From assembly GCA_963710375.1 (NCBI GenBank), contig CAVPZX010000008.1, positions 64,001 through 128,000 of the forward strand: a stretch of 64,000 nucleotides of DNA. Reading direction: 5' to 3'. The position numbers and the translations under genes were made by a program. This document shows positions 1 through 64,000 of the stretch, in pieces. This DNA is from Nitrospirota bacterium. Lineage in GTDB: Bacteria > Nitrospirota > Thermodesulfovibrionia > Thermodesulfovibrionales > Dissulfurispiraceae. The notes below the pieces were generated by a model. The model did no database searches. It was not told the origin of the DNA and was given only the letters and a program-made list of their open reading frames with translations. How positions within the stretch are numbered: position 1 is the stretch's first letter; the number at the start of each line of letters is the position of its first letter.

Positions 1-515
1 CTGTACCAGTTCAGAAAATAAAGGTCTACCGCCACCCGGTTGTGACAGGTCTCGAACCTTCGCAGTCCCCGCAACTGGCAGCGATACCTGAAAAGTTTCT
101 CACCCATCGCTGAATAATAAACGCTCTTTCGGGTGAGCAGTTTAATGTCGGCATCCCAGGCAAGACCATTTTGCACACAGATAGCGAGGGGATTGTCGTT
201 TCTTACAGAAAAGAAGTCCGCTGCAAATATTTCGAGACGTTCGTCAGTCCCTGAATTCTTCCGTGCCACATCCCTGAAAAGCTGCACAAGTCTCTTGTTC
301 GGCATCCCCCTACGAGGATAACCGGGGATTCCAACCACGCGTGTATTCCCGTAACGACTCTCGAACGCATGTCCCGCGCATTGGTAAACAACCACCTCAT
401 GGCCCAAACTTTCAAGAAGAGGACAGAGATGGCTGATAAGTGTGCCAATGCCACCGCCACCTACGCTCACCTCGTCGTCTTTAAGGAACTGTATGAAATA
501 GATATCGGCCTTCAC
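1..515 (-). CDS. Glycosyltransferase, GT4-like, N-terminal part (runs off the window edge)
   Basis: Not in the ORF track. Manual translation from GTG at 515 gives VKADIYFIQFLKDDEVSVGGGGIGTLISHLCPLLESLGHEVVVYQC..., open to base 1; GGIG...LGHEV is a GT-B N-terminal pattern; glycan-locus context. Confidence 0.7.
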   Translation of the reverse strand, partial: MKADIYFIQFLKDDEVSVGGGGIGTLISHLCPLLESLGHEVVVYQCAGHAFESRYGNTRVVGIPGYPRRGMPNKRLVQLFRDVARKNSGTDERLEIFAADFFSVRNDNPLAICVQNGLAWDADIKLLTRKSVYYSAMGEKLFRYRCQLRGLRRFETCHNRVAVDLYFLNWY

Positions 516-524
516 TATTAACTG

Positions 525-2042
525 TTATTCTGACGGTTTGATACGCGAGGACTGATTATGTCCGCTATTCGGGAATACTCTCATTAGATTTCGCAACTTG
601 CGTAACAGTCTAAATATAAAAATAGACAGGTAACGGTATTTTCTCTTGCTCAGAAGGAGGGCTCTCAGATATCCCGGTTGAAAGCTTATAATTTGCCATC
701 TGCGTCCCTGCGAATACTTCTCGCCCAACATCCGATGAAGCTCTTCCAGGTTGAGGTTGTGCGCTGCAAGACGAAATCTCGGATCTACAATTGATGTATA
801 ACTCATATTGCCTTTGTAAAGGCTATACTCTTCTATAGTAAGGGGTGGTTTGACATATTGCTCATAGATCGCGGTCCCTGGATAAGGTGTGGTTATGCAT
901 ACGCCGTAGACGGTAGCCTTGATCTTCTCCATCAATTCGACGGTCCGGCTAACATCCTGCTCGGTCTCCCCCGGTGTATTGATGAGGATATTGGCGAACG
1001 TGCGAATATTTTCCGAACTGCACCGACGAAAAACCTCGAGAGTGTCCTCCACTTTTATGCCTTTTTTCATCCTGTCCAGAGACTCCTGAGAGCCGGACTC
1101 CACGCCGAAATCGATCTGGATGCAACCGCTTTTTTTCAGGGCGCGAAAGACGTTGTCCGGAAACTGATTGACCCGTCCCTCCATCCCCCAGACAAACCGG
1201 TATTTCAGATCCATGAGTTTTTCGCAGAATTCGATCACTCGATCCGGTTTGATCGTGAAGGTGTCGTCGTGAACGTAGAACCCATCGATATCAAAGGTCT
1301 CTTTCAGGTAGCGAAGTTCCCCGATAACAGCGTCTACCGTTCGATACCTGACATTCCTTCGTCTGTTTGCACAGAAGGTACAACTATAGGGGCAGCCCCG
1401 CGCTGTAAATATGTGAAACCCGGACAGGTATACCCACCGCGTTAGAAACTGATGGGGCTGCAGATAATAGTCAGTGTCAAGTTTTTGATACGGAAGAACC
1501 GGCATGTCGGCAAGCGACGGAAAGGCCGACTGGGGAGCGGTATGAACCACTTCGTTCCCCTCCTTGAAAACCAGACCTTCTATTCCTTCCAGAGAATATG
1601 CCCCTCCCCTTTCTGCTTCAATCAAACGGGTCAAAGGCACTTCTCCGTCTCCGACAACAGCAATATCGAAAGGACTATCTTCCATAACGAAAAAATCCTG
1701 CGGGGACACAGTAGCGTGTACACCGCCGATAATAATCTTTGCATTGCTCCTTGCCTTTATAGCGCCTGCCAATTTGACCAGATCATGGTATTCCTCGGTA
1801 AACCCGCTGAGGCCTATCAGCGGCGACCCGGAACCGACAGTTCGTTCAACCGTTTCATAAAAAACCCTTGCACTTTGTCTTTCAGAAAATTCCTCATTGA
1901 TATCACTCTTAACGTTGACAATATCTACGCGATATCCCTGCTTTTCAATATAACCGGTCAGCCACAGCATCCAATGTGGAACAATAGGGCTCTTGGCACG
2001 TCCCAATGTGGGCGTTGATACCAGACAAATATCAGCCGTCAA
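525..2042 (-). CDS. B12-binding-domain radical SAM protein
   Basis: CPYSCTFC (CxxxCxxC) motif; N-terminal IIIGGVHAT / VGDGE cobalamin-binding-type region; GVESGSQ, TPYPGT. Confidence 0.9.
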   Translation of the reverse strand: MTADICLVSTPTLGRAKSPIVPHWMLWLTGYIEKQGYRVDIVNVKSDINEEFSERQSARVFYETVERTVGSGSPLIGLSGFTEEYHDLVKLAGAIKARSNAKIIIGGVHATVSPQDFFVMEDSPFDIAVVGDGEVPLTRLIEAERGGAYSLEGIEGLVFKEGNEVVHTAPQSAFPSLADMPVLPYQKLDTDYYLQPHQFLTRWVYLSGFHIFTARGCPYSCTFCANRRRNVRYRTVDAVIGELRYLKETFDIDGFYVHDDTFTIKPDRVIEFCEKLMDLKYRFVWGMEGRVNQFPDNVFRALKKSGCIQIDFGVESGSQESLDRMKKGIKVEDTLEVFRRCSSENIRTFANILINTPGETEQDVSRTVELMEKIKATVYGVCITTPYPGTAIYEQYVKPPLTIEEYSLYKGNMSYTSIVDPRFRLAAHNLNLEELHRMLGEKYSQGRRWQIISFQPGYLRALLLSKRKYRYLSIFIFRLLRKLRNLMRVFPNSGHNQSSRIKPSE

Positions 2043-2078
2043 TTTCTTTTCCTTTCCACATTAATTGCCCGACTTCGC

Positions 2079-3260
2079 TTATTTCCATATCTCTTTTGCC
2101 CTGTTGACAAGCCATTGCCGGTCTATTCCCCTATCTATGACCTCGCTGATCATTTCTCTAATCCATCCAATTGTCCCCCGACGCGGCATTCTTTCCCTAT
2201 CATCGTCTTCATCAAACAACACTTCATATGCATCAAGCATTCTTTCAGCCGAGTATCTCTGCACCGCGGATTCCCTTGCAGCTTCAGACATCAGGACAAG
2301 CTTTTCAGGATTTTTCAGCAGACCGACAATAGCATCTGCAAAGCCCTCAACATTGCCTGACTCCACGAGAGTTCCGGTAACTCCGTCCTCGATAATGTCA
2401 TCAGTGATTCCGGGAAGATGCGATACAACAGGAACTGCACCACATAACATTGCTTCCACAATTATAAGACCAAACCCTTCCACGCGGGACGGCAACAAAA
2501 GAATTTCAGTATCTCTGAGTATTTTAGCAACCTGCGCTGCTGTGACATACCCTGTAAATGCTGCTTTAATTTTTTTTTCATTTAGTCTTTTTTCCAGCAA
2601 GGATCGTAAAGGTCCTTTGCCGGTAATAGTAATTTCAATATCCGGGAAACGCTGCGTTACCGGCTCGAGAATCAGGGGAAGCATGTCGGAGCCCTTATTC
2701 ATATCCAGGTTCCCGACAAAAGAAATCCGGGGGCTTGTTAGACTGGTATCCCTTCTTCTAAAAGAAAATAGATCGGCATTTACACCGTGGGGTATGACTT
2801 TAATTCTATTACGAATATTTTTACCCACATAATGTCTGAAATGTTTCGCCAGCGCCCGCGAAGGGGCTACCCATCGGAAAATACGTTTATAGTAACGGCG
2901 TGCTACGTTATAAATCCCCTCGATATCATTATGCAAAATAGCAACAGGTTTTATTTCGACGGAAATGCAGGGTAAAGATTGGTGAAGGAGTGAACAATGA
3001 TTCAACAATAAAATATCAGGCGCTGTGGCATTAACAATATCTACAGCTACTTTCAACTTTTTATAGGAAAGCGGTAATGATGTGAGATCATGGCAGCGGA
3101 AAGCAATTTTTTCCATATCTGCGTAGTATTCATTCGGTCCGTTGGTTACCAAAAAATGAATCACCCAACCCCTTTTCCGAAGTCCATCAGCCAGAGTAAG
3201 GGTATATGTCCCCAAGCCGCCTGATGTTATCGATTCGTTACATATTAGAATAGACGGCAT
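2079..3260 (-). CDS. Glycosyltransferase family 4
   Basis: GGLGTY N-terminus; PSRVEGFGLIIVEAMLCG (Ex7E) motif. Confidence 0.9.
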   Translation of the reverse strand: MPSILICNESITSGGLGTYTLTLADGLRKRGWVIHFLVTNGPNEYYADMEKIAFRCHDLTSLPLSYKKLKVAVDIVNATAPDILLLNHCSLLHQSLPCISVEIKPVAILHNDIEGIYNVARRYYKRIFRWVAPSRALAKHFRHYVGKNIRNRIKVIPHGVNADLFSFRRRDTSLTSPRISFVGNLDMNKGSDMLPLILEPVTQRFPDIEITITGKGPLRSLLEKRLNEKKIKAAFTGYVTAAQVAKILRDTEILLLPSRVEGFGLIIVEAMLCGAVPVVSHLPGITDDIIEDGVTGTLVESGNVEGFADAIVGLLKNPEKLVLMSEAARESAVQRYSAERMLDAYEVLFDEDDDRERMPRRGTIGWIREMISEVIDRGIDRQWLVNRAKEIWK

Positions 3261-3305
3261 TGTTATTCCCGGTATTCAGAGATATTTTTGAATGTTCGCA
3301 GAAGT

Positions 3306-4907
3306 TCAGCACTTGTCTTTAGCTATCCCGACTTTAATCACGGTTTTGTGCAACCATATGGCACTAAGGACTACGGCGGTAAGTTGTACGAAATAAGCCC
3401 ACCAACTCATCCACAACCCGTAGTGCATAAAATATACCTGTTGGGGGAACTTTAGAGGGTATGCCATGTCTTGCGGCAACCATGGAGCCAAATTCAGCTT
3501 CATCCAGAACTGCGCGTACACGACCGTAAGAGCGGCTAATACGTATTTGAACGATGCCTTCGTGCTCGACGACTCCAGGGCAAGGACGAGACCTAAGACG
3601 AAGAAAGGCCAGGCAATGGTTATAAAGCGCGGCTCTCCTATTAGTCCCAAGGGCAAGGAAATCGCGATAATTGCTACGACACCTAGCCCTAATTTTCTTG
3701 CCTCGACACAAAATGCCTTCCAATAAAGAAGAAGCAACAACACTACAGGTCCCCAAAACACAGCTAACGTAACTATAGGTAATAGAAATTTTCCTTGAAG
3801 ATGATGAAGATCATCACCGGGTACCAATACTCTTTTAATTAACTGTAGCATGCTGTTTGGATTGGCAATGCCTGGACTTGAAATGATCTTAACCAAATAG
3901 AAAGGTATAAGAACCGCTGCAATTGCCAGTGCGACTAAAGGAAGTTGTGCTCTCCGGAGATTGGCAAGAAGCGCCGGAAGGAACGATCGAGATCCAATTA
4001 GCATTGCAAGCGCAACCAGCATGCCGATGAGAGATGGCAATCCGGTAAGCAATCGTTCCAGTCGATCGAATGAAGGTGCGACATTGAACGGCATTACATT
4101 ACCCAATATTTTTAGCCAGTTATTGAACACGGTACTTGCGTGTTCGGACACCGGCGCCACCCGCGCCAAAGTTATATACCCGATAATTGACATAATAAGC
4201 ACTACAAGACCGCCAAGCTTGACAAGAGAGGAAAGCGTTACCGATTTAAAAGTCAAGGTTGACGCTGCAGGTTCGATTACCTCCCTTGGAAGGTCCTCCC
4301 TGGGGAAAATTAATAGGAAGGCGCCGCAAATGCTCACTGCGGGCCAGCAGAAAGCTCCAACTATCGTTGTGACGAACAGGGCGATTGGTTTCTTTTCAAC
4401 GTAGAAAAGCAACAGCAACATAGCGACAACTAGAGCTGTGACGTCAGTGAGAACCGGATAATAGAATGCTTGCTTAGAACACTGAAAATTGACAAAAATC
4501 CCGCTGAATCCTATCCAACGTCCTGAGAGACTGAGCGAAAAGCTATCAGCCACACGCTTCCAAACCCAGCATGCTCCCACAAGAAGAACCAAATTATACA
4601 GTTCAAAGCCTCGAATGATATTTATGTCACTCGTTGGGGTTCCAGAGAAGAGCATCATGCTCCGCACGATGAGAGAAGGAAGAATTCTGTGCGCGTAATA
4701 GCTGTTCAGCTGTCCTCCACTGATCAATGAATCGAGGTTGCGGACCATGTCTGCATAAAGAACGCCGTCCCACCCAAGGCCTCCGCCTGCCTGCACTTTC
4801 TCTCCCCATATAAAATTTAGTAAGCCGAGAACAAAAACTATAAGGATCATAAGCCGGTGACTGCTTTGAATCCCGTTCCACGAAAAAGCTTTTCCTATAG
4901 ATGTCAT
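3306..4907 (-). CDS. Multi-pass membrane protein, possibly a GT-C-type glycan-modifying enzyme
   Basis: Many hydrophobic segments; GLGWDGVLY after TM1; start moved to ATG 4907 to avoid overlap with the upstream gene. Confidence 0.55.
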   Translation of the reverse strand: MTSIGKAFSWNGIQSSHRLMILIVFVLGLLNFIWGEKVQAGGGLGWDGVLYADMVRNLDSLISGGQLNSYYAHRILPSLIVRSMMLFSGTPTSDINIIRGFELYNLVLLVGACWVWKRVADSFSLSLSGRWIGFSGIFVNFQCSKQAFYYPVLTDVTALVVAMLLLLFYVEKKPIALFVTTIVGAFCWPAVSICGAFLLIFPREDLPREVIEPAASTLTFKSVTLSSLVKLGGLVVLIMSIIGYITLARVAPVSEHASTVFNNWLKILGNVMPFNVAPSFDRLERLLTGLPSLIGMLVALAMLIGSRSFLPALLANLRRAQLPLVALAIAAVLIPFYLVKIISSPGIANPNSMLQLIKRVLVPGDDLHHLQGKFLLPIVTLAVFWGPVVLLLLLYWKAFCVEARKLGLGVVAIIAISLPLGLIGEPRFITIAWPFFVLGLVLALESSSTKASFKYVLAALTVVYAQFWMKLNLAPWLPQDMAYPLKFPQQVYFMHYGLWMSWWAYFVQLTAVVLSAIWLHKTVIKVGIAKDKC

Positions 4908-4938
4908 TTTATTGTTGACCACGATAATACGAGCATAA

Positions 4939-6042
4939 TCACGTCTGCAGCGCGAGAATCTTTTCGAAAAAACTACGGACCTGATTCGACAAATAATGAA
5001 GAACCATTGCAAGGACTACAATAAAACCGAAGTAAACGAAGAAAAACAAATATAGGGGGGGCCTGAAGAGAAAAAAATCATACTTTACCATGAAAGGGAA
5101 ATGAAGCAGAAAAATCTCATAAGAATATTTGCCCAGAAACGTTAATACCTTGCTCATGATATGATATTTTTCGATAAATACGGAGAGGATAACCACGCAG
5201 CATAATACAATAATCGACCTTATTAACCAAAATAAAGCTGAATCTGCACCCCTGAAAATCTTAAGTAGTGCACCCAAAAGTAAAAGGGTTGCAATTATAA
5301 CCGTGCCGTTTTTGAACGAGATGAAAGTGTGCTGAATATGGCGATATATTAAATATACCGATACTCCAAAGGGAAAGGCTATCGCGAACTGAATCCAGAT
5401 TTGCAAATACGGCTGAAGGCGAGTATGACGAATTACATAAGATATTCCTATCATGATACAAAAAAAGAGAACGCTCTTTTGCCATTCCTTTATATTAAGC
5501 CGGGATAACAGATAAAAAATAAGATAGGAAAACACAATAAATGATATAAACCATGCGCTTGCATTGATCGTGTTGCCTTGCACGAAAATAACGCCTAGAA
5601 AGCTTAAAACAATTTCATCAGCCTTGTGGACGCTTCCAAGCAGTAAATAATCTAAAATGATGAACAGACATAATGACAGCCAGAGAGGCACAGCTAATTT
5701 CAGAACGCGATTACGCCAAAAAGTGCTGCTAACACGGCTGAACCCATATTTTTGAACTGTTCCTGTTCCTGACAAGTACAGGAAAATAAGCACCGCATCA
5801 TTTCCGCCATCCCTGAGGAACATCGGCGAATTGAAAATAATCTGCGCCGCATGTCCTATAAATAAGAATACGATCGCGACGCCCCTTAACGTAAACGAGG
5901 TGCGAAACTCAAACATACTGCTTGCTTCCTTTTTTGAGGTAAACCAAATCGCAATGACCAGCAGACAACTGATTATCAAGAAAGAACCGGCCGGATGAGG
6001 AACTTCGAGGCTTTGAAAACTATGTGACGCAAAATTGATCAT
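4939..6042 (-). CDS. Acyltransferase family 3 (OafA/YrhL-like membrane O-acyltransferase)
   Basis: LRGVAIVFLFIGH, IFLYLSG, FWRNRVLKL, AWFI, LGKYSYEIFLLHF motifs; start inferred at ATG 6042. Confidence 0.8.
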   Translation of the reverse strand: MINFASHSFQSLEVPHPAGSFLIISCLLVIAIWFTSKKEASSMFEFRTSFTLRGVAIVFLFIGHAAQIIFNSPMFLRDGGNDAVLIFLYLSGTGTVQKYGFSRVSSTFWRNRVLKLAVPLWLSLCLFIILDYLLLGSVHKADEIVLSFLGVIFVQGNTINASAWFISFIVFSYLIFYLLSRLNIKEWQKSVLFFCIMIGISYVIRHTRLQPYLQIWIQFAIAFPFGVSVYLIYRHIQHTFISFKNGTVIIATLLLLGALLKIFRGADSALFWLIRSIIVLCCVVILSVFIEKYHIMSKVLTFLGKYSYEIFLLHFPFMVKYDFFLFRPPLYLFFFVYFGFIVVLAMVLHYLSNQVRSFFEKILALQT

Positions 6043-6085
6043 ATGTTTGGAAACCGCTTTGCCGATACGTCGCAATCCATCACGT

Positions 6086-7054
6086 TCACAGCTGAACTTT
6101 CTCGACTTCAAGCGGCTCGTTTGAGCGCTCCAGGATCCGGCCTGCTGCACGTACCACATCTTCAGGCTGAACCATATTCATACAACGCCTGTCGTCGTTG
6201 CACTCATCCCATTTCCAGCATGGCGCGCATTTCACAAAGCTGTTCAAATTCTCGTTACAAATGTAACCGCTCTGCCAGGAATGCTCCCGCCCCCCATAGA
6301 TGATTACCGAACGGCAATCGACTGCCCGGGCAAGATGCATAAGAAATCCCGCGGTTCCGATAAAGACTTCCGACCGACTGAGTATACCCGCAGTCTCTCT
6401 GATCGATGTTTTTCCACGGCGGTCAATCACTCCTTCTAAAGGATAATCGTGATCGCTTCCGACCTGAATAATGGTCAGTGCGGGATATATTTCTCTCATC
6501 TGGTCAATAACGACCTGAAATTTAGCGGTATCCCAGAGTTTATTCCGCATAATTGTGGTGTAGGAATTTATACCGACGCACTGAACAGCGATTTGTCTTG
6601 CGGTGCGGACTCCCGATATTATTTCGTCACGGTGAAAGAAGAAATAAGGCTTTATTGATATTTCACCATGCACTCCGGCCTTTCGGCATAATTCAGCTAT
6701 AATATGAATTTTAGGGGGTATCTCCGCTTTTCTGGGCTCCGTTTCTATGGCATAGCTAAGCCGTTGCCTTCTCGGTTCCATCATAATAGAATACCGCAAC
6801 GGCCAATGCTCCATCGAAAACACCTTCGCGTAATCCGGATTGTGCCTCAAGAGTTCCGGTGAATGTGAAACCTGCCAGATTTTCACAGACTGCTTTCTTT
6901 TCTTGATCTCATGGGCAACTGCAGTCAGGAGCAATTCATCGCCAATGCCTCCCCCAAATTGGAGCATGATATCCGGAAAGCCGTGTCGAACCACATCGAG
7001 AAGAGCCTGTAACTCTATTGATCCGGCATGAATAATTTTTTCCAATATGTTCAA
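6086..7054 (-). CDS. Glycosyltransferase family 9 (heptosyltransferase-like)
   Basis: GGIGDELLLT, GKTSIRETAGIL, GFLMHLARAV, C-terminal CAPC..C..CM; start inferred at TTG 7054 downstream of GAGGAG. Confidence 0.8.
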   Translation of the reverse strand: MNILEKIIHAGSIELQALLDVVRHGFPDIMLQFGGGIGDELLLTAVAHEIKKRKQSVKIWQVSHSPELLRHNPDYAKVFSMEHWPLRYSIMMEPRRQRLSYAIETEPRKAEIPPKIHIIAELCRKAGVHGEISIKPYFFFHRDEIISGVRTARQIAVQCVGINSYTTIMRNKLWDTAKFQVVIDQMREIYPALTIIQVGSDHDYPLEGVIDRRGKTSIRETAGILSRSEVFIGTAGFLMHLARAVDCRSVIIYGGREHSWQSGYICNENLNSFVKCAPCWKWDECNDDRRCMNMVQPEDVVRAAGRILERSNEPLEVEKVQL

Positions 7055-7076
7055 AAACGAACAACGCTCCTCATTT

Positions 7077-7748
7077 TCAGGGCTTACGGGCACAGACAAA
7101 AAAGGAATTGAAATGATCGGGACCATCATCTTTTTCAACAATCGTGAGTTCACGCTTTATCAACGCGTTCGTTACCGTTTCAGGCTCAGGGACCCATTTG
7201 TGAATTCCTGCCATAAAGGGATTTGACATATGCCATAATTTACAGGAGGGATGAGGCAGATATAGAAACAAAATCCCTCCGGCCTTTAACCTGGAAACCC
7301 AGAGATCAAGCGCTGGTTCCCACTCCGCAATATGCTCTAAACAGTGAGAGCTGAATACATAATCCTGTGAACCATCAGGGACCTCGTCTATCTGGTTAGC
7401 GGTTCCCGGTCCTTGCCCGGTATCGATTGGCGTACTGCCCGGCAAAGGCCAGAAAGCGGCGCCAATATCCAGCCCCTTTCCTTTACAGTATTTCAGCGCC
7501 TTTTTACGGATGGCAAACGAATTTCCTCCTACCGTAAGATAGTCGGGATAGAATTCTCCTTCGTAGATCCATCCACCCGGAACTCTTTCATGGCCGGTTG
7601 CAATCATAGCGCGATAGACATGAAAAAGCGCAGGGCAGTCAGGCATCTCATCCAAGGCTCTTAGAGGATCTCCTCCCAGTCTGCGCAAGGCCGGTCTCAA
7701 TGCATGCCGGATGTGCTTGAATAGTTGTTTTACCATAGGAATTGACAA
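7077..7748 (-). CDS. Class I SAM-dependent methyltransferase
   Basis: GLDIGA motif I; DYVFSSHCLEH; LKAGGILFLYLP; start may be ATG 7736. Confidence 0.8.
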   Translation of the reverse strand: MSIPMVKQLFKHIRHALRPALRRLGGDPLRALDEMPDCPALFHVYRAMIATGHERVPGGWIYEGEFYPDYLTVGGNSFAIRKKALKYCKGKGLDIGAAFWPLPGSTPIDTGQGPGTANQIDEVPDGSQDYVFSSHCLEHIAEWEPALDLWVSRLKAGGILFLYLPHPSCKLWHMSNPFMAGIHKWVPEPETVTNALIKRELTIVEKDDGPDHFNSFFVCARKP

Positions 7749-7753
7749 CTCAG

Positions 7754-9046
7754 TCAGCGAGAAGAGAACGTATAGTCAACCTGTGGGATCAGTGCGCCAC
7801 GTCTTGTATGCGCCCTAAATTTTGCAGATGCTTCAGAGGGCGTTATTTCGAAATATGCGGCTTCCTGAATGTAATCCTCCATGACAATATCAGAAAGACC
7901 CGACTTGAGGCCAAGGCCGAGCATATACATCCCCGGCATAAGCAGCAGGTTTCTAAATTCCGCTATAATTTTGTATTCACCTGGCTGGACATTGTCCGGC
8001 GATATACTATCTGAGGACAGGGAAGATGCAATCTCGATGAAGTTATTGTTATATAACGCTATGCCAAGCTCGATCGTGGGCAGCGGCTTCGTGACCGTCA
8101 CCGATATTTCAAACGTGGGATGTTCTCCAAAAGCGATATGCCATGGGGTATCGGAATCAGTTATCATTTTTATTCCCTTTAGCATTGCACCCTTGCTGAG
8201 CATGGGTGATGTTCTTTTCTTGACCGAAAGGTCGATTACACGGCCAGAAGACCCGGCCCAATCTGCTACATAATTATTGACACATTTTTCTATCTCGCCT
8301 ATAAACCGCGTAGAACCATCCCGTAAATGAATACCTCTATTACAGAAACTCAAAACAGCGCCCATATTGTGACTCACAAGTATTACGGTTCTCCCTTCTT
8401 TGCCCACATTTTCCATCTTCCCCAGACACTTTTTCTGAAACTGCACATCACCCACCGCGAGCACTTCGTCTACAATTAATATCTCCGGCTCAAGATGGGC
8501 CGCCACGGCAAAAGCCAATCTCACATACATGCCCGACGAAAAGTGCTTCACCGGAGTATCGAGAAATTTCTCGATCTCGGCAAAATCAACTATATCGTCA
8601 AACTTCTTTTTTATCTCGGCCTTTGTCATTCCCAGGATCGCGCCGTTAAGAAAGATATTCTCACGTCCCGTCAGTTCAGGATGGAAGCCGGTGCCTACTT
8701 CAAGGAGGCTTGCCACCCGTCCTTTGATACCGATCTTTCCGGTGGTCGGTTCTGTAATCCTGCTGAGAATCTTCAGAAGAGTTGATTTTCCCGCGCCGTT
8801 TCGACCAATGATACCCACGCGGTCCCCGCGCTCAATCTCGAAATTAATATCCTTAAGAGCATAAAAGTCTTCCCGGGAAGCAGCAAGAGGTGAAGTGGGA
8901 TCGGTAAAAGGTGAAAGCATTCTTCGACCGAAATTTCCGACGCCCCTTGCAAGCACATCCCGCAGGGCGGTGTAACGCTCCGTCTGCTCGTGCCGCAGCC
9001 GGTATCTCTTGCTGAGCTTTTCGACTTTGATGACGGTGTCACTCAT
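7754..9046 (-). CDS. wzt: Polysaccharide ABC exporter ATPase with C-terminal Wzt_C domain
   Basis: GRNGAGKST Walker A, FSSGM signature, ILIVDEVLAVGD; ~170-aa C-terminal extension. Confidence 0.93.
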   Translation of the reverse strand: MSDTVIKVEKLSKRYRLRHEQTERYTALRDVLARGVGNFGRRMLSPFTDPTSPLAASREDFYALKDINFEIERGDRVGIIGRNGAGKSTLLKILSRITEPTTGKIGIKGRVASLLEVGTGFHPELTGRENIFLNGAILGMTKAEIKKKFDDIVDFAEIEKFLDTPVKHFSSGMYVRLAFAVAAHLEPEILIVDEVLAVGDVQFQKKCLGKMENVGKEGRTVILVSHNMGAVLSFCNRGIHLRDGSTRFIGEIEKCVNNYVADWAGSSGRVIDLSVKKRTSPMLSKGAMLKGIKMITDSDTPWHIAFGEHPTFEISVTVTKPLPTIELGIALYNNNFIEIASSLSSDSISPDNVQPGEYKIIAEFRNLLLMPGMYMLGLGLKSGLSDIVMEDYIQEAAYFEITPSEASAKFRAHTRRGALIPQVDYTFSSR

Positions 9047-9054
9047 AAAGTCAC

Positions 9055-9082
9055 ATGAATAGTGAATTGTGAATAGTGAATT
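9055..9082. repeat. 7-mer tandem array ATGAATA GTGAATT GTGAATA GTGAATT
   Basis: Read directly; reverse-complementary in consensus to the array at 9474-9501. Confidence 0.9.
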
Positions 9083-9096
9083 GATTTCCCACGAGA

Positions 9097-9483
9097 CTAT
9101 TTTTCACTGTTTATTTTACCTTTCATATAGTTCATCAATCCTGCCAACTTGCCGGCAACTGAATCGATCTTGTGATCCAGTTCGATCTTGTCCTCTTTGC
9201 TAAGGTACTCCAGATTAAATGCAATCTCCATCTGCGTATCCAACTCACTGAGAGACCCTCCAGCGACGTTAAGAAATTGAGCAAATGCCTTCCGGGAGTT
9301 GCGGGCAGCGCCTTCGGCAATATTACTAGGTACAGAAACAACGGATCGGCGCATTTGCGAGGCCAAGCCATAAGTTTCCGACTTGGGAAACCTTTCTGTA
9401 AGCCGATAGATATGCGTTGCAAGTGCAACACTTTCGCACCACACATCGAGTTTCTTATGTGCCCTGTATTGACTATTCACCAT
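9097..9483 (-). CDS. Four helix bundle protein (23S rRNA IVP / bAvd-like family)
   Basis: KLDVW, FPKSETYGLASQMRRSVVSVPSNIAEG, A.GSLSELDTQ family motifs; 128 aa. Confidence 0.9.
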   Translation of the reverse strand: MVNSQYRAHKKLDVWCESVALATHIYRLTERFPKSETYGLASQMRRSVVSVPSNIAEGAARNSRKAFAQFLNVAGGSLSELDTQMEIAFNLEYLSKEDKIELDHKIDSVAGKLAGLMNYMKGKINSEK

Positions 9484-9501
9484 TCACTTTTCACAATTCA
9501 C
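9474..9501. repeat. 7-mer tandem array TATTCAC CATTCAC TTTTCAC AATTCAC
   Basis: Read directly; contains the ATG of the four-helix-bundle gene; begins 3 nt after the wzm stop. Confidence 0.9.
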
Positions 9502-9504
9502 GCC

Positions 9505-10329
9505 CTAAATCATATCCGCAAAAGTCTTCTCGGTTTTTCTGAAATACCAAATGCCTGAGACAAGCAATATACCGACGATTGTCATCGAAACTATAAAGCC
9601 CGGTAGGTAGATTTTGCTTTCGCCTCTCAGGATCGCCCAGCGAAAGCCGTCTATCACACCCACTATGGGATTAAGCGAATAGAGAAAACGCCATTTACCA
9701 GGTACAATGCTGCTCGAAAAACCCACGGGAGAAATATAAAGGCCGAATTGGAGTATGAAAGGGACGATGTAACGGAAATCTCGATACTTGACATTAAGGG
9801 CCGTAAGCCAGAGTCCTGCACCCATGGAAGCAGCAAATGCAATTCCAATGAATAACGGCAAGGCCAGGATCCGCCAACCAGGCGCAATATGGTACCAAAC
9901 CATAAGACTAACTAGGATTGCGCCGGAGATAAGGAAATCCACAAAACTCGTAATCACCGCGCTAGCAGGTATAATCAACCGTGGAAAATACACTTTCGAG
10001 ATCAGGTTCGCATTTCCGACAAGGCTGTTGCTCGCCTCGGAAAGGGCGTTGGAGAAGAACTGCCAGGGAAGCATAGCGGCAAAAACGAGGATGGGATATG
10101 GGACTCCCTCGGACGGCAGCTTTGCCAGCTTGCCGAAGACCACAGTAAAAACAATCATCGTGAGAAGCGGCCTCAACAATGCCCAGGCAATGCCGATAAC
10201 AGTCTGTTTATAACGGACAAGGATATCGCGCCACGTGAGAAAATAAAAAAGCTCCCTGTATTTCCAAAGGTCTTTCCAGTATCTCCCTTCGATTTTTCCG
10301 GCTTCAATGACTAGATCGAAATTATCCAT
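9505..10329 (-). CDS. wzm: Polysaccharide ABC exporter permease
   Basis: RDILVRYKQTVIG, NANLISKVYFPR, YSLNP, EKTFAD motifs. Confidence 0.93.
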   Translation of the reverse strand: MDNFDLVIEAGKIEGRYWKDLWKYRELFYFLTWRDILVRYKQTVIGIAWALLRPLLTMIVFTVVFGKLAKLPSEGVPYPILVFAAMLPWQFFSNALSEASNSLVGNANLISKVYFPRLIIPASAVITSFVDFLISGAILVSLMVWYHIAPGWRILALPLFIGIAFAASMGAGLWLTALNVKYRDFRYIVPFILQFGLYISPVGFSSSIVPGKWRFLYSLNPIVGVIDGFRWAILRGESKIYLPGFIVSMTIVGILLVSGIWYFRKTEKTFADMI

Positions 10330-10399
10330 CGTAGCACTACGCGATCAAGCAAACAACGCGCCCATCATTGATTCGTCCGGGCGTAATGGAAAATTTTTG

Positions 10400-10411
10400 C
10401 AAGCTACCGCC
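10400..10411 (-). promoter_or_regulatory. ops-like element GGCGGTAGCTTG
   Basis: Matches GGCGGTAGnnTG on the coding strand ~70 nt upstream of wzm, downstream of a TATAAT at 10427-10432. Confidence 0.55.
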
Positions 10412-10562
10412 ATTCAGCTATAAAATATTATAGTTGTCGAGATCAAAAAGCCATTTCAGATCAGACCACAAGACAACCAAAATTACTTTATTAGTGTATA
10501 TCAAAACAAGCCGCTATTCAAAGGGAGACATCCCGGCAATCCTTCACTGAGCGGACGATTTC

Positions 10563-11402
10563 TCACATTGCCAGTTTTATTGCGTCTGCAACCCTGGCAA
10601 CCTTTGACATCTCTTTTACATCGTGGACCCGGACAATATGCGCGCCGTTGAAAATAGAGATAGCTACCGCAGCAGCGGTGCCCTCCATCCGCGCGGATGG
10701 GGGTGCGCCGCCCAGCACTTTTCCGATAAACGACTTTCGTGATACGCCGATGGCGACGGGCCTGCCGAGCAGTGTGAACTCTTTCAGGTTCTTTATTATT
10801 TCAAGGTTATGATCGAAGGTTTTCCCGAATCCTATACCAGGATCTATAATGACCCGGTCTTCGGGAATGCCGGAATCGACTGCTAGCCTGATGCTGCAAC
10901 GAAGATAGTCCATAATCTCCGGGATGAGCGCCTCGTATACCGGATGGGTCTGCATATCTTTCGGAGTCCCCTTTATATGCATTACGATGACCGGAACGCC
11001 GTATTCAGCCACGACCTGCGGCATCGCCGGGTCAAACCTAAGGCCGCTTATATCGTTCACTATGGATGCGCCTGCATCGAGAGCGCGGCGGGCGACTTCA
11101 GCTTTGCAGGTGTCAATGGAAACAGGAATATTTACTGACCTTGCAACAGCCTGGATAACAGGGATAGTCCTTCGCAGCTCTTCTTCCAGAGGCAGCGATG
11201 CGGAACCGGGCCTTGTGGACTCTCCGCCGATATCGAGTATATCAGCGCCGTTCTCAGTCAGATAATAGGCATGCCGGACTGCGCTTTCCTTATCAAAAAA
11301 AAAGCCGCCATCGGAAAAAGAATCGGGGGTAACATTAAGCACGCCCATAATATGGGTTTTACCGGTGAAATCCAGGTTGAAGCCGTTCCAGGAAAGGATC
11401 AC
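10563..11402 (-). CDS. folP: Dihydropteroate synthase
   Basis: [45 protein letters not shown]. Confidence 0.97.
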
Positions 11403-13261
11403 GAGTTACCGGCAGCAATCTCCAGCGGAGGACTTATAGCACTCTTCACATCGGCTCTTCCTGACCTGACCTCTTCGATAATGGCATCGATGTCCTGAGC
11501 GTCAACAGTTTCACGCTCAAGGAGCGCCTGAGCAAGAGCCTCAACCAGGTTAAGATTTTCTTCCAAAATTTTCTTTGCATTCACATAGGCATTTGTAACA
11601 ATGCCGCGTATTTCTTCGTCTATATCCTCTGACGTTTTTTCACTGTAATCCTTGTGCCTGGCTATCTCGCGCCCGAGAAATATCTGCTCTTCCTTTTTGC
11701 CGAAAGTCAGGGGTCCAAGCTTCTTGCTCATGCCCCACTCGGTTACCATCTTTCTTGCCAGTTCGGTGGCACGCTCAATGTCGTTGCCCGCCCCTGTGGT
11801 CATATGATGCAATATGAGTTCCTCGGCAGCCCTGCCGCCCATCAGCACATTCAGGGCTTTCTCGAGATACTCTTTTGAATAAGTGTAGCGGTCATCGATA
11901 GGAAGCTGCTGGGTCACTCCGAGCGCTCTTCCTCTTGGAATGATGCTCACCTTGTGTATGGGGTCAGTGCCGGGCGTTAATTTGGCAACCATTGCATGTC
12001 CCGCCTCATGATAGGCTGTATTCTTTTTTTCTTCGTCGCTTATCACCATGCTCCGCCTTTCAACACCCATCAATACTTTATCTTTTGCAAACTCAAAATC
12101 AAGCATATCGACTTTCTCTTTGACTTTTCGTGCGGCAATAAGCGCTGCCTCGTTGACAAGATTGGCGAGGTCGGCACCGGAAAAACCGGGCGTGCCCCTT
12201 GCTATCTTATCAAGATTGACGTCCTCGGCAATAGGGATATTCTTTGTATGGACTTTGAGTATTTCATTCCGCCCTTTCACATCCGGGGTCGGCACCACTA
12301 TTTGCCTGTCGAATCTCCCGGGTCTCAACAGCGCGGGATCCAGGACATCAGGCCTGTTTGTCGCCGCAATAATGATAACCCCCTCGTTCCCTTCAAAACC
12401 GTCCATTTCAACGAGCAGTTGGTTCAGGGTCTGCTCCCTTTCGTCATGACCGCCCCCGAGACCAGCTCCCCTGTGTCTGCCGACGGCATCGATTTCATCA
12501 ATGAATATAATACATGGTGCATTCTTCTTCGCCTGCTCGAAAAGGTCACGTACGCGGGAGGCGCCCACGCCGACAAACATCTCAACAAAATCCGAGCCCG
12601 AAATGGAAAAGAACGGCACCGCAGCCTCGCCTGCGATTGCCTTGGCGAGAAGCGTCTTTCCGGTGCCTGGAGAGCCGACCAATAGAACGCCCTTGGGGAT
12701 CTTTCCGCCGAGTTTGGAGAATTTCTGGGGGTCTTTGAGAAACTCGATTATTTCCTCAACCTCGGCTTTGGCTTCTTCCACACCCGCCACATCGGCAAAC
12801 GTAACTTTCACCGCCTTGTCGGAAACCAGCTTTGCCTTGGCTTTTCCGAAAGACATGGCCTTATTGCCGCCCATTTGCATCTGCCTCATAAAAACTATCC
12901 AGACAAGGACCAGAAAAAGGATCGGTCCCCAGGAGAAGAAGAAGTTGACATACCACGGACTCTGATCAGGCGGCTTTGCCGCTATCTTCACATCTTTTAG
13001 CCTTAATTCTTTCACCAGATCAGGATACTCCACAGCATAAGTTTTGAACTTGCTGCCGTCCTTCAGGCGTCCTGTTATATGGTTCTCCTTGATGGTAACT
13101 TCGTCAACGTCCCCGGCCTCAACCTTGCTGATGAAATCGGAAAATATCATTTCTTTTTCGGTCTTGGGCGGAACATTGAACAGGTTGAAAAGAAGAATCA
13201 TAGCCATCCCGATGAGCAGCCAAACAAACAAACTTTTATACATGTCTTTCCCCTGCATCAT
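11399..13261 (-). CDS. ftsH: ATP-dependent zinc metalloprotease FtsH
   Basis: 2 TM + AAA ([23 protein letters not shown]) + HEAGH. Confidence 0.98.
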
Positions 13262-13290
13262 TTTATTCTACCATATTTTTTGCTGGTGGG

Positions 13291-14019
13291 TCAGTTTGTT
13301 GACCCGCTGCCTACTGTTTCTTTCTGTATCTTTATCAACTCAGCAATGCCTTCCTCTGCCAGTGATAGCATAGCATCCAGCATTTCCCTCGAAAAAGCTG
13401 CTGCTTCAGCGGTCCCCTGTATTTCGACTATCTTGCCGCTTCCTGTCATGACGACATTCATATCCACCTCGGCCAGAACATCCTCAGCGTAACAGAGATC
13501 GAGTCGCGGCTCGTTATCGACGATGCCGACGCTGACCGCGGCGAGATAATCCTTGATAGGGTTTTTTGATATGATTTTATTTTTTAGTGCGTATCCAATC
13601 GCATCCTTGAAGGCTACATAGGCTCCGGTTATCGAAGCTGTCCTTGTTCCTCCGTCAGCCTGTATGACATCACAGTCAATCCATACCGTCCTCTCGCCGA
13701 GAAGTTCCAGCGCAACCACCGCCCTCAACGACCTTCCTATCAAACGCTGTATTTCCTGTGTCCTGCCTCCGACACGTCCGGCAGAGGACTCTCTGGTCAT
13801 ACGCGAATGTGTAGACCGGGGTAACATGCCGTATTCGGCAGTTACCCACCCTTTTTTCTGGTCGCGGAGAAATGCAGGGACCTTTTCTTCAATCGACGCA
13901 GTGCAAATAACTTTAGTGTTGCCGACTTCTATAAGCACCGATCCCTCGGCAGCGGAAATATAATTCCTCGTGATCTTTACTTTTCTCAACTCACCTTTTG
14001 TCCTTCCGTCAGGCCGCAT
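13291..14019 (-). CDS. rph: Ribonuclease PH
   Basis: [34 protein letters not shown]. Confidence 0.97.
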
Positions 14020-14037
14020 TACGCCTCCATCGAGCTG

Positions 14038-14838
14038 CTAAATTTGTATTTTTTCGATAGCATCAATCTTTGTTTCCAGGAAACGTTCCCCAACCGATAT
14101 GAATTTCTCGGGAGCATCGGTAACAAAAAACCTCTTAGCTCCAGCCGTCTCGTTCAGGGCCGGCATCCCCTCGTTAACCAGCAACTGCTCCACTGCAACA
14201 GCTGTTTCGACCGCGGAATCGACAAGGCGAACTGCGCCCATTACCTCTTGAATCACATTTTTCAGAAGTGGGTAATGCGTGCATCCGAGCACAAGGGTAT
14301 CCGCGCCCTTATCTCTCATATCGTTCAAGTACCGATCCGCGACCATACGTGCGATAACGCCATCAGTCCACCCTTCTTCTACCAGGGGCACAAATAGAGG
14401 ACACGCGAGGCCATAAACTTCAATATCATGTGACATCCCGTTTATGGCTTTTGAATAGGCGCTGCTTTTGATCGTTGTCTCAGTTCCTATTATACCAATC
14501 TTTTTATTTTTTGTAGCACTGACCGCAGCCCTGGCGCCAGGTTCTATAACTCCGATTACGGGAATAGGGACCCTCTTGCAAATTTCCTGCAGACTTATCG
14601 CGGAAACAGTGTTGCAGGCGACGACGAGGAGTTTTATATTCTGTTTAAGCAAGAAACCGGTGCATTCAAAAGAATAACGAGTCACCGTTTCAGGGGACCT
14701 TATGCCGTAAGGGACACGCGCAGTATCTCCAAGATAGATAATATTTTCGCGCGGCAGCCTTAAGCTCACCTCTTTAAAAACAGTGAGCCCGCCGATTCCG
14801 GAATCGAAGATGCCTATGGGTCGCTCATTATTATTCAT
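14038..14838 (-). CDS. murI: Glutamate racemase
   Basis: IFDSGIGG, VACNT, LGCTHYP. Confidence 0.97.
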   Translation of the reverse strand: MNNNERPIGIFDSGIGGLTVFKEVSLRLPRENIIYLGDTARVPYGIRSPETVTRYSFECTGFLLKQNIKLLVVACNTVSAISLQEICKRVPIPVIGVIEPGARAAVSATKNKKIGIIGTETTIKSSAYSKAINGMSHDIEVYGLACPLFVPLVEEGWTDGVIARMVADRYLNDMRDKGADTLVLGCTHYPLLKNVIQEVMGAVRLVDSAVETAVAVEQLLVNEGMPALNETAGAKRFFVTDAPEKFISVGERFLETKIDAIEKIQI

Positions 14839-14845
14839 TAATTTA

Positions 14846-14940
14846 AAAGACAGGTCAAGGTAAAGGTAGAGGTAGAGATCAAAGATAAAAAGTGATCTTT
14901 TGTCTTTTCTTAACCTTAACCTCTACCTTTACTTGCCTTT
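14846..14940. repeat. Hexamer-array palindrome, copy 1
   Basis: AAAGACAGG(TNRAGG)n ... TTTTGTCTTTTCT (TAACCT)n ..TGCCTTT, between GerMN and murI. Confidence 0.85.
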
Positions 14941-14947
14941 ACAGTGG

Positions 14948-15550
14948 TCAGCTCGTTTGAGGACTTTTGGCTGCAGGTTGCTGGAGATCTTCTCGAACAG
15001 TGTCCCCCAAAGGATATAATGCATTAAAGTGACCTCCTACGCTTTCGACCTCTTTGCCGTCTATCAGCAAGCGCACATCCTCAGTACCCGGTATATTTAC
15101 CGTAATGGTTTCATAAAGTGACTTCAAAAGTTCAAACTCCCGTCTTATATCGCCTGAGAAGTTTTTCCTGAACTCATCAGACACATCAACATATATAATA
15201 CTCCTCTTATCACGGTAAACCCCGATCAGTTTCGTGTCACTTAATCCTTCTTGTAACGCTTTCAGGTACTCCGCTAACACCGCCTCAGCCATTTTAACAG
15301 GGATAGGGTTATTCTGGATTCTCCTCTCCACAACCGTTATCCCCTGATCAGATGGCAGGAATACTTTGACAGGCACGGTGTCATCGTTTGTCACTGCCGG
15401 CACATCAGTGTTGACAGTCGCTTCTCCACCCTTTAGTTCAATCAATGGCTGTGTAAACTGCTGGGCTGCTGATTGAAAGTGCTGCGTTGCAAACCACCCC
15501 GCTACTGCAGCCACAAGGAGAAAAAACAATGCGATAGCAATATATTTCAT
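14948..15550 (-). CDS. GerMN-domain protein
   Basis: N-terminal TM; IYVDVS, VRLLIDGKEVESVGGH; amidase-GerMN-murI-rph synteny. Confidence 0.8.
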   Translation of the reverse strand: MKYIAIALFFLLVAAVAGWFATQHFQSAAQQFTQPLIELKGGEATVNTDVPAVTNDDTVPVKVFLPSDQGITVVERRIQNNPIPVKMAEAVLAEYLKALQEGLSDTKLIGVYRDKRSIIYVDVSDEFRKNFSGDIRREFELLKSLYETITVNIPGTEDVRLLIDGKEVESVGGHFNALYPLGDTVREDLQQPAAKSPQTS

Positions 15551-15565
15551 AGATGTGTTGCTTTC

Positions 15566-16723
15566 CTAGGCCTGCAACCCGCCTGCTGAGGAGTTCGCAA
15601 TGCCCAGTAAAATTACGGTAATCATGCGTCCTCTCGACTTTACATCATAACTGAACTTATCAGGATTGGGCAGTTCGATTAATACAGCAGGCACATGCAC
15701 AGAGGATAACAATAACAGCGGCATTTTTTCAATTTTCACATTTGTCTTAAGTGAGTTCCTGGCACTCTGCGCAATTGCCTGCGCAACTGCGTCGCTCCTG
15801 TCCCTGCCGGTTGATTTTTCAGAATCCACTTCATTACCGCCGGCAACCTTCACGAAAGGCTTGCTAGCAGTGTAAACAACGAGTTCGTTTTGCGACGAGA
15901 CATGAATGCTTATCAGCAGTTCAGGCGATTTTTTGTTGACAATTCTTATCCTGTCCTTGAGCGAGAGCATTTGGTCCCCCTTCCGCGTAAGGGTAACTTT
16001 TTTCCCCTTGCCGGCCAGTGCCCCTGCAAGCTCTTTTGCAATGGAGAGTGCGAGGTCTTTCTCAACGGTCTTTCCAAAGTGTACGCCACTCTCATAACCT
16101 CCATGCCCGGCATCGATCACAAAAGATTCAACTTTGATTTCAGATGCGTCAGGAGCTGCCAGGGGGACCTCTGGCGGGCTTACTTCGACGCTGCCGGACG
16201 GTCCCTGATTAATATATGCGTCTATTACCAGGCGTGAAGGCAAAGATAGTTTGGTAACATTTATATCGTCCAGATTATCAATGGTAATAATACAACTGCT
16301 GATGCCGGCGGTAATTTTAAGGCCTTTATCGATCTCGTAAGGCGCGTTTTTCGAGACATCAGTTTCCATCTTTACGAATGTTTTCGGAGCATCTCTGCCC
16401 GGGACCCTTAAAGATATCGGAGATTGAAAATCGACTTTAATGGCATTGGCGCCGCTCAGACTGACAGATGCTTTTTGCACAAAGCTTTCGGTCGTTTCAA
16501 AAACAAGCCTGAGATAGTGAGCATGCTTGCCTACACGCAGTGTTGCAGTAGACGCCTTGACTGCCCGGTTCCCGGCTGCAGCCAGGGCTTTATCAGCTGC
16601 ATACGTTTTCATGACCCCGGCAGGCCAGGTCAGTAGAAAAAGCTGCAAGGCAACAAAGAGGAGCGTAACAGTATTGGCAAACCGCTGTCCCACAGGTGAA
16701 TTTCTCCTGTAAAAAGTTAACAT
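15566..16723 (-). CDS. N-acetylmuramoyl-L-alanine amidase (Amidase_3) with AMIN-like N-terminus
   Basis: IDAGHGG, EKDLAL, LTR, ISIH, PAVLIE. Confidence 0.85.
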   Translation of the reverse strand: MLTFYRRNSPVGQRFANTVTLLFVALQLFLLTWPAGVMKTYAADKALAAAGNRAVKASTATLRVGKHAHYLRLVFETTESFVQKASVSLSGANAIKVDFQSPISLRVPGRDAPKTFVKMETDVSKNAPYEIDKGLKITAGISSCIITIDNLDDINVTKLSLPSRLVIDAYINQGPSGSVEVSPPEVPLAAPDASEIKVESFVIDAGHGGYESGVHFGKTVEKDLALSIAKELAGALAGKGKKVTLTRKGDQMLSLKDRIRIVNKKSPELLISIHVSSQNELVVYTASKPFVKVAGGNEVDSEKSTGRDRSDAVAQAIAQSARNSLKTNVKIEKMPLLLLSSVHVPAVLIELPNPDKFSYDVKSRGRMITVILLGIANSSAGGLQA

Positions 16724-16825
16724 GATATAAAAAGCATACTAAATACGGCAGATAATAGGCAATAGGTCATAGATTTTTTCATTGTGATTGAACTAAACGG
16801 AAGCATTCCCTTATACTATTTATAT

Positions 16826-17059
16826 ATGTGGACTGCAGTCATTATAGCAACATTGGCCTTCGCACTGAACCTTCCTTTCGGCTATTTCAGAAAGAGCGCC
16901 AAAAAGTTTTCACGCAAATGGCTCTTATGCGTTCACGCGCCGGTCCCCATGATAATTATCGCCAGGATCACAACTCACACGGATTACCGTTTTATACCTC
17001 TTTTTATTCTTATATCAATTGCAGGACAGATATGCGGCGGTAAGATAAACCTGCATTGA
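16826..17059 (+). CDS. Small membrane protein
   Basis: NLPFGYFR..KKFSRKWLLCVHAPVP, hydrophobic; ATG 16826 preferred over the upstream GTG. Confidence 0.6.
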   Translation: MWTAVIIATLAFALNLPFGYFRKSAKKFSRKWLLCVHAPVPMIIIARITTHTDYRFIPLFILISIAGQICGGKINLH

Positions 17060-17070
17060 AAAGAGCAGAA

Positions 17071-18036
17071 CTATTTCAAAAATCTTGAGACCTCGTGCAG
17101 AAGCATGGCCACATCAAATTTAACCATGTAACCGTCCGCCCCCACTCCCTTGGCCTTTTCCTTGTTCTCTTCACCGCTAAGCGAAGTATTGATTATTACA
17201 GGCAACATTGCCAATTTCGGGCTGTTCTTTAGATTCCTGGTAAAAGTAAGACCGTCCATCTCAGGCATTTCCACATCGGATATTACCAACTGCACAAAAT
17301 CGGTGATCGGCTGGTCACCTATTTTGGATAAAAAGTCGCCCAGTATCTCAAAGGCCTTCTTTCCGTCAACCGCCTCCAGGACATGAAGACCAACGTTTTC
17401 GAGCGTGTCTTTGAGTATTTTCCTGGCAACAGAGGAGTCATCCGCGATAAGCACGGTGCCCTTCATCTTTTTCTTCCCTATTCTCTCGATCTCTCCAAGC
17501 GCTACTTCCTGAGTATGAACAAGGCCTCCCATTTCCGAAATAACGCTCTCAAGATCGAGGATCAGCAGCAGCGAGTCTCCCTCGTCATCTATCTTCGTCA
17601 CGCCAGTCACCCTGCCGCTGTGCTTTGCCTGCAACAGCGATGGAGGCGGCTTTATCTGGTCCCAATTAATCCGGCGTATACGCTCCACCTCGTGAACGAT
17701 CATCCCCACGGTAGTGCCAAGCATTTCGAGCACAATAACCTTGAGACGTATGTCCATATTTGCCGGTGGAGTCACTTTCATCCATTTGCCAAGGTCAACA
17801 ATGGGGATAACTTCACCGCGCACTTGTGCCAGCGCCTCAGCATATACAGGCATATCCGGGACTTTTGTCAAGGTCGGCATCGGGATTATTTCTCTTACCT
17901 TTGCAACATTGACCCCGTAATCAAGAATTTCGGGAGTACCATCAGGCTGTGAATTGTACATCCTGAAGACGACAAGCTCCATCTCATTCGTTCCAACCTT
18001 TAAGACTTCCGGTAAAGCACCTGAACTCTGAGCCAT
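17071..18036 (-). CDS. cheV: Chemotaxis coupling protein CheV (CheW + receiver)
   Basis: GTNEMELVVF, YGVNVAKVREI, IADDSSVAR, SDVEMPEMDG, K. Confidence 0.92.
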   Translation of the reverse strand: MAQSSGALPEVLKVGTNEMELVVFRMYNSQPDGTPEILDYGVNVAKVREIIPMPTLTKVPDMPVYAEALAQVRGEVIPIVDLGKWMKVTPPANMDIRLKVIVLEMLGTTVGMIVHEVERIRRINWDQIKPPPSLLQAKHSGRVTGVTKIDDEGDSLLLILDLESVISEMGGLVHTQEVALGEIERIGKKKMKGTVLIADDSSVARKILKDTLENVGLHVLEAVDGKKAFEILGDFLSKIGDQPITDFVQLVISDVEMPEMDGLTFTRNLKNSPKLAMLPVIINTSLSGEENKEKAKGVGADGYMVKFDVAMLLHEVSRFLK

Positions 18037-18367
18037 AAAACCTCCGTTTGACTCCAAATTCTCCTCATGGCGTCAATATGTTACGATTAGATTATATATT
18101 TTCAACCTTAGTTTTGCAAGGAATTCCTTTCATTGTATCAACTAGAATTAGGAATGTCCTTTTTTTGTGCCAAAATAGAAAATTCCGGTTTATAGCTGCC
18201 GCATTCCGCAACTTTTTCTATGCTCACATGTCTAATACTAATTTAATAATAAAGCAATTACTATGCCAGAGGAGACAATGTTCTATCTTCTTGATTTGTT
18301 AGGATTTCTGAGGAATATCACACAGTACGGATATGGATAAATTCCAATGTCTATGGAAAACTTACAT

Positions 18368-19558
18368 TTAAGATAAATCCATACCTTCAGTTCCGCGCTC
18401 AGCCAGCGGGAGAGTGACTATTACTTTCACCCCTTCGCCCGGCATCGGTATGAGCTCGATCTTGCCGTAATTTTTTCGCGCCGCCAGCCGCGCTATAGGC
18501 AGACCGAAACCGGTACCCCCTTCTTTGAGCGAAAAGAAGGGAGAAAAAAGCTTTTCCATGTCCTCCTCACGAGGAGGCGTACCTGTATTGAAAAGTTCTA
18601 TCAGCAAGACATTACGCCCATGGGATCCGGGATAAGAACATATTTTAATACGGGCATTGTCTGGGTTGACGGCCTCAAGGCTATTCTGTAGCAGGTAATA
18701 AAAAAGATAATTAATGTCCTTTGCGCTGCCCATAACAGTCGGGAATGCCGGATCAAGTTCTATATCAATCTTTACATGAGCATACTGTTTTTCAGCCTGC
18801 AGTATTGCGAGCGCATTCCTGATGCATTCTTCGAGTACAACTGCGTCGGGTTGAGGTTCCTCATTAAGAATATCGATATACCGTATTATATCGGGCACCA
18901 TATGCTCCAGACGCATGTTCTCGACCATCAGAGATTCATAAGTATTGTAAAGGGGGTCGCTTGCAGCAACACTTCTCTGAAGTCTCTTAATATTGCCGCC
19001 GATTATTGTTACCGGATTTCTGATCGCGTCGGCTATCCCTTTGACGACCTCGAGTTCGCATCGTGTTGTGGCCTCTATATACGCGCTCGTCTCGACAAGC
19101 AGGCAAAAGTCCAGCAACTTATCAATGGTCTGCAAAATCTCTCCTGCCGCTTCAGCCGGAATATGGGCTGGAACACTGGAAAGAACGATACGATGGCAGA
19201 ACTGGCGGACAATGGAAAATCCGAGATTGGTGTAACGCTGATCGAGATTTACCTCAACATGCCTCAATCCGATCCGCCACAGACGTGCTAAAAAATCCTC
19301 ACCAGGCCTTCCTTCAAAGAGTGATTCAAACCACTGCGCCCATGCATTCAGAAGAAAACCGGGATGCTCCGACTGGCCAAGGATTATTCTCGTCTCTGCC
19401 ATTGCAGAAAAAAACTCATGCATGTAACGGGCAAACTCATGCTTCCTACCGATAAAAAAATCCCTGAACGGTGATAACTTTTGGAGCTCATTTTCATCTA
19501 TGGTAAGCTGTTTCAGAAGTGTCTGAAGTTTTTCATACGGAACAGGATTATTCAGCAC
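18368..19558 (-). CDS. Protoglobin-coupled histidine kinase-like protein with degenerate H-box
   Basis: Globin region (WFESLF...RIGLRHVEVNL); HisKA-like IADAIRNP; HATPase LLQNSLEA, FSPFFS, GTGFGL. Start GTG 19558 after AAGGAGG; the ORF-track extension runs through a repeat. Confidence 0.8.
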   Translation of the reverse strand: MLNNPVPYEKLQTLLKQLTIDENELQKLSPFRDFFIGRKHEFARYMHEFFSAMAETRIILGQSEHPGFLLNAWAQWFESLFEGRPGEDFLARLWRIGLRHVEVNLDQRYTNLGFSIVRQFCHRIVLSSVPAHIPAEAAGEILQTIDKLLDFCLLVETSAYIEATTRCELEVVKGIADAIRNPVTIIGGNIKRLQRSVAASDPLYNTYESLMVENMRLEHMVPDIIRYIDILNEEPQPDAVVLEECIRNALAILQAEKQYAHVKIDIELDPAFPTVMGSAKDINYLFYYLLQNSLEAVNPDNARIKICSYPGSHGRNVLLIELFNTGTPPREEDMEKLFSPFFSLKEGGTGFGLPIARLAARKNYGKIELIPMPGEGVKVIVTLPLAERGTEGMDLS

Positions 19559-19574
19559 AGACCTCCTTAAAGAC

Positions 19575-19663
19575 AAAGGCAGGTTAAGGCTCAGGTTAAG
19601 GTTAAGAAATGACAACAAGACTGTTAGTTTTTTTCTACTTAACCTTAACCTTAACCTGTCTTT
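19575..19663. repeat. Hexamer-array palindrome, copy 2 (opposite orientation)
   Basis: AAAGGCAGGTTAAGG..(GGTTAA) ... (TAACCT)3GTCTTT, 1 nt from the secA stop. Confidence 0.85.
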
Positions 19664-19664
19664 A

Positions 19665-22338
19665 CTACGTAGCTCCGCAACATTTTTTGTATTTCTTCCC
19701 GCTCCCGCAAGGGCAGGGATCGTTCCTTCCCACCTTCCTATCCTTATGCACCGGCTGCCGCGGCTCATCCCCTGCTCCCCGGTTATACACAAGCCGCTGC
19801 TGACGGGGCAGCTCTTTGATCTCTGCTTCTCCCTCATGCTTTACCTGGATCCTGAAGAGCCTCATCAGGACCTCGTTGCTTATACGGTCAGACATATCGG
19901 CGAACAACTCAAAGGCCTCTTTTTTATATTCCACAAGAGGGTCCTTTTGAGCATAACCCCTCAGCCCGATACCCTCTTTGAGGTGGTCTATGCCAAGGAG
20001 GTGGTCTTTCCACTGGGTGTCGATCACCTGCAGGAGAATCACCTTCTCCATATAGCGAAGCACCTCGGCGCCCGAGTCCTTTTCCTTCTGATCATACAGT
20101 GCCTTCACCGCTGCAGAAATGGTATCAAACAGTTCATTACGGTTTAGCGGCAGGTCAGGCTGAATGTTTATGGAGAAGGTCCCGTAGAGCGCATCCTTGA
20201 GACCGTTCATGTCCCATTCCCCGCTGTCGACATTCTCAGGGCAGAAAACAGAGATGAACCCGTCAATCTCACCATCAATCAAATCCAGTATCCTGTCCTT
20301 CAGAGACTCCCGCTGCAATACCTCCAGCCTGAACGAATAGATTTCCTTGCGCTGCTTGTTCATTACATCATCATATTCGAGCAGGTGCTTTCTGATATCG
20401 AAATTATGAGCTTCCACTCTTTTCTGTGAATTCTCTATTGCCCTCGACACCATTTTGTTCTCAATGGGAATGTCCTCCTCCATTTTAAGGAGATTCATCA
20501 GACCGCTTATCCTGTCGGAGCCGAAAATGCGCATGAGGTCGTCCTCAAGGGACAAGTAAAACCGCGATGACCCGGGGTCTCCCTGTCTTCCAGACCTGCC
20601 TCTAAGCTGGTTGTCTATACGCCGTGCCTCGTGGCGTTCAGTACCGATTATATGGAGCCCGCCTGCGCCGATGACCTGCTGTTTCTCCTGCTCGCAAATC
20701 CCCTTTGCTTTTTGGAGGGCCTCGGCGAACTCTTCTTCGCTGTAATCAGCTTTGTCCTTCAGCAGTTGCCTCGCAAGGCCGTCGGGATTGCCGCCTAGGA
20801 CGATATCAGTCCCCCTGCCCGCCATGTTCGTCGCAATAGTGACCCCGCCAAGCCGCCCAGCCTGTGCAACAATCTCAGCTTCATTCTCATGGTATTTGGC
20901 GTTGAGCACCGAATGCTTAACGCCTTTCTTCTTCAGCAAACTGCTCAGCAGTTCCGATTTCTCTATCGAGGTGGTGCCAACAAGCGCCGGCTGACCATTC
21001 TTATGGCACTCCTCGATCTCCTGTATAACGGCATCGAATTTCGCCCTATGCGTCTTGTAGATCACGTCCGGGAAGTCCGGTCTTATCAAGGGCTGGTTTG
21101 TGGGTATTACCACCACGTCGAGATTATATATCTCGGCAAATTCTGCAGCCTCTGTGTCAGCCGTACCGGTCATGCCTGAAAGCTTGTTGTACATTCTGAA
21201 GAAATTCTGGAAAGTGATAGTAGCGAGAGTCTGGTTTTCGCTCGCAATCTTGACGCCCTCTTTTGCCTCAATGGCCTGGTGCAGCCCGTCACTCCACCGC
21301 CTGCCCGGCATAATCCTTCCCGTAAACTCGTCAACGATGATCACCTCACCGTCTTTCACCACATATTCTACGTCCCTCTTGTAAAGGTGGTGCGCCCTGA
21401 GGCCTTGAAGCACATGATGGACAAGTTCGATATTGGACGGATCATAGAGGTTGCTTACCCCGAGCATGCCTCTCCACTTTAGAGTTGCCGGCGTCGGTAA
21501 GAATGACCGTCTTCAGCTTCTCGTCGATTTTAAAATCAACCTCTGCCTTAAGTGAGGGGACAATGCGGTTTACCTTATAATATTTATCTGTTGACTCCTC
21601 AGAGGGTCCCGATATGATGAGCGGTGTCCTCGCCTCATCGATCAGGATGCTGTCTACCTCGTCAACGATTCCGTAGTTCAGTTCCCGCTGACAGTAATCC
21701 GAAAAATCGTATTTCATGTTATCCCTGAGATAATCAAAACCAAATTCATTGTTGGTGCCGTATGTGATATCGGCGAGATAGGCTTCTTTCCGTTCGCAGG
21801 GCCTCAGGTTGTTAAAGCGCTTGTCATTAGATAGGTATGCCGGGTCGAAGAGAAAAGAAGCGTCGTTCTGAATAACACCCAAGGAAAGGCCGAGGAAATG
21901 ATAGAGATTCCCCATCCACTGGGCATCTCTTTTCGCGAGATAATCGTTCACCGTTATCACATGCACGCCTCTGCCGCCGAGAGCATTTAAATAGACCGGT
22001 AACGTGGCTACAAGGGTCTTACCTTCCCCTGTCTTCATCTCGGAAATCATGCCCTCGTGCAGCACCATCCCGCCTATAAGCTGGACATCGAAGTGCCTCA
22101 TTTTCAAAGTGCGGCGAGACACCTCCCGAACAGTTGCAAAGGCATCCTTCAGGATATCGTCAAGGGATTGGCCGTTCTCCAGCCGGCGCTTGAATTCGTC
22201 TGTTTTTGCCGCGAGTTCAGTATCATTTAATGCGGCGACAGAGGGTTCCAGGGCGTTGATTTCATCTACTACTGCAAAAAACCTTTTGAGTACCCGCTCG
22301 TTCTTCGTGCCAAATATTTTTTTCAAAAAAGCGACCAT
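19665..22338 (-). CDS. secA: Preprotein translocase SecA, split by one +1 frameshift near 21468-21474
   Basis: EMKTGEGKT and [19 protein letters not shown] in ORF 1; [36 protein letters not shown] in ORF 2; junction GTG GAG AGG C ATG CTC. Confidence 0.95.
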
Positions 22339-22436
22339 GTCTTTTATACTAACAACTAGACTCAATTTCTGCAAGCAATGCAGAACAAGGACGACCCCCT
22401 GCTCTCAGGAGTTCCATCTCTCAGATTAGCCGTTGA

Positions 22437-22805
22437 CTAAAGTCTCTTCGATGTGGCGGCGTTATCCGTTTTAAATATATTGGCGAACCGTTCATCAACG
22501 ATTTCTTGTATGCCTTTATCCAACGATTCATACTTGATTAAGAATTCTCTGGCGTCTTCGGTGAGAACGGCGCCGCCGCCATTCCTGCCGCCCGTCTGCC
22601 GCTCAATAAGTCTGAACCCAAGCCTTTCTTCCATAGCCTTTATATATCCCCAAGCCTTTCTGTACGATATTTTGATCTCCTTGGCCGCCTGATTTATAGA
22701 GCCATATTTATCAATTGCCTCCAGCAGAAACCTTCTGCCTCTGCCAAAGACAGGCTTTCCGTCCACCTCGATCCATATCTTTGATTTAATCTTTATATCC
22801 ATCAT
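22437..22805 (-). CDS. modE: ModE-type winged-helix regulator (DNA-binding domain only)
   Basis: FGRGRRFLLEAI..GSINQAA..ISYRKAW..GGRNGGGAVLT; no TOBE domains. Confidence 0.85.
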   Translation of the reverse strand: MMDIKIKSKIWIEVDGKPVFGRGRRFLLEAIDKYGSINQAAKEIKISYRKAWGYIKAMEERLGFRLIERQTGGRNGGGAVLTEDAREFLIKYESLDKGIQEIVDERFANIFKTDNAATSKRL

Positions 22806-22810
22806 TCATC

Positions 22811-22833
22811 CGTTATGGAATATATGCATAACG
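22811..22833. promoter_or_regulatory. Putative ModE box CGTTATG-N9-CATAACG
   Basis: Perfect 7-bp dyad resembling the ModE consensus, directly upstream of modE. Confidence 0.65.
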
Positions 22834-22837
22834 CATA

Positions 22838-23461
22838 TCAAAAAATATCCTTCCCGATATGCTCATAATATCCTGAACCCGCACAGGGTCTGCACAAGAC
22901 CTTCCCGTCCTTGTAAACTTCCCTCAAGTCCTGAACGTACTCGCCGCAGGAATCGCACTTAATCCTGCTCAACGGTCTTCCCGGCATATCTTCAGGATTC
23001 ATCTTCACATGCACTTCCATTAAGTGAAAGAGCTCATCGTCCGGCATGATTTTGTATGCCTCAAGCTGGGCCTCATACTTGTTCCCGGGCTCCGGTAAAT
23101 ACTCCTTTGCATTCTGCCGTGACTCCTCGTTCGCAATGACTCTTACCGCCCTACCCGTCTCGATGTTCAGGAATGTTGCGGCCATTTTCCCGTAGTCCAT
23201 GAACTTCATCGTCCTGCGGCCAAGGCTGCACCCGGTGACAGACTGGACAGCGTCAGTCGCGCACCTGTCCATTTCGACATAGACAATGATGCTTTTCCTG
23301 TCTTTTCCCTTGGGATCCGAAATTCCTATCTCTCTGAGCCCGAGCACGGACATTCTTACCCCCAGCACCTGTCCTGGGCAGAGGTGCCCATGAGTCCTCA
23401 CTGATTCCTGCAGAAGCTTCTCGAAATCAGTTATGTCCACTGTTGCAGCGATTGTCTTCAT
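22838..23461 (-). CDS. fmdE: FmdE family protein with C-terminal zinc finger
   Basis: [32 protein letters not shown]...CRPC. Confidence 0.88.
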
Positions 23462-23580
23462 TTAATTAACTCCCTATAAAATCCATTACATTACCCGTAG
23501 TACCGGGCAGTACTTAGTAAAAACTACTCTCTATAGTTTGACGGAAAAATTCTTTTTTTGCAACACAATCTCACGGGCAC

Positions 23581-26500
23581 TCAGAATTCTATGGCCTGTT
23601 TCCCCTCTGAGGTTTCCACTGTGAATTCGTCAAAATAAATGACTGAATCGGACTTCGTCCAGAGCCCGACGAATCCATGCAATGTGGTATCCGCCCTGTG
23701 CTCAAGCACCTGCTCGCCGTTTAGCGATCCCTTCAACGTGTCTCCATCGATCTCAACACTGAGCCTGTGCCATACGCCAGTCTCTATATTTTTCCGGACA
23801 CTGCAGCGAGCAATCCTGCGCCCGTTCCTGTATTCGAAAAGGACCACATCACCCTTGAGCGCATTTGTCCTGAGCACAAAATAATTATCTATATTTTTTA
23901 TGGCAACGGCTATGCCGGCTGCCCTGTCGATATTGCCGGCCAGGGGCTTGATTTTTACATGAACCGCGCCACTCGATATTTCGATGCCCTTTGCTACAGC
24001 CATCGGGAAATAATAGTATGCCTCCATCGTGTCGAGGAAATCGCGATACGCATTGCCCACTACTTTACCCACGAGTCCGGAAAGCCCCGAAGCCACCCTC
24101 CGTCCCCAGCGGGAGCCGTCATGCATGCAGCAGTTCCGTCCATCCACGGTGAGCCGTTTCCAGTGCCCGCCCTGAACGTAGAAATTGCGCAGCTCATCGT
24201 CCCGCCTGCCGGCAAGGAAGTCGTAGTTGCCCTTGAAAAACTCCTCCGTGTATACGGCCAGCACATCCTGATTCGAAAGCGTCATGTCCAGCAGGCGGCA
24301 CGAGGCCAACAATCCTGCAGTAAGGGCAAGCCGTTCTTCAGTCGCTCTTCTGTCGAACCTCGAAAATGAAGCCCCTACAAGGTCGCCCTTAAGCGCTACG
24401 GTAAACCCCATCCGTTCCAGTATATCGCTGATCAGCCGCGCTCTGAGGGACCGGCCGTAATAATTTCCGGCGCCGCCAGAAAACTCAAGGGAGATATAAT
24501 TATGAGAGCTGCTCTCGCCGCATAATGTGTCTATCGTAGCAAAGTGATACGCGAACCTGGCATTCATGTTCAGGTAATCGCTCGAAATAAGGGCGTAGCT
24601 TTCTCCCGTGCCCTGTTCGCCCAATTCCGAAGTGGCAGTAACAGCAAGCAGGCCGGCAAGTTTGCTGCCACCCAAATTCATCGTGCCTTCCCAGTTTACC
24701 CCCGGGTGTGTAAAGCCTTTCCATACAGCCAGCATGGGAACTGATTTTATGGAGTCCGGGGGCACATACCCGGAATCGGCAAATCCCTCCTTTAAACCGC
24801 CGCCCATGTCGATAAGCCTGATAGACAGCGGGATACTCGATATCAGCTCCACCGATGATTTTGAAGAGCCTGCATGGCCGGAGATACCGAACATTGAGCG
24901 GACCGCCATTTCATGTGTATATCGTATTATATCGTGATACGTAGCGCAACCCTCAGGAGCAAATTGCGGGGCTTCAGGATCGGTCAGCCGGAGGGGCGAT
25001 ATCTTGTCGATGATATCTCTCGTCAACCGGTGGACCGGACTGTCGAACATTGGATTCCGCGCAGGCCGCATCTCCTTTGCAAGCGACTCCACAACACCTT
25101 TATATACTGTAGCGTCTGTTGCGGACATGGTGATGATCTCGCCATTGGTGAGGAAACCGGTGGCAATTCCGGTATCGACAAGCGCCGGTATCCCGAATTC
25201 GCGCGCAACTGATGACATGTGGCTCGTGGCGCTTCCGATATCGGTGATAATTCCCCTCACCCTTCCCATAACCGCTGCCAACTTGGGAGACGCTGTCCTG
25301 GATATCAGGATTGCATCACCCGGGACCTGATTCAGGTCACCGACCTTTTCCACAATGTAAACCCTGCCGGTCGCAACACCGGGTGAAGCAGTAATTCCCC
25401 CGGAAAAAATAACCGGACTGTCGATAAAATTATGCCCCCGGTCTCCCGTAACTATATTGGGCAGATGAAGCGGGCGCGACTGAAGAATATAAAATGACCC
25501 GTTAGCATCCAGGGCCCATTCGACGTCCTGCGGCGACGAGAAAAATTCCTCGATACGCAATCCCCAATCGGCCAGGGCAATAACCTGTGCATCATCAAGA
25601 GAGGAAACAGCGGCCTCATCCGCACCGATCCCCTCAACCAGGACGCCTCCGCTTTCAAGGCTCACCAGCCGAGTGGTCTTTGCTGCAATGTGGCGTTCGA
25701 GAATATTCAGCGTCTCTCTCCCTATAACAAAAATATCGGGCGAGGCGCTCCCGTCAACGAGATGCTCTCCGACACCCCAAAGTGAATTGATCCTCATGGT
25801 GCTGGACTGGGGCGAAAGAGGATCAACTGAATAGAGCACCCCGCTCGCTTTCGAGTCGATCATGACAATTCCGATAACGCACATAGGCGTCTCTCGGTCG
25901 AAAAGCCCGTGCTGCTGCCGGTACGTAATGGCCTGCACCGAGTACTTGCTCGCAATAACGCGCTTGTACGCGTCAAGAATATCTCCCTTGTTTATGTTAA
26001 GCACAGTTTCGTACTGGCCTGCGAAACTCGCCTCGGCATCTTCGCCAACGGCGCTGCTTCTCATTGCTATGCGCACTCCGGCATGGGTAGCCTTCTCAAG
26101 CATAGCGTACGCGCCCAGTATTTCCTTTTCGAGCAGCGGAGGCACCTCAGCATCGAGAAAAACACGCCTGAGCCGGACGCCCGCCTTTGCTAGATCAGCT
26201 GTCGAACCGGAAGAGATTCTTACAAATTCCTCTTTCAGGTATCTGCTCAGCCCGTTGTGCTCCACAAAGTAGTCAAAAGCACGGGCCGTGACGGAAAAAG
26301 CAGGGGGCACAGGCAGCCCAATAAGATTATGTATCGCGGCAAGATTGGCGGCCTTCCCGCCCACGATCTTTCTCATATCAGGAGTAATCGATTCAAACGG
26401 CAAAATAAACCTCATGTCCCCGGAATTGCAGTACGGATTGAAATAGTGAAAAAGACCCTCGTCCAGTCCGCTGACCTTTTCAGATAATCCGTCTATGTCT

Positions 26501-26760
26501 CTCCCGGACAGTGCGCCATAAGCGTAGAGGATGCCGGTTACGGCCTCAAGTAGTTCCTCATACTTTATTCTTATAGTGGTTAGACTGAAAGGTTTGCCGC
26601 TGTAATAGAGCTGTTCCATGTCGGCAATCGCGGTAAGCGCGGTTTTGTTGTGGCTGAGAAGATGCCTGAAAGACCGGTATTTTGCTGCGATATCTCCTTC
26701 TGCCGCTTTCCGGGGTACATGTCCCTTTCCACGTGAAAAGATTCCGCGTAATTTTTTCAT
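23581..26760 (-). CDS. PEP synthase/dikinase-like protein with C-terminal beta-sandwich (DUF1080-like) domain
   Basis: GGKAANL, RSSAVGED, SFAGQYET, QDVEWA, ILQSRP (ATP-grasp); TSHMSSVARE phospho-His motif; C-terminal WHRLSVEI..GFVGLWTKSDS..FDEF; no canonical pyruvate barrel motifs recognised. Confidence 0.8.
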   Translation of the reverse strand: MKKLRGIFSRGKGHVPRKAAEGDIAAKYRSFRHLLSHNKTALTAIADMEQLYYSGKPFSLTTIRIKYEELLEAVTGILYAYGALSGRDIDGLSEKVSGLDEGLFHYFNPYCNSGDMRFILPFESITPDMRKIVGGKAANLAAIHNLIGLPVPPAFSVTARAFDYFVEHNGLSRYLKEEFVRISSGSTADLAKAGVRLRRVFLDAEVPPLLEKEILGAYAMLEKATHAGVRIAMRSSAVGEDAEASFAGQYETVLNINKGDILDAYKRVIASKYSVQAITYRQQHGLFDRETPMCVIGIVMIDSKASGVLYSVDPLSPQSSTMRINSLWGVGEHLVDGSASPDIFVIGRETLNILERHIAAKTTRLVSLESGGVLVEGIGADEAAVSSLDDAQVIALADWGLRIEEFFSSPQDVEWALDANGSFYILQSRPLHLPNIVTGDRGHNFIDSPVIFSGGITASPGVATGRVYIVEKVGDLNQVPGDAILISRTASPKLAAVMGRVRGIITDIGSATSHMSSVAREFGIPALVDTGIATGFLTNGEIITMSATDATVYKGVVESLAKEMRPARNPMFDSPVHRLTRDIIDKISPLRLTDPEAPQFAPEGCATYHDIIRYTHEMAVRSMFGISGHAGSSKSSVELISSIPLSIRLIDMGGGLKEGFADSGYVPPDSIKSVPMLAVWKGFTHPGVNWEGTMNLGGSKLAGLLAVTATSELGEQGTGESYALISSDYLNMNARFAYHFATIDTLCGESSSHNYISLEFSGGAGNYYGRSLRARLISDILERMGFTVALKGDLVGASFSRFDRRATEERLALTAGLLASCRLLDMTLSNQDVLAVYTEEFFKGNYDFLAGRRDDELRNFYVQGGHWKRLTVDGRNCCMHDGSRWGRRVASGLSGLVGKVVGNAYRDFLDTMEAYYYFPMAVAKGIEISSGAVHVKIKPLAGNIDRAAGIAVAIKNIDNYFVLRTNALKGDVVLFEYRNGRRIARCSVRKNIETGVWHRLSVEIDGDTLKGSLNGEQVLEHRADTTLHGFVGLWTKSDSVIYFDEFTVETSEGKQAIEF

Positions 26761-26796
26761 GTCAGGCGACCTTCATAACAAAGAGAAAAGTCCATT

Positions 26797-27300
26797 TCAT
26801 GTATCTTTCATATACAGGGAAAGAGTATTCTTCACTTCATCCCGCAGTCTCCTGAAAGTAGATTTCAGCCCAAAGCATGATCCCTCCGCAATCATGGTGG
26901 AGGAAAAGGGGTCACGGAAAATCACATGATCTTTCCGTTCGCAGGCGGGGAGATCCGGGCAGACCTTTTCCACATCGGAACAGAGGACCACCACCCTGTC
27001 GAAACAGCAGCCCTTGAAAACATCGACATGCTTCGAAAAAGACCCGCCCATGTCTATCCCGATCTCCCTCATTACCTTGATCACGTCTTTCGGAACTTCC
27101 ATAGGCATGACACCTGCAGAAAATGCCGTCCACACACCGCTTAAAAAGTGATTGACGATCCCTTCCGCCATCTGGGAGCGAACAGCATTACCTGTACACA
27201 CGAATAAGATGGTTTTAAGCCCCGATGCCCTCGCCTTTTCAAACCGGTCCACCTCTTTTCGTGTCTCATTATTCAGGTTATCGTTCTTCGGCATATGCAT
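26797..27300 (-). CDS. arsC: Thioredoxin-type arsenate reductase / LMW-PTP family protein
   Basis: CTGNAVRSQMAEG (CX5R), VLCSDVEKVCP, DP. Confidence 0.8.
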   Translation of the reverse strand: MHMPKNDNLNNETRKEVDRFEKARASGLKTILFVCTGNAVRSQMAEGIVNHFLSGVWTAFSAGVMPMEVPKDVIKVMREIGIDMGGSFSKHVDVFKGCCFDRVVVLCSDVEKVCPDLPACERKDHVIFRDPFSSTMIAEGSCFGLKSTFRRLRDEVKNTLSLYMKDT

Positions 27301-27406
27301 ACATGAGCACCCTGTAACACCTGAGGCACCTGCCTGCCTCTGCTACCGCCTCTTCGGAAGTGAACCCCTCATCGACCTCGCGAGACGGTATCTCATCATC
27401 TCGCAC
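27278..27406 (-). pseudogene. 42-aa remnant resembling the C-terminus of a GltD-like FAD/Fe-S oxidoreductase
   Basis: Manual translation VRDDEIPSREVDEGFTSEEAVAEAGRCLRCYRVLMYAYAEER*; in-frame TAA immediately upstream. Confidence 0.6.
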
Positions 27407-27480
27407 TTATCATTATCGCTGTTTTCCCGCTGCATAGGAAAGAATGCGGGCATGACCCGATTGTCAAGCCCGCGGTAGCG

Positions 27481-28323
27481 CTATTCCGCCTTCGGCTTCA
27501 CCCAGACTAGTAAAGGGCAGAGCTTGCACATGTTGAAGCCAGGATAAGTCTCCCCGGTGCGCGGGAACGATGTGCCGCTGTCCCTCACCGTGCGCTCAAG
27601 CATCCATCGCACGGTCGGTGCCAGTTGGTCGCCGGGCCAGATCCAGTTTATCTCACCCTGTTCCGTCTTCCCCGCGGTATAACTGCCGCTGCACATCGGG
27701 GTTATGTTCGGCTTGTTCGTTATGTAGACAGCCGCTACCCCGTGGCATGCCGAACTGTTCATGGTCATCGTCATCTCGAAGGGATGGATGTCCATCGCAG
27801 CGCACCAGTCATTGCCGAGGTGGTATGACTGAAGCACGTCGCTCATGCCGTGAATTACGTCGGGCTTGAAGCTGGCCTTGTGCAGAGGCGCGGTCGCAAA
27901 CGCCAGCAGTCCCGGTTTCAGCCTTTTCTTTGTCATTACGAACCGCTCCGCCTGCGCCATGTCCTTTGTGTATTTCAGATGGCTTTTTACCTCGCCTTCA
28001 TCAAATTCCTTCCAGCCCCAGACATATTTCGCATTCGAACATCCGAGTTCTTTAATAGCACCCAGGAGTATGTCCCCCCTCTGCCTTGATGCGGCGAGAA
28101 AATGGCAGAAGGTGAATGCGTGAGTGGCGACTTTGTACTGGGAATTTTTTTTGAAATCGGCCAGTTCGTCCTCCGAAAAAAAGAACTTGACCGCAACGGG
28201 ATAGTATTTCATCCTCAGGAGGTTGCGCAGCGAAAATACTATATCCGCATTGCTGAGTTCCTTCTTCTCCAGCATTGCCTTGGCAAAATCGACGTCGTTA
28301 AGCAGCACACTTGTATCAATCAT
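27481..28323 (-). CDS. DUF169 family Cys-rich protein
   Basis: YYPVAVKF, FCH..ASRQRG, LGCSNA, SSAC, PMCSG. Confidence 0.75.
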   Translation of the reverse strand: MIDTSVLLNDVDFAKAMLEKKELSNADIVFSLRNLLRMKYYPVAVKFFFSEDELADFKKNSQYKVATHAFTFCHFLAASRQRGDILLGAIKELGCSNAKYVWGWKEFDEGEVKSHLKYTKDMAQAERFVMTKKRLKPGLLAFATAPLHKASFKPDVIHGMSDVLQSYHLGNDWCAAMDIHPFEMTMTMNSSACHGVAAVYITNKPNITPMCSGSYTAGKTEQGEINWIWPGDQLAPTVRWMLERTVRDSGTSFPRTGETYPGFNMCKLCPLLVWVKPKAE

Positions 28324-28372
28324 AAGTTATTCTCCTTTTTTTAATTTCTTTGCTTAGTTACGGTCGCCGATA

Positions 28373-28762
28373 TCAGTAAACTCCCAACAGGTTCAGAGCG
28401 AGAATTAACAACCCGGCAACTGCTATTCTCTTAACTATCAGAGGACTTACCCTTTTAGCGATCTGGGGGGCGATAAAGCCGCCCAGTATCGCAGCGGGAA
28501 ACATTACAAGAAAGAAAAGGAGGTCGAAGTGCCCGAACTGGTAATGCCGCATAGTACCCATCAGAGTATTAAAAAAAATAGCCAGAAGCGAGCTGCCAAC
28601 CACTATGTACATTGGCAGTCCGAGACCCACCGTCATCAGCGGGACCATAAAAGGCCCGCCTCCGAATCCGAACATCGAAGAGACAATCGCTATAATAAAT
28701 CCCCCGATGCACCCCAATACTATGTTCACTTTGAATTCATGTCCCCAGAAATCTACTGTCAT
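28373..28762 (-). CDS. TauE/SafE family, stand-alone half transporter
   Basis: SSMFGFGGGPFMVP, VGSSL; one TauE repeat. Confidence 0.8.
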   Translation of the reverse strand: MTVDFWGHEFKVNIVLGCIGGFIIAIVSSMFGFGGGPFMVPLMTVGLGLPMYIVVGSSLLAIFFNTLMGTMRHYQFGHFDLLFFLVMFPAAILGGFIAPQIAKRVSPLIVKRIAVAGLLILALNLLGVY

Positions 28763-28771
28763 GATGACCTC

Positions 28772-29992
28772 CTATTTATTTTGAGGCAAAGCACATGCCG
28801 CTTCTTTTGTCTTAGCGCATTCTTCGGCCCTTTTCTTGAACTCCTTCAGGATCGCCTGCTCTTTCTTGTTCTTTGCCAAATATCCCGGCGTAGTCTGCCA
28901 GAACATAAGGCCGGCAAGCACAAGCAAAATCCATCCAAAAACGAATTTGAACTGATCGAGTGTGATCAGCTCAGTCAGTTTCGGTCCTATAAAGCCGCCT
29001 ACGACCATCGCAAGCCCTATGGCAACGCCCAGCTTCCAGCTTATGAACTTTATCCTGGAGTAGTTATAGATGCCGCTGCCCTGAGAAAACAAAACGGTCG
29101 GCATAACAGTGCCAGCCACAACCGCGTGAGGAAGAGGCCAAAGAGAAACCAGAAGCGGGTTCATGATAAATCCGCCGCCTGCTCCCATCAGAACGCCGAA
29201 TATGGAGATGAACAATGAAAGGAAAAATGGCCCGAACAAGTTCAGGCTCGTTCCGGCATTGCTGAGATAAACATTAGGAAATGTAATATTGTTTTCGAAT
29301 ACTGCGGGCAGGCTTCTCGTATTTTTGTCAACCGACGCTACAATATAATACTTGCCCGGCGCAAGCCCCTTCCTGATCCTCAGCACCGCCTTGTAAGTGC
29401 CGTCAGGGTTTACTTTCACTTCTGCTCCAATCACTTTATCAGGAGACCTGAAACGGACCTTTGTCAGTTGAATGGAGCGCTCAGTGTTGTCCTTTTCATC
29501 CATCTGAGGCAGCAAATCTCCTCTTGAACCTATAATGCTTCCCATAAGGGTTGCCTGATACCGGTCTATTTTGGCCTTTGCCGGAGCAGAATAAACGTCT
29601 TCAGCGCCCATATCCTTGAGGGCCTTTGAAAGACTCCACTTACTCCCCTCTTTCTTTATTTTGTCCAGATTATCCTTCTGGTCCTCTGGGACAAAGAGCT
29701 TGTAGTAGGCAGGCATTTGATGCGTCATGTATAGAATATACGGTCTTTTCCCTGTCTCTTTGTCCACGTCCGAATCAAAACGCGATGTCTGAACCTGTTT
29801 TTCGGACCAGACCTCAATAAAAACCGGCTTGCCTGCAGGAGCTCTCCCCGTAATCGTGATCGTACCGCCATTGTCCAGTGATGTTTTATCAGCCTGCAAA
29901 GTGATTCCGCTCCCTGGTGCGGAAGCAAATACGCCGCCATGCCAGACAAGTAACGCGGCAGTCAATACTATAAAGAACGGCAAACGCTTCAT
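28772..29992 (-). CDS. Signal peptide + ~220-aa extracytoplasmic domain + half TauE/SafE transporter
   Basis: N-terminal signal (VFA-SA); GVLMGAGGGFIMNP, GGFIGP in the C-terminal third. Confidence 0.78.
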   Translation of the reverse strand: MKRLPFFIVLTAALLVWHGGVFASAPGSGITLQADKTSLDNGGTITITGRAPAGKPVFIEVWSEKQVQTSRFDSDVDKETGKRPYILYMTHQMPAYYKLFVPEDQKDNLDKIKKEGSKWSLSKALKDMGAEDVYSAPAKAKIDRYQATLMGSIIGSRGDLLPQMDEKDNTERSIQLTKVRFRSPDKVIGAEVKVNPDGTYKAVLRIRKGLAPGKYYIVASVDKNTRSLPAVFENNITFPNVYLSNAGTSLNLFGPFFLSLFISIFGVLMGAGGGFIMNPLLVSLWPLPHAVVAGTVMPTVLFSQGSGIYNYSRIKFISWKLGVAIGLAMVVGGFIGPKLTELITLDQFKFVFGWILLVLAGLMFWQTTPGYLAKNKKEQAILKEFKKRAEECAKTKEAACALPQNK

Positions 29993-30178
29993 CTGTTATC
30001 CTCCTTTTATTATCAGTTACTAAATGATTGCATAAATATACCATAGGCTACATAAAGGTATGAAATAATGCAACTAAGGAATTTCTTCTGAATTCATGTT
30101 GAACTTTTTCTCGCAGCCTATTTTATCAAGTAAGCTGTTGCAGGGGCAAATCGCCAGGTTGAAAGATACGGAAATGGG

Positions 30179-31285
30179 TTACTTTGGTCCTACAGTATTT
30201 AGCATCGCCAAAATCTTATTCGTGACATTGGCAGGCAGCCGTACATATCCAAGTTGGGGGGCATAGTTTTGGCCATCCAGCAAACACCACTGGAAGAGAT
30301 CACGGATGGACTTTGCTTTTTCAGGGTCCGGGTAGTTCTTGTAGAGCAGAATCCAGGTAAAGGTGACGATAGGGTAAGAATCCTGCCCGGATGGGTCAGG
30401 GACAAAGACTCGCAGGTTCTCGGGCATCTCTGCTGTAGCCAACGCGGCTGTGCAGCTCTGCTCTGTAGGCTTGATGAACTTCCCTTCTTTGTTCTCGAGG
30501 ACAGCCAGCTTCAGCCCCAGCTGCCGGGCGAACTCGTAGCTCACGTAGCCGATGGAGCCTATTGACTGGTTGATACGTCCAGCCACACCTTCATTGCCCT
30601 TTGCCCTCATAGCGTTGCCGGGCCAATTCACCAGAATGGAAGGTCCATGCTGAGCGCGCCATTTATCGCTGATAGCATCGAGATGTTTTGTAAACGCATA
30701 GGTCGTGCCGCTGCCGTCCTGACGCACTACGGTCGCGATGGATAACCTCGGGAGCTTTATTCCCGGGTTCGTCTTTGCAATGGCCGGGTCGTTCCAACTC
30801 TTGATCTCGCCCATGAATATGCCTGCATACGCCTTGCGAGATAGTTTTAGGTCCCCCTCCAGGCCGGGTAGGTTATAAGCGAGTGCGACACTGCCTGCCG
30901 TGACCGGCAATAACAGCACACCGTCAGGGACCTTGCCCATATCTTCGTCCTGCATCGCGGCATCGCTGGCTCCGAAATCGACCCGCTCTTCTTCTTTGAC
31001 GTTCTTCCCTATAAACCGCCGGATGCCCTCTCCGCTGCCGACGCTGTCGTATGTGATGATCGTCTTGGGGTGGTCCTTCTGATAGACATCAAACCAGCGT
31101 TTGTAGAGCAGTGAAGGGAAAGTAGCCCCGGCCCCGCGTAAAAGAATACCACCAGGCGGGACTTGTACCTTTTCCTCTTTGTTAACCTGCGAAGAACATC
31201 CTTGAGCACCCCCAAGGAGAACAACGACTGCCAGAAAGAACGCAGCGCCTCTCAAAGCCAAATGTAACGCTCTGTATACTCGCAT
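30179..31285 (-). CDS. pstS: Phosphate-binding protein PstS, second copy (probable lipoprotein)
   Basis: GAGATFP, SVGSGEG, DFGASDA, RQDGSGTT; LGGAQGC lipobox-like; start ATG 31285 after AGGAG. Confidence 0.9.
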   Translation of the reverse strand: MRVYRALHLALRGAAFFLAVVVLLGGAQGCSSQVNKEEKVQVPPGGILLRGAGATFPSLLYKRWFDVYQKDHPKTIITYDSVGSGEGIRRFIGKNVKEEERVDFGASDAAMQDEDMGKVPDGVLLLPVTAGSVALAYNLPGLEGDLKLSRKAYAGIFMGEIKSWNDPAIAKTNPGIKLPRLSIATVVRQDGSGTTYAFTKHLDAISDKWRAQHGPSILVNWPGNAMRAKGNEGVAGRINQSIGSIGYVSYEFARQLGLKLAVLENKEGKFIKPTEQSCTAALATAEMPENLRVFVPDPSGQDSYPIVTFTWILLYKNYPDPEKAKSIRDLFQWCLLDGQNYAPQLGYVRLPANVTNKILAMLNTVGPK

Positions 31286-31316
31286 AGTGTTTTCTCTCCT
31301 CTGCGGAATAGCGTCG

Positions 31317-32171
31317 TTAGCTGAACTGGCCACTGATATAGTCTTTGGTGTACTGTTCTCTGGGATTGCCAAATATCTGCCCCGACTCGCCGAACTCCAC
31401 CAGGTATCCGCATCTGCCGCCGTCCGAGGTGTCTACGTATAAAAAGGCGGTTTTGTCAGCGACACGCTGCGCCTGCTGCAGGTTATGGGTAACAATGGCG
31501 ATCGTGTAGCGGGTTTTCAGTTCGACCATGAGTTCTTCGATCTTGCGTGTTGCGATAGGGTCGAGCGCTGAACAGGGCTCATCCATCAGCAGCACTTCCG
31601 GTTCCGTGGCAATGGCCCTGGCAATACAAAGTCGCTGCTGTTGCCCCCCGGATAGCGAAAGGCCGCTCTTGTGCAGTTTGTCCTTGACCTCATCCCACAG
31701 CGCGGCGCGCTTCAAAGCATCTTCGACCTTATCAACGACCGGTCCTTTATAGCTGTTCAGCCTCAGGCCGAATGCGACGTTATTATAAATGCTCATTGCG
31801 AATGGGTTAGGCTGCTGAAATACCATGCCGATAAAGCGTCGCACCGCGGTTGCATCTACAGAAGGATGGTAGATATCTTTGCCGCGGAAATGTACGTGGC
31901 CCTTGAACCGAAAACCCCGCACAAGGTCGTTCATCCGGTTCAGGCAGCGCAAAACCGTGCTTTTCCCGCACCCTGACGGTCCGATGAATGCCGTGATCTT
32001 GTTCTTCTCCACCGGAATAGACGTGTCGCGTACAGCCTTGAATGTGCTGTAATAAAGCTCATCTATCTTGCAGTCGATGACAACACTATCACTCTTGGGC
32101 TTTTTGGCCGGCACTTCAGCAGTATCTATCTGGTCTTTCGAACATTCTTCTACGTTGGTTTTCTTTTTCAT
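31317..32171 (-). CDS. pstB: Phosphate ABC ATPase
   Basis: [32 protein letters not shown]. Confidence 0.95.
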
Positions 32172-32183
32172 GTCTCGACTCTC

Positions 32184-33146
32184 CTATTCCTGAATTTGAC
32201 GGCGTGAGAATGCCTGCCCGATAAGATTTGTTACCAACACCAGCAATACTAGAACCAGCGCCGCCACCCAAGCAAGGTCCACCTGGTTATCAAAGGGCAT
32301 GCCTGCGAAGTTATATATGAGCACTGCTAACGACGCAGTCGGTTGCTTAAGGTCAAATCCGCCACGGAATAGCCAGTAGTTGCTGAAAAGGGCTGTGAAG
32401 AGCAACGGCGCAGTTTCACCTGCTGCGCGGGCTATCGCCAGCATAATGCCGGTAAGAATACCGGGCATGGCTGTGGGAAGAAGGACCATCCAGGTGGTCT
32501 GCGTTGGAGTTGCCCCCATCCCTATTGCCGCGTCCCGCATCTTTGCCGGCACCATACGGATGGAGTCTTCAGCGGTCAGGATGATAGTCGGCAGCATCAG
32601 GATTGAAAGGGCAACACCCCCAGCGATCGCCGAGTAGCCGCCAAAAGTCAACACAAGTACGCCGTAGGCGAACACGCCGGCCAGGATAGAAGGAAACCCT
32701 GTAAGAATCTTGGCCCCGAATCTGACCGCGCTTGCGAGTGGGCTCTCCTGCCTCGCCTGGGACAGGTACACAGCGCTGAGAATACCGAGTGGGATGCTGA
32801 TCAATGCAGCGAGGGCAACCATGATCAGCGTGCCGAGAATTGCGTTGCCAAACCCTCCCCCTTCCTCCATGGGCGCGGGTGGCAATTGTGTGAAGACGTC
32901 AAGACTGAGCCTCTGGCCGCCGCGCCATATCAACATCAATACGACAGAGAACAGTGGTATCAGGGCCAACAATGTCATCACAGATACGAGGTTGCTCAAG
33001 AGAAGATCAATTAACGTGCGGGGACGTCGAAGGGACTTCTCCAGTTCGGAGAAGTCTACGTCAGCAAAAGGGTTGACTTCCGGCCCGCCTGAATCGGGAG
33101 GGCAGGGTGTGATATTAGCATTTAATGCGGTGTCCTGAGTGTTCAT
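32184..33146 (-). CDS. pstA: Phosphate ABC permease PstA
   Basis: GGFGNAILGT, PSILAG, ARAAGETAPL; start coupled to the pstC stop (TAATG). Confidence 0.93.
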   Translation of the reverse strand: MNTQDTALNANITPCPPDSGGPEVNPFADVDFSELEKSLRRPRTLIDLLLSNLVSVMTLLALIPLFSVVLMLIWRGGQRLSLDVFTQLPPAPMEEGGGFGNAILGTLIMVALAALISIPLGILSAVYLSQARQESPLASAVRFGAKILTGFPSILAGVFAYGVLVLTFGGYSAIAGGVALSILMLPTIILTAEDSIRMVPAKMRDAAIGMGATPTQTTWMVLLPTAMPGILTGIMLAIARAAGETAPLLFTALFSNYWLFRGGFDLKQPTASLAVLIYNFAGMPFDNQVDLAWVAALVLVLLVLVTNLIGQAFSRRQIQE

Positions 33147-34165
33147 TATTTTGCTTCTTCCTGTATGGCCGAGGCCCTTTGCAAAATGAGCGAGCCGATG
33201 ATGTTGACGCACAACGTGATCGCGAGGAGCACAAGTGCCGCATACATAAGCACGCCCACATCCTTCTTAGCAGCTTCAGGGAAGTTGTTGGCCAGGAGTG
33301 CCGCCAGAGTGTTTGCCGGGGAAAATAATGAAACGCTGATCCGGTTAGCGTTTCCGACGAGCATGGCAAGCGCCATCGTCTCTCCCAGAGCGCGTCCGAA
33401 AGCCAGGATCACAGCCCCGACAATACCACGGAAAGCTGTAGGAAGGATCACTGCAAGGATGGTCTCCCATCGTGTGGCGCCCATTCCATATGCGGCCATC
33501 CTGAGCTTTGGAGGCACTGCCACAAGGGCGCCACGGCTGATAGCCGTAATGGTCGGCAGAATCATGATAGCCAGTACAATGACAGCCGGAAGCACGCCTG
33601 GCCCGGTCAGCGTTGTGCCGAACAGGGGTATCCACCCTAGTTTCATATTGAGCCAGTTGCACGCGGGCCGGATAAGCGGTATTATCACAAACAAGCCCCA
33701 TAAACCGTACACGACGCTGGGGATAGCGGCCAGCAGTTCAATCAGGTTCTTCAGGAGATCTTCAAGGCGGTCAGGCAGCTTAGCCAGCATTGGATGTAAA
33801 TGAAGCCTCAAACTCTTCAAGATTATAAATACAGCCTGGGCGAGGAAACCTTCGCTGAGGAATATTGCCGCCGCCACCCCGAAGGCCGTACCGATGATCA
33901 GGGCAAGGAAAGACGTGTAGAGCGTCCCCCAGATTTCAGGGAGGATACCGAACTGTCCGGTGTTGGGGTCCCATGTTGTCCCCGCGAGGAAACCGAGGCC
34001 GTACTGCCGCATGGCCGGCACGGCATTTATAGCGATCTCCAGCACTATAAACGCCACCGTGAGGATCGACAGCCACGCAAATCCGTAACATAGCCCACGG
34101 AAAGCGCTATCGGTTAATTGCTGAGAACGTGTTGGTGGCCGTGATATCTGGCCCATGTCATTCAT
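33146..34165 (-). CDS. pstC: Phosphate ABC permease PstC
   Basis: ELLAAIPSVVYGLWG, GRALGETMA. Confidence 0.94.
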   Translation of the reverse strand: MNDMGQISRPPTRSQQLTDSAFRGLCYGFAWLSILTVAFIVLEIAINAVPAMRQYGLGFLAGTTWDPNTGQFGILPEIWGTLYTSFLALIIGTAFGVAAAIFLSEGFLAQAVFIILKSLRLHLHPMLAKLPDRLEDLLKNLIELLAAIPSVVYGLWGLFVIIPLIRPACNWLNMKLGWIPLFGTTLTGPGVLPAVIVLAIMILPTITAISRGALVAVPPKLRMAAYGMGATRWETILAVILPTAFRGIVGAVILAFGRALGETMALAMLVGNANRISVSLFSPANTLAALLANNFPEAAKKDVGVLMYAALVLLAITLCVNIIGSLILQRASAIQEEAK

Positions 34166-34200
34166 AATTGCACTTTCGCCTTATGCCCCGCGCCCGGTTA

Positions 34201-35223
34201 CTACTTAATATTCTGAGTCGCAGCGATCACCTTATCGCTTACAATCTTCGGCAGCGGTATGTAACCGAGGGGTTCAGCAAACTTCTGGCCATCGGTCACC
34301 ACATATTTCAAGAGGTCCTTAAGTATCGCAGCTTTCTTTTTGTCGGGGTAATTCTTATAAAAAAGCAGCCAGGTGTAAGTGACGATAGGATACGCGTCCT
34401 TGCCATTAGGGTCAGAGGCCCAAACAATCATGTCGTTTGGTATCTTCGCAGAAGCAAGGGCGGCCTGGCCGGATGCAGAAGTCGCAGCGACGTAGTTGCC
34501 CGACTTATTCTCGAGGATCGCCATGGGGAGTTTCTGGCTCTTGGCATAACCGTATTCAATGTAACCGATGGACCCTGGCGTCGTCTTAATACTGGCAGTG
34601 ACACCCTCATTACCCTTGGAACGGGTTCCTGTCGGCCAGTTCGGCATTTTATTGGTGCCGGGGCTTTTGGCGAAGTCCGGACTGATGGTGCTCAGATGTT
34701 TCGAAAAGACAAAAGTTGTGCCGCTGCTGTCGGCCCGCACTACCACATTGATCGGTATGTTGGGAAGTTTGACCCCGGGATTGGTATTGGCGATCAGAGG
34801 GTCGTTCCACCTCTTGACCTTGCCCAAAAAAATGCCGGCGTAGGCTTTGCGGGACAGCTTCAACGCGGTCACGCCCTGTATATTGTAAGACAGCACTATG
34901 CTGCCTGCTGTCACAGGGAGGCATTGCACGCCTGCTGCGACCTGGGACATCTCGCCCTGATTCATGGCTGCGTCGCTGGCTCCGAAATCGACGGTTCTGT
35001 CGATCAAGCTCTTAATACCGCTGCCGCTGCCAACCGATTGGTAGTCGACCTGCACATTATTGTGTGATCCCGTGTAGGTCTTGAACCACTTGAAATAGAG
35101 AGGAGCGGGAAAGCTGGCCCCTGCCCCCTGCAACTTTACGAGGTCGGATGCTTCTCCCAATACGGTGAAACCAAGTACAAGCGCCACAAGCAAAACAATC
35201 GAACTCCAACGAGTAACCTTCAT
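34201..35223 (-). CDS. pstS: Phosphate-binding protein PstS
   Basis: GAGASFP, YQSVGSGSG, DFGASDA, RADSSGTT. Confidence 0.95.
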   Translation of the reverse strand: MKVTRWSSIVLLVALVLGFTVLGEASDLVKLQGAGASFPAPLYFKWFKTYTGSHNNVQVDYQSVGSGSGIKSLIDRTVDFGASDAAMNQGEMSQVAAGVQCLPVTAGSIVLSYNIQGVTALKLSRKAYAGIFLGKVKRWNDPLIANTNPGVKLPNIPINVVVRADSSGTTFVFSKHLSTISPDFAKSPGTNKMPNWPTGTRSKGNEGVTASIKTTPGSIGYIEYGYAKSQKLPMAILENKSGNYVAATSASGQAALASAKIPNDMIVWASDPNGKDAYPIVTYTWLLFYKNYPDKKKAAILKDLLKYVVTDGQKFAEPLGYIPLPKIVSDKVIAATQNIK

Positions 35224-35337
35224 GTCAATTCTCCTTTTATAAAGTCATGATAGTGTGACTGGATAGATTTCCCCAGCAGTATCTGCTTCGGCAGCCATTA
35301 AAGTCGAGAAACTTTACAGGAAACTAAGATAGCACAC

Positions 35338-35381
35338 GCATTGTTACACCATTATTACGCTTATGTGACATCTTTGTGTCG
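35338..35381 (-). promoter_or_regulatory. Pho-box-like 11-bp repeats upstream of pstS
   Basis: Minus strand CGACACAAAGA TGTCACATAAG CGTAATAATGG TGTAACAATGC. Confidence 0.65.
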
Positions 35382-35479
35382 TATGCTGCCATCGAAATTT
35401 TCTTAAAAAAATCCGGCCTACACACTCTGTTTTCCGATTTGATGATTTATTATTTTTCCAGCAAGTTGCAGGATCAAAG

Positions 35480-35520
35480 GTAACTAAAAATTAACACACC
35501 TGTAAAATTCAATTCATAAT
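35480..35520 (+). promoter_or_regulatory. Degenerate Pho-like 11-bp repeats upstream of glgP
   Basis: GTAACTAAAAA TTAACACACCT GTAAAATTCAA TTCATAAT, followed by a -10-like TATGAT/GATAAT. Confidence 0.35.
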
Positions 35521-35665
35521 GGAGTGCTATGATAATAAGCTGTAATGTTTAATTAAGACTTGGTATTTAGAAGATATTCCGGGACGTTACCGCATGGAAG
35601 TAAGATAGCTACTACGATGCAGGCTAACAGATGCAAGGCAAAATAACGCCGAAAAGGAGAAAGAA

Positions 35666-38158
35666 ATGAATCATAGCGGAGACGAGGCATATACCAAAAC
35701 TGACGGAAACCTGGGCATGAATATATCGCCCGATGAGTTGGGCCGGGAATTTGAGCGTCATCTTCGTTATACTCTCGCCAAAGACCACTACACCGCAACG
35801 GATCGGGACCGATACTATGCATTGGCATTGTCTGTGCGAGACCGGCTGATTGACCGGTGGATGTGCACACAACAGGCTCATCATAAAAACGCCGTGAAGC
35901 GGGTTTATTATCTGTCCATGGAGTTCCTTATAGGCCGACTGCTGGGGAACAATGTGATCAATCTTCAGATCGAAGAGACATGCAGAGAATCATTGCGGCA
36001 GTTCGGCGTTAACTGGGTCGCCCTCCGGAATTATGAGGTCGATGCCGGCCTGGGCAACGGGGGACTGGGTCGTCTGGCTGCCTGTTTTATGGACTCTCTT
36101 TCGACTCTTCAGATACCCGCAATAGGCTACGGCCTCCGGTACGATTATGGCATTTTTCACCAGCGCATCGAGAATGGTTATCAGGTGGAGGACGCCGACC
36201 CTTGGCTAAAGCACGGCTACCCCTGGGAGATTGCCCATCCGGAGTTCTCCTTCGAGGTCCACTTTGGCGGCCGTGTTGAGACCCGGCCGGGACCTGATGG
36301 ACCCGAATGGAAATGGGTAGACAGCAGGCCGGTCATTGGTATGCCGTATGACCTGCCGGTCGTGGGGTACGGTGGACAGACCGTCAATACCCTCCGTCTA
36401 TGGTCATGCAGGGCAGCCGAGGACTTCGACTTTGAGGATTTCAACCGGGGGTCATACGTCGAAGCTGTGGCGAGCAAAGTGCAGGCGGAGAATCTGACCA
36501 AGGTGCTTTATCCCAATGACAACATATTTGAGGGCAAAGAATTGCGTCTTAGACAGCAGTATTTCCTTGTTTCCTGCTCACTGCAAGACATAATCCGTCG
36601 GTTCAAAGCAGACGGCTCAGACCTGGAGGCATTGCCGGACCGGGTGTTCCTGCAGCTCAATGACACCCATCCCTCACTGGCTATCCCTGAACTCATGAGA
36701 ATCCTGATAGATGAGATGAGGTTGGAGTGGAATAAGGCGTGGGATATTACAACTGCGTGCATCGGGTACACCAACCATACGATATTGCCAGAGGCGTTGG
36801 AGGTTTGGCCGATAGAGATGTTCAATAGACTTCTTCCCCGCCACCTGCAGATCATTTACGAAATCAACGGCAGGTTCATGCGATCTGTGGCTACCCGCTA
36901 TCCACTTGACATCGATCGCCTGAGACGAATGACTATTATCAGTGACGAAAATGGCAAACAGGTCCATATGGCCAACCTGGCTGTTGTTGGTTCCTGCTCG
37001 GTCAATGGCGTCTCGGAGATTCACACACGGCTCCTTAAGGAAAGGGTGCTGCGCGACTTTGCGGAGTTCTGGCCTCAGAAATTTAACAACAAGACTAATG
37101 GAATTACGCCTCGGCGTTGGCTGTTAAAAGCAAACCCAAGACTGGCCGGTCTTATCACAGAAACGATCGGCGACAGATGGATCGTGGACTTAGATCAGCT
37201 ACGGAGACTAGAACAGTATGCCACTGATGAAGGGTTCCAGGCGAGTTTCAGAGAGGTAAAGCAGCAGAACAAGGCCGCTTTGGCGGGCTACATCCGGGCC
37301 CGGCTGGGTATCAATATTTCACCTGACTCCATGTTTGACGTCCAGGTGAAGAGGTTCCACGAGTACAAGAGGCAGCTTCTGTTTGCTCTTTATATAATTG
37401 TGCGATACAACCAGATACGAGATAACCCCGCGCTGAGTTTCGTCCCCCGCACCTTTATTATCGGGGGGAAGGCTGCGCCCGGTTTCTTCATGGCAAAGTT
37501 GATAATCAAGCTCATCCACCAGGTTGCGGATGTGGTCAACAACGATCCATTGGTACAGGATTTATTAAAGGTAGTTTTCGTACCCAACTACCGGGTTTCG
37601 CTTGCTGAGCTGATTATTCCTGCCGCTGACCTCAGTGAACAAATATCACTAGCCGGCACAGAGGCCTCCGGCACCGGGAACATGAAGTTCCAGCTTAACG
37701 GGGCACTGACCATCGGAACACTCGATGGCGCCAACGTCGAGATGAAGGAAGAGGTCGGTCATGACAACATTTTTATATTCGGCATGACTGCGGATGAAGT
37801 CGAACAGCGTCGCCCATCATACAGCGCGTTTGACGTATACAACAGTGACGAGGAAATACGTAGGGCGATGCAACTAATCGAAGAGGATTTCTTTAGTCTG
37901 TTTGAGCCCGGCATCTTCCGTCCTATCGTTCAAGCCCTGTTGTACGAAGGCGACCGTTATATGCTTCTGGCCGACATGCGTGAGTACATAGAAGCCCAGG
38001 CCCGCGTTGATGCATCATACAAGGAGCCTGCGCAGTGGTATGAGAAGGCAATCCTGAACGTGGCCCGTTCCGGAAAGTTCTCGTCTGACCGCACTATTGG
38101 CGAATATGTTTCTGACATCTGGCATGTGGAACCTTGCGAACGATGTTCGCCTCAGTAG
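35666..38158 (+). CDS. glgP: Glycogen/starch phosphorylase
   Basis: GNGGLGRLAACF, QLNDTHP, EASGTGNMKF (PLP Lys), FSSDRTI. Confidence 0.97.
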   Translation: MNHSGDEAYTKTDGNLGMNISPDELGREFERHLRYTLAKDHYTATDRDRYYALALSVRDRLIDRWMCTQQAHHKNAVKRVYYLSMEFLIGRLLGNNVINLQIEETCRESLRQFGVNWVALRNYEVDAGLGNGGLGRLAACFMDSLSTLQIPAIGYGLRYDYGIFHQRIENGYQVEDADPWLKHGYPWEIAHPEFSFEVHFGGRVETRPGPDGPEWKWVDSRPVIGMPYDLPVVGYGGQTVNTLRLWSCRAAEDFDFEDFNRGSYVEAVASKVQAENLTKVLYPNDNIFEGKELRLRQQYFLVSCSLQDIIRRFKADGSDLEALPDRVFLQLNDTHPSLAIPELMRILIDEMRLEWNKAWDITTACIGYTNHTILPEALEVWPIEMFNRLLPRHLQIIYEINGRFMRSVATRYPLDIDRLRRMTIISDENGKQVHMANLAVVGSCSVNGVSEIHTRLLKERVLRDFAEFWPQKFNNKTNGITPRRWLLKANPRLAGLITETIGDRWIVDLDQLRRLEQYATDEGFQASFREVKQQNKAALAGYIRARLGINISPDSMFDVQVKRFHEYKRQLLFALYIIVRYNQIRDNPALSFVPRTFIIGGKAAPGFFMAKLIIKLIHQVADVVNNDPLVQDLLKVVFVPNYRVSLAELIIPAADLSEQISLAGTEASGTGNMKFQLNGALTIGTLDGANVEMKEEVGHDNIFIFGMTADEVEQRRPSYSAFDVYNSDEEIRRAMQLIEEDFFSLFEPGIFRPIVQALLYEGDRYMLLADMREYIEAQARVDASYKEPAQWYEKAILNVARSGKFSSDRTIGEYVSDIWHVEPCERCSPQ

Positions 38159-38264
38159 ATAGAGGGCTATAGAAATCGTTCGCCGAATCGTGATGTGACC
38201 CAAGCTACCACATGTCACAGGTTATTTGTGCGCAGAACCTGAATACTGATATACTATCAGCAGT

Positions 38265-39029
38265 ATGAATATAGCCCTTACCATAGCTGGGTCCGATCCG
38301 TCCGGTGGGGCAGGGATACAGGCTGATCTCAAGGTTTTTCACCGCTTTGCAGTATACGGTCTATCTGCACTGTCCGCTGCCACCGCTCAAAATACTTTAA
38401 AGGTCAGCGCAATTGAAAGAATAGAAGGCACTTTTTTATTCGAACAATTGACCACGCTGCTGACTGATATGCGGCCCGATGCGCTTAAAACAGGCATGCT
38501 CCTTTCGGCTGATGCCGTAAGGTATGTGGCTAAAGCAGTGACGTCATACAGCCTGCAGAATCTCGTGGTAGACCCGGTCATAATATCATCCTCAGGTGCG
38601 AGTTTGCTCGAAAAAAAAGCTGCCGAAGTTATGAGAGAAGAGTTGTTCCCACTGGCAAAGGCAATAACACCAAACATTGCTGAAGCTTCAACACTCACAG
38701 GCATCAAGGTGTCGGATGAAGGGACCATGGAGGAAGCTGCAATTGCACTAAAACGGTTTGGGCCGGAATTTGTCATCATCACGGGCGGCCATCTTGCGGA
38801 TGAGACGGTTGAAATCATCTATGATGGAAAGACCGTCCACAGGCTGCGAGGCAGAAAAATTGCGGGCGAATTTCACGGAACAGGGTGTGCGTTCTCAGCA
38901 GCCATTACTGCACTGCTGGCGAAAGGTACTTCGGTAATCGATGCCGTCAAAGAGGCCAAGTCATTCGTTGCCAGCGCAATAGAAAGCTCGCTTGCACTCG
39001 GTAAAGGAATGAGGTTGCTTAACATTTAA
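38265..39029 (+). CDS. thiD: HMP/HMP-P kinase
   Basis: TIAGSDPSGGAGIQADLK, TPN..EA, HGTGC. Confidence 0.95.
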   Translation: MNIALTIAGSDPSGGAGIQADLKVFHRFAVYGLSALSAATAQNTLKVSAIERIEGTFLFEQLTTLLTDMRPDALKTGMLLSADAVRYVAKAVTSYSLQNLVVDPVIISSSGASLLEKKAAEVMREELFPLAKAITPNIAEASTLTGIKVSDEGTMEEAAIALKRFGPEFVIITGGHLADETVEIIYDGKTVHRLRGRKIAGEFHGTGCAFSAAITALLAKGTSVIDAVKEAKSFVASAIESSLALGKGMRLLNI

Positions 39030-39040
39030 AAAAATTGACT

Positions 39041-40462
39041 ATGGCAAAAATAAAAACTATATTTCAGTGTCAGTCCTGCGGCTATGCAAGCCCTAAATGG
39101 CTCGGCAAGTGCCCTGATTGCGGAGCGTGGAACAGTTTCTCCGAGGAGCGGCAGAGCCCCAAGGCATTAAAATCCCCGGGCACCTTTGGCGGAGTTAGCG
39201 AAGCCCAGCCTTTGACCGCGATCACCGGGGGAAAAGAACGGAGAAATTGCATCGGCATAAAGGAGTTGGACCGTGTGCTGGGCGGGGGGCTGGTTGACGG
39301 CGCCGTTGTCCTCATAGGCGGCGATCCCGGCATCGGCAAATCCACACTTATCCTCCAGGCCCTGGCAAAAATAGCGGATAAAAAATGCCACCATGAAAAT
39401 ACAACGCTCAATCCTCAACGTGCCTCCGCGCAACCTACTTCCGGCTCAACGGTTCTTTATGTATCGGGTGAAGAATCTCCGGAACAAATCAAATTAAGGG
39501 CTGAAAGGCTTTCGATCAATGCCGAAACGATCATGCTGCTTCCCGAGACGCTGGTTGAAAACATTATCATTACTGCCGGTAAACTCAATCCTGCCGTTAT
39601 GGTGATCGATTCCATACAGACTATTTTTACCGAGGACCTCACTTCGGCACCGGGATCTGTAGGCCAAATAAGGGAATCAGCTGCCAAACTGATGCTCTTT
39701 GCAAAAAAATCCGGGATACCGGTTTTCCTGATAGGGCATGTGACGAAAGAAGGCGCCATTGCAGGCCCCCGGGTACTCGAACACCTGGTCGATACAGTGC
39801 TCTATTTCGAGGGAGACAGGGGACATCCTTACAGAATCCTCCGTACAGTAAAAAACAGGTTCGGCTCAACCAATGAGATAGGCGTCTTTGAAATGACAGA
39901 CAGCGGTCTGTCAGAAATCAATAATCCTTCTGAACTTTTCCTGTCCGAAAGGCCGATCAATGTTTCGGGTTCGACAGTAATCGCCAGCATGGAAGGTACA
40001 AGGCCGCTGCTCGTTGAAATACAGGCACTGGTGGCTCCCACGACGTTCGGCATGCCGAGGAGGACGAGTATGGGTGTTGATTATAACCGTGTAAATCTCC
40101 TTGTAGCAGTGCTCGAAAAAAAAGCTGGCATGCACTTGGGAGGAATGGATATATTTATAAATATAGTGGGGGGACTGAAAATAATCGAGCCCGCCTCCGA
40201 TCTTGGAATTATCGCGGCAATTGCATCCTCCTTCAGAGAGATACCGATAGATTCAAATACCTTCCTTTTCGGAGAAGTCGGGCTTTCAGGCGAGGTGCGG
40301 GCAGTCGCACAAGGAGAAACGAGGCTCAAAGAGGCATCGAAAATAGGCTTTAAAAAAGCGATAATACCGAAAGGCAACATGGAGCGCCTGAAGGACGATT
40401 TGGGGCTTACAATTATGGGGGTTAAGAACGTTGAAGAAGCAATGGAACACATCAAAGCATAG
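39041..40462 (+). CDS. radA: DNA repair protein RadA/Sms
   Basis: CQSCG..CPDC, GDPGIGKST, KNRFG. Confidence 0.97.
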   Translation: MAKIKTIFQCQSCGYASPKWLGKCPDCGAWNSFSEERQSPKALKSPGTFGGVSEAQPLTAITGGKERRNCIGIKELDRVLGGGLVDGAVVLIGGDPGIGKSTLILQALAKIADKKCHHENTTLNPQRASAQPTSGSTVLYVSGEESPEQIKLRAERLSINAETIMLLPETLVENIIITAGKLNPAVMVIDSIQTIFTEDLTSAPGSVGQIRESAAKLMLFAKKSGIPVFLIGHVTKEGAIAGPRVLEHLVDTVLYFEGDRGHPYRILRTVKNRFGSTNEIGVFEMTDSGLSEINNPSELFLSERPINVSGSTVIASMEGTRPLLVEIQALVAPTTFGMPRRTSMGVDYNRVNLLVAVLEKKAGMHLGGMDIFINIVGGLKIIEPASDLGIIAAIASSFREIPIDSNTFLFGEVGLSGEVRAVAQGETRLKEASKIGFKKAIIPKGNMERLKDDLGLTIMGVKNVEEAMEHIKA

Positions 40463-41243
40463 CAAAAAGGACAAAGCGCAAAGTGCAAAGCGCATAGAGC
40501 AAAGTGAAAAGAAAAAAAATGACAATCCCCTGATTGCGGCTCTTTGCCCTTCGCACCGTGATCTTGACCCTATGCCCTTTGCCCTATGCTCTATGCTCTT
40601 TGCCCTTTGCCTGCTTCTTTTTGTTTCCTGTGCGCCAAAATACGCTGAAAAACCCTCACGGGAAGGTATCCCTCTTCCTGAGATACTTGCAAAGATGAAC
40701 ACCGTTCAGTCCATAGAGGCGATTTTATCCATAGACTATGAAAAAAATGACGCTACGATGAGCGGAGATGCCTTCCTAAGTCTTTCCCCTGCTGCACTGG
40801 ACCTCAGAATTTATTATCTCGGCTTTCTTGCCGGCGAGGTCAAAGAAAATAATGGCGTCATAAAGAGCAAACCGAAGCTCGATAAATACAAAAGCATAGT
40901 CCTTGTAGATGGGCTGAGAAACAGCTTCTTGTGGTGGACAATAAGCGACTATACTATTCAGGAGACAGGAGACAGTTATGTGTTAAGGAATTTCAGCAGG
41001 ACGCTGACAATAAGTAAAAAAAACCTGCTTCCGGTGGAACAGACAATCGAACTTGATAACGGGGAAGAAATGACCATATCCTATGATGAGCCGGCCATGA
41101 ACAAACCGGAGGCCGGAAAAAACGGACTTGACCCGGAAATCGCGTGGTACCAATCCCGTCTGTCGATTCGTTATAGAAACCACCAGGTAAAAGTCAGGGT
41201 AAAATCATATACAGCAACAATAGGAAAGGCAGGTAAAGGTTAA
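40431..41243 (+). CDS. Putative lipoprotein of unknown function
   Basis: LLLFVSC lipobox; start is TTG 40431 or ATG 40572; both ends overlap repeat elements. Confidence 0.7.
   Translation: MKKQWNTSKHSKKDKAQSAKRIEQSEKKKNDNPLIAALCPSHRDLDPMPFALCSMLFALCLLLFVSCAPKYAEKPSREGIPLPEILAKMNTVQSIEAILSIDYEKNDATMSGDAFLSLSPAALDLRIYYLGFLAGEVKENNGVIKSKPKLDKYKSIVLVDGLRNSFLWWTISDYTIQETGDSYVLRNFSRTLTISKKNLLPVEQTIELDNGEEMTISYDEPAMNKPEAGKNGLDPEIAWYQSRLSIRYRNHQVKVRVKSYTATIGKAGKG
40471..40610. repeat. Inverted 7-mer arrays (RCAWAGN)5 ... (YCTWTGC)6
   Basis: Left array 40471-40505, right array 40569-40610; the consensus units are reverse complements. Confidence 0.88.
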
Positions 41244-41321
41244 GGTTGAGGTTAAGGATTGTGCTAAAAGCTAAACAGTGCTTTTTTTGTCTTTTCTTAA
41301 CCTTAACCTCAACCTGCTTTT
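41225..41321. repeat. Hexamer-array palindrome, copy 3
   Basis: AAAGGCAGG(TWRAGG)4 ... AACAGTG..TTTGTCTTTTCT(TAACCT)n..GCTTT; supplies the lipoprotein stop codon; lies between convergent genes. Confidence 0.88.
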
Positions 41322-41325
41322 TTTG

Positions 41326-42681
41326 TTACCTGTTTGCGAGAGGCACATAGTCCTGTCGAAATCCGGGTACTGATGAAACGTAAGACGGCCTTATCAGTTT
41401 TCCCTGTATTATCTCTTCAATTCTGTGTGCCGACCATCCTGCCACTCTTGAAATTGCAAAAATGGGCGTGAATAATTCTTTAGGTATACCCATTGACCTG
41501 TATACGAATCCCGAATAAAAATCAACGTTTGCCGACGCCAATTTCCCTTTTTTCTTTAGGACCAGCACCGGCGACAGCCTGGCAACTTTCTTGTATAGCT
41601 CAAACTCTTTTCCCATGCCACTCTTTTCTGCGATCTCTTCCGCCTTACTCTCAAGTATCACTGCCCTCGGGTCCGACAGCGTATATACAGCGTGCCCTAT
41701 ACCATATATTTTCCCTGATTTGTCGTTCGCCTTCTTGTCAAGTATTTGTTCAAGGTAGCTTGAGACGGCTTCGTCATCGTTCCAGTCTTTCACGTGTGTC
41801 TTTATGTTTTCCATCATACCTTCAACAGCTTCATTTGCGCCGCCGTGCAGGTGTCCTGAAAGCGACGCGATTCCAGAGCATATAGCCATGTAACTGTTAG
41901 CGCCGGCAGAGGACACGGTCCTCACGGTGAAGGTCGAATTGTTACCGCCCCCGTGCTCTGCGTGGAGCACAAGCATCATGTCGAACAAGTTTGCGGTAAA
42001 CCTGTCAGGCTTTTTGCCATTCAGCATATAAAGAAAGTTTTCCGCATGGCTGTAATCTGCTTTCGGCTCTATCAGTCTGAAATGCCCTTTACTGCGTTCG
42101 TTTGATGCATGGTAGTTGTATGCAACAATTGTCGGAAACTTGGCTATCAAATCTATGCATTGTCTCGCAAGGTTCATTATGTCCGTAGAGTTCGGGTTGT
42201 CATCAAACAGGTGCATTGCTGATACGATGGTATGAAGAGATCCCATCTGGTCATCATGAGGCGGTCTGCTGCGGATAATCTTCTTGGCTTCCTTTGGAAG
42301 ATGCCTTCTCTCAGCGAGCGAACTCGTGAAGATATCAAGAAGCTTCCGGTCGGGGAGTTCGCCTGTAAGGAGGAGGTATGCAGTTTCTTCAAATCCGAAC
42401 CTGCCCTCTTCCTGCTGGTGTCTGACCAGGTCTTTTACGTTATAGCCACAGTAATATAATTCGCCATCGAGATCCACTTTCTTCTCAGTCCCGTCAGCCT
42501 CGAATTCTTTTTTGTAACTGATGACCTGGCCCTTGCTGGTTATTCCTACAAAGACCCCTGTGCCGTCTTCGTTGCGAAGTCCCAGTTTTATATTTTTTTC
42601 CCTGATAAGCTCCGGGGATACCTTATCGTGTTTCAATGCCAACTCTTGGATGATTCTCAGGACGCTCTGCACTCGTTTCAC
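41326..42681 (-). CDS. gltA: Citrate synthase
   Basis: LHAEHGGGNNST, LHGGAN, GIGHAVYTLSDPR, NVDFYSG. Confidence 0.93.
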   Translation of the reverse strand: MKRVQSVLRIIQELALKHDKVSPELIREKNIKLGLRNEDGTGVFVGITSKGQVISYKKEFEADGTEKKVDLDGELYYCGYNVKDLVRHQQEEGRFGFEETAYLLLTGELPDRKLLDIFTSSLAERRHLPKEAKKIIRSRPPHDDQMGSLHTIVSAMHLFDDNPNSTDIMNLARQCIDLIAKFPTIVAYNYHASNERSKGHFRLIEPKADYSHAENFLYMLNGKKPDRFTANLFDMMLVLHAEHGGGNNSTFTVRTVSSAGANSYMAICSGIASLSGHLHGGANEAVEGMMENIKTHVKDWNDDEAVSSYLEQILDKKANDKSGKIYGIGHAVYTLSDPRAVILESKAEEIAEKSGMGKEFELYKKVARLSPVLVLKKKGKLASANVDFYSGFVYRSMGIPKELFTPIFAISRVAGWSAHRIEEIIQGKLIRPSYVSSVPGFRQDYVPLANR

Positions 42682-42767
42682 CTCAATATAGTAACCTCCG
42701 AATAATTAACCGGAGGAACAAAATAATTTATATTTTACCATATTTATTTTATTTATTTTTAAGGAAG

Positions 42768-42943
42768 GCAGGAGAAGGGGAGCACTTGTTTTTCGACGCG
42801 CTGAAACTACGCTCCTCAGGGAATCCCTATGTCTTCATGGCAGCGATACACGAATCAGTTCTCAGGTCGGGCTCGGCGTTACTCGCCCTTGTTACAGTAG
42901 ACCCGTGCATCGCGTCGAAAAACAAGTGCTCCCCTTCTCCTGC
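42768..42943 (-). repeat. Structured element A (33-bp perfect arms, shared scaffold, 47-nt variable segment)
   Basis: 42768-42800 is the exact reverse complement of 42911-42943; core shared with element B in inverted orientation. Strand is relative to B only. Confidence 0.9.
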
Positions 42944-42972
42944 TGTTTATTTTATAGAATCAAATTATATTA

Positions 42973-43145
42973 GGAGCGGCAGCGGCAGGCTGTTTATCGG
43001 AGCGATGCACGGGTCTACTGTAACAAGGGCGAGTAACGCCGAGCCCCAGCTGAGAATGGGTATGGACAATTGCTACTATAACTTGATGTCACTTGCAATG
43101 AACGTAGTTTCAGCGCTCCGATAAACAGCCTGCCGCTGCCGCTCC
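42973..43145 (+). repeat. Structured element B (32-bp perfect arms, shared scaffold, 46-nt variable segment)
   Basis: 42973-43004 is the exact reverse complement of 43114-43145; 45-nt and 14-nt blocks identical to element A. Confidence 0.9.
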
Positions 43146-43201
43146 CTTCCTTATAGGGCTTATTGCCTCACAGAAAACACCTGGTGTATAATCAAGACAA
43201 T

Positions 43202-43975
43202 ATGCAAAAGGGCCAGGGCCGTAAAAAGCGTTATACACTATCAGTCGTCAACCATAAGGGCGGCGTCGGCAAGACGACCACGACCGTCAATGTGGCTGCG
43301 TGTCTAGCGGAACTGGGTAACAGTGTATTGGTCATTGACCTCGATCCACAAGGCAGCGCCAGCCTCGCTTTTGGTTTTAACGATGACGGCGAACGGCTTT
43401 TCCAATCCTTGCAAAAGACGATTGCCCTCCCGGTCCAGGCAACCAGGACAGGCGGGGTAGACCTTGTGCCGGCAGGACCCGGCCTCATCGGGGCATGGCA
43501 GCGTTTTTCCGGCGCCCTAGGGAAGGAGATCCTATTTAACTGTCTTCGCTATACGGAGGGCACATGGGACTGGATCATCGTCGATTGCCCGCCCAGCATG
43601 GGCGTTCTCACTCTTGCGGCACTAAATGCGAGCAATGGCGTGCTGATGCCGGTTGAGGCAACTCATCTTGCCGCTGCGGGTTTACACCAGATGACCGAAA
43701 CCATTGAGTCGATTGCCAGAGACCAGCGGGAGCGCAACCTCAAGCTTCTGGCGATTGTTCCCTGCCGTGCGCACCCCCGCAGACGGATCCATAACTCCGT
43801 AATGGCACATTTGGAGCAAGATTATCCTGGCATGATAGCGCCCATAGTACGCGAAAGTGCAGCCCTTGCAGAGTCGCCCGCTTTCGGCAAACCCATCATA
43901 GCCTTTGCACCTTCCTCTAACGGCGCTTCAGATTACCGCGCCGTCACAAAATGGATCGATAACCATATCCGATAA
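43202..43975 (+). CDS. ParA/Soj family ATPase (no parB nearby)
   Basis: HKGGVGKTT deviant Walker [26 protein letters not shown]. Confidence 0.88.
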
Positions 43976-44736
43976 TGACCGGACTCGATTTGCTAGCAGT
44001 GGGAGTGGCGGCAATTGCAGGAGGAGCGGTCAATGCGCTCGCCGGGGGAGGAACGCTCATCACATTTCCCATGCTCACAGCTGTTGGTGTTCCAGTTGTT
44101 GCCGCCAACATAACAAATACGGTGGCCCTTTGCCCCGGTTATCTGGGCGCAACCCTTGCACAGATGAAGGACCTGCGCGGCCAGTCGGTCCGGTTGTGGC
44201 TCCTGCTGCCGGCCGGAGTGCTGGGCGGCATTGCAGGAGGCATTTTATTACTTAACACGAGTGATCAGGTATTTCGTAAACTTGTGCCGTTCCTGATACT
44301 CCTGGCCGTGGTCCTGTTGGCTGTCCAGGATAAATTGCGTGCATTGCTCACGCGTCGCACCGGTGATTCCGGAGCAGCCACATTGCACGATGCATGGTCA
44401 ATACTTCCAATCCTGCCAGCTGCTGTTTACGGAGGCTACTTTGGCGCCGGTGTAAGCGTGATCGTTCTTGCTGTACTTGGACTTGCGCTGGAAGACTCAC
44501 TTACTCGGCTTAACGCCCTGAAACAGGCCATTGCGTTCGCCATTAACATTGCGGCCGCAATCTTTTTTTTGTTTTCAGGCCAGGTGGTCTGGTCTGCTGC
44601 AGTCATTATGGCTATAGGAGCCCTTGCAGGAGGGGCCTTAGGAGGCCGGCTGGCAGGCCGGATCAGCCCGTTCTTGCTGCGTAGGATTGTTGTAACGGTC
44701 GGCTTAATAGTCGCCGCAATTTACCTGGTCCACTGA
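43975..44736 (+). CDS. TauE/SafE (YfcA-like) permease
   Basis: [26 protein letters not shown] coupling to parA. Confidence 0.88.
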
Positions 44737-44819
44737 TTAGGAACATAGAATGTCCGTCTTTAGGCAAACTTAAACTATTTTTTTTTGCCGCAATTAAAAA
44801 GGAAACAGGGTTATCCCCC

Positions 44820-45497
44820 TTAAGCGTCAGCTGTGGTTGAGGAGTTACCTGCGGCTGAGATCGTATTAAAATTCTTCATAAAATTCTGCACTCCGGATGC
44901 ATCAATGCTGTCTCCCGCTTTTTGGGCTGTCTGGAGCAGAGTGTCCAGATATGCCATGTTAAATTCCGGAAGCAGCATATTTTTATTCTCTGCAGTAACA
45001 TTAGCGGCGCTGAGATGAGTAGCAACATAATCAATAACATCGAGTGGTACCCCGTTTTCATACGCACTGTGTAATACAGCTAGCTCATTTTGGGTTAAAG
45101 ACAGAGGCAGATTGGACAGTTGGAACCTGCCGGATTTAACCTGTGCCTCCCAATTCTGAATATCGTTCTTATCCATAATACCGTTCTGCAATTTTACCTG
45201 GTTATAAACCGTATTATAATCGAGGGATACGCCATCGGTCTTTGCTTCGGAGACAATGTTCTGTGCCTGATTCTGTGCAAGCTGGGCATTGTATGTATTG
45301 TTAAACCACTCCATTTGCCGCGCCAGCGATGGAGTCTGGGCCAGCAATGTCTGCATCACAGTCCCCTCGTCGCTTAGCGTAACTGTTTCAGATTGGGTAG
45401 TGGAAGAGTCTGTGCCGGGCTGTGTGGTGGTAGTATTGCCCGAAGCGGTTATTCCTGATACTAAACTGCTGCTGGTTGTAGAAATATCAGATATCAT
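44820..45497 (-). CDS. Hypothetical protein with Ser/Thr-rich N-terminus
   Basis: 225 aa; strong RBS GAGGAGG; no recognised domain. Confidence 0.65.
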   Translation of the reverse strand: MISDISTTSSSLVSGITASGNTTTTQPGTDSSTTQSETVTLSDEGTVMQTLLAQTPSLARQMEWFNNTYNAQLAQNQAQNIVSEAKTDGVSLDYNTVYNQVKLQNGIMDKNDIQNWEAQVKSGRFQLSNLPLSLTQNELAVLHSAYENGVPLDVIDYVATHLSAANVTAENKNMLLPEFNMAYLDTLLQTAQKAGDSIDASGVQNFMKNFNTISAAGNSSTTADA

Positions 45498-45681
45498 TGT
45501 TCCTCCTCTGAAAAGAATTTCAAAAAATTGACCGCAAGAAACACGCCAGGGAATATACTAATAAATACAAAGATCACATACCCTGAATGAATACTTTTGG
45601 GGAAATATTTTCCTGGTGGGTGGCGGAAATTGGACATATTTTCTTGATTTCGATGTTGCGCTATCCAACACAATCTTCTTT

Positions 45682-45876
45682 TAACCCACATTATTCATAA
45701 ATTTATAGAAGGAGCAGTCAGGCCACAGTGCTTCACTCATTCTAGCAAGGCGTCCAGCCTTGCTCCGAGGCTGTGACAGCCTGTGTCACCATCCTTGGTG
45801 TCACTTAGGCTGTCAAAGTCCGCTCAGCACCATGTCCCGCCTGCTCCTTCTATAAATTTATGAATAATGTGGGTTA
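45682..45876. repeat. Palindromic element with 36-bp perfect arms and nested hairpins
   Basis: 45682-45717 = reverse complement of 45841-45876; internal AGCAAGGC/GCCTTGCT and TGACAGCCT/AGGCTGTCA stems around CACCATCCTTGGTG. Confidence 0.88.
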
Positions 45877-47084
45877 GGCCCGCCGCCTTTGACAGTTCTG
45901 ACTATTAAAAGTCCTGCGATAAAGAAAACACTCACAGAGAGCACCGCAGGCCGCTGGCTGCCGAATGTCGAAGATATATAGCCGAAAAGAATGGGTCCTG
46001 CAACAGCAGACGTTTGGCCCATAAGCGAGTAAACACCGAAATACTCGGATTCCTGGCCATCAGGAATGAACCTGGCATAAAAGGCCCTTGTTGCAGCCTG
46101 CACGGTGCCGAGTCCTAATCCTGCCGCGGAGGCAATAATAAAAAAATGTGTCTTTGTAGTCACAAAAAAGGCAGCAACTGATACTAATGTCCACAAACAT
46201 AAAGATAGTACCACCACTTTCTTTGGTCCCCATACATCGGTAGGCTTTGCAAACAGAAACCCTCCGGCAAGCGCGGTAAACTGAACAGTAAGGAAAACTA
46301 AGATCAATTCCCGCGGACCAAAATGCAGCGTTGTTGCCGCAAAGATGCTCGAAAAAACTATGACTGTATTTACTCCATCAGCGTAAATGAGATACGCGAT
46401 CAGAAGTTTTCTTTGCTCGCTGTTCGCCCATATTTTCTTTAATGCGGAAAGCGAATACCGCAAGCCTTCCCTCGCGGCCCCGGAAACACTTAGCCTGGAT
46501 GTTCCGTCAGGAGGCAGAAAAGCGAAAGCCGGGAGAGAAAAGAGCAGAAAAAAAAGGGCGGACATGGGCCATGAAACAGTCAGGAACCCCTTGTCTATAA
46601 GCACCAGCGCCAACAAAAGCGACGAGATCGACCCTGCATATCCTGTTGCATAACCCCAAGAGGAAACCCTCCCCTGGTACCCAGGCCCGGCAATTTCCGG
46701 CAAGAAGGAATTATAAAAGACAAGTCCCCCCTCCTTGCCGATATTGGCAAGCACGATGAGCATGAAGCCCCCCAACGCCATTCCTTTTCCTAAAAAATAA
46801 AGGGCCGCAACAGGGACGATACACAAAAAAGTGTAAACAAAGAGCAGCTTTTTCCGTATTTTCGCATAATCAGCTATGCCGCCCATAAAGGGCGAACTGA
46901 GAGCAACAATAGCCATACTTAACGATATGGCCCTGCCCCACCAGACATCACCCTGGCCGGATGCATTGCCAACGATAACGTTCGTATAGTAAACAGGAAA
47001 TATGACCGCGGTAATAATAGAATAGTAGCTGGTGCCGGCAAAATCGAACAGGCACCAGGAGAGTATCTTTTTATTCATGCTCAT
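45858..47084 (-). CDS. MFS transporter (UMF1/ATG22-like)
   Basis: SWCLFDFA, VFYNSFLP, GRVSSWG, YADGVNT; ~12 TM. Confidence 0.88.
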   Translation of the reverse strand: MSMNKKILSWCLFDFAGTSYYSIITAVIFPVYYTNVIVGNASGQGDVWWGRAISLSMAIVALSSPFMGGIADYAKIRKKLLFVYTFLCIVPVAALYFLGKGMALGGFMLIVLANIGKEGGLVFYNSFLPEIAGPGYQGRVSSWGYATGYAGSISSLLLALVLIDKGFLTVSWPMSALFFLLFSLPAFAFLPPDGTSRLSVSGAAREGLRYSLSALKKIWANSEQRKLLIAYLIYADGVNTVIVFSSIFAATTLHFGPRELILVFLTVQFTALAGGFLFAKPTDVWGPKKVVVLSLCLWTLVSVAAFFVTTKTHFFIIASAAGLGLGTVQAATRAFYARFIPDGQESEYFGVYSLMGQTSAVAGPILFGYISSTFGSQRPAVLSVSVFFIAGLLIVRTVKGGGPNPHYS

Positions 47085-47093
47085 ACAGTTTAT

Positions 47094-47252
47094 ACAGTTT
47101 CATAAAAAGTCCATAGGCAAGGCACGCAAAGCCTGAGGAATGAGGCGTACCGTGATGTACGTCGCACGGGGTCCCCAAAAGCCGCAGTCTTTTGGGGTGC
47201 GAGTGACGAAGGATGCAGCGTAACGCAGCATATGGATTTTTTATGAAACTGT
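47094..47252. repeat. REP/MITE-like palindromic element (22-bp arms, one mismatch)
   Basis: ACAGTTTCATAAAAAGTCCATA ... TATGGATTTTTTATGAAACTGT; internal CGTAC/GTACG and CCCCAAAAG/CTTTTGGGG stems; overlaps the rnc stop. Confidence 0.8.
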
Positions 47253-47948
47253 TAGCTTTTTAAGCGCCTCTTTTGCTGCATCCATTTGAGATTCCTTTTT
47301 GCTCTTGCCGGTACCGCTTCCGAACAGTTTGCCTTGTATATATACTTCAGTCGTGAATATCTTCTTGTGCTCCTCACCCTCTTGCTTGACTATCCGGTAC
47401 TCGGGGAGCGTACCTACAGAGCTCTGGACCTTCTCCTGAAGCTCGCTCTTAAAGTCATAGTCCTCTTTTCCAAGGATTGTTTGTGAGATCCTGTCATCAA
47501 ACAGCTTTAGGACCACCTCTCTGGCTGTCACATAATCACTATCCAGGAAAACGGCCCCGACCAGTGCTTCGAATGCGTCGGAAAGAACAGACCTTTTCTG
47601 CCGGCCTCCGGTGAATTCCTCTCCCTTACCCAGGCTCAGGTAATTGCCCAGCGACAGCCTGGAAGCCATCTCGAACAGCACCAGCTCTTTCACAAGATAG
47701 GATTTTATTTTTGACATCCCGGCTTCAGTAAGATGCTCTTTGTTGAGGAACAGGGCCTCTGCTATGATCAGACCGAGCACTGAATCGCCCAGGAATTCGA
47801 GCCGTTCGTTGTGGGTCTTTACATCTCCTGCATTTTCATGGTGATATGATTTATGGGTAAGAGCGGTTGCGAGCAGCGACGTGTTTCTAAATGTGTAACC
47901 GAGTGAGGCTTCAATTCCCGCGATATTTTCCGAAGATAAGACAGGCAT
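47241..47948 (-). CDS. rnc: Ribonuclease III
   Basis: [27 protein letters not shown], dsRBD. Confidence 0.96.
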
Positions 47949-49162
47949 TTGTTCCCCCGAAACCGAAAGAATTTGAGAGCGCATACTTTACATCAACCTG
48001 CTTTGCGGTTTTGGGGACATAATCAAGATCGCACTCGGGGTCGGGGTTGTCCAGGTTAATCGTAGGAGGTACTTTGCCGTGATATATACTGAGAACAGAG
48101 AATATTGCCTCAACCCCGCCGGCAGCTCCCAATAGATGCCCCACCATCGACTTCGTAGAACTGACGCATAATTTATAAGCATGATCCCCAAATACGGTCT
48201 TGATAGCTGTAGTTTCGAGTTCATCTCCGTATTTCGTCGATGTGCCATGGGCGTTTATGTAATCGATCTTTTCCGGCTCAAGGCCGGCATCTTTTAATGC
48301 GGCTTTCATGCAACGTGCAGCACCTTCACCGCCGGGAGAAGGCGTTGTAATATGATAAGCGTCACTCGACATCCCGTACCCCATAACTTCAGCGTAGATT
48401 TTCGCATTCCTGGAAAGGGCGCTATCGAGGTTCTCGAGAAAGACAATTCCGGCGCCCTCACCCATGACAAAACCATCCCTGTCCATATCAAAAGGCCTGC
48501 TGGCCCTTTCAGGTTCGTCATTCCGGGTTGAAAGGGCTTTCATTACCGCAAAACCACCGACACCCAGAGTCTGTAATGCACGATTCAGTCCCGCCCGCAA
48601 TCATCGCATCCGCTTCACCACGCTGAATTATTCTGACGGCATCACCAATGGAATGGCTGCCGGTAGCGCAAGCGGTAACAGGGCATGAACTGGGTCCCTT
48701 TGCGCCGAACTTGATGGAAACGTTTCCCGAAGCCAGGTTAATGATGAGCATCGGGATAAAAAAAGGAGATATCCGCTTATACCCCTTTTCCAGAAAAGCC
48801 TTATGATAATGCTCGATGGCAGGAAGTCCTCCCATACCGGAGCCGATTACCACTCCCACCCTTTCGGCATTTTCCCCGGTAATCCTGAACCCCGAATCAT
48901 CGACAGCCATTTTCGCAGCAGCAATCGCAAAATGGATAAAGCGGTCCATCTTTTTGATTTCTTTTGCCTCGATGTAATTTGCCGGATCGAATCCCTTGAC
49001 CTCTCCGGCAATGCGCACCGGAAACGAAGACGCGTCAAATTCCGTTATGGGCCCTACTCCTGACTTTCCGTTCAGTGCTGCACTCCATGTCTCATCCACA
49101 CCGATACCGATAGGGGTGACCAGGCCCATGCCTGTGATAACAACTCTATTGTTCTCGATCAT
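47911..49162 (-). CDS. fabF: Beta-ketoacyl-ACP synthase II, split by one +1 frameshift near 48571
   Basis: [14 protein letters not shown] in ORF 1; [31 protein letters not shown] in ORF 2; junction ATT ACA G ACT CTG. Confidence 0.93.
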
Positions 49163-49389
49163 CCTAATTTTTTCTTTATATAGTCGAATGCATCTTTAAC
49201 TTTTGTTATTTTCTCGGCATCCTCATCGGGTATCTCAATATTGAATGCCTCCTCGAATGCCATCACCAATTCCACTGTATCAAGCGAATCAGCACCAAGA
49301 TCCTCAACAAAAGACGCATCAGGCGTCACTTCCGATTGATCTACTCCAAGCTGCTTTGATATTATTTCTCTTACTTTTTCTTCTACCAT
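49159..49389 (-). CDS. acpP: Acyl carrier protein
   Basis: [14 protein letters not shown]. Confidence 0.97.
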
Positions 49390-49495
49390 TATCTACCTCC
49401 AAATTTAGATTTCAGCTCATTGCTTATAGTCAACAGGTGCTCACTAAAAAAACCTTATATTTTTGCTTTTGCCATGAGCCAAGAACTATCAGATA

Positions 49496-50230
49496 TTACA
49501 TATACATGCCGCCGTTTACATGGATTACCTGGCCGGTTATGTATCCCGATTCAGGCGATGCAAAAAAGGATACCGCATTGGCAACATCCTGGGCAGTGCC
49601 GAATCTGCACATGGGAATGGCCTTCATCATCTCCTGCTTCACATTTTCCTGCAGCGCATCGGTCATGGCCGTCGAAATGAATCCCGGGGCAACTGCATTC
49701 ACCGTCAGCGCTCTGCCCGCATATTCTTTCGCTATAGTTTTCGTAAGGCCAACGATGCCGGCTTTCGATGCACTGTAATTGGCCTGTCCCGGATTGCCGA
49801 TAAAGGCAACCACGGATGCGATATTAATGATACGCCCATACCGCTGTTTGACCATTACCTTTACCGCCTCTTTGGAACAAAGGAATGTGCCTTTCAGGTT
49901 AATATCTATCACAGCATCCCAATCCTCTTCTTTCATGCGCATTAAAAGGCCGTCTCTCGTAATCCCGGCATTATTGACAAGTATCTCCACTTTACCGAAC
50001 TCCTGTACAGCGTGCTCAAACAACCCGCTTACATCGGATACTCTGGACACGTCAGCCTTTAACCCTATGCTGCGTATCCCTAACTTCTCAAGATCCGATG
50101 CAGCCTCTTTGGCCATATCAAGGTCAACATCAGCTACAACTATATTAACTCCTTGCCGGGCAAGTGTTTCGCCGATTGCCTTGCCTATGCCGCGTCCTGC
50201 TCCTGTGATTATTGCGGTATGTCCATTCAT
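49496..50230 (-). CDS. fabG: 3-oxoacyl-ACP reductase
   Basis: TGAGRGIG, NNAGITRD, YSASK, VNGGMYM. Confidence 0.96.
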   Translation of the reverse strand: MNGHTAIITGAGRGIGKAIGETLARQGVNIVVADVDLDMAKEAASDLEKLGIRSIGLKADVSRVSDVSGLFEHAVQEFGKVEILVNNAGITRDGLLMRMKEEDWDAVIDINLKGTFLCSKEAVKVMVKQRYGRIINIASVVAFIGNPGQANYSASKAGIVGLTKTIAKEYAGRALTVNAVAPGFISTAMTDALQENVKQEMMKAIPMCRFGTAQDVANAVSFFASPESGYITGQVIHVNGGMYM

Positions 50231-50394
50231 TATTTCTTATCGCCTCAACTTAAAGTTGGCTATCATTTTAACAGAGGTCTGTTTTTATTTTCCAGTTCTT
50301 TCTGAACATGGTACTGGATGCAAACATGAAACAGGAGGGTGCACGGGAGTGCCTTCCTGCGGTCCCCAATCAGACTTGCCGCTGCACGACCTTC

Positions 50395-50892
50395 TCACCG
50401 GTAGTTCGAAAATTGAATATGAATATCGAAATCCTTTTCCTTTAGATGTGCCATAATGGCCTGCAAATCATCTATTTTTTTGGCCCTTACCCGCACCTGA
50501 TCTTTCTGAATTTCCGGGCTTACCTTGAGCTTCATGTCTTTGATTAGTTTAACCATTTCCTTGGCTTTCTCCTGCGGAATACCCTGTTGGAGCGTTATAA
50601 CCTGCCTGACTGTATTTCCAGCAGCGGGTTCCAGTTTACCGTAACTGAGCGCCTTGAGTGCTATCCCACGCTTCACCATCTTTGATTGAAGGATATCGAT
50701 AACGCCCTTCATCTTCTGCTCATCGTCAGATAAAAGTGTGATGGTCCCCTTCCCTTTATCAACCTCTATGGAACTCTTGCTCCCCTTGAAATCGAATCGC
50801 TGGCCTATTTCCTTGATCGCCTGATTTACAGCATTGGTAACTTCCTGCATATCCACTTCGCATACTATATCAAACGAATGTTCATCTGCCAT
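50395..50892 (-). CDS. yajQ: YajQ family c-di-GMP-binding protein
   Basis: [30 protein letters not shown]. Confidence 0.93.
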
Positions 50893-50989
50893 CAGTACCT
50901 CCCCACTTGTCAATAATACCACGCTCTGTTAGCGGCGTTGATGCAACATATTATACTATATACCTCGCCTTCTCCGGAGCAAAGTGTTC

Positions 50990-52054
50990 TCATCTCCCCA
51001 CTATATCAGCGACCATATCACCGATCTGTGTCGTGGAGTATCCCGTTTTTCCTGCTGCGAGGTCTTTGATTTTTGTCGAGGTAAGCTCCATAATGGCCTT
51101 TTCTATCGCCATGGCTGCGCTCTCTTGTCCCAGGTGGTCAAGCATCATTGCGCCGGAGCAGATTGCCGCCAGGGGGTTAATGACGTTCTTACCCTTGTAT
51201 TTCGGAGCCGAGCCTCCCATAGGTTCGAACATGGAAACGCCTTCAGGGTTGATATTGCCCCCTGCCGCAATGCCGAGTCCTCCCTGGATCATTGCGCCAA
51301 GATCAGTGATGATGTCTCCAAAGAGGTTGTCGGTAACAATAACATCAAACCACTCCGGGTTTTTCACGAACCACATCGTAATAGCGTCCACATGGGCATA
51401 GTCGGTTTTTACACCGGGATAATCTTTTGCTACTTCAGAGAATGCCCTCGCCCACAAGCCGGATGCGTAGGTGAGTACATTCGTCTTGCCGCAAAGGGTC
51501 AGTTTATTGTCTTTGTTTCTTTTCTTAGTGTATTCAAAAGCAAAGCGTATACACCGCTCGACCCCTTTTCTCGTGTTTATCGAAACCTGTGTCGCGACCT
51601 CATCAGGAGTGCCCTTCTTGAGGACTCCGCCGGCCCCGGTATAGAGCCCCTCCGTGTTCTCCCTGACAACTACGAAGTCGATGTCCTTCGGTCCCTTGTC
51701 TTTCAAAGGACAATCAACTCCCGGGAAGAGCTTGACAGGACGTAAATTGATATACTGATCCAGTTCAAATCTCATGGTCAGGAGAATCCCTTTTTCGAGT
51801 ATTCCGGGTTGAACATCAGGGTGTCCGATCGCACCAAGATAGATCGCATCAAATTTCCTCAGCTCATCGAAGATGCCCTCTGGAAGAAGCTCCCCGGTCC
51901 TCAGATACCGCTCTCCGCCAAAATCGAAATGCATGTAATCCAGTTTGAAATTATATTTCCGTGCCGCGGAATTCAGCACTTTCAATCCTTCGGCAATTAC
52001 CTCCGGTCCTGTCCCATCACCGCCTATAACTGCTATTGTGTAGTTTTTCGCCAT
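50990..52054 (-). CDS. leuB: 3-isopropylmalate dehydrogenase (IDH/IPMDH family)
   Basis: [36 protein letters not shown]. Confidence 0.85.
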
Positions 52055-52292
52055 TGCTGCTCCTCCTCATCTCTGTTGATATAATACCGGATATTATGTG
52101 ACATTATTAATGTTTTGTTCAAATAATTCACGTATGGTCCATTATCAGGAATTGAACGACAGTATCCTTCAGGCTTGCAAAATCACGGAAATGTTTTGCG
52201 CCGGGGCAAGAGTTTTTAATTTAGTAAAAAAGGCAATCGAAAACGCTTGATCATTTTTCCTGGAATCCTGTCCGCTGAAGTACTAAGCATAA

Positions 52293-54788
52293 TTACTGGC
52301 TCGTTTCCTTGCAGTCGAAACCTGCACACTTGAACCATGCCACCATGCGTGTTAACTCATCGGCAAGTGCTGCAAGCCCGTCTGAAGACTGCTTTATATC
52401 AGCAGTGGATACCTGTAATCTTTTTGTTATTTCCGCAATGGTTTCGACTCTGTGCGAAACCTCTTCGGCAGCAGTAGACTGTTCCTCAGTCGCTGTAGCT
52501 ATCATCTGGGCCATATCCACGCCCTTCGAAGAGGCGCCTACTATTCCTTCAAGTGAATCACTTGCCTCACCTGTAAGTTTTAGTTCTTCTTCAACCTTGA
52601 CCTGAGCGTTTTCCATAGCTGTAAAAGATTTTTCCGTATCGTTTTGTATAAGGTTTATGATCCCGGCTATCTCCTGGGTAGCCGTACCGGTGCGCTCGGC
52701 AAGCTTCCTGACCTCATCTGCAACAACAGCAAAGCCGCGCCCCTGCTCGCCTGCCCGTGCAGCCTCGATAGCGGCATTAAGTGCCAGAAGGTTTGTCTGG
52801 TCCGATATATCTTTTATTACCACCACAATCTCTCCAATCTTGTTGGAGCTTTCTTTAAGCATCCCTATGGTTGAAGAAGCCCCTTTGACTGAGTCAGCTA
52901 TTTCGTGCATTCCTCGCACAGTTTTGCCTACAACATTCTTACCTTTGGCAGCCATATTCGATGCGACCTTTGAAGAATCTGCCGCAGCGCTCGCATTTTT
53001 TGCAACATCCATTATTGTCTGGCTTATCTGTGTTACGGCTGTGGCCGACTGCTCAGTCTGTGATGACTGCTCTACAGCTCCCTTATGGAGGGTTTCGGCT
53101 GTAACTGCGAGTTCCTGGGAGTTTGAAGACAATCTTATAATCGAATCCTGTAATTTCGATATTACCTGGCCTAAATTTGCAATCGCCATATTAAAATGAG
53201 AGGCCAGATTGCCGAACTCATCTTTAGTTGAGTCATTAATACGAATAGTGAGGTCGCCTTCTACAAAACCTGCAGCCAATTTCTCGAGATCATGAACAGG
53301 GTTCATAATCGAACGGGTTATCAACCTGTTCAGTATTAGCGATACAACCAGGGCGATAGCCGCAATGATGATGATAAGCCCGCTTGTCGTGGTGACGGTT
53401 GACTTTACCGCGGCGACTGCATTTTCCTGGCTGGTTTTAGCGGTGACCACTTCTTTATTTGTATCTTGAATTTGCCTTGAAACTATATCTTTCATCTTCT
53501 GGTTCAACTTTGAAACCTCTTCGATGTTTGCCAAAGACGCCTTCATCTTCTCAACAACCCCTTCCTTGCCCAAAAAACCCTGTTTTACCGCGACAAGCGC
53601 ATCCGCCGAGGTTTTATACATTTTCATAGCGTCGCCGAGAGATCCCTTTGACAAGAGATCTCTCAATTGCTTGAGTGTCTTATCCACCTGTACAAAGGCG
53701 CTTTGTATCGATGCGACAGTTTTATCGAAATCAGCCGGGTTCCTGACCGTCAGACTGTAATTTATATTAGACTCTATGAATCCGCTTAATGAGATGAGGT
53801 TGGAAGCAGTCATCAATATAGCATTGGAATCCGAAAATGTAGCTATGCTTTTAGTCATCTCATGACCGCTGCTCTTAAGAGATTCGTTGGCTGTGTCAAA
53901 ACCCCTTATCACAAGCGGAAGTATATAGGATAGTTCATATTCGGCGTCTTTTCCGAGTTTGTCGGATTTGTCTTTCTCCGACGCATCTTCATCATTAAGG
54001 TATTTCAGCTTGAGATTTGCAGCTTCAACTATCTTGGAGCTTGTTTGCCTGAACTTTTTTTCGAGTTCTTCTCCTGATTTATCGGCCCACTTCGTCGATT
54101 TTATTGCCTTAATAATATTGGCGGATGTTGTTTCAGCGCCGCTTTTTATCGCTGCTACACTCCTCCTGTCATCAGTTATAGGGAGCTGCGAAAGGCCGAT
54201 CATCAGGTCTTTAAATCCGTCACGCATGATTATGAAATTGTTTGCCTGCTGGTTTGCAGCCGTTGTTCGATCAATGCTAGAAACCATTGTTGATGTAGAA
54301 CCCTGCTGGAGTTTTCTGATATTGGCATCCAATGAACTTAACCTCTGTGATGCCTGGACAAGGCGACCTCTCAGGGCTTCCATGGACGTATTCGTGGATT
54401 GTTCCAGTGCAAGCCTCTTTTCGGTTATCTGAATAATGGATTTTGTTACATCGGAGATTTCACTGTTTGAAGAGTTATCCCTGCCGCTTAGCTTGGATAC
54501 GTCATCTGACGCTTGAATCTCTTCGGTAAGAGATTCATTTGCACTCGCAGAATTCTTTTTGAATTCCTCGATCGAATTCGATGCCGCAACTTTTAACAAA
54601 TTCGACGAATGTGATTGCAGCGCCCGTTGAAGATTAAATACCCTTATCTGGTAAGGAGTGGATTTCTGCGTCACTTCAAATATCTTGCTCTGGATGAATC
54701 TTATGCCCAGCACTGCGGTGGCTCCTATCGCTATCATCAGGATAAGAATAATGCCCGCATTCATATTAAGCTTCTGTCCGACTCTCAT
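52293..54788 (-). CDS. Methyl-accepting chemotaxis protein with large periplasmic domain
   Basis: 2 [43 protein letters not shown]. Confidence 0.95.
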
Positions 54789-54813
54789 CTAGCCCTCTTT
54801 TCCGCCTTATTAA

Positions 54814-54851
54814 AATCCCCCCATCCCCGATCGAAGGGGAATAGGGGGATT
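54814..54851. other. C-rich/G-rich intergenic hairpin
   Basis: AATCCCCC..TCCCC-loop-GGGGA..GGGGGATT between the binding-protein and MCP genes. Confidence 0.6.
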
Positions 54852-54904
54852 CTTGTCATTGCCGCCTATAGCATGAGACTTTTCTGATCCGACTGCCGAT
54901 CAAT

Positions 54905-56188
54905 CTATTTGCCCTCCTGAAGCGCAGCCTCTCCAACCTTCGCCCTTAAATCTAACCAGTCTTTTTGATCTATGGCAGCTTCGTCGCCCTTCATGGAATT
55001 TAAGATCTCGAAATAATCTTCCCCGTATTTACTCTTCTTTACCTCGTCTGCAGGTTTGGCTATTTCAGCATAAACAGTCTGGATAGATTGATGGTCCCAG
55101 GGTCTCCAATACTGCTCATCTTTCAGTCCGATATAATGATGTCCTTCAAGCGCTTCTATAACAGCCTTTGTATCGAATGTCTTGGCACGCTCTACGGCAT
55201 CCTTGTATTGATAAAGTATAACGTATGCCGATCCGCCGGCTTCTGAAGGATATCTCTTATATAGCTGCTCGAATTTGTTTACAAAGGCTATCCCCTTCGG
55301 GTAGTTGTATTTAAATGGAATGGTCCAGTTCCACGGCTCTGCGCCTATTATACCCTCCATGGCCTCTGGGCCTGCTCCTTCCGCCATATCGAGGGTCAGG
55401 TTGGGAACTATAATCTGCATCGTCTTTTTCAACCCCATCTCGTAAGCCTGTTTTACCGATATCCCCATATCCCGGCCAAACTCGGTCAGCACCAGGACCT
55501 GGGCGCCGCTCTCTTTGGCAGCAGTCAGCGCGTCCTTAAAATCCATAGCGCCAAGACGTGTTAAAACACCTCCATTTACGGCCTTGTCAGTAGTGTTTGT
55601 GAATTTTCTGAAGGCGTCTTCGGTTGTCGTGCCCCAGATGTAATCCACAGTAATGTAAAAATATTTCTTGCCGCCAAAATGCTGATTCAGATAATTCGAC
55701 AACACCTTTGCAGCCATATACGAGTCATAACATTCCCTGAATATATTCCTGTTGCCTTCTTCAATCGTAGTCGCTGTTGCGTAAGTCAGAGTACCGAAGA
55801 AGATTTTATTTTTCTGTAAAGCAACTTTATTATCAGCAATTGCCACCCCGCTGGAGGAGCCGCCGAAAAGCATCGGCACGCCTTCCTTATCAAAGAGTTC
55901 AATCGCGTTTTCTCTTGCTATCTTTGGATTGGATTTTGTGTCCCGGTACACAAGCTGCACCTTTTTCCCCAAAATGCCGCCTGCAGCGTTGATCTCTTCA
56001 ACAGCCATGTCTGCTGCCCTCTTCTCATCCAACCCCTGGGCTGCGTACGGGCCTGTCTCAGGGTAACTCAAGCCGATCTTTACTACCTCATCGGCAAAAA
56101 CAGAGACGCCGGATGCAAACAAAAACATACCACTTATTATTAACACAACTAGTTGATAAATGAGAGAACCGGTCACCATTTTTTTCAT
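54905..56188 (-). CDS. LivJ-like (PBP1) periplasmic substrate-binding protein
   Basis: Signal peptide; VKIG...TGPYAAQG...EEINAAGGILG...D; GGSSSGVA. Confidence 0.9.
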   Translation of the reverse strand: MKKMVTGSLIYQLVVLIISGMFLFASGVSVFADEVVKIGLSYPETGPYAAQGLDEKRAADMAVEEINAAGGILGKKVQLVYRDTKSNPKIARENAIELFDKEGVPMLFGGSSSGVAIADNKVALQKNKIFFGTLTYATATTIEEGNRNIFRECYDSYMAAKVLSNYLNQHFGGKKYFYITVDYIWGTTTEDAFRKFTNTTDKAVNGGVLTRLGAMDFKDALTAAKESGAQVLVLTEFGRDMGISVKQAYEMGLKKTMQIIVPNLTLDMAEGAGPEAMEGIIGAEPWNWTIPFKYNYPKGIAFVNKFEQLYKRYPSEAGGSAYVILYQYKDAVERAKTFDTKAVIEALEGHHYIGLKDEQYWRPWDHQSIQTVYAEIAKPADEVKKSKYGEDYFEILNSMKGDEAAIDQKDWLDLRAKVGEAALQEGK

Positions 56189-56352
56189 TGCTACCCTCCT
56201 TAACGAGTTGGTTTATAAATCCAAAAATCATCAGGATTTGAGATGAATCGATATTACATTAATTTAAAAGATGACAAAAATGCAAGTATCTGTAGGCTGC
56301 GCAGCGGGTCTGGATCAGAGGGTATGGATATCACGGCAAGGCTGCAAAACGT

Positions 56353-56580
56353 TCAGCCTTCAGTGGCATCGACCAGTTCTTTTATGAGCATCAGCGCCTC
56401 GGCTGCGGCATCACTATCAATCTTCTGGATAGCGAAACCGGCGTGCACCAGCACATAGTCGTCTATCTTCGCCTCCTCGGGCAGCAGAAGGAGGCTGACT
56501 TCACGACGAGCGCCGTAAACATCAACGGTCGCAGTCATATCACCTATGGTTACGATCCTGGAAGGTATGGCAATGCACAT
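56353..56580 (-). CDS. hypC: Hydrogenase maturation chaperone HypC
   Basis: MCIAIP, DYVLVHAGFAI. Confidence 0.95.
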   Translation of the reverse strand: MCIAIPSRIVTIGDMTATVDVYGARREVSLLLLPEEAKIDDYVLVHAGFAIQKIDSDAAAEALMLIKELVDATEG

Positions 56581-56657
56581 AAAAGCTCCTCAAATAAGTT
56601 ATTTAGTATATTCTACCTTAAAACAGCTTAACATTTGCAATAAAGACCCAAAGTTTG

Positions 56658-56757
56658 GGCAGATAAAAGTAGGCAGAGGTAAAGGTAGAGGGAAAAAATG
56701 AACAGTGATTTTTTGTCTTTTGTTTGTCTTAACCTTAACCTTTACCTTTACCTGCCT
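56658..56757. repeat. Hexamer-array palindrome, copy 4
   Basis: ..AGGTAAAGGTAGAGG ... AACAGTGATTTTTTGTCTTTT..(TAACCT/TTACCT)4GCC, between divergent hypC and argS. Confidence 0.8.
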
Positions 56758-56808
56758 CATGAGCGGCTTGTTGACAACACTTAAACACGGTGCTTAAACT
56801 TAAAGGCC

Positions 56809-58473
56809 ATGGAAAAGATTTTGAGAGCGCTTTTGGAAAAAGCAGCGTCGGCTGCTTTTAATGCTCCGTTTGATAATATAGAAATTACACCTCCAAAAGA
56901 TGAGGGCTTCGGAGACTTGTGCACTCCCGTTGCAATGAGCTTGACGAAGCTTTTGAAAAAGCCGCCCAGGAAGATTGCGGAGGACATAGTAAACGTAATC
57001 AGTGGGCGCGGCACCTTCGAGAAGATCGAGATAGCAGGTCCCGGTTTTATAAACTTTACTTTCTCGCGTTCATTCCTCTGTAAAGAACTGACTGAACTCA
57101 TTACCTCAGGCGAGAAATTCCTTTCCGAGGACATCGGCAAAGGCAGGAAGATACAAATAGAATTTGTAAGCTCCAACCCTACCGGCCCCATGCATTTGGG
57201 CCATGGCAGAGGGGCCGCCCTCGGGGCCGCGCTGTCGAATCTCCTGAGCGAAGCCGGCTATGCGGTAGAAAAAGAATTCTACATCAATGATGCCGGGCGC
57301 CAGGTAAAACTGCTCGGCATGTCTGTGTTTGCAAGATATAAACAGCTGTGCGGCATACAGTACCCTTTTCCCGAAGACGGATACAGGGGGGACTATACGG
57401 AAGACATAGCAAAGGAGATAAAAGAAAAATACGGTAATGCATTCGGGGAAAAGGATTTTAACGATGCTGCAGAGCTATTCATAGATTTTTCTTATATGAA
57501 AATGCTGGACGCCATCAAAAAAGACCTTGAGGATTTCGGCGTTTTTTTTGATACGTGGCAGAGTGAGCGGGAGCTGTATGAAAAAGGAGAAGTAAAACAG
57601 GCGATAGATGACCTCAGAGAACGCGGCTACATTTTCGAGGAGGATGATGCCACATGGTTCAGGTCAACAGCATTCGGTGATGACAAAGACCGGGTCATCA
57701 TAAAAAAAGACGGGGAATATACCTACTTCGCCCCGGACATCGCCTATCACAGGAAAAAAGTTGCAAGGGGTTTTGATGAGCTTATCGACATATGGGGCGC
57801 CGACCACCATGGCTATGTGCCGCGTATGGAGGCTGTTATTCAGGCCCTCGGATGCCCAAAAAACAGCCTGCGAGTGCTGCTGGTCCAAATGGTTTCCCTT
57901 TTAAGAGGCGGACAGCCGGTCCAGATGTCAAAACGCTCCGGTGAATTCATTACGCTGCGGGAGGTCATAGATGATATAGGCGCCGACACAACCAAGTTCC
58001 TGTTTTTGACGCGTCGCTCCGACAGTCATCTTGAGGTAGACATCGAGGTCGCCAAAGCACAATCCTCTGAGAACCCGGTGTATTATGTCCAGTATGCCAA
58101 TGCCCGTATCAACAGTATTTTTGAAAAGGCGAAACAAGAATCAACGGGAGGCGGCTTCCCGGCAGGAGAAATAGAGCAATACCTGGCTGCATTTAACGGC
58201 GAATGTTTTAACGATGAAGAAATGCGCATCCTTAAAAAACTGCTGCTCTATCCCATGATGTTCAGAAATGCAGCGCTCGCGCATGAGCCGCACCGCATCA
58301 CGTTCTACCTTCAGGAGCTTGCAGGGATGTTCCATCCTTATTACCACAAATATAAGGTTGTTACCGGGGATGTTGAACTTACCAGGGCACGCCTTGCGCT
58401 CTGCCGGGCGATACAAATAGTCTTGCGTCACGGACTAAAAATATTAGGCGTCAAAGCCCCCGATCGTATGTAA
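56809..58473 (+). CDS. argS: Arginine--tRNA ligase
   Basis: IAGPGFINF, SNPTGPMHLGHGR, WGADHHGY, MSKRSG, YVQYA. Confidence 0.97.
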   Translation: MEKILRALLEKAASAAFNAPFDNIEITPPKDEGFGDLCTPVAMSLTKLLKKPPRKIAEDIVNVISGRGTFEKIEIAGPGFINFTFSRSFLCKELTELITSGEKFLSEDIGKGRKIQIEFVSSNPTGPMHLGHGRGAALGAALSNLLSEAGYAVEKEFYINDAGRQVKLLGMSVFARYKQLCGIQYPFPEDGYRGDYTEDIAKEIKEKYGNAFGEKDFNDAAELFIDFSYMKMLDAIKKDLEDFGVFFDTWQSERELYEKGEVKQAIDDLRERGYIFEEDDATWFRSTAFGDDKDRVIIKKDGEYTYFAPDIAYHRKKVARGFDELIDIWGADHHGYVPRMEAVIQALGCPKNSLRVLLVQMVSLLRGGQPVQMSKRSGEFITLREVIDDIGADTTKFLFLTRRSDSHLEVDIEVAKAQSSENPVYYVQYANARINSIFEKAKQESTGGGFPAGEIEQYLAAFNGECFNDEEMRILKKLLLYPMMFRNAALAHEPHRITFYLQELAGMFHPYYHKYKVVTGDVELTRARLALCRAIQIVLRHGLKILGVKAPDRM

Positions 58474-58476
58474 AGT

Positions 58477-58584
58477 AAAGACAGGTTAAGGTTAAGGTTA
58501 AGGTTAAGGTAGAGGCAAAGAGTAAGTTAGATTTGGTAGTATGCCGTGTTTTTTTTGTCTTTACCTAAACCTTAACCTGTCTTT
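58477..58584. repeat. Hexamer-array palindrome, copy 5
   Basis: AAAGAC(AGGTTA)4 ... TTTGTCTTTACCTAAACCTTAACCTGTCTTT; fills the argS/RR convergent gap. Confidence 0.88.
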
Positions 58585-59940
58585 CTATGGGATCCCGTAT
58601 TGTTTGCGTTTTCTCCACAGGGTGACTGATGTAATGCCGAGGATTTCGGCAGCTCTTTCCAGGTTCTGTTCCAGCTTTAAAACAGCCACGATATGATCTC
58701 TCTCAATTTCCTCCAGGGTCTTCAGCTGTTCACCTTTGGAAGTTTCAGAAACGTTCTGCAGGAGAATTGCCGGAGGAAGGGATGCATCTTCGACCTCTTC
58801 TGCAGTCGTGAGAATCACTGTCCGTTCCAACGCGTTTTTCAGTTCACGAACGTTCCCCGGCCAATCATAATCGAGGAGCTTCTGCATTACTTTGCCGGGA
58901 ATTACCGGGACGTTTGATTTCCCCTGGCGGGTTGCAGCCTCTTTTATGAAGCGCTGGACAAGTACGGGAATGTCTTCTTTCCTGTACCGCAGAGGGACCA
59001 GATAGCTTTCCAGAATATTAAGACGGTAATAAAGGTCCTCCCGAAACCCCTTGCCGGCTACGGCCTCCTGCAAATCGTGGTTGGTTGCCGCGATAACACG
59101 GGTATTCACCTTGATTTCATCCGTTCCGCCAACCCTCTCGATGATTTTTTCCTGAAGAAACCGTAAAAGCTTTGTCTGCGCCGAAAGCGAGAGGTCACCG
59201 ATCTCATCCAGAAAAAGAGTGCCGTTATCGGCCAATTCGAGCTTCCCTGTCTTTTCACTAATAGCGCCGGTGAAAGCTCCCCTGACATGTCCGAAGAGTT
59301 CGGACTCCAGTACCGACTCTGCGAGAGTCGTGCAGGAGACAGTTATGAAGGGGCCGCTTGACCTGCGAGAGCGGCTGTGTATGAGTCTGGCCAGTTCGGT
59401 TTTGCCTGTCCCGCTTTCTCCGGTAATAAGGACTGTTTCGTCCGTGGGAGCGACCTGATTCACGAAAATTTCCAACTGCTGCATTGCCGGAGAAACAAAA
59501 CCCAGGAAATATTCAGGCCGGCAGCGTTCATTTCTCAGTGCCTCGTTTTCTCTTTTGAGTGAGATGAATGCCTGGACCTTCTCAATCAGGTGAGCAAGCT
59601 GGGCAGTGGTAAAAGGCTTAGGCAGATAATCAAATGCGCCCTCTTTTGTTACCTGTACCGCATTTTCGATCGACGAATAAGCAGTCATCACGACTATAAT
59701 CACTTCGGGCTGAGCACGTCTCGCATCCCGGATAAGGTCAATACCTGTCGGTCCGCCTAATCGAAAATCCGTAAGGACAAGATCGAATGTTTCGGCCCTT
59801 AAAGCTTCTCCGGCCTCTTTCAGTGATGCTGCAGCAACAGCATGATGCCCCATGTCCGTCAGGGAAACAAAGAGTGTATTACGGATATTATTTTCATCGT
59901 CAACTAAAAGTATCCTAAGCTTTTGGTCCATGCCCCGCAT
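58585..59940 (-). CDS. Sigma-54-dependent response regulator (NtrC/AtoC family)
   Basis: REC (VDDE, TD), GESGTGKT, GAFTGA, WPGNVREL, C-terminal HTH. Confidence 0.95.
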   Translation of the reverse strand: MRGMDQKLRILLVDDENNIRNTLFVSLTDMGHHAVAAASLKEAGEALRAETFDLVLTDFRLGGPTGIDLIRDARRAQPEVIIVVMTAYSSIENAVQVTKEGAFDYLPKPFTTAQLAHLIEKVQAFISLKRENEALRNERCRPEYFLGFVSPAMQQLEIFVNQVAPTDETVLITGESGTGKTELARLIHSRSRRSSGPFITVSCTTLAESVLESELFGHVRGAFTGAISEKTGKLELADNGTLFLDEIGDLSLSAQTKLLRFLQEKIIERVGGTDEIKVNTRVIAATNHDLQEAVAGKGFREDLYYRLNILESYLVPLRYRKEDIPVLVQRFIKEAATRQGKSNVPVIPGKVMQKLLDYDWPGNVRELKNALERTVILTTAEEVEDASLPPAILLQNVSETSKGEQLKTLEEIERDHIVAVLKLEQNLERAAEILGITSVTLWRKRKQYGIP

Positions 59941-59941
59941 T

Positions 59942-61723
59942 TTACTCATTTTCCTTCGGAAGTGGCAGGAGTATCCTGAAACAGGAACCCGTCGGTTCAA
60001 CAGGTTCGTATTCAACCCTTCCGCCATGGGCCTCGGTAACCTCTTTTACAATGGTCAAACCCAGACCCAGGTATCCAGGAGCGCGGGCAGGAGTATCGGC
60101 TTGTTCACCTGTTCCTTTAAAGTAGGGGTCAAACATACGCCTGCGGATTTCTTCCGGTATTGTCGGCCCCTGATTTGTTACCCTGATTTCAATATTTTCT
60201 TTGTCGCCGCCAAGAACTACCCTGATAGTAGAGTCCTTCGGAGAAACCCTGATGGAATTGGTAAGCAGATTTGAGATCACCCATGGAAATTTTGTAGGGT
60301 CTATCTCGGCCCATATATCTCCAGCACTCTCTTTTTCATAGTTTAGAGTGACCCCCCGCTCTGCTGCAAGCAAGCCAAATGGTTTGAGCCACTCTGGGAG
60401 AAATTCGCTCAGTTTGGTTAATTCCGGCTGTATGAGAATTGAGGTCCCGGGAAGATGGTCAACCTGTATGAACTGATTGGCAACTGAACGGATGCGGGCC
60501 ACGTCGCTCAGCAGTGTCTCGATGAGAAATTGTGTCCGCTCATCAAACAATTCCTTCTTCTGTGCCAGTAGCTCTATGGCTGTGCCAAGGGATTGCAGAG
60601 GAGTTTTAAGCTCATGAGAGAGAACGCCGATGAATTCCGCCTTGAGACGCTCTCTCTGGCGGACCTCGGTAACATCGTGGAGAAGAAACATTGTCGAGAC
60701 AAGTTCTCCCATTGGAGAATGTACCTCCCTGATCCGGGCCTCAAAACTTCTTTGGCCCTCCTTTTCAGTCCTCAGTTCAAAAACCGGGGAACCCTCTTTT
60801 CCCAGCTCCCTCCATATTTCACGAAGCTTAAAATAATTATCCGACATGGAAGGAAGATCCATCCACATCATTTCAATGATACTGTCCGTGCCAAGACCGA
60901 TGAGTTCAGCCATCCTCTGGTTTACATGAGTGACCCGTCCCTTATTGTCCCATGCAATCACTGCATCCTCAACCGAAGAGAGAAGCGTTTCCAACTGGTT
61001 TTTCTGCCTGAGAATCTTTTCGAGATTAAGCTGGTCTGAGCGGCTCACTCTCTCCCACAACAATGAGAGTTCCTCATTGAGAATGCGAATTTCGAGGCTT
61101 GTAGGCTCAGGCAGCTTGAGTCTCTCTCCAGGCTTTACCCTTGACCGCAGGACCTCGGCGATGTCCTTTAACGGCTTTGCCAGGCGGCTTGACAGCGAAT
61201 CGACCATCAGGAGTGTGACGACAAAGATCACGACAAAAAAGAGTGCGGCCCCAATAACAAACACACGGCGAACATTCCCGCTTGTGGTGATAAGCTCAAA
61301 CATCCCATGTTCATTAAGCACAGTCAAAGCCTCTAAATCTTCGTTCATTTCCCTGGTCAATTCATCGGACCGGACTCCCTGTTTCCATTGGTTCCAGAGG
61401 GCCTCTATTTTACCGGCTATTTTCCGATCACCAGGTCCGGAAATATTGGACAACTCAAACCTCAAGGCGCCGTTAAACTGGTCTATCCATCTTTTCTCCG
61501 GTAAATCCTGGTAAGCCCTGGTTAAATGAAGCGCGTTCCATGCCTGCTGCATTTTCCTTGAAGCCTCGATTTGATCATAATTGGCATGAATCATTTTTGG
61601 GGTGATACTTGTCGCCATATAAACAGAGGAGACGATCAAAAGAGTGCACATTACCCCGAACACAGCTATAAAGCTCAGATAGCCGTGCAGTATCTTCTTA
61701 CGCAGGGGTGGAAGCACTGTCAT
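59942..61723 (-). CDS. Membrane sensor histidine kinase (TM-HAMP-PAS-HisKA-HATPase)
   Basis: SHELKTPL, NLLTNSI, GLGLTIV..HGG. Confidence 0.92.
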   Translation of the reverse strand: MTVLPPLRKKILHGYLSFIAVFGVMCTLLIVSSVYMATSITPKMIHANYDQIEASRKMQQAWNALHLTRAYQDLPEKRWIDQFNGALRFELSNISGPGDRKIAGKIEALWNQWKQGVRSDELTREMNEDLEALTVLNEHGMFELITTSGNVRRVFVIGAALFFVVIFVVTLLMVDSLSSRLAKPLKDIAEVLRSRVKPGERLKLPEPTSLEIRILNEELSLLWERVSRSDQLNLEKILRQKNQLETLLSSVEDAVIAWDNKGRVTHVNQRMAELIGLGTDSIIEMMWMDLPSMSDNYFKLREIWRELGKEGSPVFELRTEKEGQRSFEARIREVHSPMGELVSTMFLLHDVTEVRQRERLKAEFIGVLSHELKTPLQSLGTAIELLAQKKELFDERTQFLIETLLSDVARIRSVANQFIQVDHLPGTSILIQPELTKLSEFLPEWLKPFGLLAAERGVTLNYEKESAGDIWAEIDPTKFPWVISNLLTNSIRVSPKDSTIRVVLGGDKENIEIRVTNQGPTIPEEIRRRMFDPYFKGTGEQADTPARAPGYLGLGLTIVKEVTEAHGGRVEYEPVEPTGSCFRILLPLPKENE

Positions 61724-62859
61724 TGTTCGTCCTCTCTGTATGGGGTAGAGGCTATAATATGGACATCGATCCCCACAGAATCATTCATAAAATTAAGGAT
61801 CACCGACCCAAATATCCGCTCTTTTATAGGTGGCCTTTCCGTCTTTCCGAAGATCGCATGGCGGACCTTATGTGTCTGCGCAAAATTCACCAGGGTTTCA
61901 GCAATATCCTCGCCATGGAGCGTCACTATTTCAGCGCCGAGCATCCTGGCAAGTTTTAAATTGGAAAGGAGCTTTCTTTGCAATGAAGAATTAATGCGCT
62001 CCGGGGCTTCCTGTTTTCTCTGTACGTAGACAACATAGCACCGCGCTGAAAGCCGGGCAGCAAGTTGTGCAGCCTTCCTGATCAGCGCCTCTGCATTGGG
62101 AGCGCCCGAACTGATCGCAACCATTACAGCCTCATCCGCCTCCTGGGCAGCCTGCTCGGACAGGAGATGCTCCTCCTCGATCTTCCTTAGCTGGTCATCA
62201 GCAGCTTCCTGGAGCGCCAATTTCCGCAGGAGCGAGAGATTCTCGTGAGTAAAAAAATTCAGGAGCGCCCTCTCCGCTTTTGACATCTCATATACTTTGC
62301 CGGACCGAAGCCTTTCGCGCAGTTCTTCGATAGTGACGTCTACATTGACAATCTGGTCGGCCCTCTGCAGAATGTAGTCGGGTACCCTCTCCCCCACAGG
62401 GACCCGCAGCGCAGTATCCACTTTCTCGGCAATCGTCTCAAAATGTTGTATATTCAAGGTTGTGATGACATTGATCCCGTGTTCAAGGATTTCGAGCACA
62501 TCCTGGAAGCGTTTCTCATTTTTTACACCTGCTGCATTTGAGTGGGCCATCTCATCCACCAGCGCGATTTGAGGATTGCGCCTGACAATTCCGTCAACAT
62601 CCATCTCACGCACCGTAATGCCGCCAATGTTTAACTGAAGCGGCTCTATTATCTCGAGTCCTTCCTGCAACTTTACAGTGTCAGGCCGGTTGTGAGGCTC
62701 GACATACCCAATAACTACATCGTATCCCTGTTCCCTGAGCCGATGTCCCTCCTGCAGCATTGCGTAGGTCTTACCGACTCCGGCAGCATACCCCAAATAT
62801 ATTTTCAGAGAGCCTTTTGTTTTTCTCTCTAAGAGTTTCTCAAATCCGTCAGTATCCAA
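61720..62859 (-). CDS. kdpD: Stand-alone KdpD N-terminal domain + USP
   Basis: LKIYLGYAAGVGKTYAML, LVDEMAHSN, TTLNIQH; no TM or kinase domain. Confidence 0.88.
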   Translation of the reverse strand: MDTDGFEKLLERKTKGSLKIYLGYAAGVGKTYAMLQEGHRLREQGYDVVIGYVEPHNRPDTVKLQEGLEIIEPLQLNIGGITVREMDVDGIVRRNPQIALVDEMAHSNAAGVKNEKRFQDVLEILEHGINVITTLNIQHFETIAEKVDTALRVPVGERVPDYILQRADQIVNVDVTIEELRERLRSGKVYEMSKAERALLNFFTHENLSLLRKLALQEAADDQLRKIEEEHLLSEQAAQEADEAVMVAISSGAPNAEALIRKAAQLAARLSARCYVVYVQRKQEAPERINSSLQRKLLSNLKLARMLGAEIVTLHGEDIAETLVNFAQTHKVRHAIFGKTERPPIKERIFGSVILNFMNDSVGIDVHIIASTPYREDEQ

Positions 62860-62938
62860 AACAATCCCTTTTCCACCGCTTGAAGTATAATATAGAGTAT
62901 AAACCTTTATATTTTACACTGGAAGGTATACGTTAGTC

Positions 62939-64000
62939 ATGCAAATGATTTTTTTATTGCTGGCTCTTATTTTATGTCACCCTCCCCTTTCTCATGCGGA
63001 GTCAGGCAACAGCCCTGCCGTAATCCATCACGATATCAAAATCACGCTCTACCCCGATAGCAGGAGATTTATTGCCGAAGATACGATAACTCTGCCTGAC
63101 CAGCCCCATAACGGTCCCAATCGGGAAATAAGCTTTGAACTCCACCGGGGCCTTGCCCCTTCGATAAAAACTCCTGATGTGCATATGTCGGCACAGTCTT
63201 CGGAAGCATCGGAATCAGGACTGCCCCCGCTAGTATTTTATAGAGTTGCACTTCCAGCCGGGCTCAATACCTTCACTATTTCTTACGGAGGCACTATCAA
63301 CCGGCCTGACGTTCCCATAGCCGCGGGGCAGGCGCAAAGCTTCATCGAAAACCCGGATATGATTTCTGAAAACGGCGTATTCCTTTCCGGAGATTCGTGC
63401 TGGTATCCAATCTTCGATAATGAAATGATAACTTTTACAGTTCGGGTCGCATTGCCCGTGGGTTGGGATGCGGTAAGCCAGGGGTTGCGGACCGTCCATA
63501 ACCGTAACAAAAAAGAAATAAATGTGCAATGGGAATCACCTGAACCGCAGGAAGGTATATTCATAGTCGCGGCCCGGTTCAGCGAATATGATAAGCCTGC
63601 AGGACATTATACAGCTATGGTTTTTCTCCGGTCGCCCGACAGCAAACTGGCAGAAAAATACCTGGAAGCCACAGTGCGCTATATAACAATGTACGAAAAA
63701 CTGATAGGACCATACCCTTACAAAAAATTCGCCCTTGTCGAAAATTTATGGGAAACAGGATTAGGCATGCCGTCTTTCACACTGCTCGGACCGAAGATCA
63801 TTCGTTTCCCTTTCATCATCACTTCCTCCTATCCCCACGAGATACTTCATAATTGGTGGGGCAACAGTGTTTTCCCTGAAATAGAAACAGGTAACTGGTC
63901 TGAGGGGATCACCGCTTACCTTGCCGATTACCTGATAAAAGAGCAGGAGGGCGCCGGTGCCGAGTTCCGGCAGGCCACATTGCAAAAGTATGCCGATTAC
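62939..64000 (+). CDS. Secreted M1 family metallo-aminopeptidase (partial, runs off the window)
   Basis: Not in the ORF track. Manual translation MQMIFLLLALILCH... GPYPYKKF..GLGMP..HEILHNWWG..WSEG (HEXXH-X18-E). Confidence 0.85.
   Translation, partial: MQMIFLLLALILCHPPLSHAESGNSPAVIHHDIKITLYPDSRRFIAEDTITLPDQPHNGPNREISFELHRGLAPSIKTPDVHMSAQSSEASESGLPPLVFYRVALPAGLNTFTISYGGTINRPDVPIAAGQAQSFIENPDMISENGVFLSGDSCWYPIFDNEMITFTVRVALPVGWDAVSQGLRTVHNRNKKEINVQWESPEPQEGIFIVAARFSEYDKPAGHYTAMVFLRSPDSKLAEKYLEATVRYITMYEKLIGPYPYKKFALVENLWETGLGMPSFTLLGPKIIRFPFIITSSYPHEILHNWWGNSVFPEIETGNWSEGITAYLADYLIKEQEGAGAEFRQATLQKYADY

Follow-up and report, generated by a model that had tools for sequence, protein, structure and literature searches.

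The insert examined in this study occupies positions 9047..9508 (462 nt) of the window, the whole 64,000-nt stretch of DNA that was analysed, and is read on the minus strand together with the host genes on either side of it. The upstream host gene (9505..10329) encodes a wzm-type ABC-2 permease with an ABC2_membrane match and ends in TAG; the downstream host gene (7754..9046) encodes a wzt-type ATPase with ABC_tran and Wzt_C domains. The insert opens with an outer 5' leader (9502..9508), in which an in-frame TAG (9507-9505) now serves as the wzm stop codon. The leader is followed by a 5' arm (9467..9501) composed of four GTGAANN units (9501-9474) and a degenerate fifth (9473-9467), a gene for a four-helix-bundle (FHB) protein of 128 aa (9097..9483), a 3' arm (9055..9082) of four WATTCAY units that is the reverse complement of the 5' arm, and an outer 3' spacer of 8 nt (9047..9054), which leads from the arm to the wzt start and has no Shine-Dalgarno match. 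An earlier note on this DNA had described GTGAANN units that start 3 nt past the wzm stop and supply the ATG of the gene, and WATTCAY units that end 8 nt before the wzt ATG. The sequence matches both descriptions exactly: the FHB ATG (9483) is situated inside the third GTGAANN unit of the 5' arm, and the units at 9082-9055 precede the wzt ATG at 9046.

The arms are complementary by 88% over 26 nt, or by 95% over 20 nt. Folding of the mRNA strand pairs them (z -2.78; 1 of 100 shuffles equally good), with a predicted duplex energy of -33.4 kcal/mol and a mean 3'-arm-to-5'-arm pairing probability of 0.84; the proposal of the earlier note that the two arrays might base-pair in the transcript, leaving the gene in a loop, is borne out to this extent, as a fold prediction. 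The predicted fold further places the FHB start codon in a fully paired position and leaves the wzm stop unpaired. The terminal inverted repeats give a long stem around an ORF, as in the intervening sequences (IVSs) of 23S rRNA. The cassette is not inside an rRNA gene, being situated between wzm and wzt, and no Rfam match was found within 8800-9800. We also note a gene with an RNase III domain in the window (47538-47807, minus strand).

The 128-aa ORF matches PF05635 with 125.8 bits (cut-off 33.8) and TIGR02436 with 118.9 bits (cut-off 24). Its predicted structure (pLDDT 95) superimposes on XCC0516 (PDB 2GSC) with a TM score of 0.86, an rmsd of 0.7 and 53% identity, and on Avd, the accessory protein of diversity-generating retroelements (DGRs), with a TM score of 0.74, an rmsd of 1.6 and 9% identity. 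From the five chains of 2GSC, and from the pentamer described for the family in PMC4990558, we infer that the protein forms a homopentameric ring. The dN/dS ratio, about 0.05-0.14 where dS is unsaturated, indicates that the gene is under purifying selection. The profile scores, the fold and the presence of the same gene in the Coxiella IVS agree with the view of the earlier note that the family includes IVS ORFs and is related to Avd. The available part of bioRxiv 10.1101/2023.10.23.563531 describes an Avd pentamer that binds an RNA stem-loop through contacts from every one of its protomers; the present protein shares the Avd fold. In contrast to Avd itself, it falls far below the cut-offs of the Avd profile models, and no match to the reverse transcriptase profile RVT_1 (PF00078) was found in the 98.8%-complete genome, so that the combination of reverse transcriptase and Avd that marks a DGR is missing here.

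Eight of 16 runs, all of them contig sets (X4, X6, X7, X8, X9, X10, X13 and X16), were compared with the window. A contig of X4 carries the filled allele with zero differences over 8500-10152, and X6, X7 and X9 contain identical pieces of it. One contig each in X8, X10 and X13, which come from three studies, passes directly from 9046 to 9509 and skips the 462 nt; this joint was not seen in X16. Precise empty alleles of the kind for which the earlier note had suggested a search in relatives thus exist. The empty-site contigs are about 90-96% identical to the window: ~95% for X8, with 20/419 and 35/791 differences on the two sides, 92-97% for X10, whose shorter flank is 64 nt, and about 90% (88-93%) for X13. 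X8 and X10 have the same year and habitat, and may stem from a single campaign. The empty junction is an ATGA stop-start overlap, which also occurs in G007 (79% aa) and G028, whose wzm genes are the nearest two in a set of 61 related genomes, and in three metagenome loci (L116, L130 and L138). One base fits either side of the joint, which may accordingly shift by 1 nt, and there is no clear target-site duplication; a 2-nt TA duplication may have been masked by one later synonymous change. Since the empty allele is found in relatives, parsimony favours gain over loss, and the cassette was likely gained recently, and precisely, at the overlapped junction. The in-frame TAG is supplied by the insert, leaving the C-terminal residues of Wzm unchanged.

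The same junction was examined in 80 metagenome wzm loci, of which four are incomplete. In the remaining 76, wzt begins within 30 nt in 36, at 31-200 nt in 12 and further away in seven, and no wzt is present in 21. An FHB match lies downstream of wzm on the same strand in six metagenome loci (L115, L121, L149, L166, L193 and L194); these proteins are 31-71% identical to the present one and have different repeat units. A distant FHB branch appears, by eye, to be present at wzm in two others (L174 and L180). The FHB-bearing loci are scattered across the wzm tree (25 rows), and the wzm-wzt junction is a repeated target. Within the genus, the nearest FHB relatives are L066 and L054, which share 93% identity with one another and 70% with the present protein; both have GTGAA arms and occupy unlike sites, that of L054 being a paralogous wzm-wzt junction. 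Other FHB clades keep one site across congeners (L004/L080/L086 and L005/L082/L084/L088), and their fixity implies that movement is occasional. Composite forms were also found, namely arm-gene-arm-loop-arm (L043) and arm-loop-arm-gene-arm (L054); they raise the possibility that the FHB gene is gained or lost when direct copies of an arm recombine. Separately, among the metagenome loci L156, L170, L171 and L172, three have an FHB gene immediately before wzm, and the remaining one has an FHB gene that follows wzm on the opposite strand. Heptamer-like TTCACG runs occur in frame within the 5' part of wzt in two loci from genomes of another family (L022 and L023).

Arrays of period 7 number 324 in the genome, whereas those of period 5 and period 10 number 5 and 8, and GTGAA x3 occurs 193 times as against once for the reversed control. 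Counted with our own unit classes, the arrays make 117 closing inverted pairs, compared with two neighbours in the opposite order. Only two of these pairs, which fall into several unit classes, hold a gene in the loop; the other 115 are gene-less, and 106 of the 117 are intergenic. The GTGAA class accounts for 48 pairs, 47 of them gene-less. The gene-less loops measure 0-141 nt and are partly related: 14 similar loop pairs were found among 40 GTGAA loops, compared with 0-1 in shuffles, which implies that copies of the hairpins are made. Descent of the loops from the present FHB gene was considered and found to be unsupported (best score 14), and a search of this genome for other small cargo genes between arms returned only FHB and ordinary host genes. 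Both outer ends of the hairpins start with an A-rich leader of 6-8 nt, which matches the overhang of the 462-nt insert. TAA stands at the far outer end in 13/25 cases (shuffled mean 9.3, max 15) and, in another set, in 11/19 (shuffled 8.1, max 14). Two gene-less hairpins lie in the window: one of another heptamer class with GCAAAG/GCATAG units (40459..40617) and one of a hexamer class with GGTTAA units (58484..58578), 10 nt past a stop-like TAA.

The difference between filled and empty alleles, taken together with more than 100 gene-less hairpins, makes a mobile element likely. The earlier note had offered a transposase-less mobile unit bounded by the arms as one possibility. Mobility agrees with the empty site, the enrichment of arrays and the 93%-identical FHB genes at unlike sites; the arms do not mark the ends of the unit, which extends past them by 7 nt at the 5' side and 8 nt at the 3' side. 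The FHB gene is the only ORF of the gene-bearing copy, and no transposase, by which an IS or MITE family of the DDE type would be marked, lies inside it. The reading we favour, to which we would give an even chance, is that the cassette is a gene-bearing, REPIN-like hairpin element whose own ring-forming protein recognises the arms and helps them to spread, this role of the protein being a prediction.

The association of gene and arms extends beyond this locus. Six PF05635 genes in the genome score above the cut-off, a seventh, weak match being a kinase, and all six have arrays of 6-, 7- or 8-mers beside them, with no class used twice. By a strict test, inverted arrays flank 54 of the 91 FHB genes taken from the order (mean of 2.5 and maximum of 9 in shuffles) and 41 of the 79 FHB relatives taken from many phyla (shuffled 2.9; control windows 1/72). 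Both the arrays at the FHB genes of the genome and the enrichment among homologues, which the earlier note had proposed to look for, are found. Similar units occur in 18 of 25 FHB pairs with at least 65% protein identity (72%) as against 65 of 1272 pairs below 45% (5%), and no unit is shared in 33 same-genome pairs. FHB clades follow unit class; GTGAA-armed proteins are placed at three or more positions in a quick tree in which 36 of 88 inner branches are open. Such a match between clade and class would also be expected if the arms merely travelled with the gene, with no binding required.

Of the 44 genomes with FHB, 24 are array-rich, with at least 10 array hits summed over five patterns; of the 17 that lack FHB, one is. 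Broken down by class, at least 10 GTGAA arrays are present in 7/7 genomes with a GTGAA-armed gene and in 6/37 other FHB genomes, and the GCTATCA class gives 5/5 cognate and 6/39 other genomes. The match is modest for the GGTTAA class, where the small counts include the arms of the gene itself, and weak for GGYWAW (at least 10 arrays in 3/4 cognate and 10/40 non-cognate FHB genomes) and GAATK (2/4 and 6/40). The assignment of cognates was made by eye on 92 matches, drawn from about 95 of 133 hits, and the genomes compared include kin, so that the counts are not independent.

The hairpins could instead be REPIN- or MITE-like sequences that owe their movement to host recombination or to an HUH (Y1) transposase not linked to them, with the FHB gene as a passenger; we consider this possible, if doubtful. 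Hairpin ends and insertion without clear duplication fit HUH chemistry. Arrays numbering at least 10 occur in 24/47 Y1-bearing and 1/14 Y1-free genomes, about as strong an association as that with FHB, and many array classes have no cognate FHB gene: four abundant classes lack one in this 98.8%-complete genome, and G004 (81% complete) has 60 array hits and no FHB match. The REPIN model is that of PMC3116915. However, the only Y1 transposase of the genome (314 aa, G000:C2:219442-220386) has terminal inverted repeats of its own on both sides (~26 nt), unrelated to the heptamer arrays, and no heptamer array was found within about 5 kb of it; near the Y1 genes of array-rich relatives, a period-7/8 run was observed in 1 of 20 cases, and that was an AT run. 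A genome scan for HUH motifs picked up a single unrelated protein and did not recover the Y1 gene. Among Y1-bearing genomes, moreover, arrays still track FHB (23/39 with FHB and 1/8 without). A passenger role also leaves unexplained the purifying selection on the gene and the wrapping of most family members in many phyla, each paralogue by its own class.

The gene-less hairpins have a marked relation to gene ends. Among 76 co-oriented hairpins, 69 begin within 15 nt of the upstream stop codon or overlap it, against a null of 0.10-0.48 that depends on the length of gene end counted as tolerant, the gene ends being those of our own rough gene caller. The whole junction is filled in 43 of the 76, and a T run follows the 3' arm in 39. 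All 18 hairpins that end within 9 nt of the next start codon leave it, like wzt here, with no Shine-Dalgarno match, an absence that is partly geometric and rests on rough gene calls. Two other accounts were rejected: plain terminators between convergent genes, where the hairpins are not enriched (9/117 vs 368/3010), and selection for stop codons within the repeat unit (35/54 units with a stop vs 33 shuffled). Seventeen hairpin sites were compared with five congeners, and 15 of them were alignable; by eye, nine have another unit class in at least one congener, and eight have at least one congener with a bare junction, which in two cases is a TAATG overlap.

The tie to stop codons, which resembles that reported for Xanthomonas in the available text of PMC4692102, could reflect a post-transcriptional regulator, in which case the FHB protein would bind mRNA hairpins, including that of its own message, at selected sites that change by slippage and gene conversion. 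The predicted burial of the FHB start codon and the frequent T runs fit such a role, and the accessible part of PMC4679880 proposes a repeat-binding protein as a mobile unit. We nevertheless regard regulation as an unlikely explanation, in that a 462-nt unit appears whole between ~95%-identical genomes, which slippage cannot achieve, junctions switch among congeners between bare and several classes, unlike a conserved regulon, and hairpins are not enriched between convergent genes.

In the 23S IVS (helix 45) of Coxiella burnetii, as given in the available part of PMC4990558, an FHB gene is enclosed by a 28-bp stem with heptamers that are cut by RNase III. The present cassette is similar in that its long stem encloses a gene of the same protein family, its length also falls at about 440-460 nt, tandem heptamers precede the start codon, and it has the sense orientation in the host transcript. 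Unlike the IVS, it is situated at a protein-coding operon junction, supplies the stop codon of its host, has more than 100 gene-less sisters and is known from DNA and fold prediction; the same source reports reductive evolution, in contrast to the purifying selection on the gene seen here. That RNase III cuts the stem to remove the FHB message and part wzm from wzt mRNA, and that the cassette is kept for this purpose, is quite unlikely despite the Coxiella precedent, the stem of ~26 bp and the RNase III gene in the genome, because RNase III does not rejoin ends and would leave a wzt message with no Shine-Dalgarno match, the inserted DNA exceeds the stem on both sides and would differ from any RNA excised inside it, and relatives manage with no cassette (the 36 junctions of at most 30 nt). 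Cleavage may be a by-product rather than a function.

For the gene-bearing hairpin element that we favour, the following course of events can be envisaged. The arms would pair in single-stranded DNA or in mRNA. The resulting stem would hide the start codon of the FHB gene, silencing this cargo, and would leave only about 11 nt between the wzm stop and the wzt start; wzt, formerly coupled, would thereby still be translated, and insertion into such a coupled junction would be nearly neutral. The FHB pentamer would bind its own arm class, as Avd binds its stem-loop. Since the protein has neither a transposase nor a reverse transcriptase fold, catalysis is expected to come from elsewhere, and a host or trans-acting enzyme would carry out strand cutting and joining. 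The gene-less hairpins would be non-autonomous copies, related to the gene-bearing form as REPINs are to RAYTs.

The comparison with REPIN-RAYT systems, taken from the available text of PMC3116915, extends to the many gene-less inverted doublets, mostly between genes, and to several classes per genome with one distinct linked gene per class. The differences lie in the linked gene, which encodes an Avd-like four-helix bundle and not a repeat-flanked HUH/Y1 transposase, and in the arms, which consist of tandem 6-9-mers and not of palindromic REPs. FHB genes turn up at new sites, whereas RAYTs appear not to mobilise themselves. The element therefore works like a REPIN-RAYT pair with the anatomy of an IVS, yet belongs to neither group.

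Heptamer repeats of other bacteria show a similar arrangement. In the available portions of PMC4692102, 186 GGGAATC repeats with 70 inverted pairs near stop codons are described for Xanthomonas; like the present arrays, they consist mostly of four units and occur in inverted pairs, with the G-rich strand just past stops. The supplement of that paper places repeat 15 six nt past XCC0517, overlapping the start of XCC0516. XCC0516 is the FHB protein of PDB 2GSC, and both arms surround the FHB gene in three Xanthomonas loci. The portions of the main text that were available mention neither 'four helix' nor XCC0516, draw no link to FHB and propose no way in which the repeats spread. For the TAACTGA repeats of Beggiatoaceae, the accessible part of PMC4679880 finds no mechanism evident and suggests a repeat-binding protein as a mobile unit; it contains neither 'helix bundle' nor 'S23', and gives no FHB link and no mechanism of spread. 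Both papers, as far as available, leave the origin of the heptamer repeats open. A literature search, with most subscription papers outside its coverage, found no paper in which FHB genes enclosed by inverted repeat arms are treated as a family of mobile elements.

Considered together, the cassette is real, was likely inserted not long ago and probably belongs to a widespread family of elements. Tentatively, and with less confidence than in the reading of this single element, we suggest that FHB proteins could be the class-specific recognition rings of a transposase-free mobile family. Each ring would recognise the 6-9-mer arms of its own class, direct insertion to the ends of genes, in many cases where stop and start overlap and are coupled, and give rise to gene-less hairpins throughout the genome. 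The rRNA IVSs and the unexplained heptamers of Xanthomonas, Beggiatoaceae and cyanobacteria would then be its products, and DGR Avd a domesticated relative. One such unit would link the function of the very large PF05635 family, the origin of ORF-bearing rRNA IVSs and the over-representation of heptamers in many bacteria. What is new at this locus is the exact insertion boundaries obtained from 90-96% identical empty alleles; with the 47 gene-less pairs of the same class, they provide a defined substrate, target and cognate protein for tests of binding and mobility.

Several further observations were made in the course of the survey. In three Xanthomonas species (L217, L225 and L255), the FHB gene with GGGAATC/CCCATTC arms is flanked by genes that we take to be accB and accC. 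A GTGAA hairpin lies in frame within a gene of the present genome, presumably nadD (G000:C2:426689-426770, L196); at this site 63 nt are missing from G001 and G007, and variant forms occur in G002, G003 and G005. Of the six FHB genes of the genome, five are clustered with long GAGGACT and GCAAAG runs at G000:C5 ~206000-374000, a region that looks polysaccharide-related by its ORFs and in which several hairpins fall within called ORFs. An FHB gene of G037 (L040) has TAACTGA in its 3' arm, the Beggiatoaceae repeat unit given in the accessible part of PMC4679880. We also note dispersed repeats of 130-190 nt with many congener copies (L195:13735-13930, 14650-14780 and 17891-18065; L196:13512-13693), which in G002, G003 and G005 are situated inside the loop of a heptamer hairpin.

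Follow-up and report, generated by a model that had tools for sequence, protein, structure and literature searches.

The window, a stretch of 64,000 nucleotides from a Nitrospirota contig, carries a pair of inverted units, A and B, between divergent genes for citrate synthase and a ParA-family protein (Table 1). Together the units form one head-to-head doublet of a repeat that is dispersed in the genome; the coordinates and lengths assigned to it in an earlier note, written from the letters alone, were all confirmed by the sequence, a repeat finder and a script. According to the script, positions 43002-43046 equal the reverse complement of 42869-42913, an identity of 45 nt. The 4-nt gaps, the TGAGAA motif, the variable segments of 47 and 46 nt, the 14-nt tail, the 29-bp spacer and the CTTCCTTA ends were likewise all found, and each pair of arms is a perfect inverted repeat (33 bp in A, 32 bp in B). 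Both units fold far better than shuffled versions of themselves (z = -8.0 and -11.8; 0 of 200 shuffles equal either unit), and the repeat finder scored the outer ends of the doublet as 76% complementary across 21 nt.

Table 1. Parts of the A+B doublet and its immediate surroundings in the window
Feature	Position	Strand	Remarks
Citrate synthase gene, flanking	41326..42681	-	context
T/A tract	42743..42759	.	17 nt; also missing from the G005 allele
A+B doublet, head-to-head	42760..43153	.	394 bp; outer ends TAAGGAAG/CTTCCTTA
Unit A	42768..42943	-	subfamily A (7 copies in source genome); folding (core) strand is minus
3' arm of A	42768..42800	-	perfect complement to 5' arm of A
Conserved 3' motif of A	42798..42811	-	CGTAGTTTCAGCGC
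Variable segment of A	42812..42858	-	47 nt; within the 59-nt stretch from P3 to TAGTT
45-nt core of A	42869..42913	-	CACGG motif, linker, GC hairpin P3 at 42869-42888
5' arm of A	42911..42943	-	33 bp including GCG
AT-rich spacer between units	42944..42972	.	29 bp
Unit B	42973..43145	+	subfamily B (2 copies in source genome); folding strand is plus
5' arm of B	42973..43004	+	32 bp
45-nt core of B	43002..43046	+	P3 hairpin at 43027-43046
Variable segment of B	43057..43102	+	46 nt
Conserved 3' motif of B	43103..43116	+	
3' arm of B	43114..43145	+	
ParA/MinD-family ATPase gene, flanking	43163..43975	+	context

The relationship between the two units is closer than it appears at the locus. Their arms do differ, as had been claimed, but they are not unrelated: they are diverged homologues with 17 of 30 positions identical (P = 0.0035 against shuffles). 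The variable segments are nearly equal in length and, compared directly, look unrelated in the window (22/48, P = 0.23). That description fails at the level of subfamilies, whose A and B consensus segments are related (28/48, unequalled in 2000 shuffles); the window segments match their own consensus at 34/48 and 37/47 positions. With respect to the spacer, the linker of BIMEs carries an IHF site, and the IHF consensus is matched exactly in 3 of 14 distinct related spacers and has no match in that of the window.

Distribution and constant plan of the repeat

The repeat is non-coding and about 175 bases long. Its 20-nt P3 hairpin occurs 35 times in the 3.19-Mb source genome (G000), in four subfamilies with different arms (A, 7 copies; B, 2; C, 16; D, 10), and a few additional copies have changed or interrupted loops. 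Copy numbers taken from the 20-mer are underestimates, because at one locus of a relative (L488 in G008) a doublet encloses, between its B and A halves, two more variants of the module whose arm sequences are new. The A+B doublet itself recurs at other loci as a unit of 386-394 bp. Among 68 genomes of the family, the 20-mer with at most one mismatch was found in 10, each of them from the window's genus, and in 0 of the other 58. A covariance model built from the genus led to a related family in other genera, and a widened model matched 29 of 151 genomes of the order, that is, 18 of 80 genera and 6 of 13 families. Six of 151 genomes in a phylum-wide sample were matched, all six in the window's family; the models were run under strict filters, and a genome without a match does not show absence. 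Four DNA sequencing runs, searched as contigs, yielded only further alleles. Among the sequencing runs containing the repeat, no RNA data set was listed, a result that carries no information on its expression.

These results dispose of the possibility that the core is a local duplication, since it is dispersed in the genome and in relatives, and of its belonging to a known family in Rfam, where neither gathering nor E-value thresholds gave anything relevant for the repeat. The many copies foreseen in the earlier note, with a constant scaffold, a variable segment of fixed length and covarying arms, do exist; both the length constraint and the arm pairing hold beyond the window. BLAST of the element against plasmids and phages gave no match. 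Viral contigs contained 0 core matches and, with a gapped pattern, one chance match in coding DNA; they also contained 44 matches to an AT-rich end of the CAT type described below. In the genome collection, the exact core matches L075 and L092 were set aside, because they lie in coding-like DNA and have no arms. Our literature search found no description of the family, and large MITE catalogues, such as PMC11602168, may include unannotated copies.

Across the order, a constant plan is kept: a closing arm of 25-40 bp, the motif CACGG(G/T)T or YCTGGGT, a linker of 8-12 nt, the GC hairpin P3, the variable segment, TAGTT or TAATT, and the second arm. Between genera, and also within the genus, the P3 stems covary (GGGGC/GCCCC, GAGGCT/AGCCTC, CCCGGC/GCCGGG, GTGGCTGTC/GACAGCCAC), and the P3 loop is altered outside the window's genus. 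The 45-nt identity is therefore a genus-level trait. Stems were parsed sequence by sequence, because the cross-genus MAFFT alignment was too poor for column-wise covariation. The arm-to-core distances are 22/68 in A, 22/66 in B, 17/67 in C and 28/73 in D. The stretch between P3 and the 3' motif measures 56-60 nt in 99 of the 132 copies that were parsed; the parser skipped 39 of 171 sequences, mostly of subfamily D, and some of the length outliers are mis-picked hairpins. Among the 77 distinct metagenome matches listed, many of them from few samples, 76 measure 113-120 nt under a pattern that permitted 108-132. The junction motifs and the 56-60-nt length are kept in at least 10 genera and with 3-5 unrelated end types, while the sequence of the spacer diverges.

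The variable segment is specific to each subfamily and matches nothing else in the source genome. The earlier note had proposed an exchangeable, guide- or template-like insert, and this proposal is not supported: the segment is inherited with its subfamily, A and B segments are homologous, BLAST of the segments against the genome and the plasmid and phage collections found nothing outside the family, and no enzyme recurs at about 298 loci. Judged by its sequence, the variable segment is not a per-copy guide.

Ends, target duplications and turnover

The ends of the repeat fall into several types. In subfamily C, the outer 17 bp of the arms are the ends of IS1-like elements in other genomes, where they abut transposases (L233, L252) that score over the cut-off for Pfam DDE_Tnp_IS1 and below it for NCBIfam IS1. 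The outer 16 bp of the D arms are the end of an element (L217) whose DDE_Tnp_1 match lies just under the cut-off. Target duplications of 8-9 bp flank 15 of 16 C copies, compared with 12 of 240 mismatched pairs, and for D, duplications of 7-12 bp were seen by eye at about five empty sites. A third, CAT-type end bounds 16 near-identical 233-bp MITEs in G195 (L365-L379), 11 of which have perfect 9-bp duplications. No autonomous partner was found for the CAT-type ends. The same 233-bp module MITE is also present in G210, G030 and G032, with a recent burst in G195. The C, D and CAT types thus have the target duplications of MITEs, and C and D share their ends with insertion sequences (IS).

The arrangement in the window had been described as the reverse of ordinary MITEs, which conserve their ends, and this holds only in part. 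Members of one subfamily do conserve their ends, which in C, D and the CAT type are of IS type and accompanied by target duplications; between subfamilies it is the core that persists and the ends that are swapped. An A-type core, for example, also lies inside C-type arms (L039). The window doublet has terminal inverted repeats, but at six complete doublets nothing beyond a possible TA was found as a target duplication. The A/B doublet frequently adjoins C-type ends, and comparison with orthologous sites shows its junctions to be imprecise. No autonomous IS sharing the A/B ends was found by pattern in 251 genomes of the class or at the transposase loci of five genomes (repeats are often unassembled), and searches with RT, Y1/RAYT, IS630, DDE_Tnp_4 and DDE_Tnp_1 gave no partner for these ends.

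Positions turn over quickly. Colinear flanks in G000 were located for 54 of 103 copies of relatives, and the core is missing there in 50 of the 54 (doublets count twice). At the window locus, the doublet is missing in G005 and in a contig of run X8; in G003 part of an A arm persists among other repeats, and in G008 a remnant contains an IS1-like element. The presence of remnants in G003 and G008, which are more distant, means that the empty G005 site may result from a loss. The orthologous site in G008 (L106/L112) is occupied by an IS1-like element that includes passenger genes and has a duplication of 8 bp; the parA-like gene is missing next to it.

Copies nest with many other repeats at intergenic hot spots, and deleted and truncated copies occur. 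Outer A/B arms also surround tandem-heptamer hairpins in place of cores (G000 C5:136558-136801, C7:36321, C6:93526 and C9:64335; L264), and at A/B-arm hot spots the interiors appear exchangeable. Another repeat family has D-type ends and a different interior (G000 C3:199508-199716, C3:334876-335092, C5:314368-314543); in one of its subtypes the P3 strands are circularly permuted around a GAA loop.

The P3 loop is itself an insertion target. G008 contains 21 copies of an IS1182 element of about 1.81 kb with a 539-codon transposase frame (L488-L495, L624-L636), an assignment that scores above the NCBIfam cut-off. Fourteen of the 15 copies with both ends resolved are inserted at the AACG of the P3 loop, in a single orientation throughout and with a duplication of 4 bp. 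Targeting of hairpins by the IS1182 family and use of REPs as IS targets are described in PMC4923244 and PMC1525189, respectively. Such a sharply defined loop target makes the element testable as a site-specific integration tool. A hairpin mini-repeat of about 42 bp (GGGGTCCCC...AAAAGTC type) is also inserted in several repeat families, often at the P3 loop (G000 C3:169334-169545, C2:213011-213228 and C3:37823-38065; L068, L096, L102, L125).

Arm copying and strand bias

Changes in the arms were counted in 105 of 145 catalogued copies, leaving out 12 named chimeric or offset-arm loci, the X type, short arms and inner insertions. Distinct two-sided changes number 69, of which 34 are transversions, against 67 one-sided changes. 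Because independent mutation gives almost no two-sided changes, the arms are copied rather than independently mutated, as the earlier note had suggested in speaking of arms regenerated by copying. For transversions, a passage through a wobble intermediate is moreover impossible. Indels are also shared between arms, cores have been flipped between their own arms (L053, L054), and partial and complete arm perfection are seen at L319 and L325. Copies in other genera retain an internal arm loop that has been erased in the window's genus. In 3 of 16 C copies, the perfect inversion extends into the target duplication, which suggests that copying takes place in the chromosome after insertion.

The one-sided changes carry a strand bias. 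On the core strand, distinct one-sided transitions produce 31 G·T and 4 A·C mismatches (P = 3.5e-6, a significance inflated by inherited changes, as copies are not independent). The bias is equal in both arms and arises equally from A>G and C>T; other genera give 37 G·T against 9 A·C, and in the inner region the asymmetry is absent. The excess of G·T over A·C points to a fold that is specific to one strand. Whether that strand is RNA or single-stranded DNA (ssDNA) is a separate matter: the bias fits both alike, as G·T wobble separates neither. A·C mismatches are outnumbered by transversion mismatches as well (4 against 32); selection acting on a fold would not by itself lead one to expect this, and biased repair may contribute. 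A signature of A-to-I editing was rejected, with 15 A>G and 15 C>T changes.

The orientation of the element shows no tie to the direction of host genes (40 ++ against 37 -- by crude ORF calls), and set against local GC skew it gives no clear replication-strand bias (23 of 35, P = 0.09). A sigma-70 promoter regex gave few matches beside copies; a location of copies just upstream of promoters is an impression only.

Candidate partners and readings of the module

In agreement with the earlier note, which saw no cognate enzyme nearby, none was found near the doublet. We found no reverse transcriptase (RT) in G000; within the genus, 7 of 10 genomes have RTs and 8 of 10 have Y1 proteins. The core was not found at 50 loci of the genus (20 RT loci, searched within about 1.5 kb, and 30 Y1 loci), and the covariance model matched none of 48 RT, Y1, transposase and 6S loci. 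No mobile-element protein recurs among the top ORF clusters of about 298 loci. RAYT-like genes are present in 107 of 151 genomes of the order and are too common to inform, and none was found in G152, a genome with 16 model matches. A single RAYT-like Y1 transposase is encoded in the source genome (L021, region C2:219442-220386); it has 319 aa and a C-terminal HTH of the DnaA type, and its gene is flanked by 22-bp inverted repeats of its own. Unusual RT frames of 1227, 989 and, in a divergent case, 517 aa were noted in relatives (L158, L164 and L160, respectively); they are not linked to the module.

We consider it somewhat more probable than not, and hold as our working interpretation, that the pair is a doublet of a non-coding repeat whose core of about 105 nt acts as a folded single strand, likely ssDNA, that would be read by a putative mobilising or processing protein. 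In the predicted fold, a long stem closes the structure and is joined by a CACGG-type bulge, a short helix rich in G·T, the GC hairpin and the 56-60-nt spacer, which, with its length kept and its sequence not, would serve as a ruler rather than a guide. The core spreads as the interior of MITEs with at least three unrelated IS-type ends and their target duplications. Its arms would be homogenised on the chromosome, either through template switching between the inverted copies or through conversion. Lacking a target duplication, the A/B doublet may move or recombine by an imprecise, hairpin-directed route resembling that of REPINs. We favour ssDNA over RNA because no upstream sequence is conserved across end types and orientation is free, because an IS targets the loop in DNA, and because loops in other genera are rich in GAA and tandem GA motifs, which are associated with the stability of DNA hairpins. 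A bolder version, which we offer tentatively as unlikely, is a new class of non-autonomous element: an end-independent folded module with a ruler-length loop that a dedicated trans enzyme (a candidate priming factor, HUH protein or RT) would copy, rebuilding the arms, and that would colonise unrelated IS ends order-wide.

A structured non-coding RNA, one of the two options raised in the earlier note, is a possible but doubtful alternative. It would have a closing stem, a protein-binding junction and a variable loop, would be spread by MITEs, and might be a retron-like msr-msd template served by an RT in trans, with no programmable guide. The G·U-type strand bias is in keeping with it, as are the RT genes in most genomes of the genus and a TATAAT-like hexamer a few bases before several A copies. 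Retron RNAs have the order a1-msr-msd-a2, and the module parallels that layout, by analogy only, in that its inverted arms enclose a GC hairpin followed by an AT-rich segment whose length hardly varies. The module differs, however, from retrons in having no adjacent RT and dozens of dispersed copies; the base after the 5' arm is not a conserved branching G, the first unpaired base being C or T in most copies of other genera. The absence of an RT from the G000 searches and of the core from the surroundings of the 20 RT loci also weighs against an RNA, as do the lack of conserved upstream sequence in C, D and other-genus copies and the lack of an Rfam match, 6S included, at the gathering threshold. 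The 6S RNA of G000 is canonical, lies at a separate locus and does not score with the module's model.

That the fold is a single-strand origin or promoter (ssoA- or Frpo-like), priming the second strand via RNA polymerase or primase, with the doublet serving both strands, we regard as distinctly unlikely. In size, orientation dependence and long hairpin the module fits ssoA (about 160 nt in PMC5703833). Several copies have a 3' arm similar to RSB, and the hexaloop of P3, TAACG(C/T/A), is similar to CS-6 as given in PMC4598088. The features shared with ssoA-type origins (PMC5703833, PMC4598088, PMC8860593) are the length, the one-strand fold, an RSB-like stretch of the stem and, in some genera, a CS-6-like loop. 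The order of the motifs is reversed, however: RSB lies 5' of CS-6 on the same strand in PMC4598088, and the RSB-like arm here lies 3'. The RSB-like match is moreover short, low-complexity and without a chance estimate, and other loops replace the hexaloop in most genera outside g1, so that it is not order-wide. The module is chromosomal and multi-copy, with no Rep or plasmid link.

It is very unlikely that these are ordinary MITEs that share a neutral interior left over from one ancestral element, with arms perfected by generic quasi-palindrome correction and a fold that nothing reads. The classic MITE features of the C, D and CAT types, the nesting and the decayed copies would suit such a history, but the junction motifs and loop length are kept while the spacer sequence diverges, P3 covaries and the G·T bias depends on the strand. 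That the variable segment encodes a small peptide or a type I toxin-antitoxin system is disfavoured to the point of being scarcely credible: stop-free frames cross many A, C and D copies and a 112-codon ORF runs across the window doublet, but there is no codon periodicity (permutation P 0.49-0.91), one-base indels occur, and a frame is open on either strand in only 7% of 43 other-genus copies.

Prokaryotic MITEs such as Coxiella QMITE2 and the Correia elements, as presented in PMC10969869 and PMC3184786, are like the module in size, intergenic position and long stem-loop; the IS-derived ends with target duplications of C, D and the CAT type, and a hairpin that is a target for another IS, add to the likeness. 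They differ in that one core of fixed geometry is common here to several unrelated end types, that the A/B doublet has no target duplication or matching IS, and that the module's arms reach well inside the IS end and are strand-biased. REPINs, the RAYT-moved REP-BIMEs treated in PMC3116915, are likewise hairpin-forming inverted doublets that have a length-constrained spacer with compensatory changes, combine long persistence in a lineage with fast positional turnover, and are targeted by specific ISs (PMC1525189). The module shares the inverted hairpin doublet and the length-constrained spacer. In contrast to REPs of 20-40 nt, its units measure about 175 nt and contain an internal junction; no copy flanks a RAYT gene, whether in G000 or at the 30 Y1 loci, and one carrier genome has no RAYT-like match. 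In its behaviour the element resembles REPINs and MITEs (PMC3116915, PMC10969869, PMC3184786): it is non-autonomous, forms a hairpin, persists in its lineage with fast turnover and is parasitised by an IS.

The unusual feature is that several unrelated end types carry a single core, constant in its geometry, and that its arms show a strand bias. The interior of a MITE is generally regarded as decayed filler. This one has retained its junction and the length of its loop in at least six families of the order despite exchanged IS-type ends, which implies an unrecognised function of the interior and a putative reader. The family is also an unusually clean natural record of arm homogenisation with strand bias. 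Among minor observations, a resemblance to the 3' end of 16S rRNA was noted. Elsewhere in the window (47241-49162), a fabF-like gene upstream of the RNase III gene is present as two overlapping ORFs (47911-48600 and 48518-49162), which suggests a frameshift or an assembly error.
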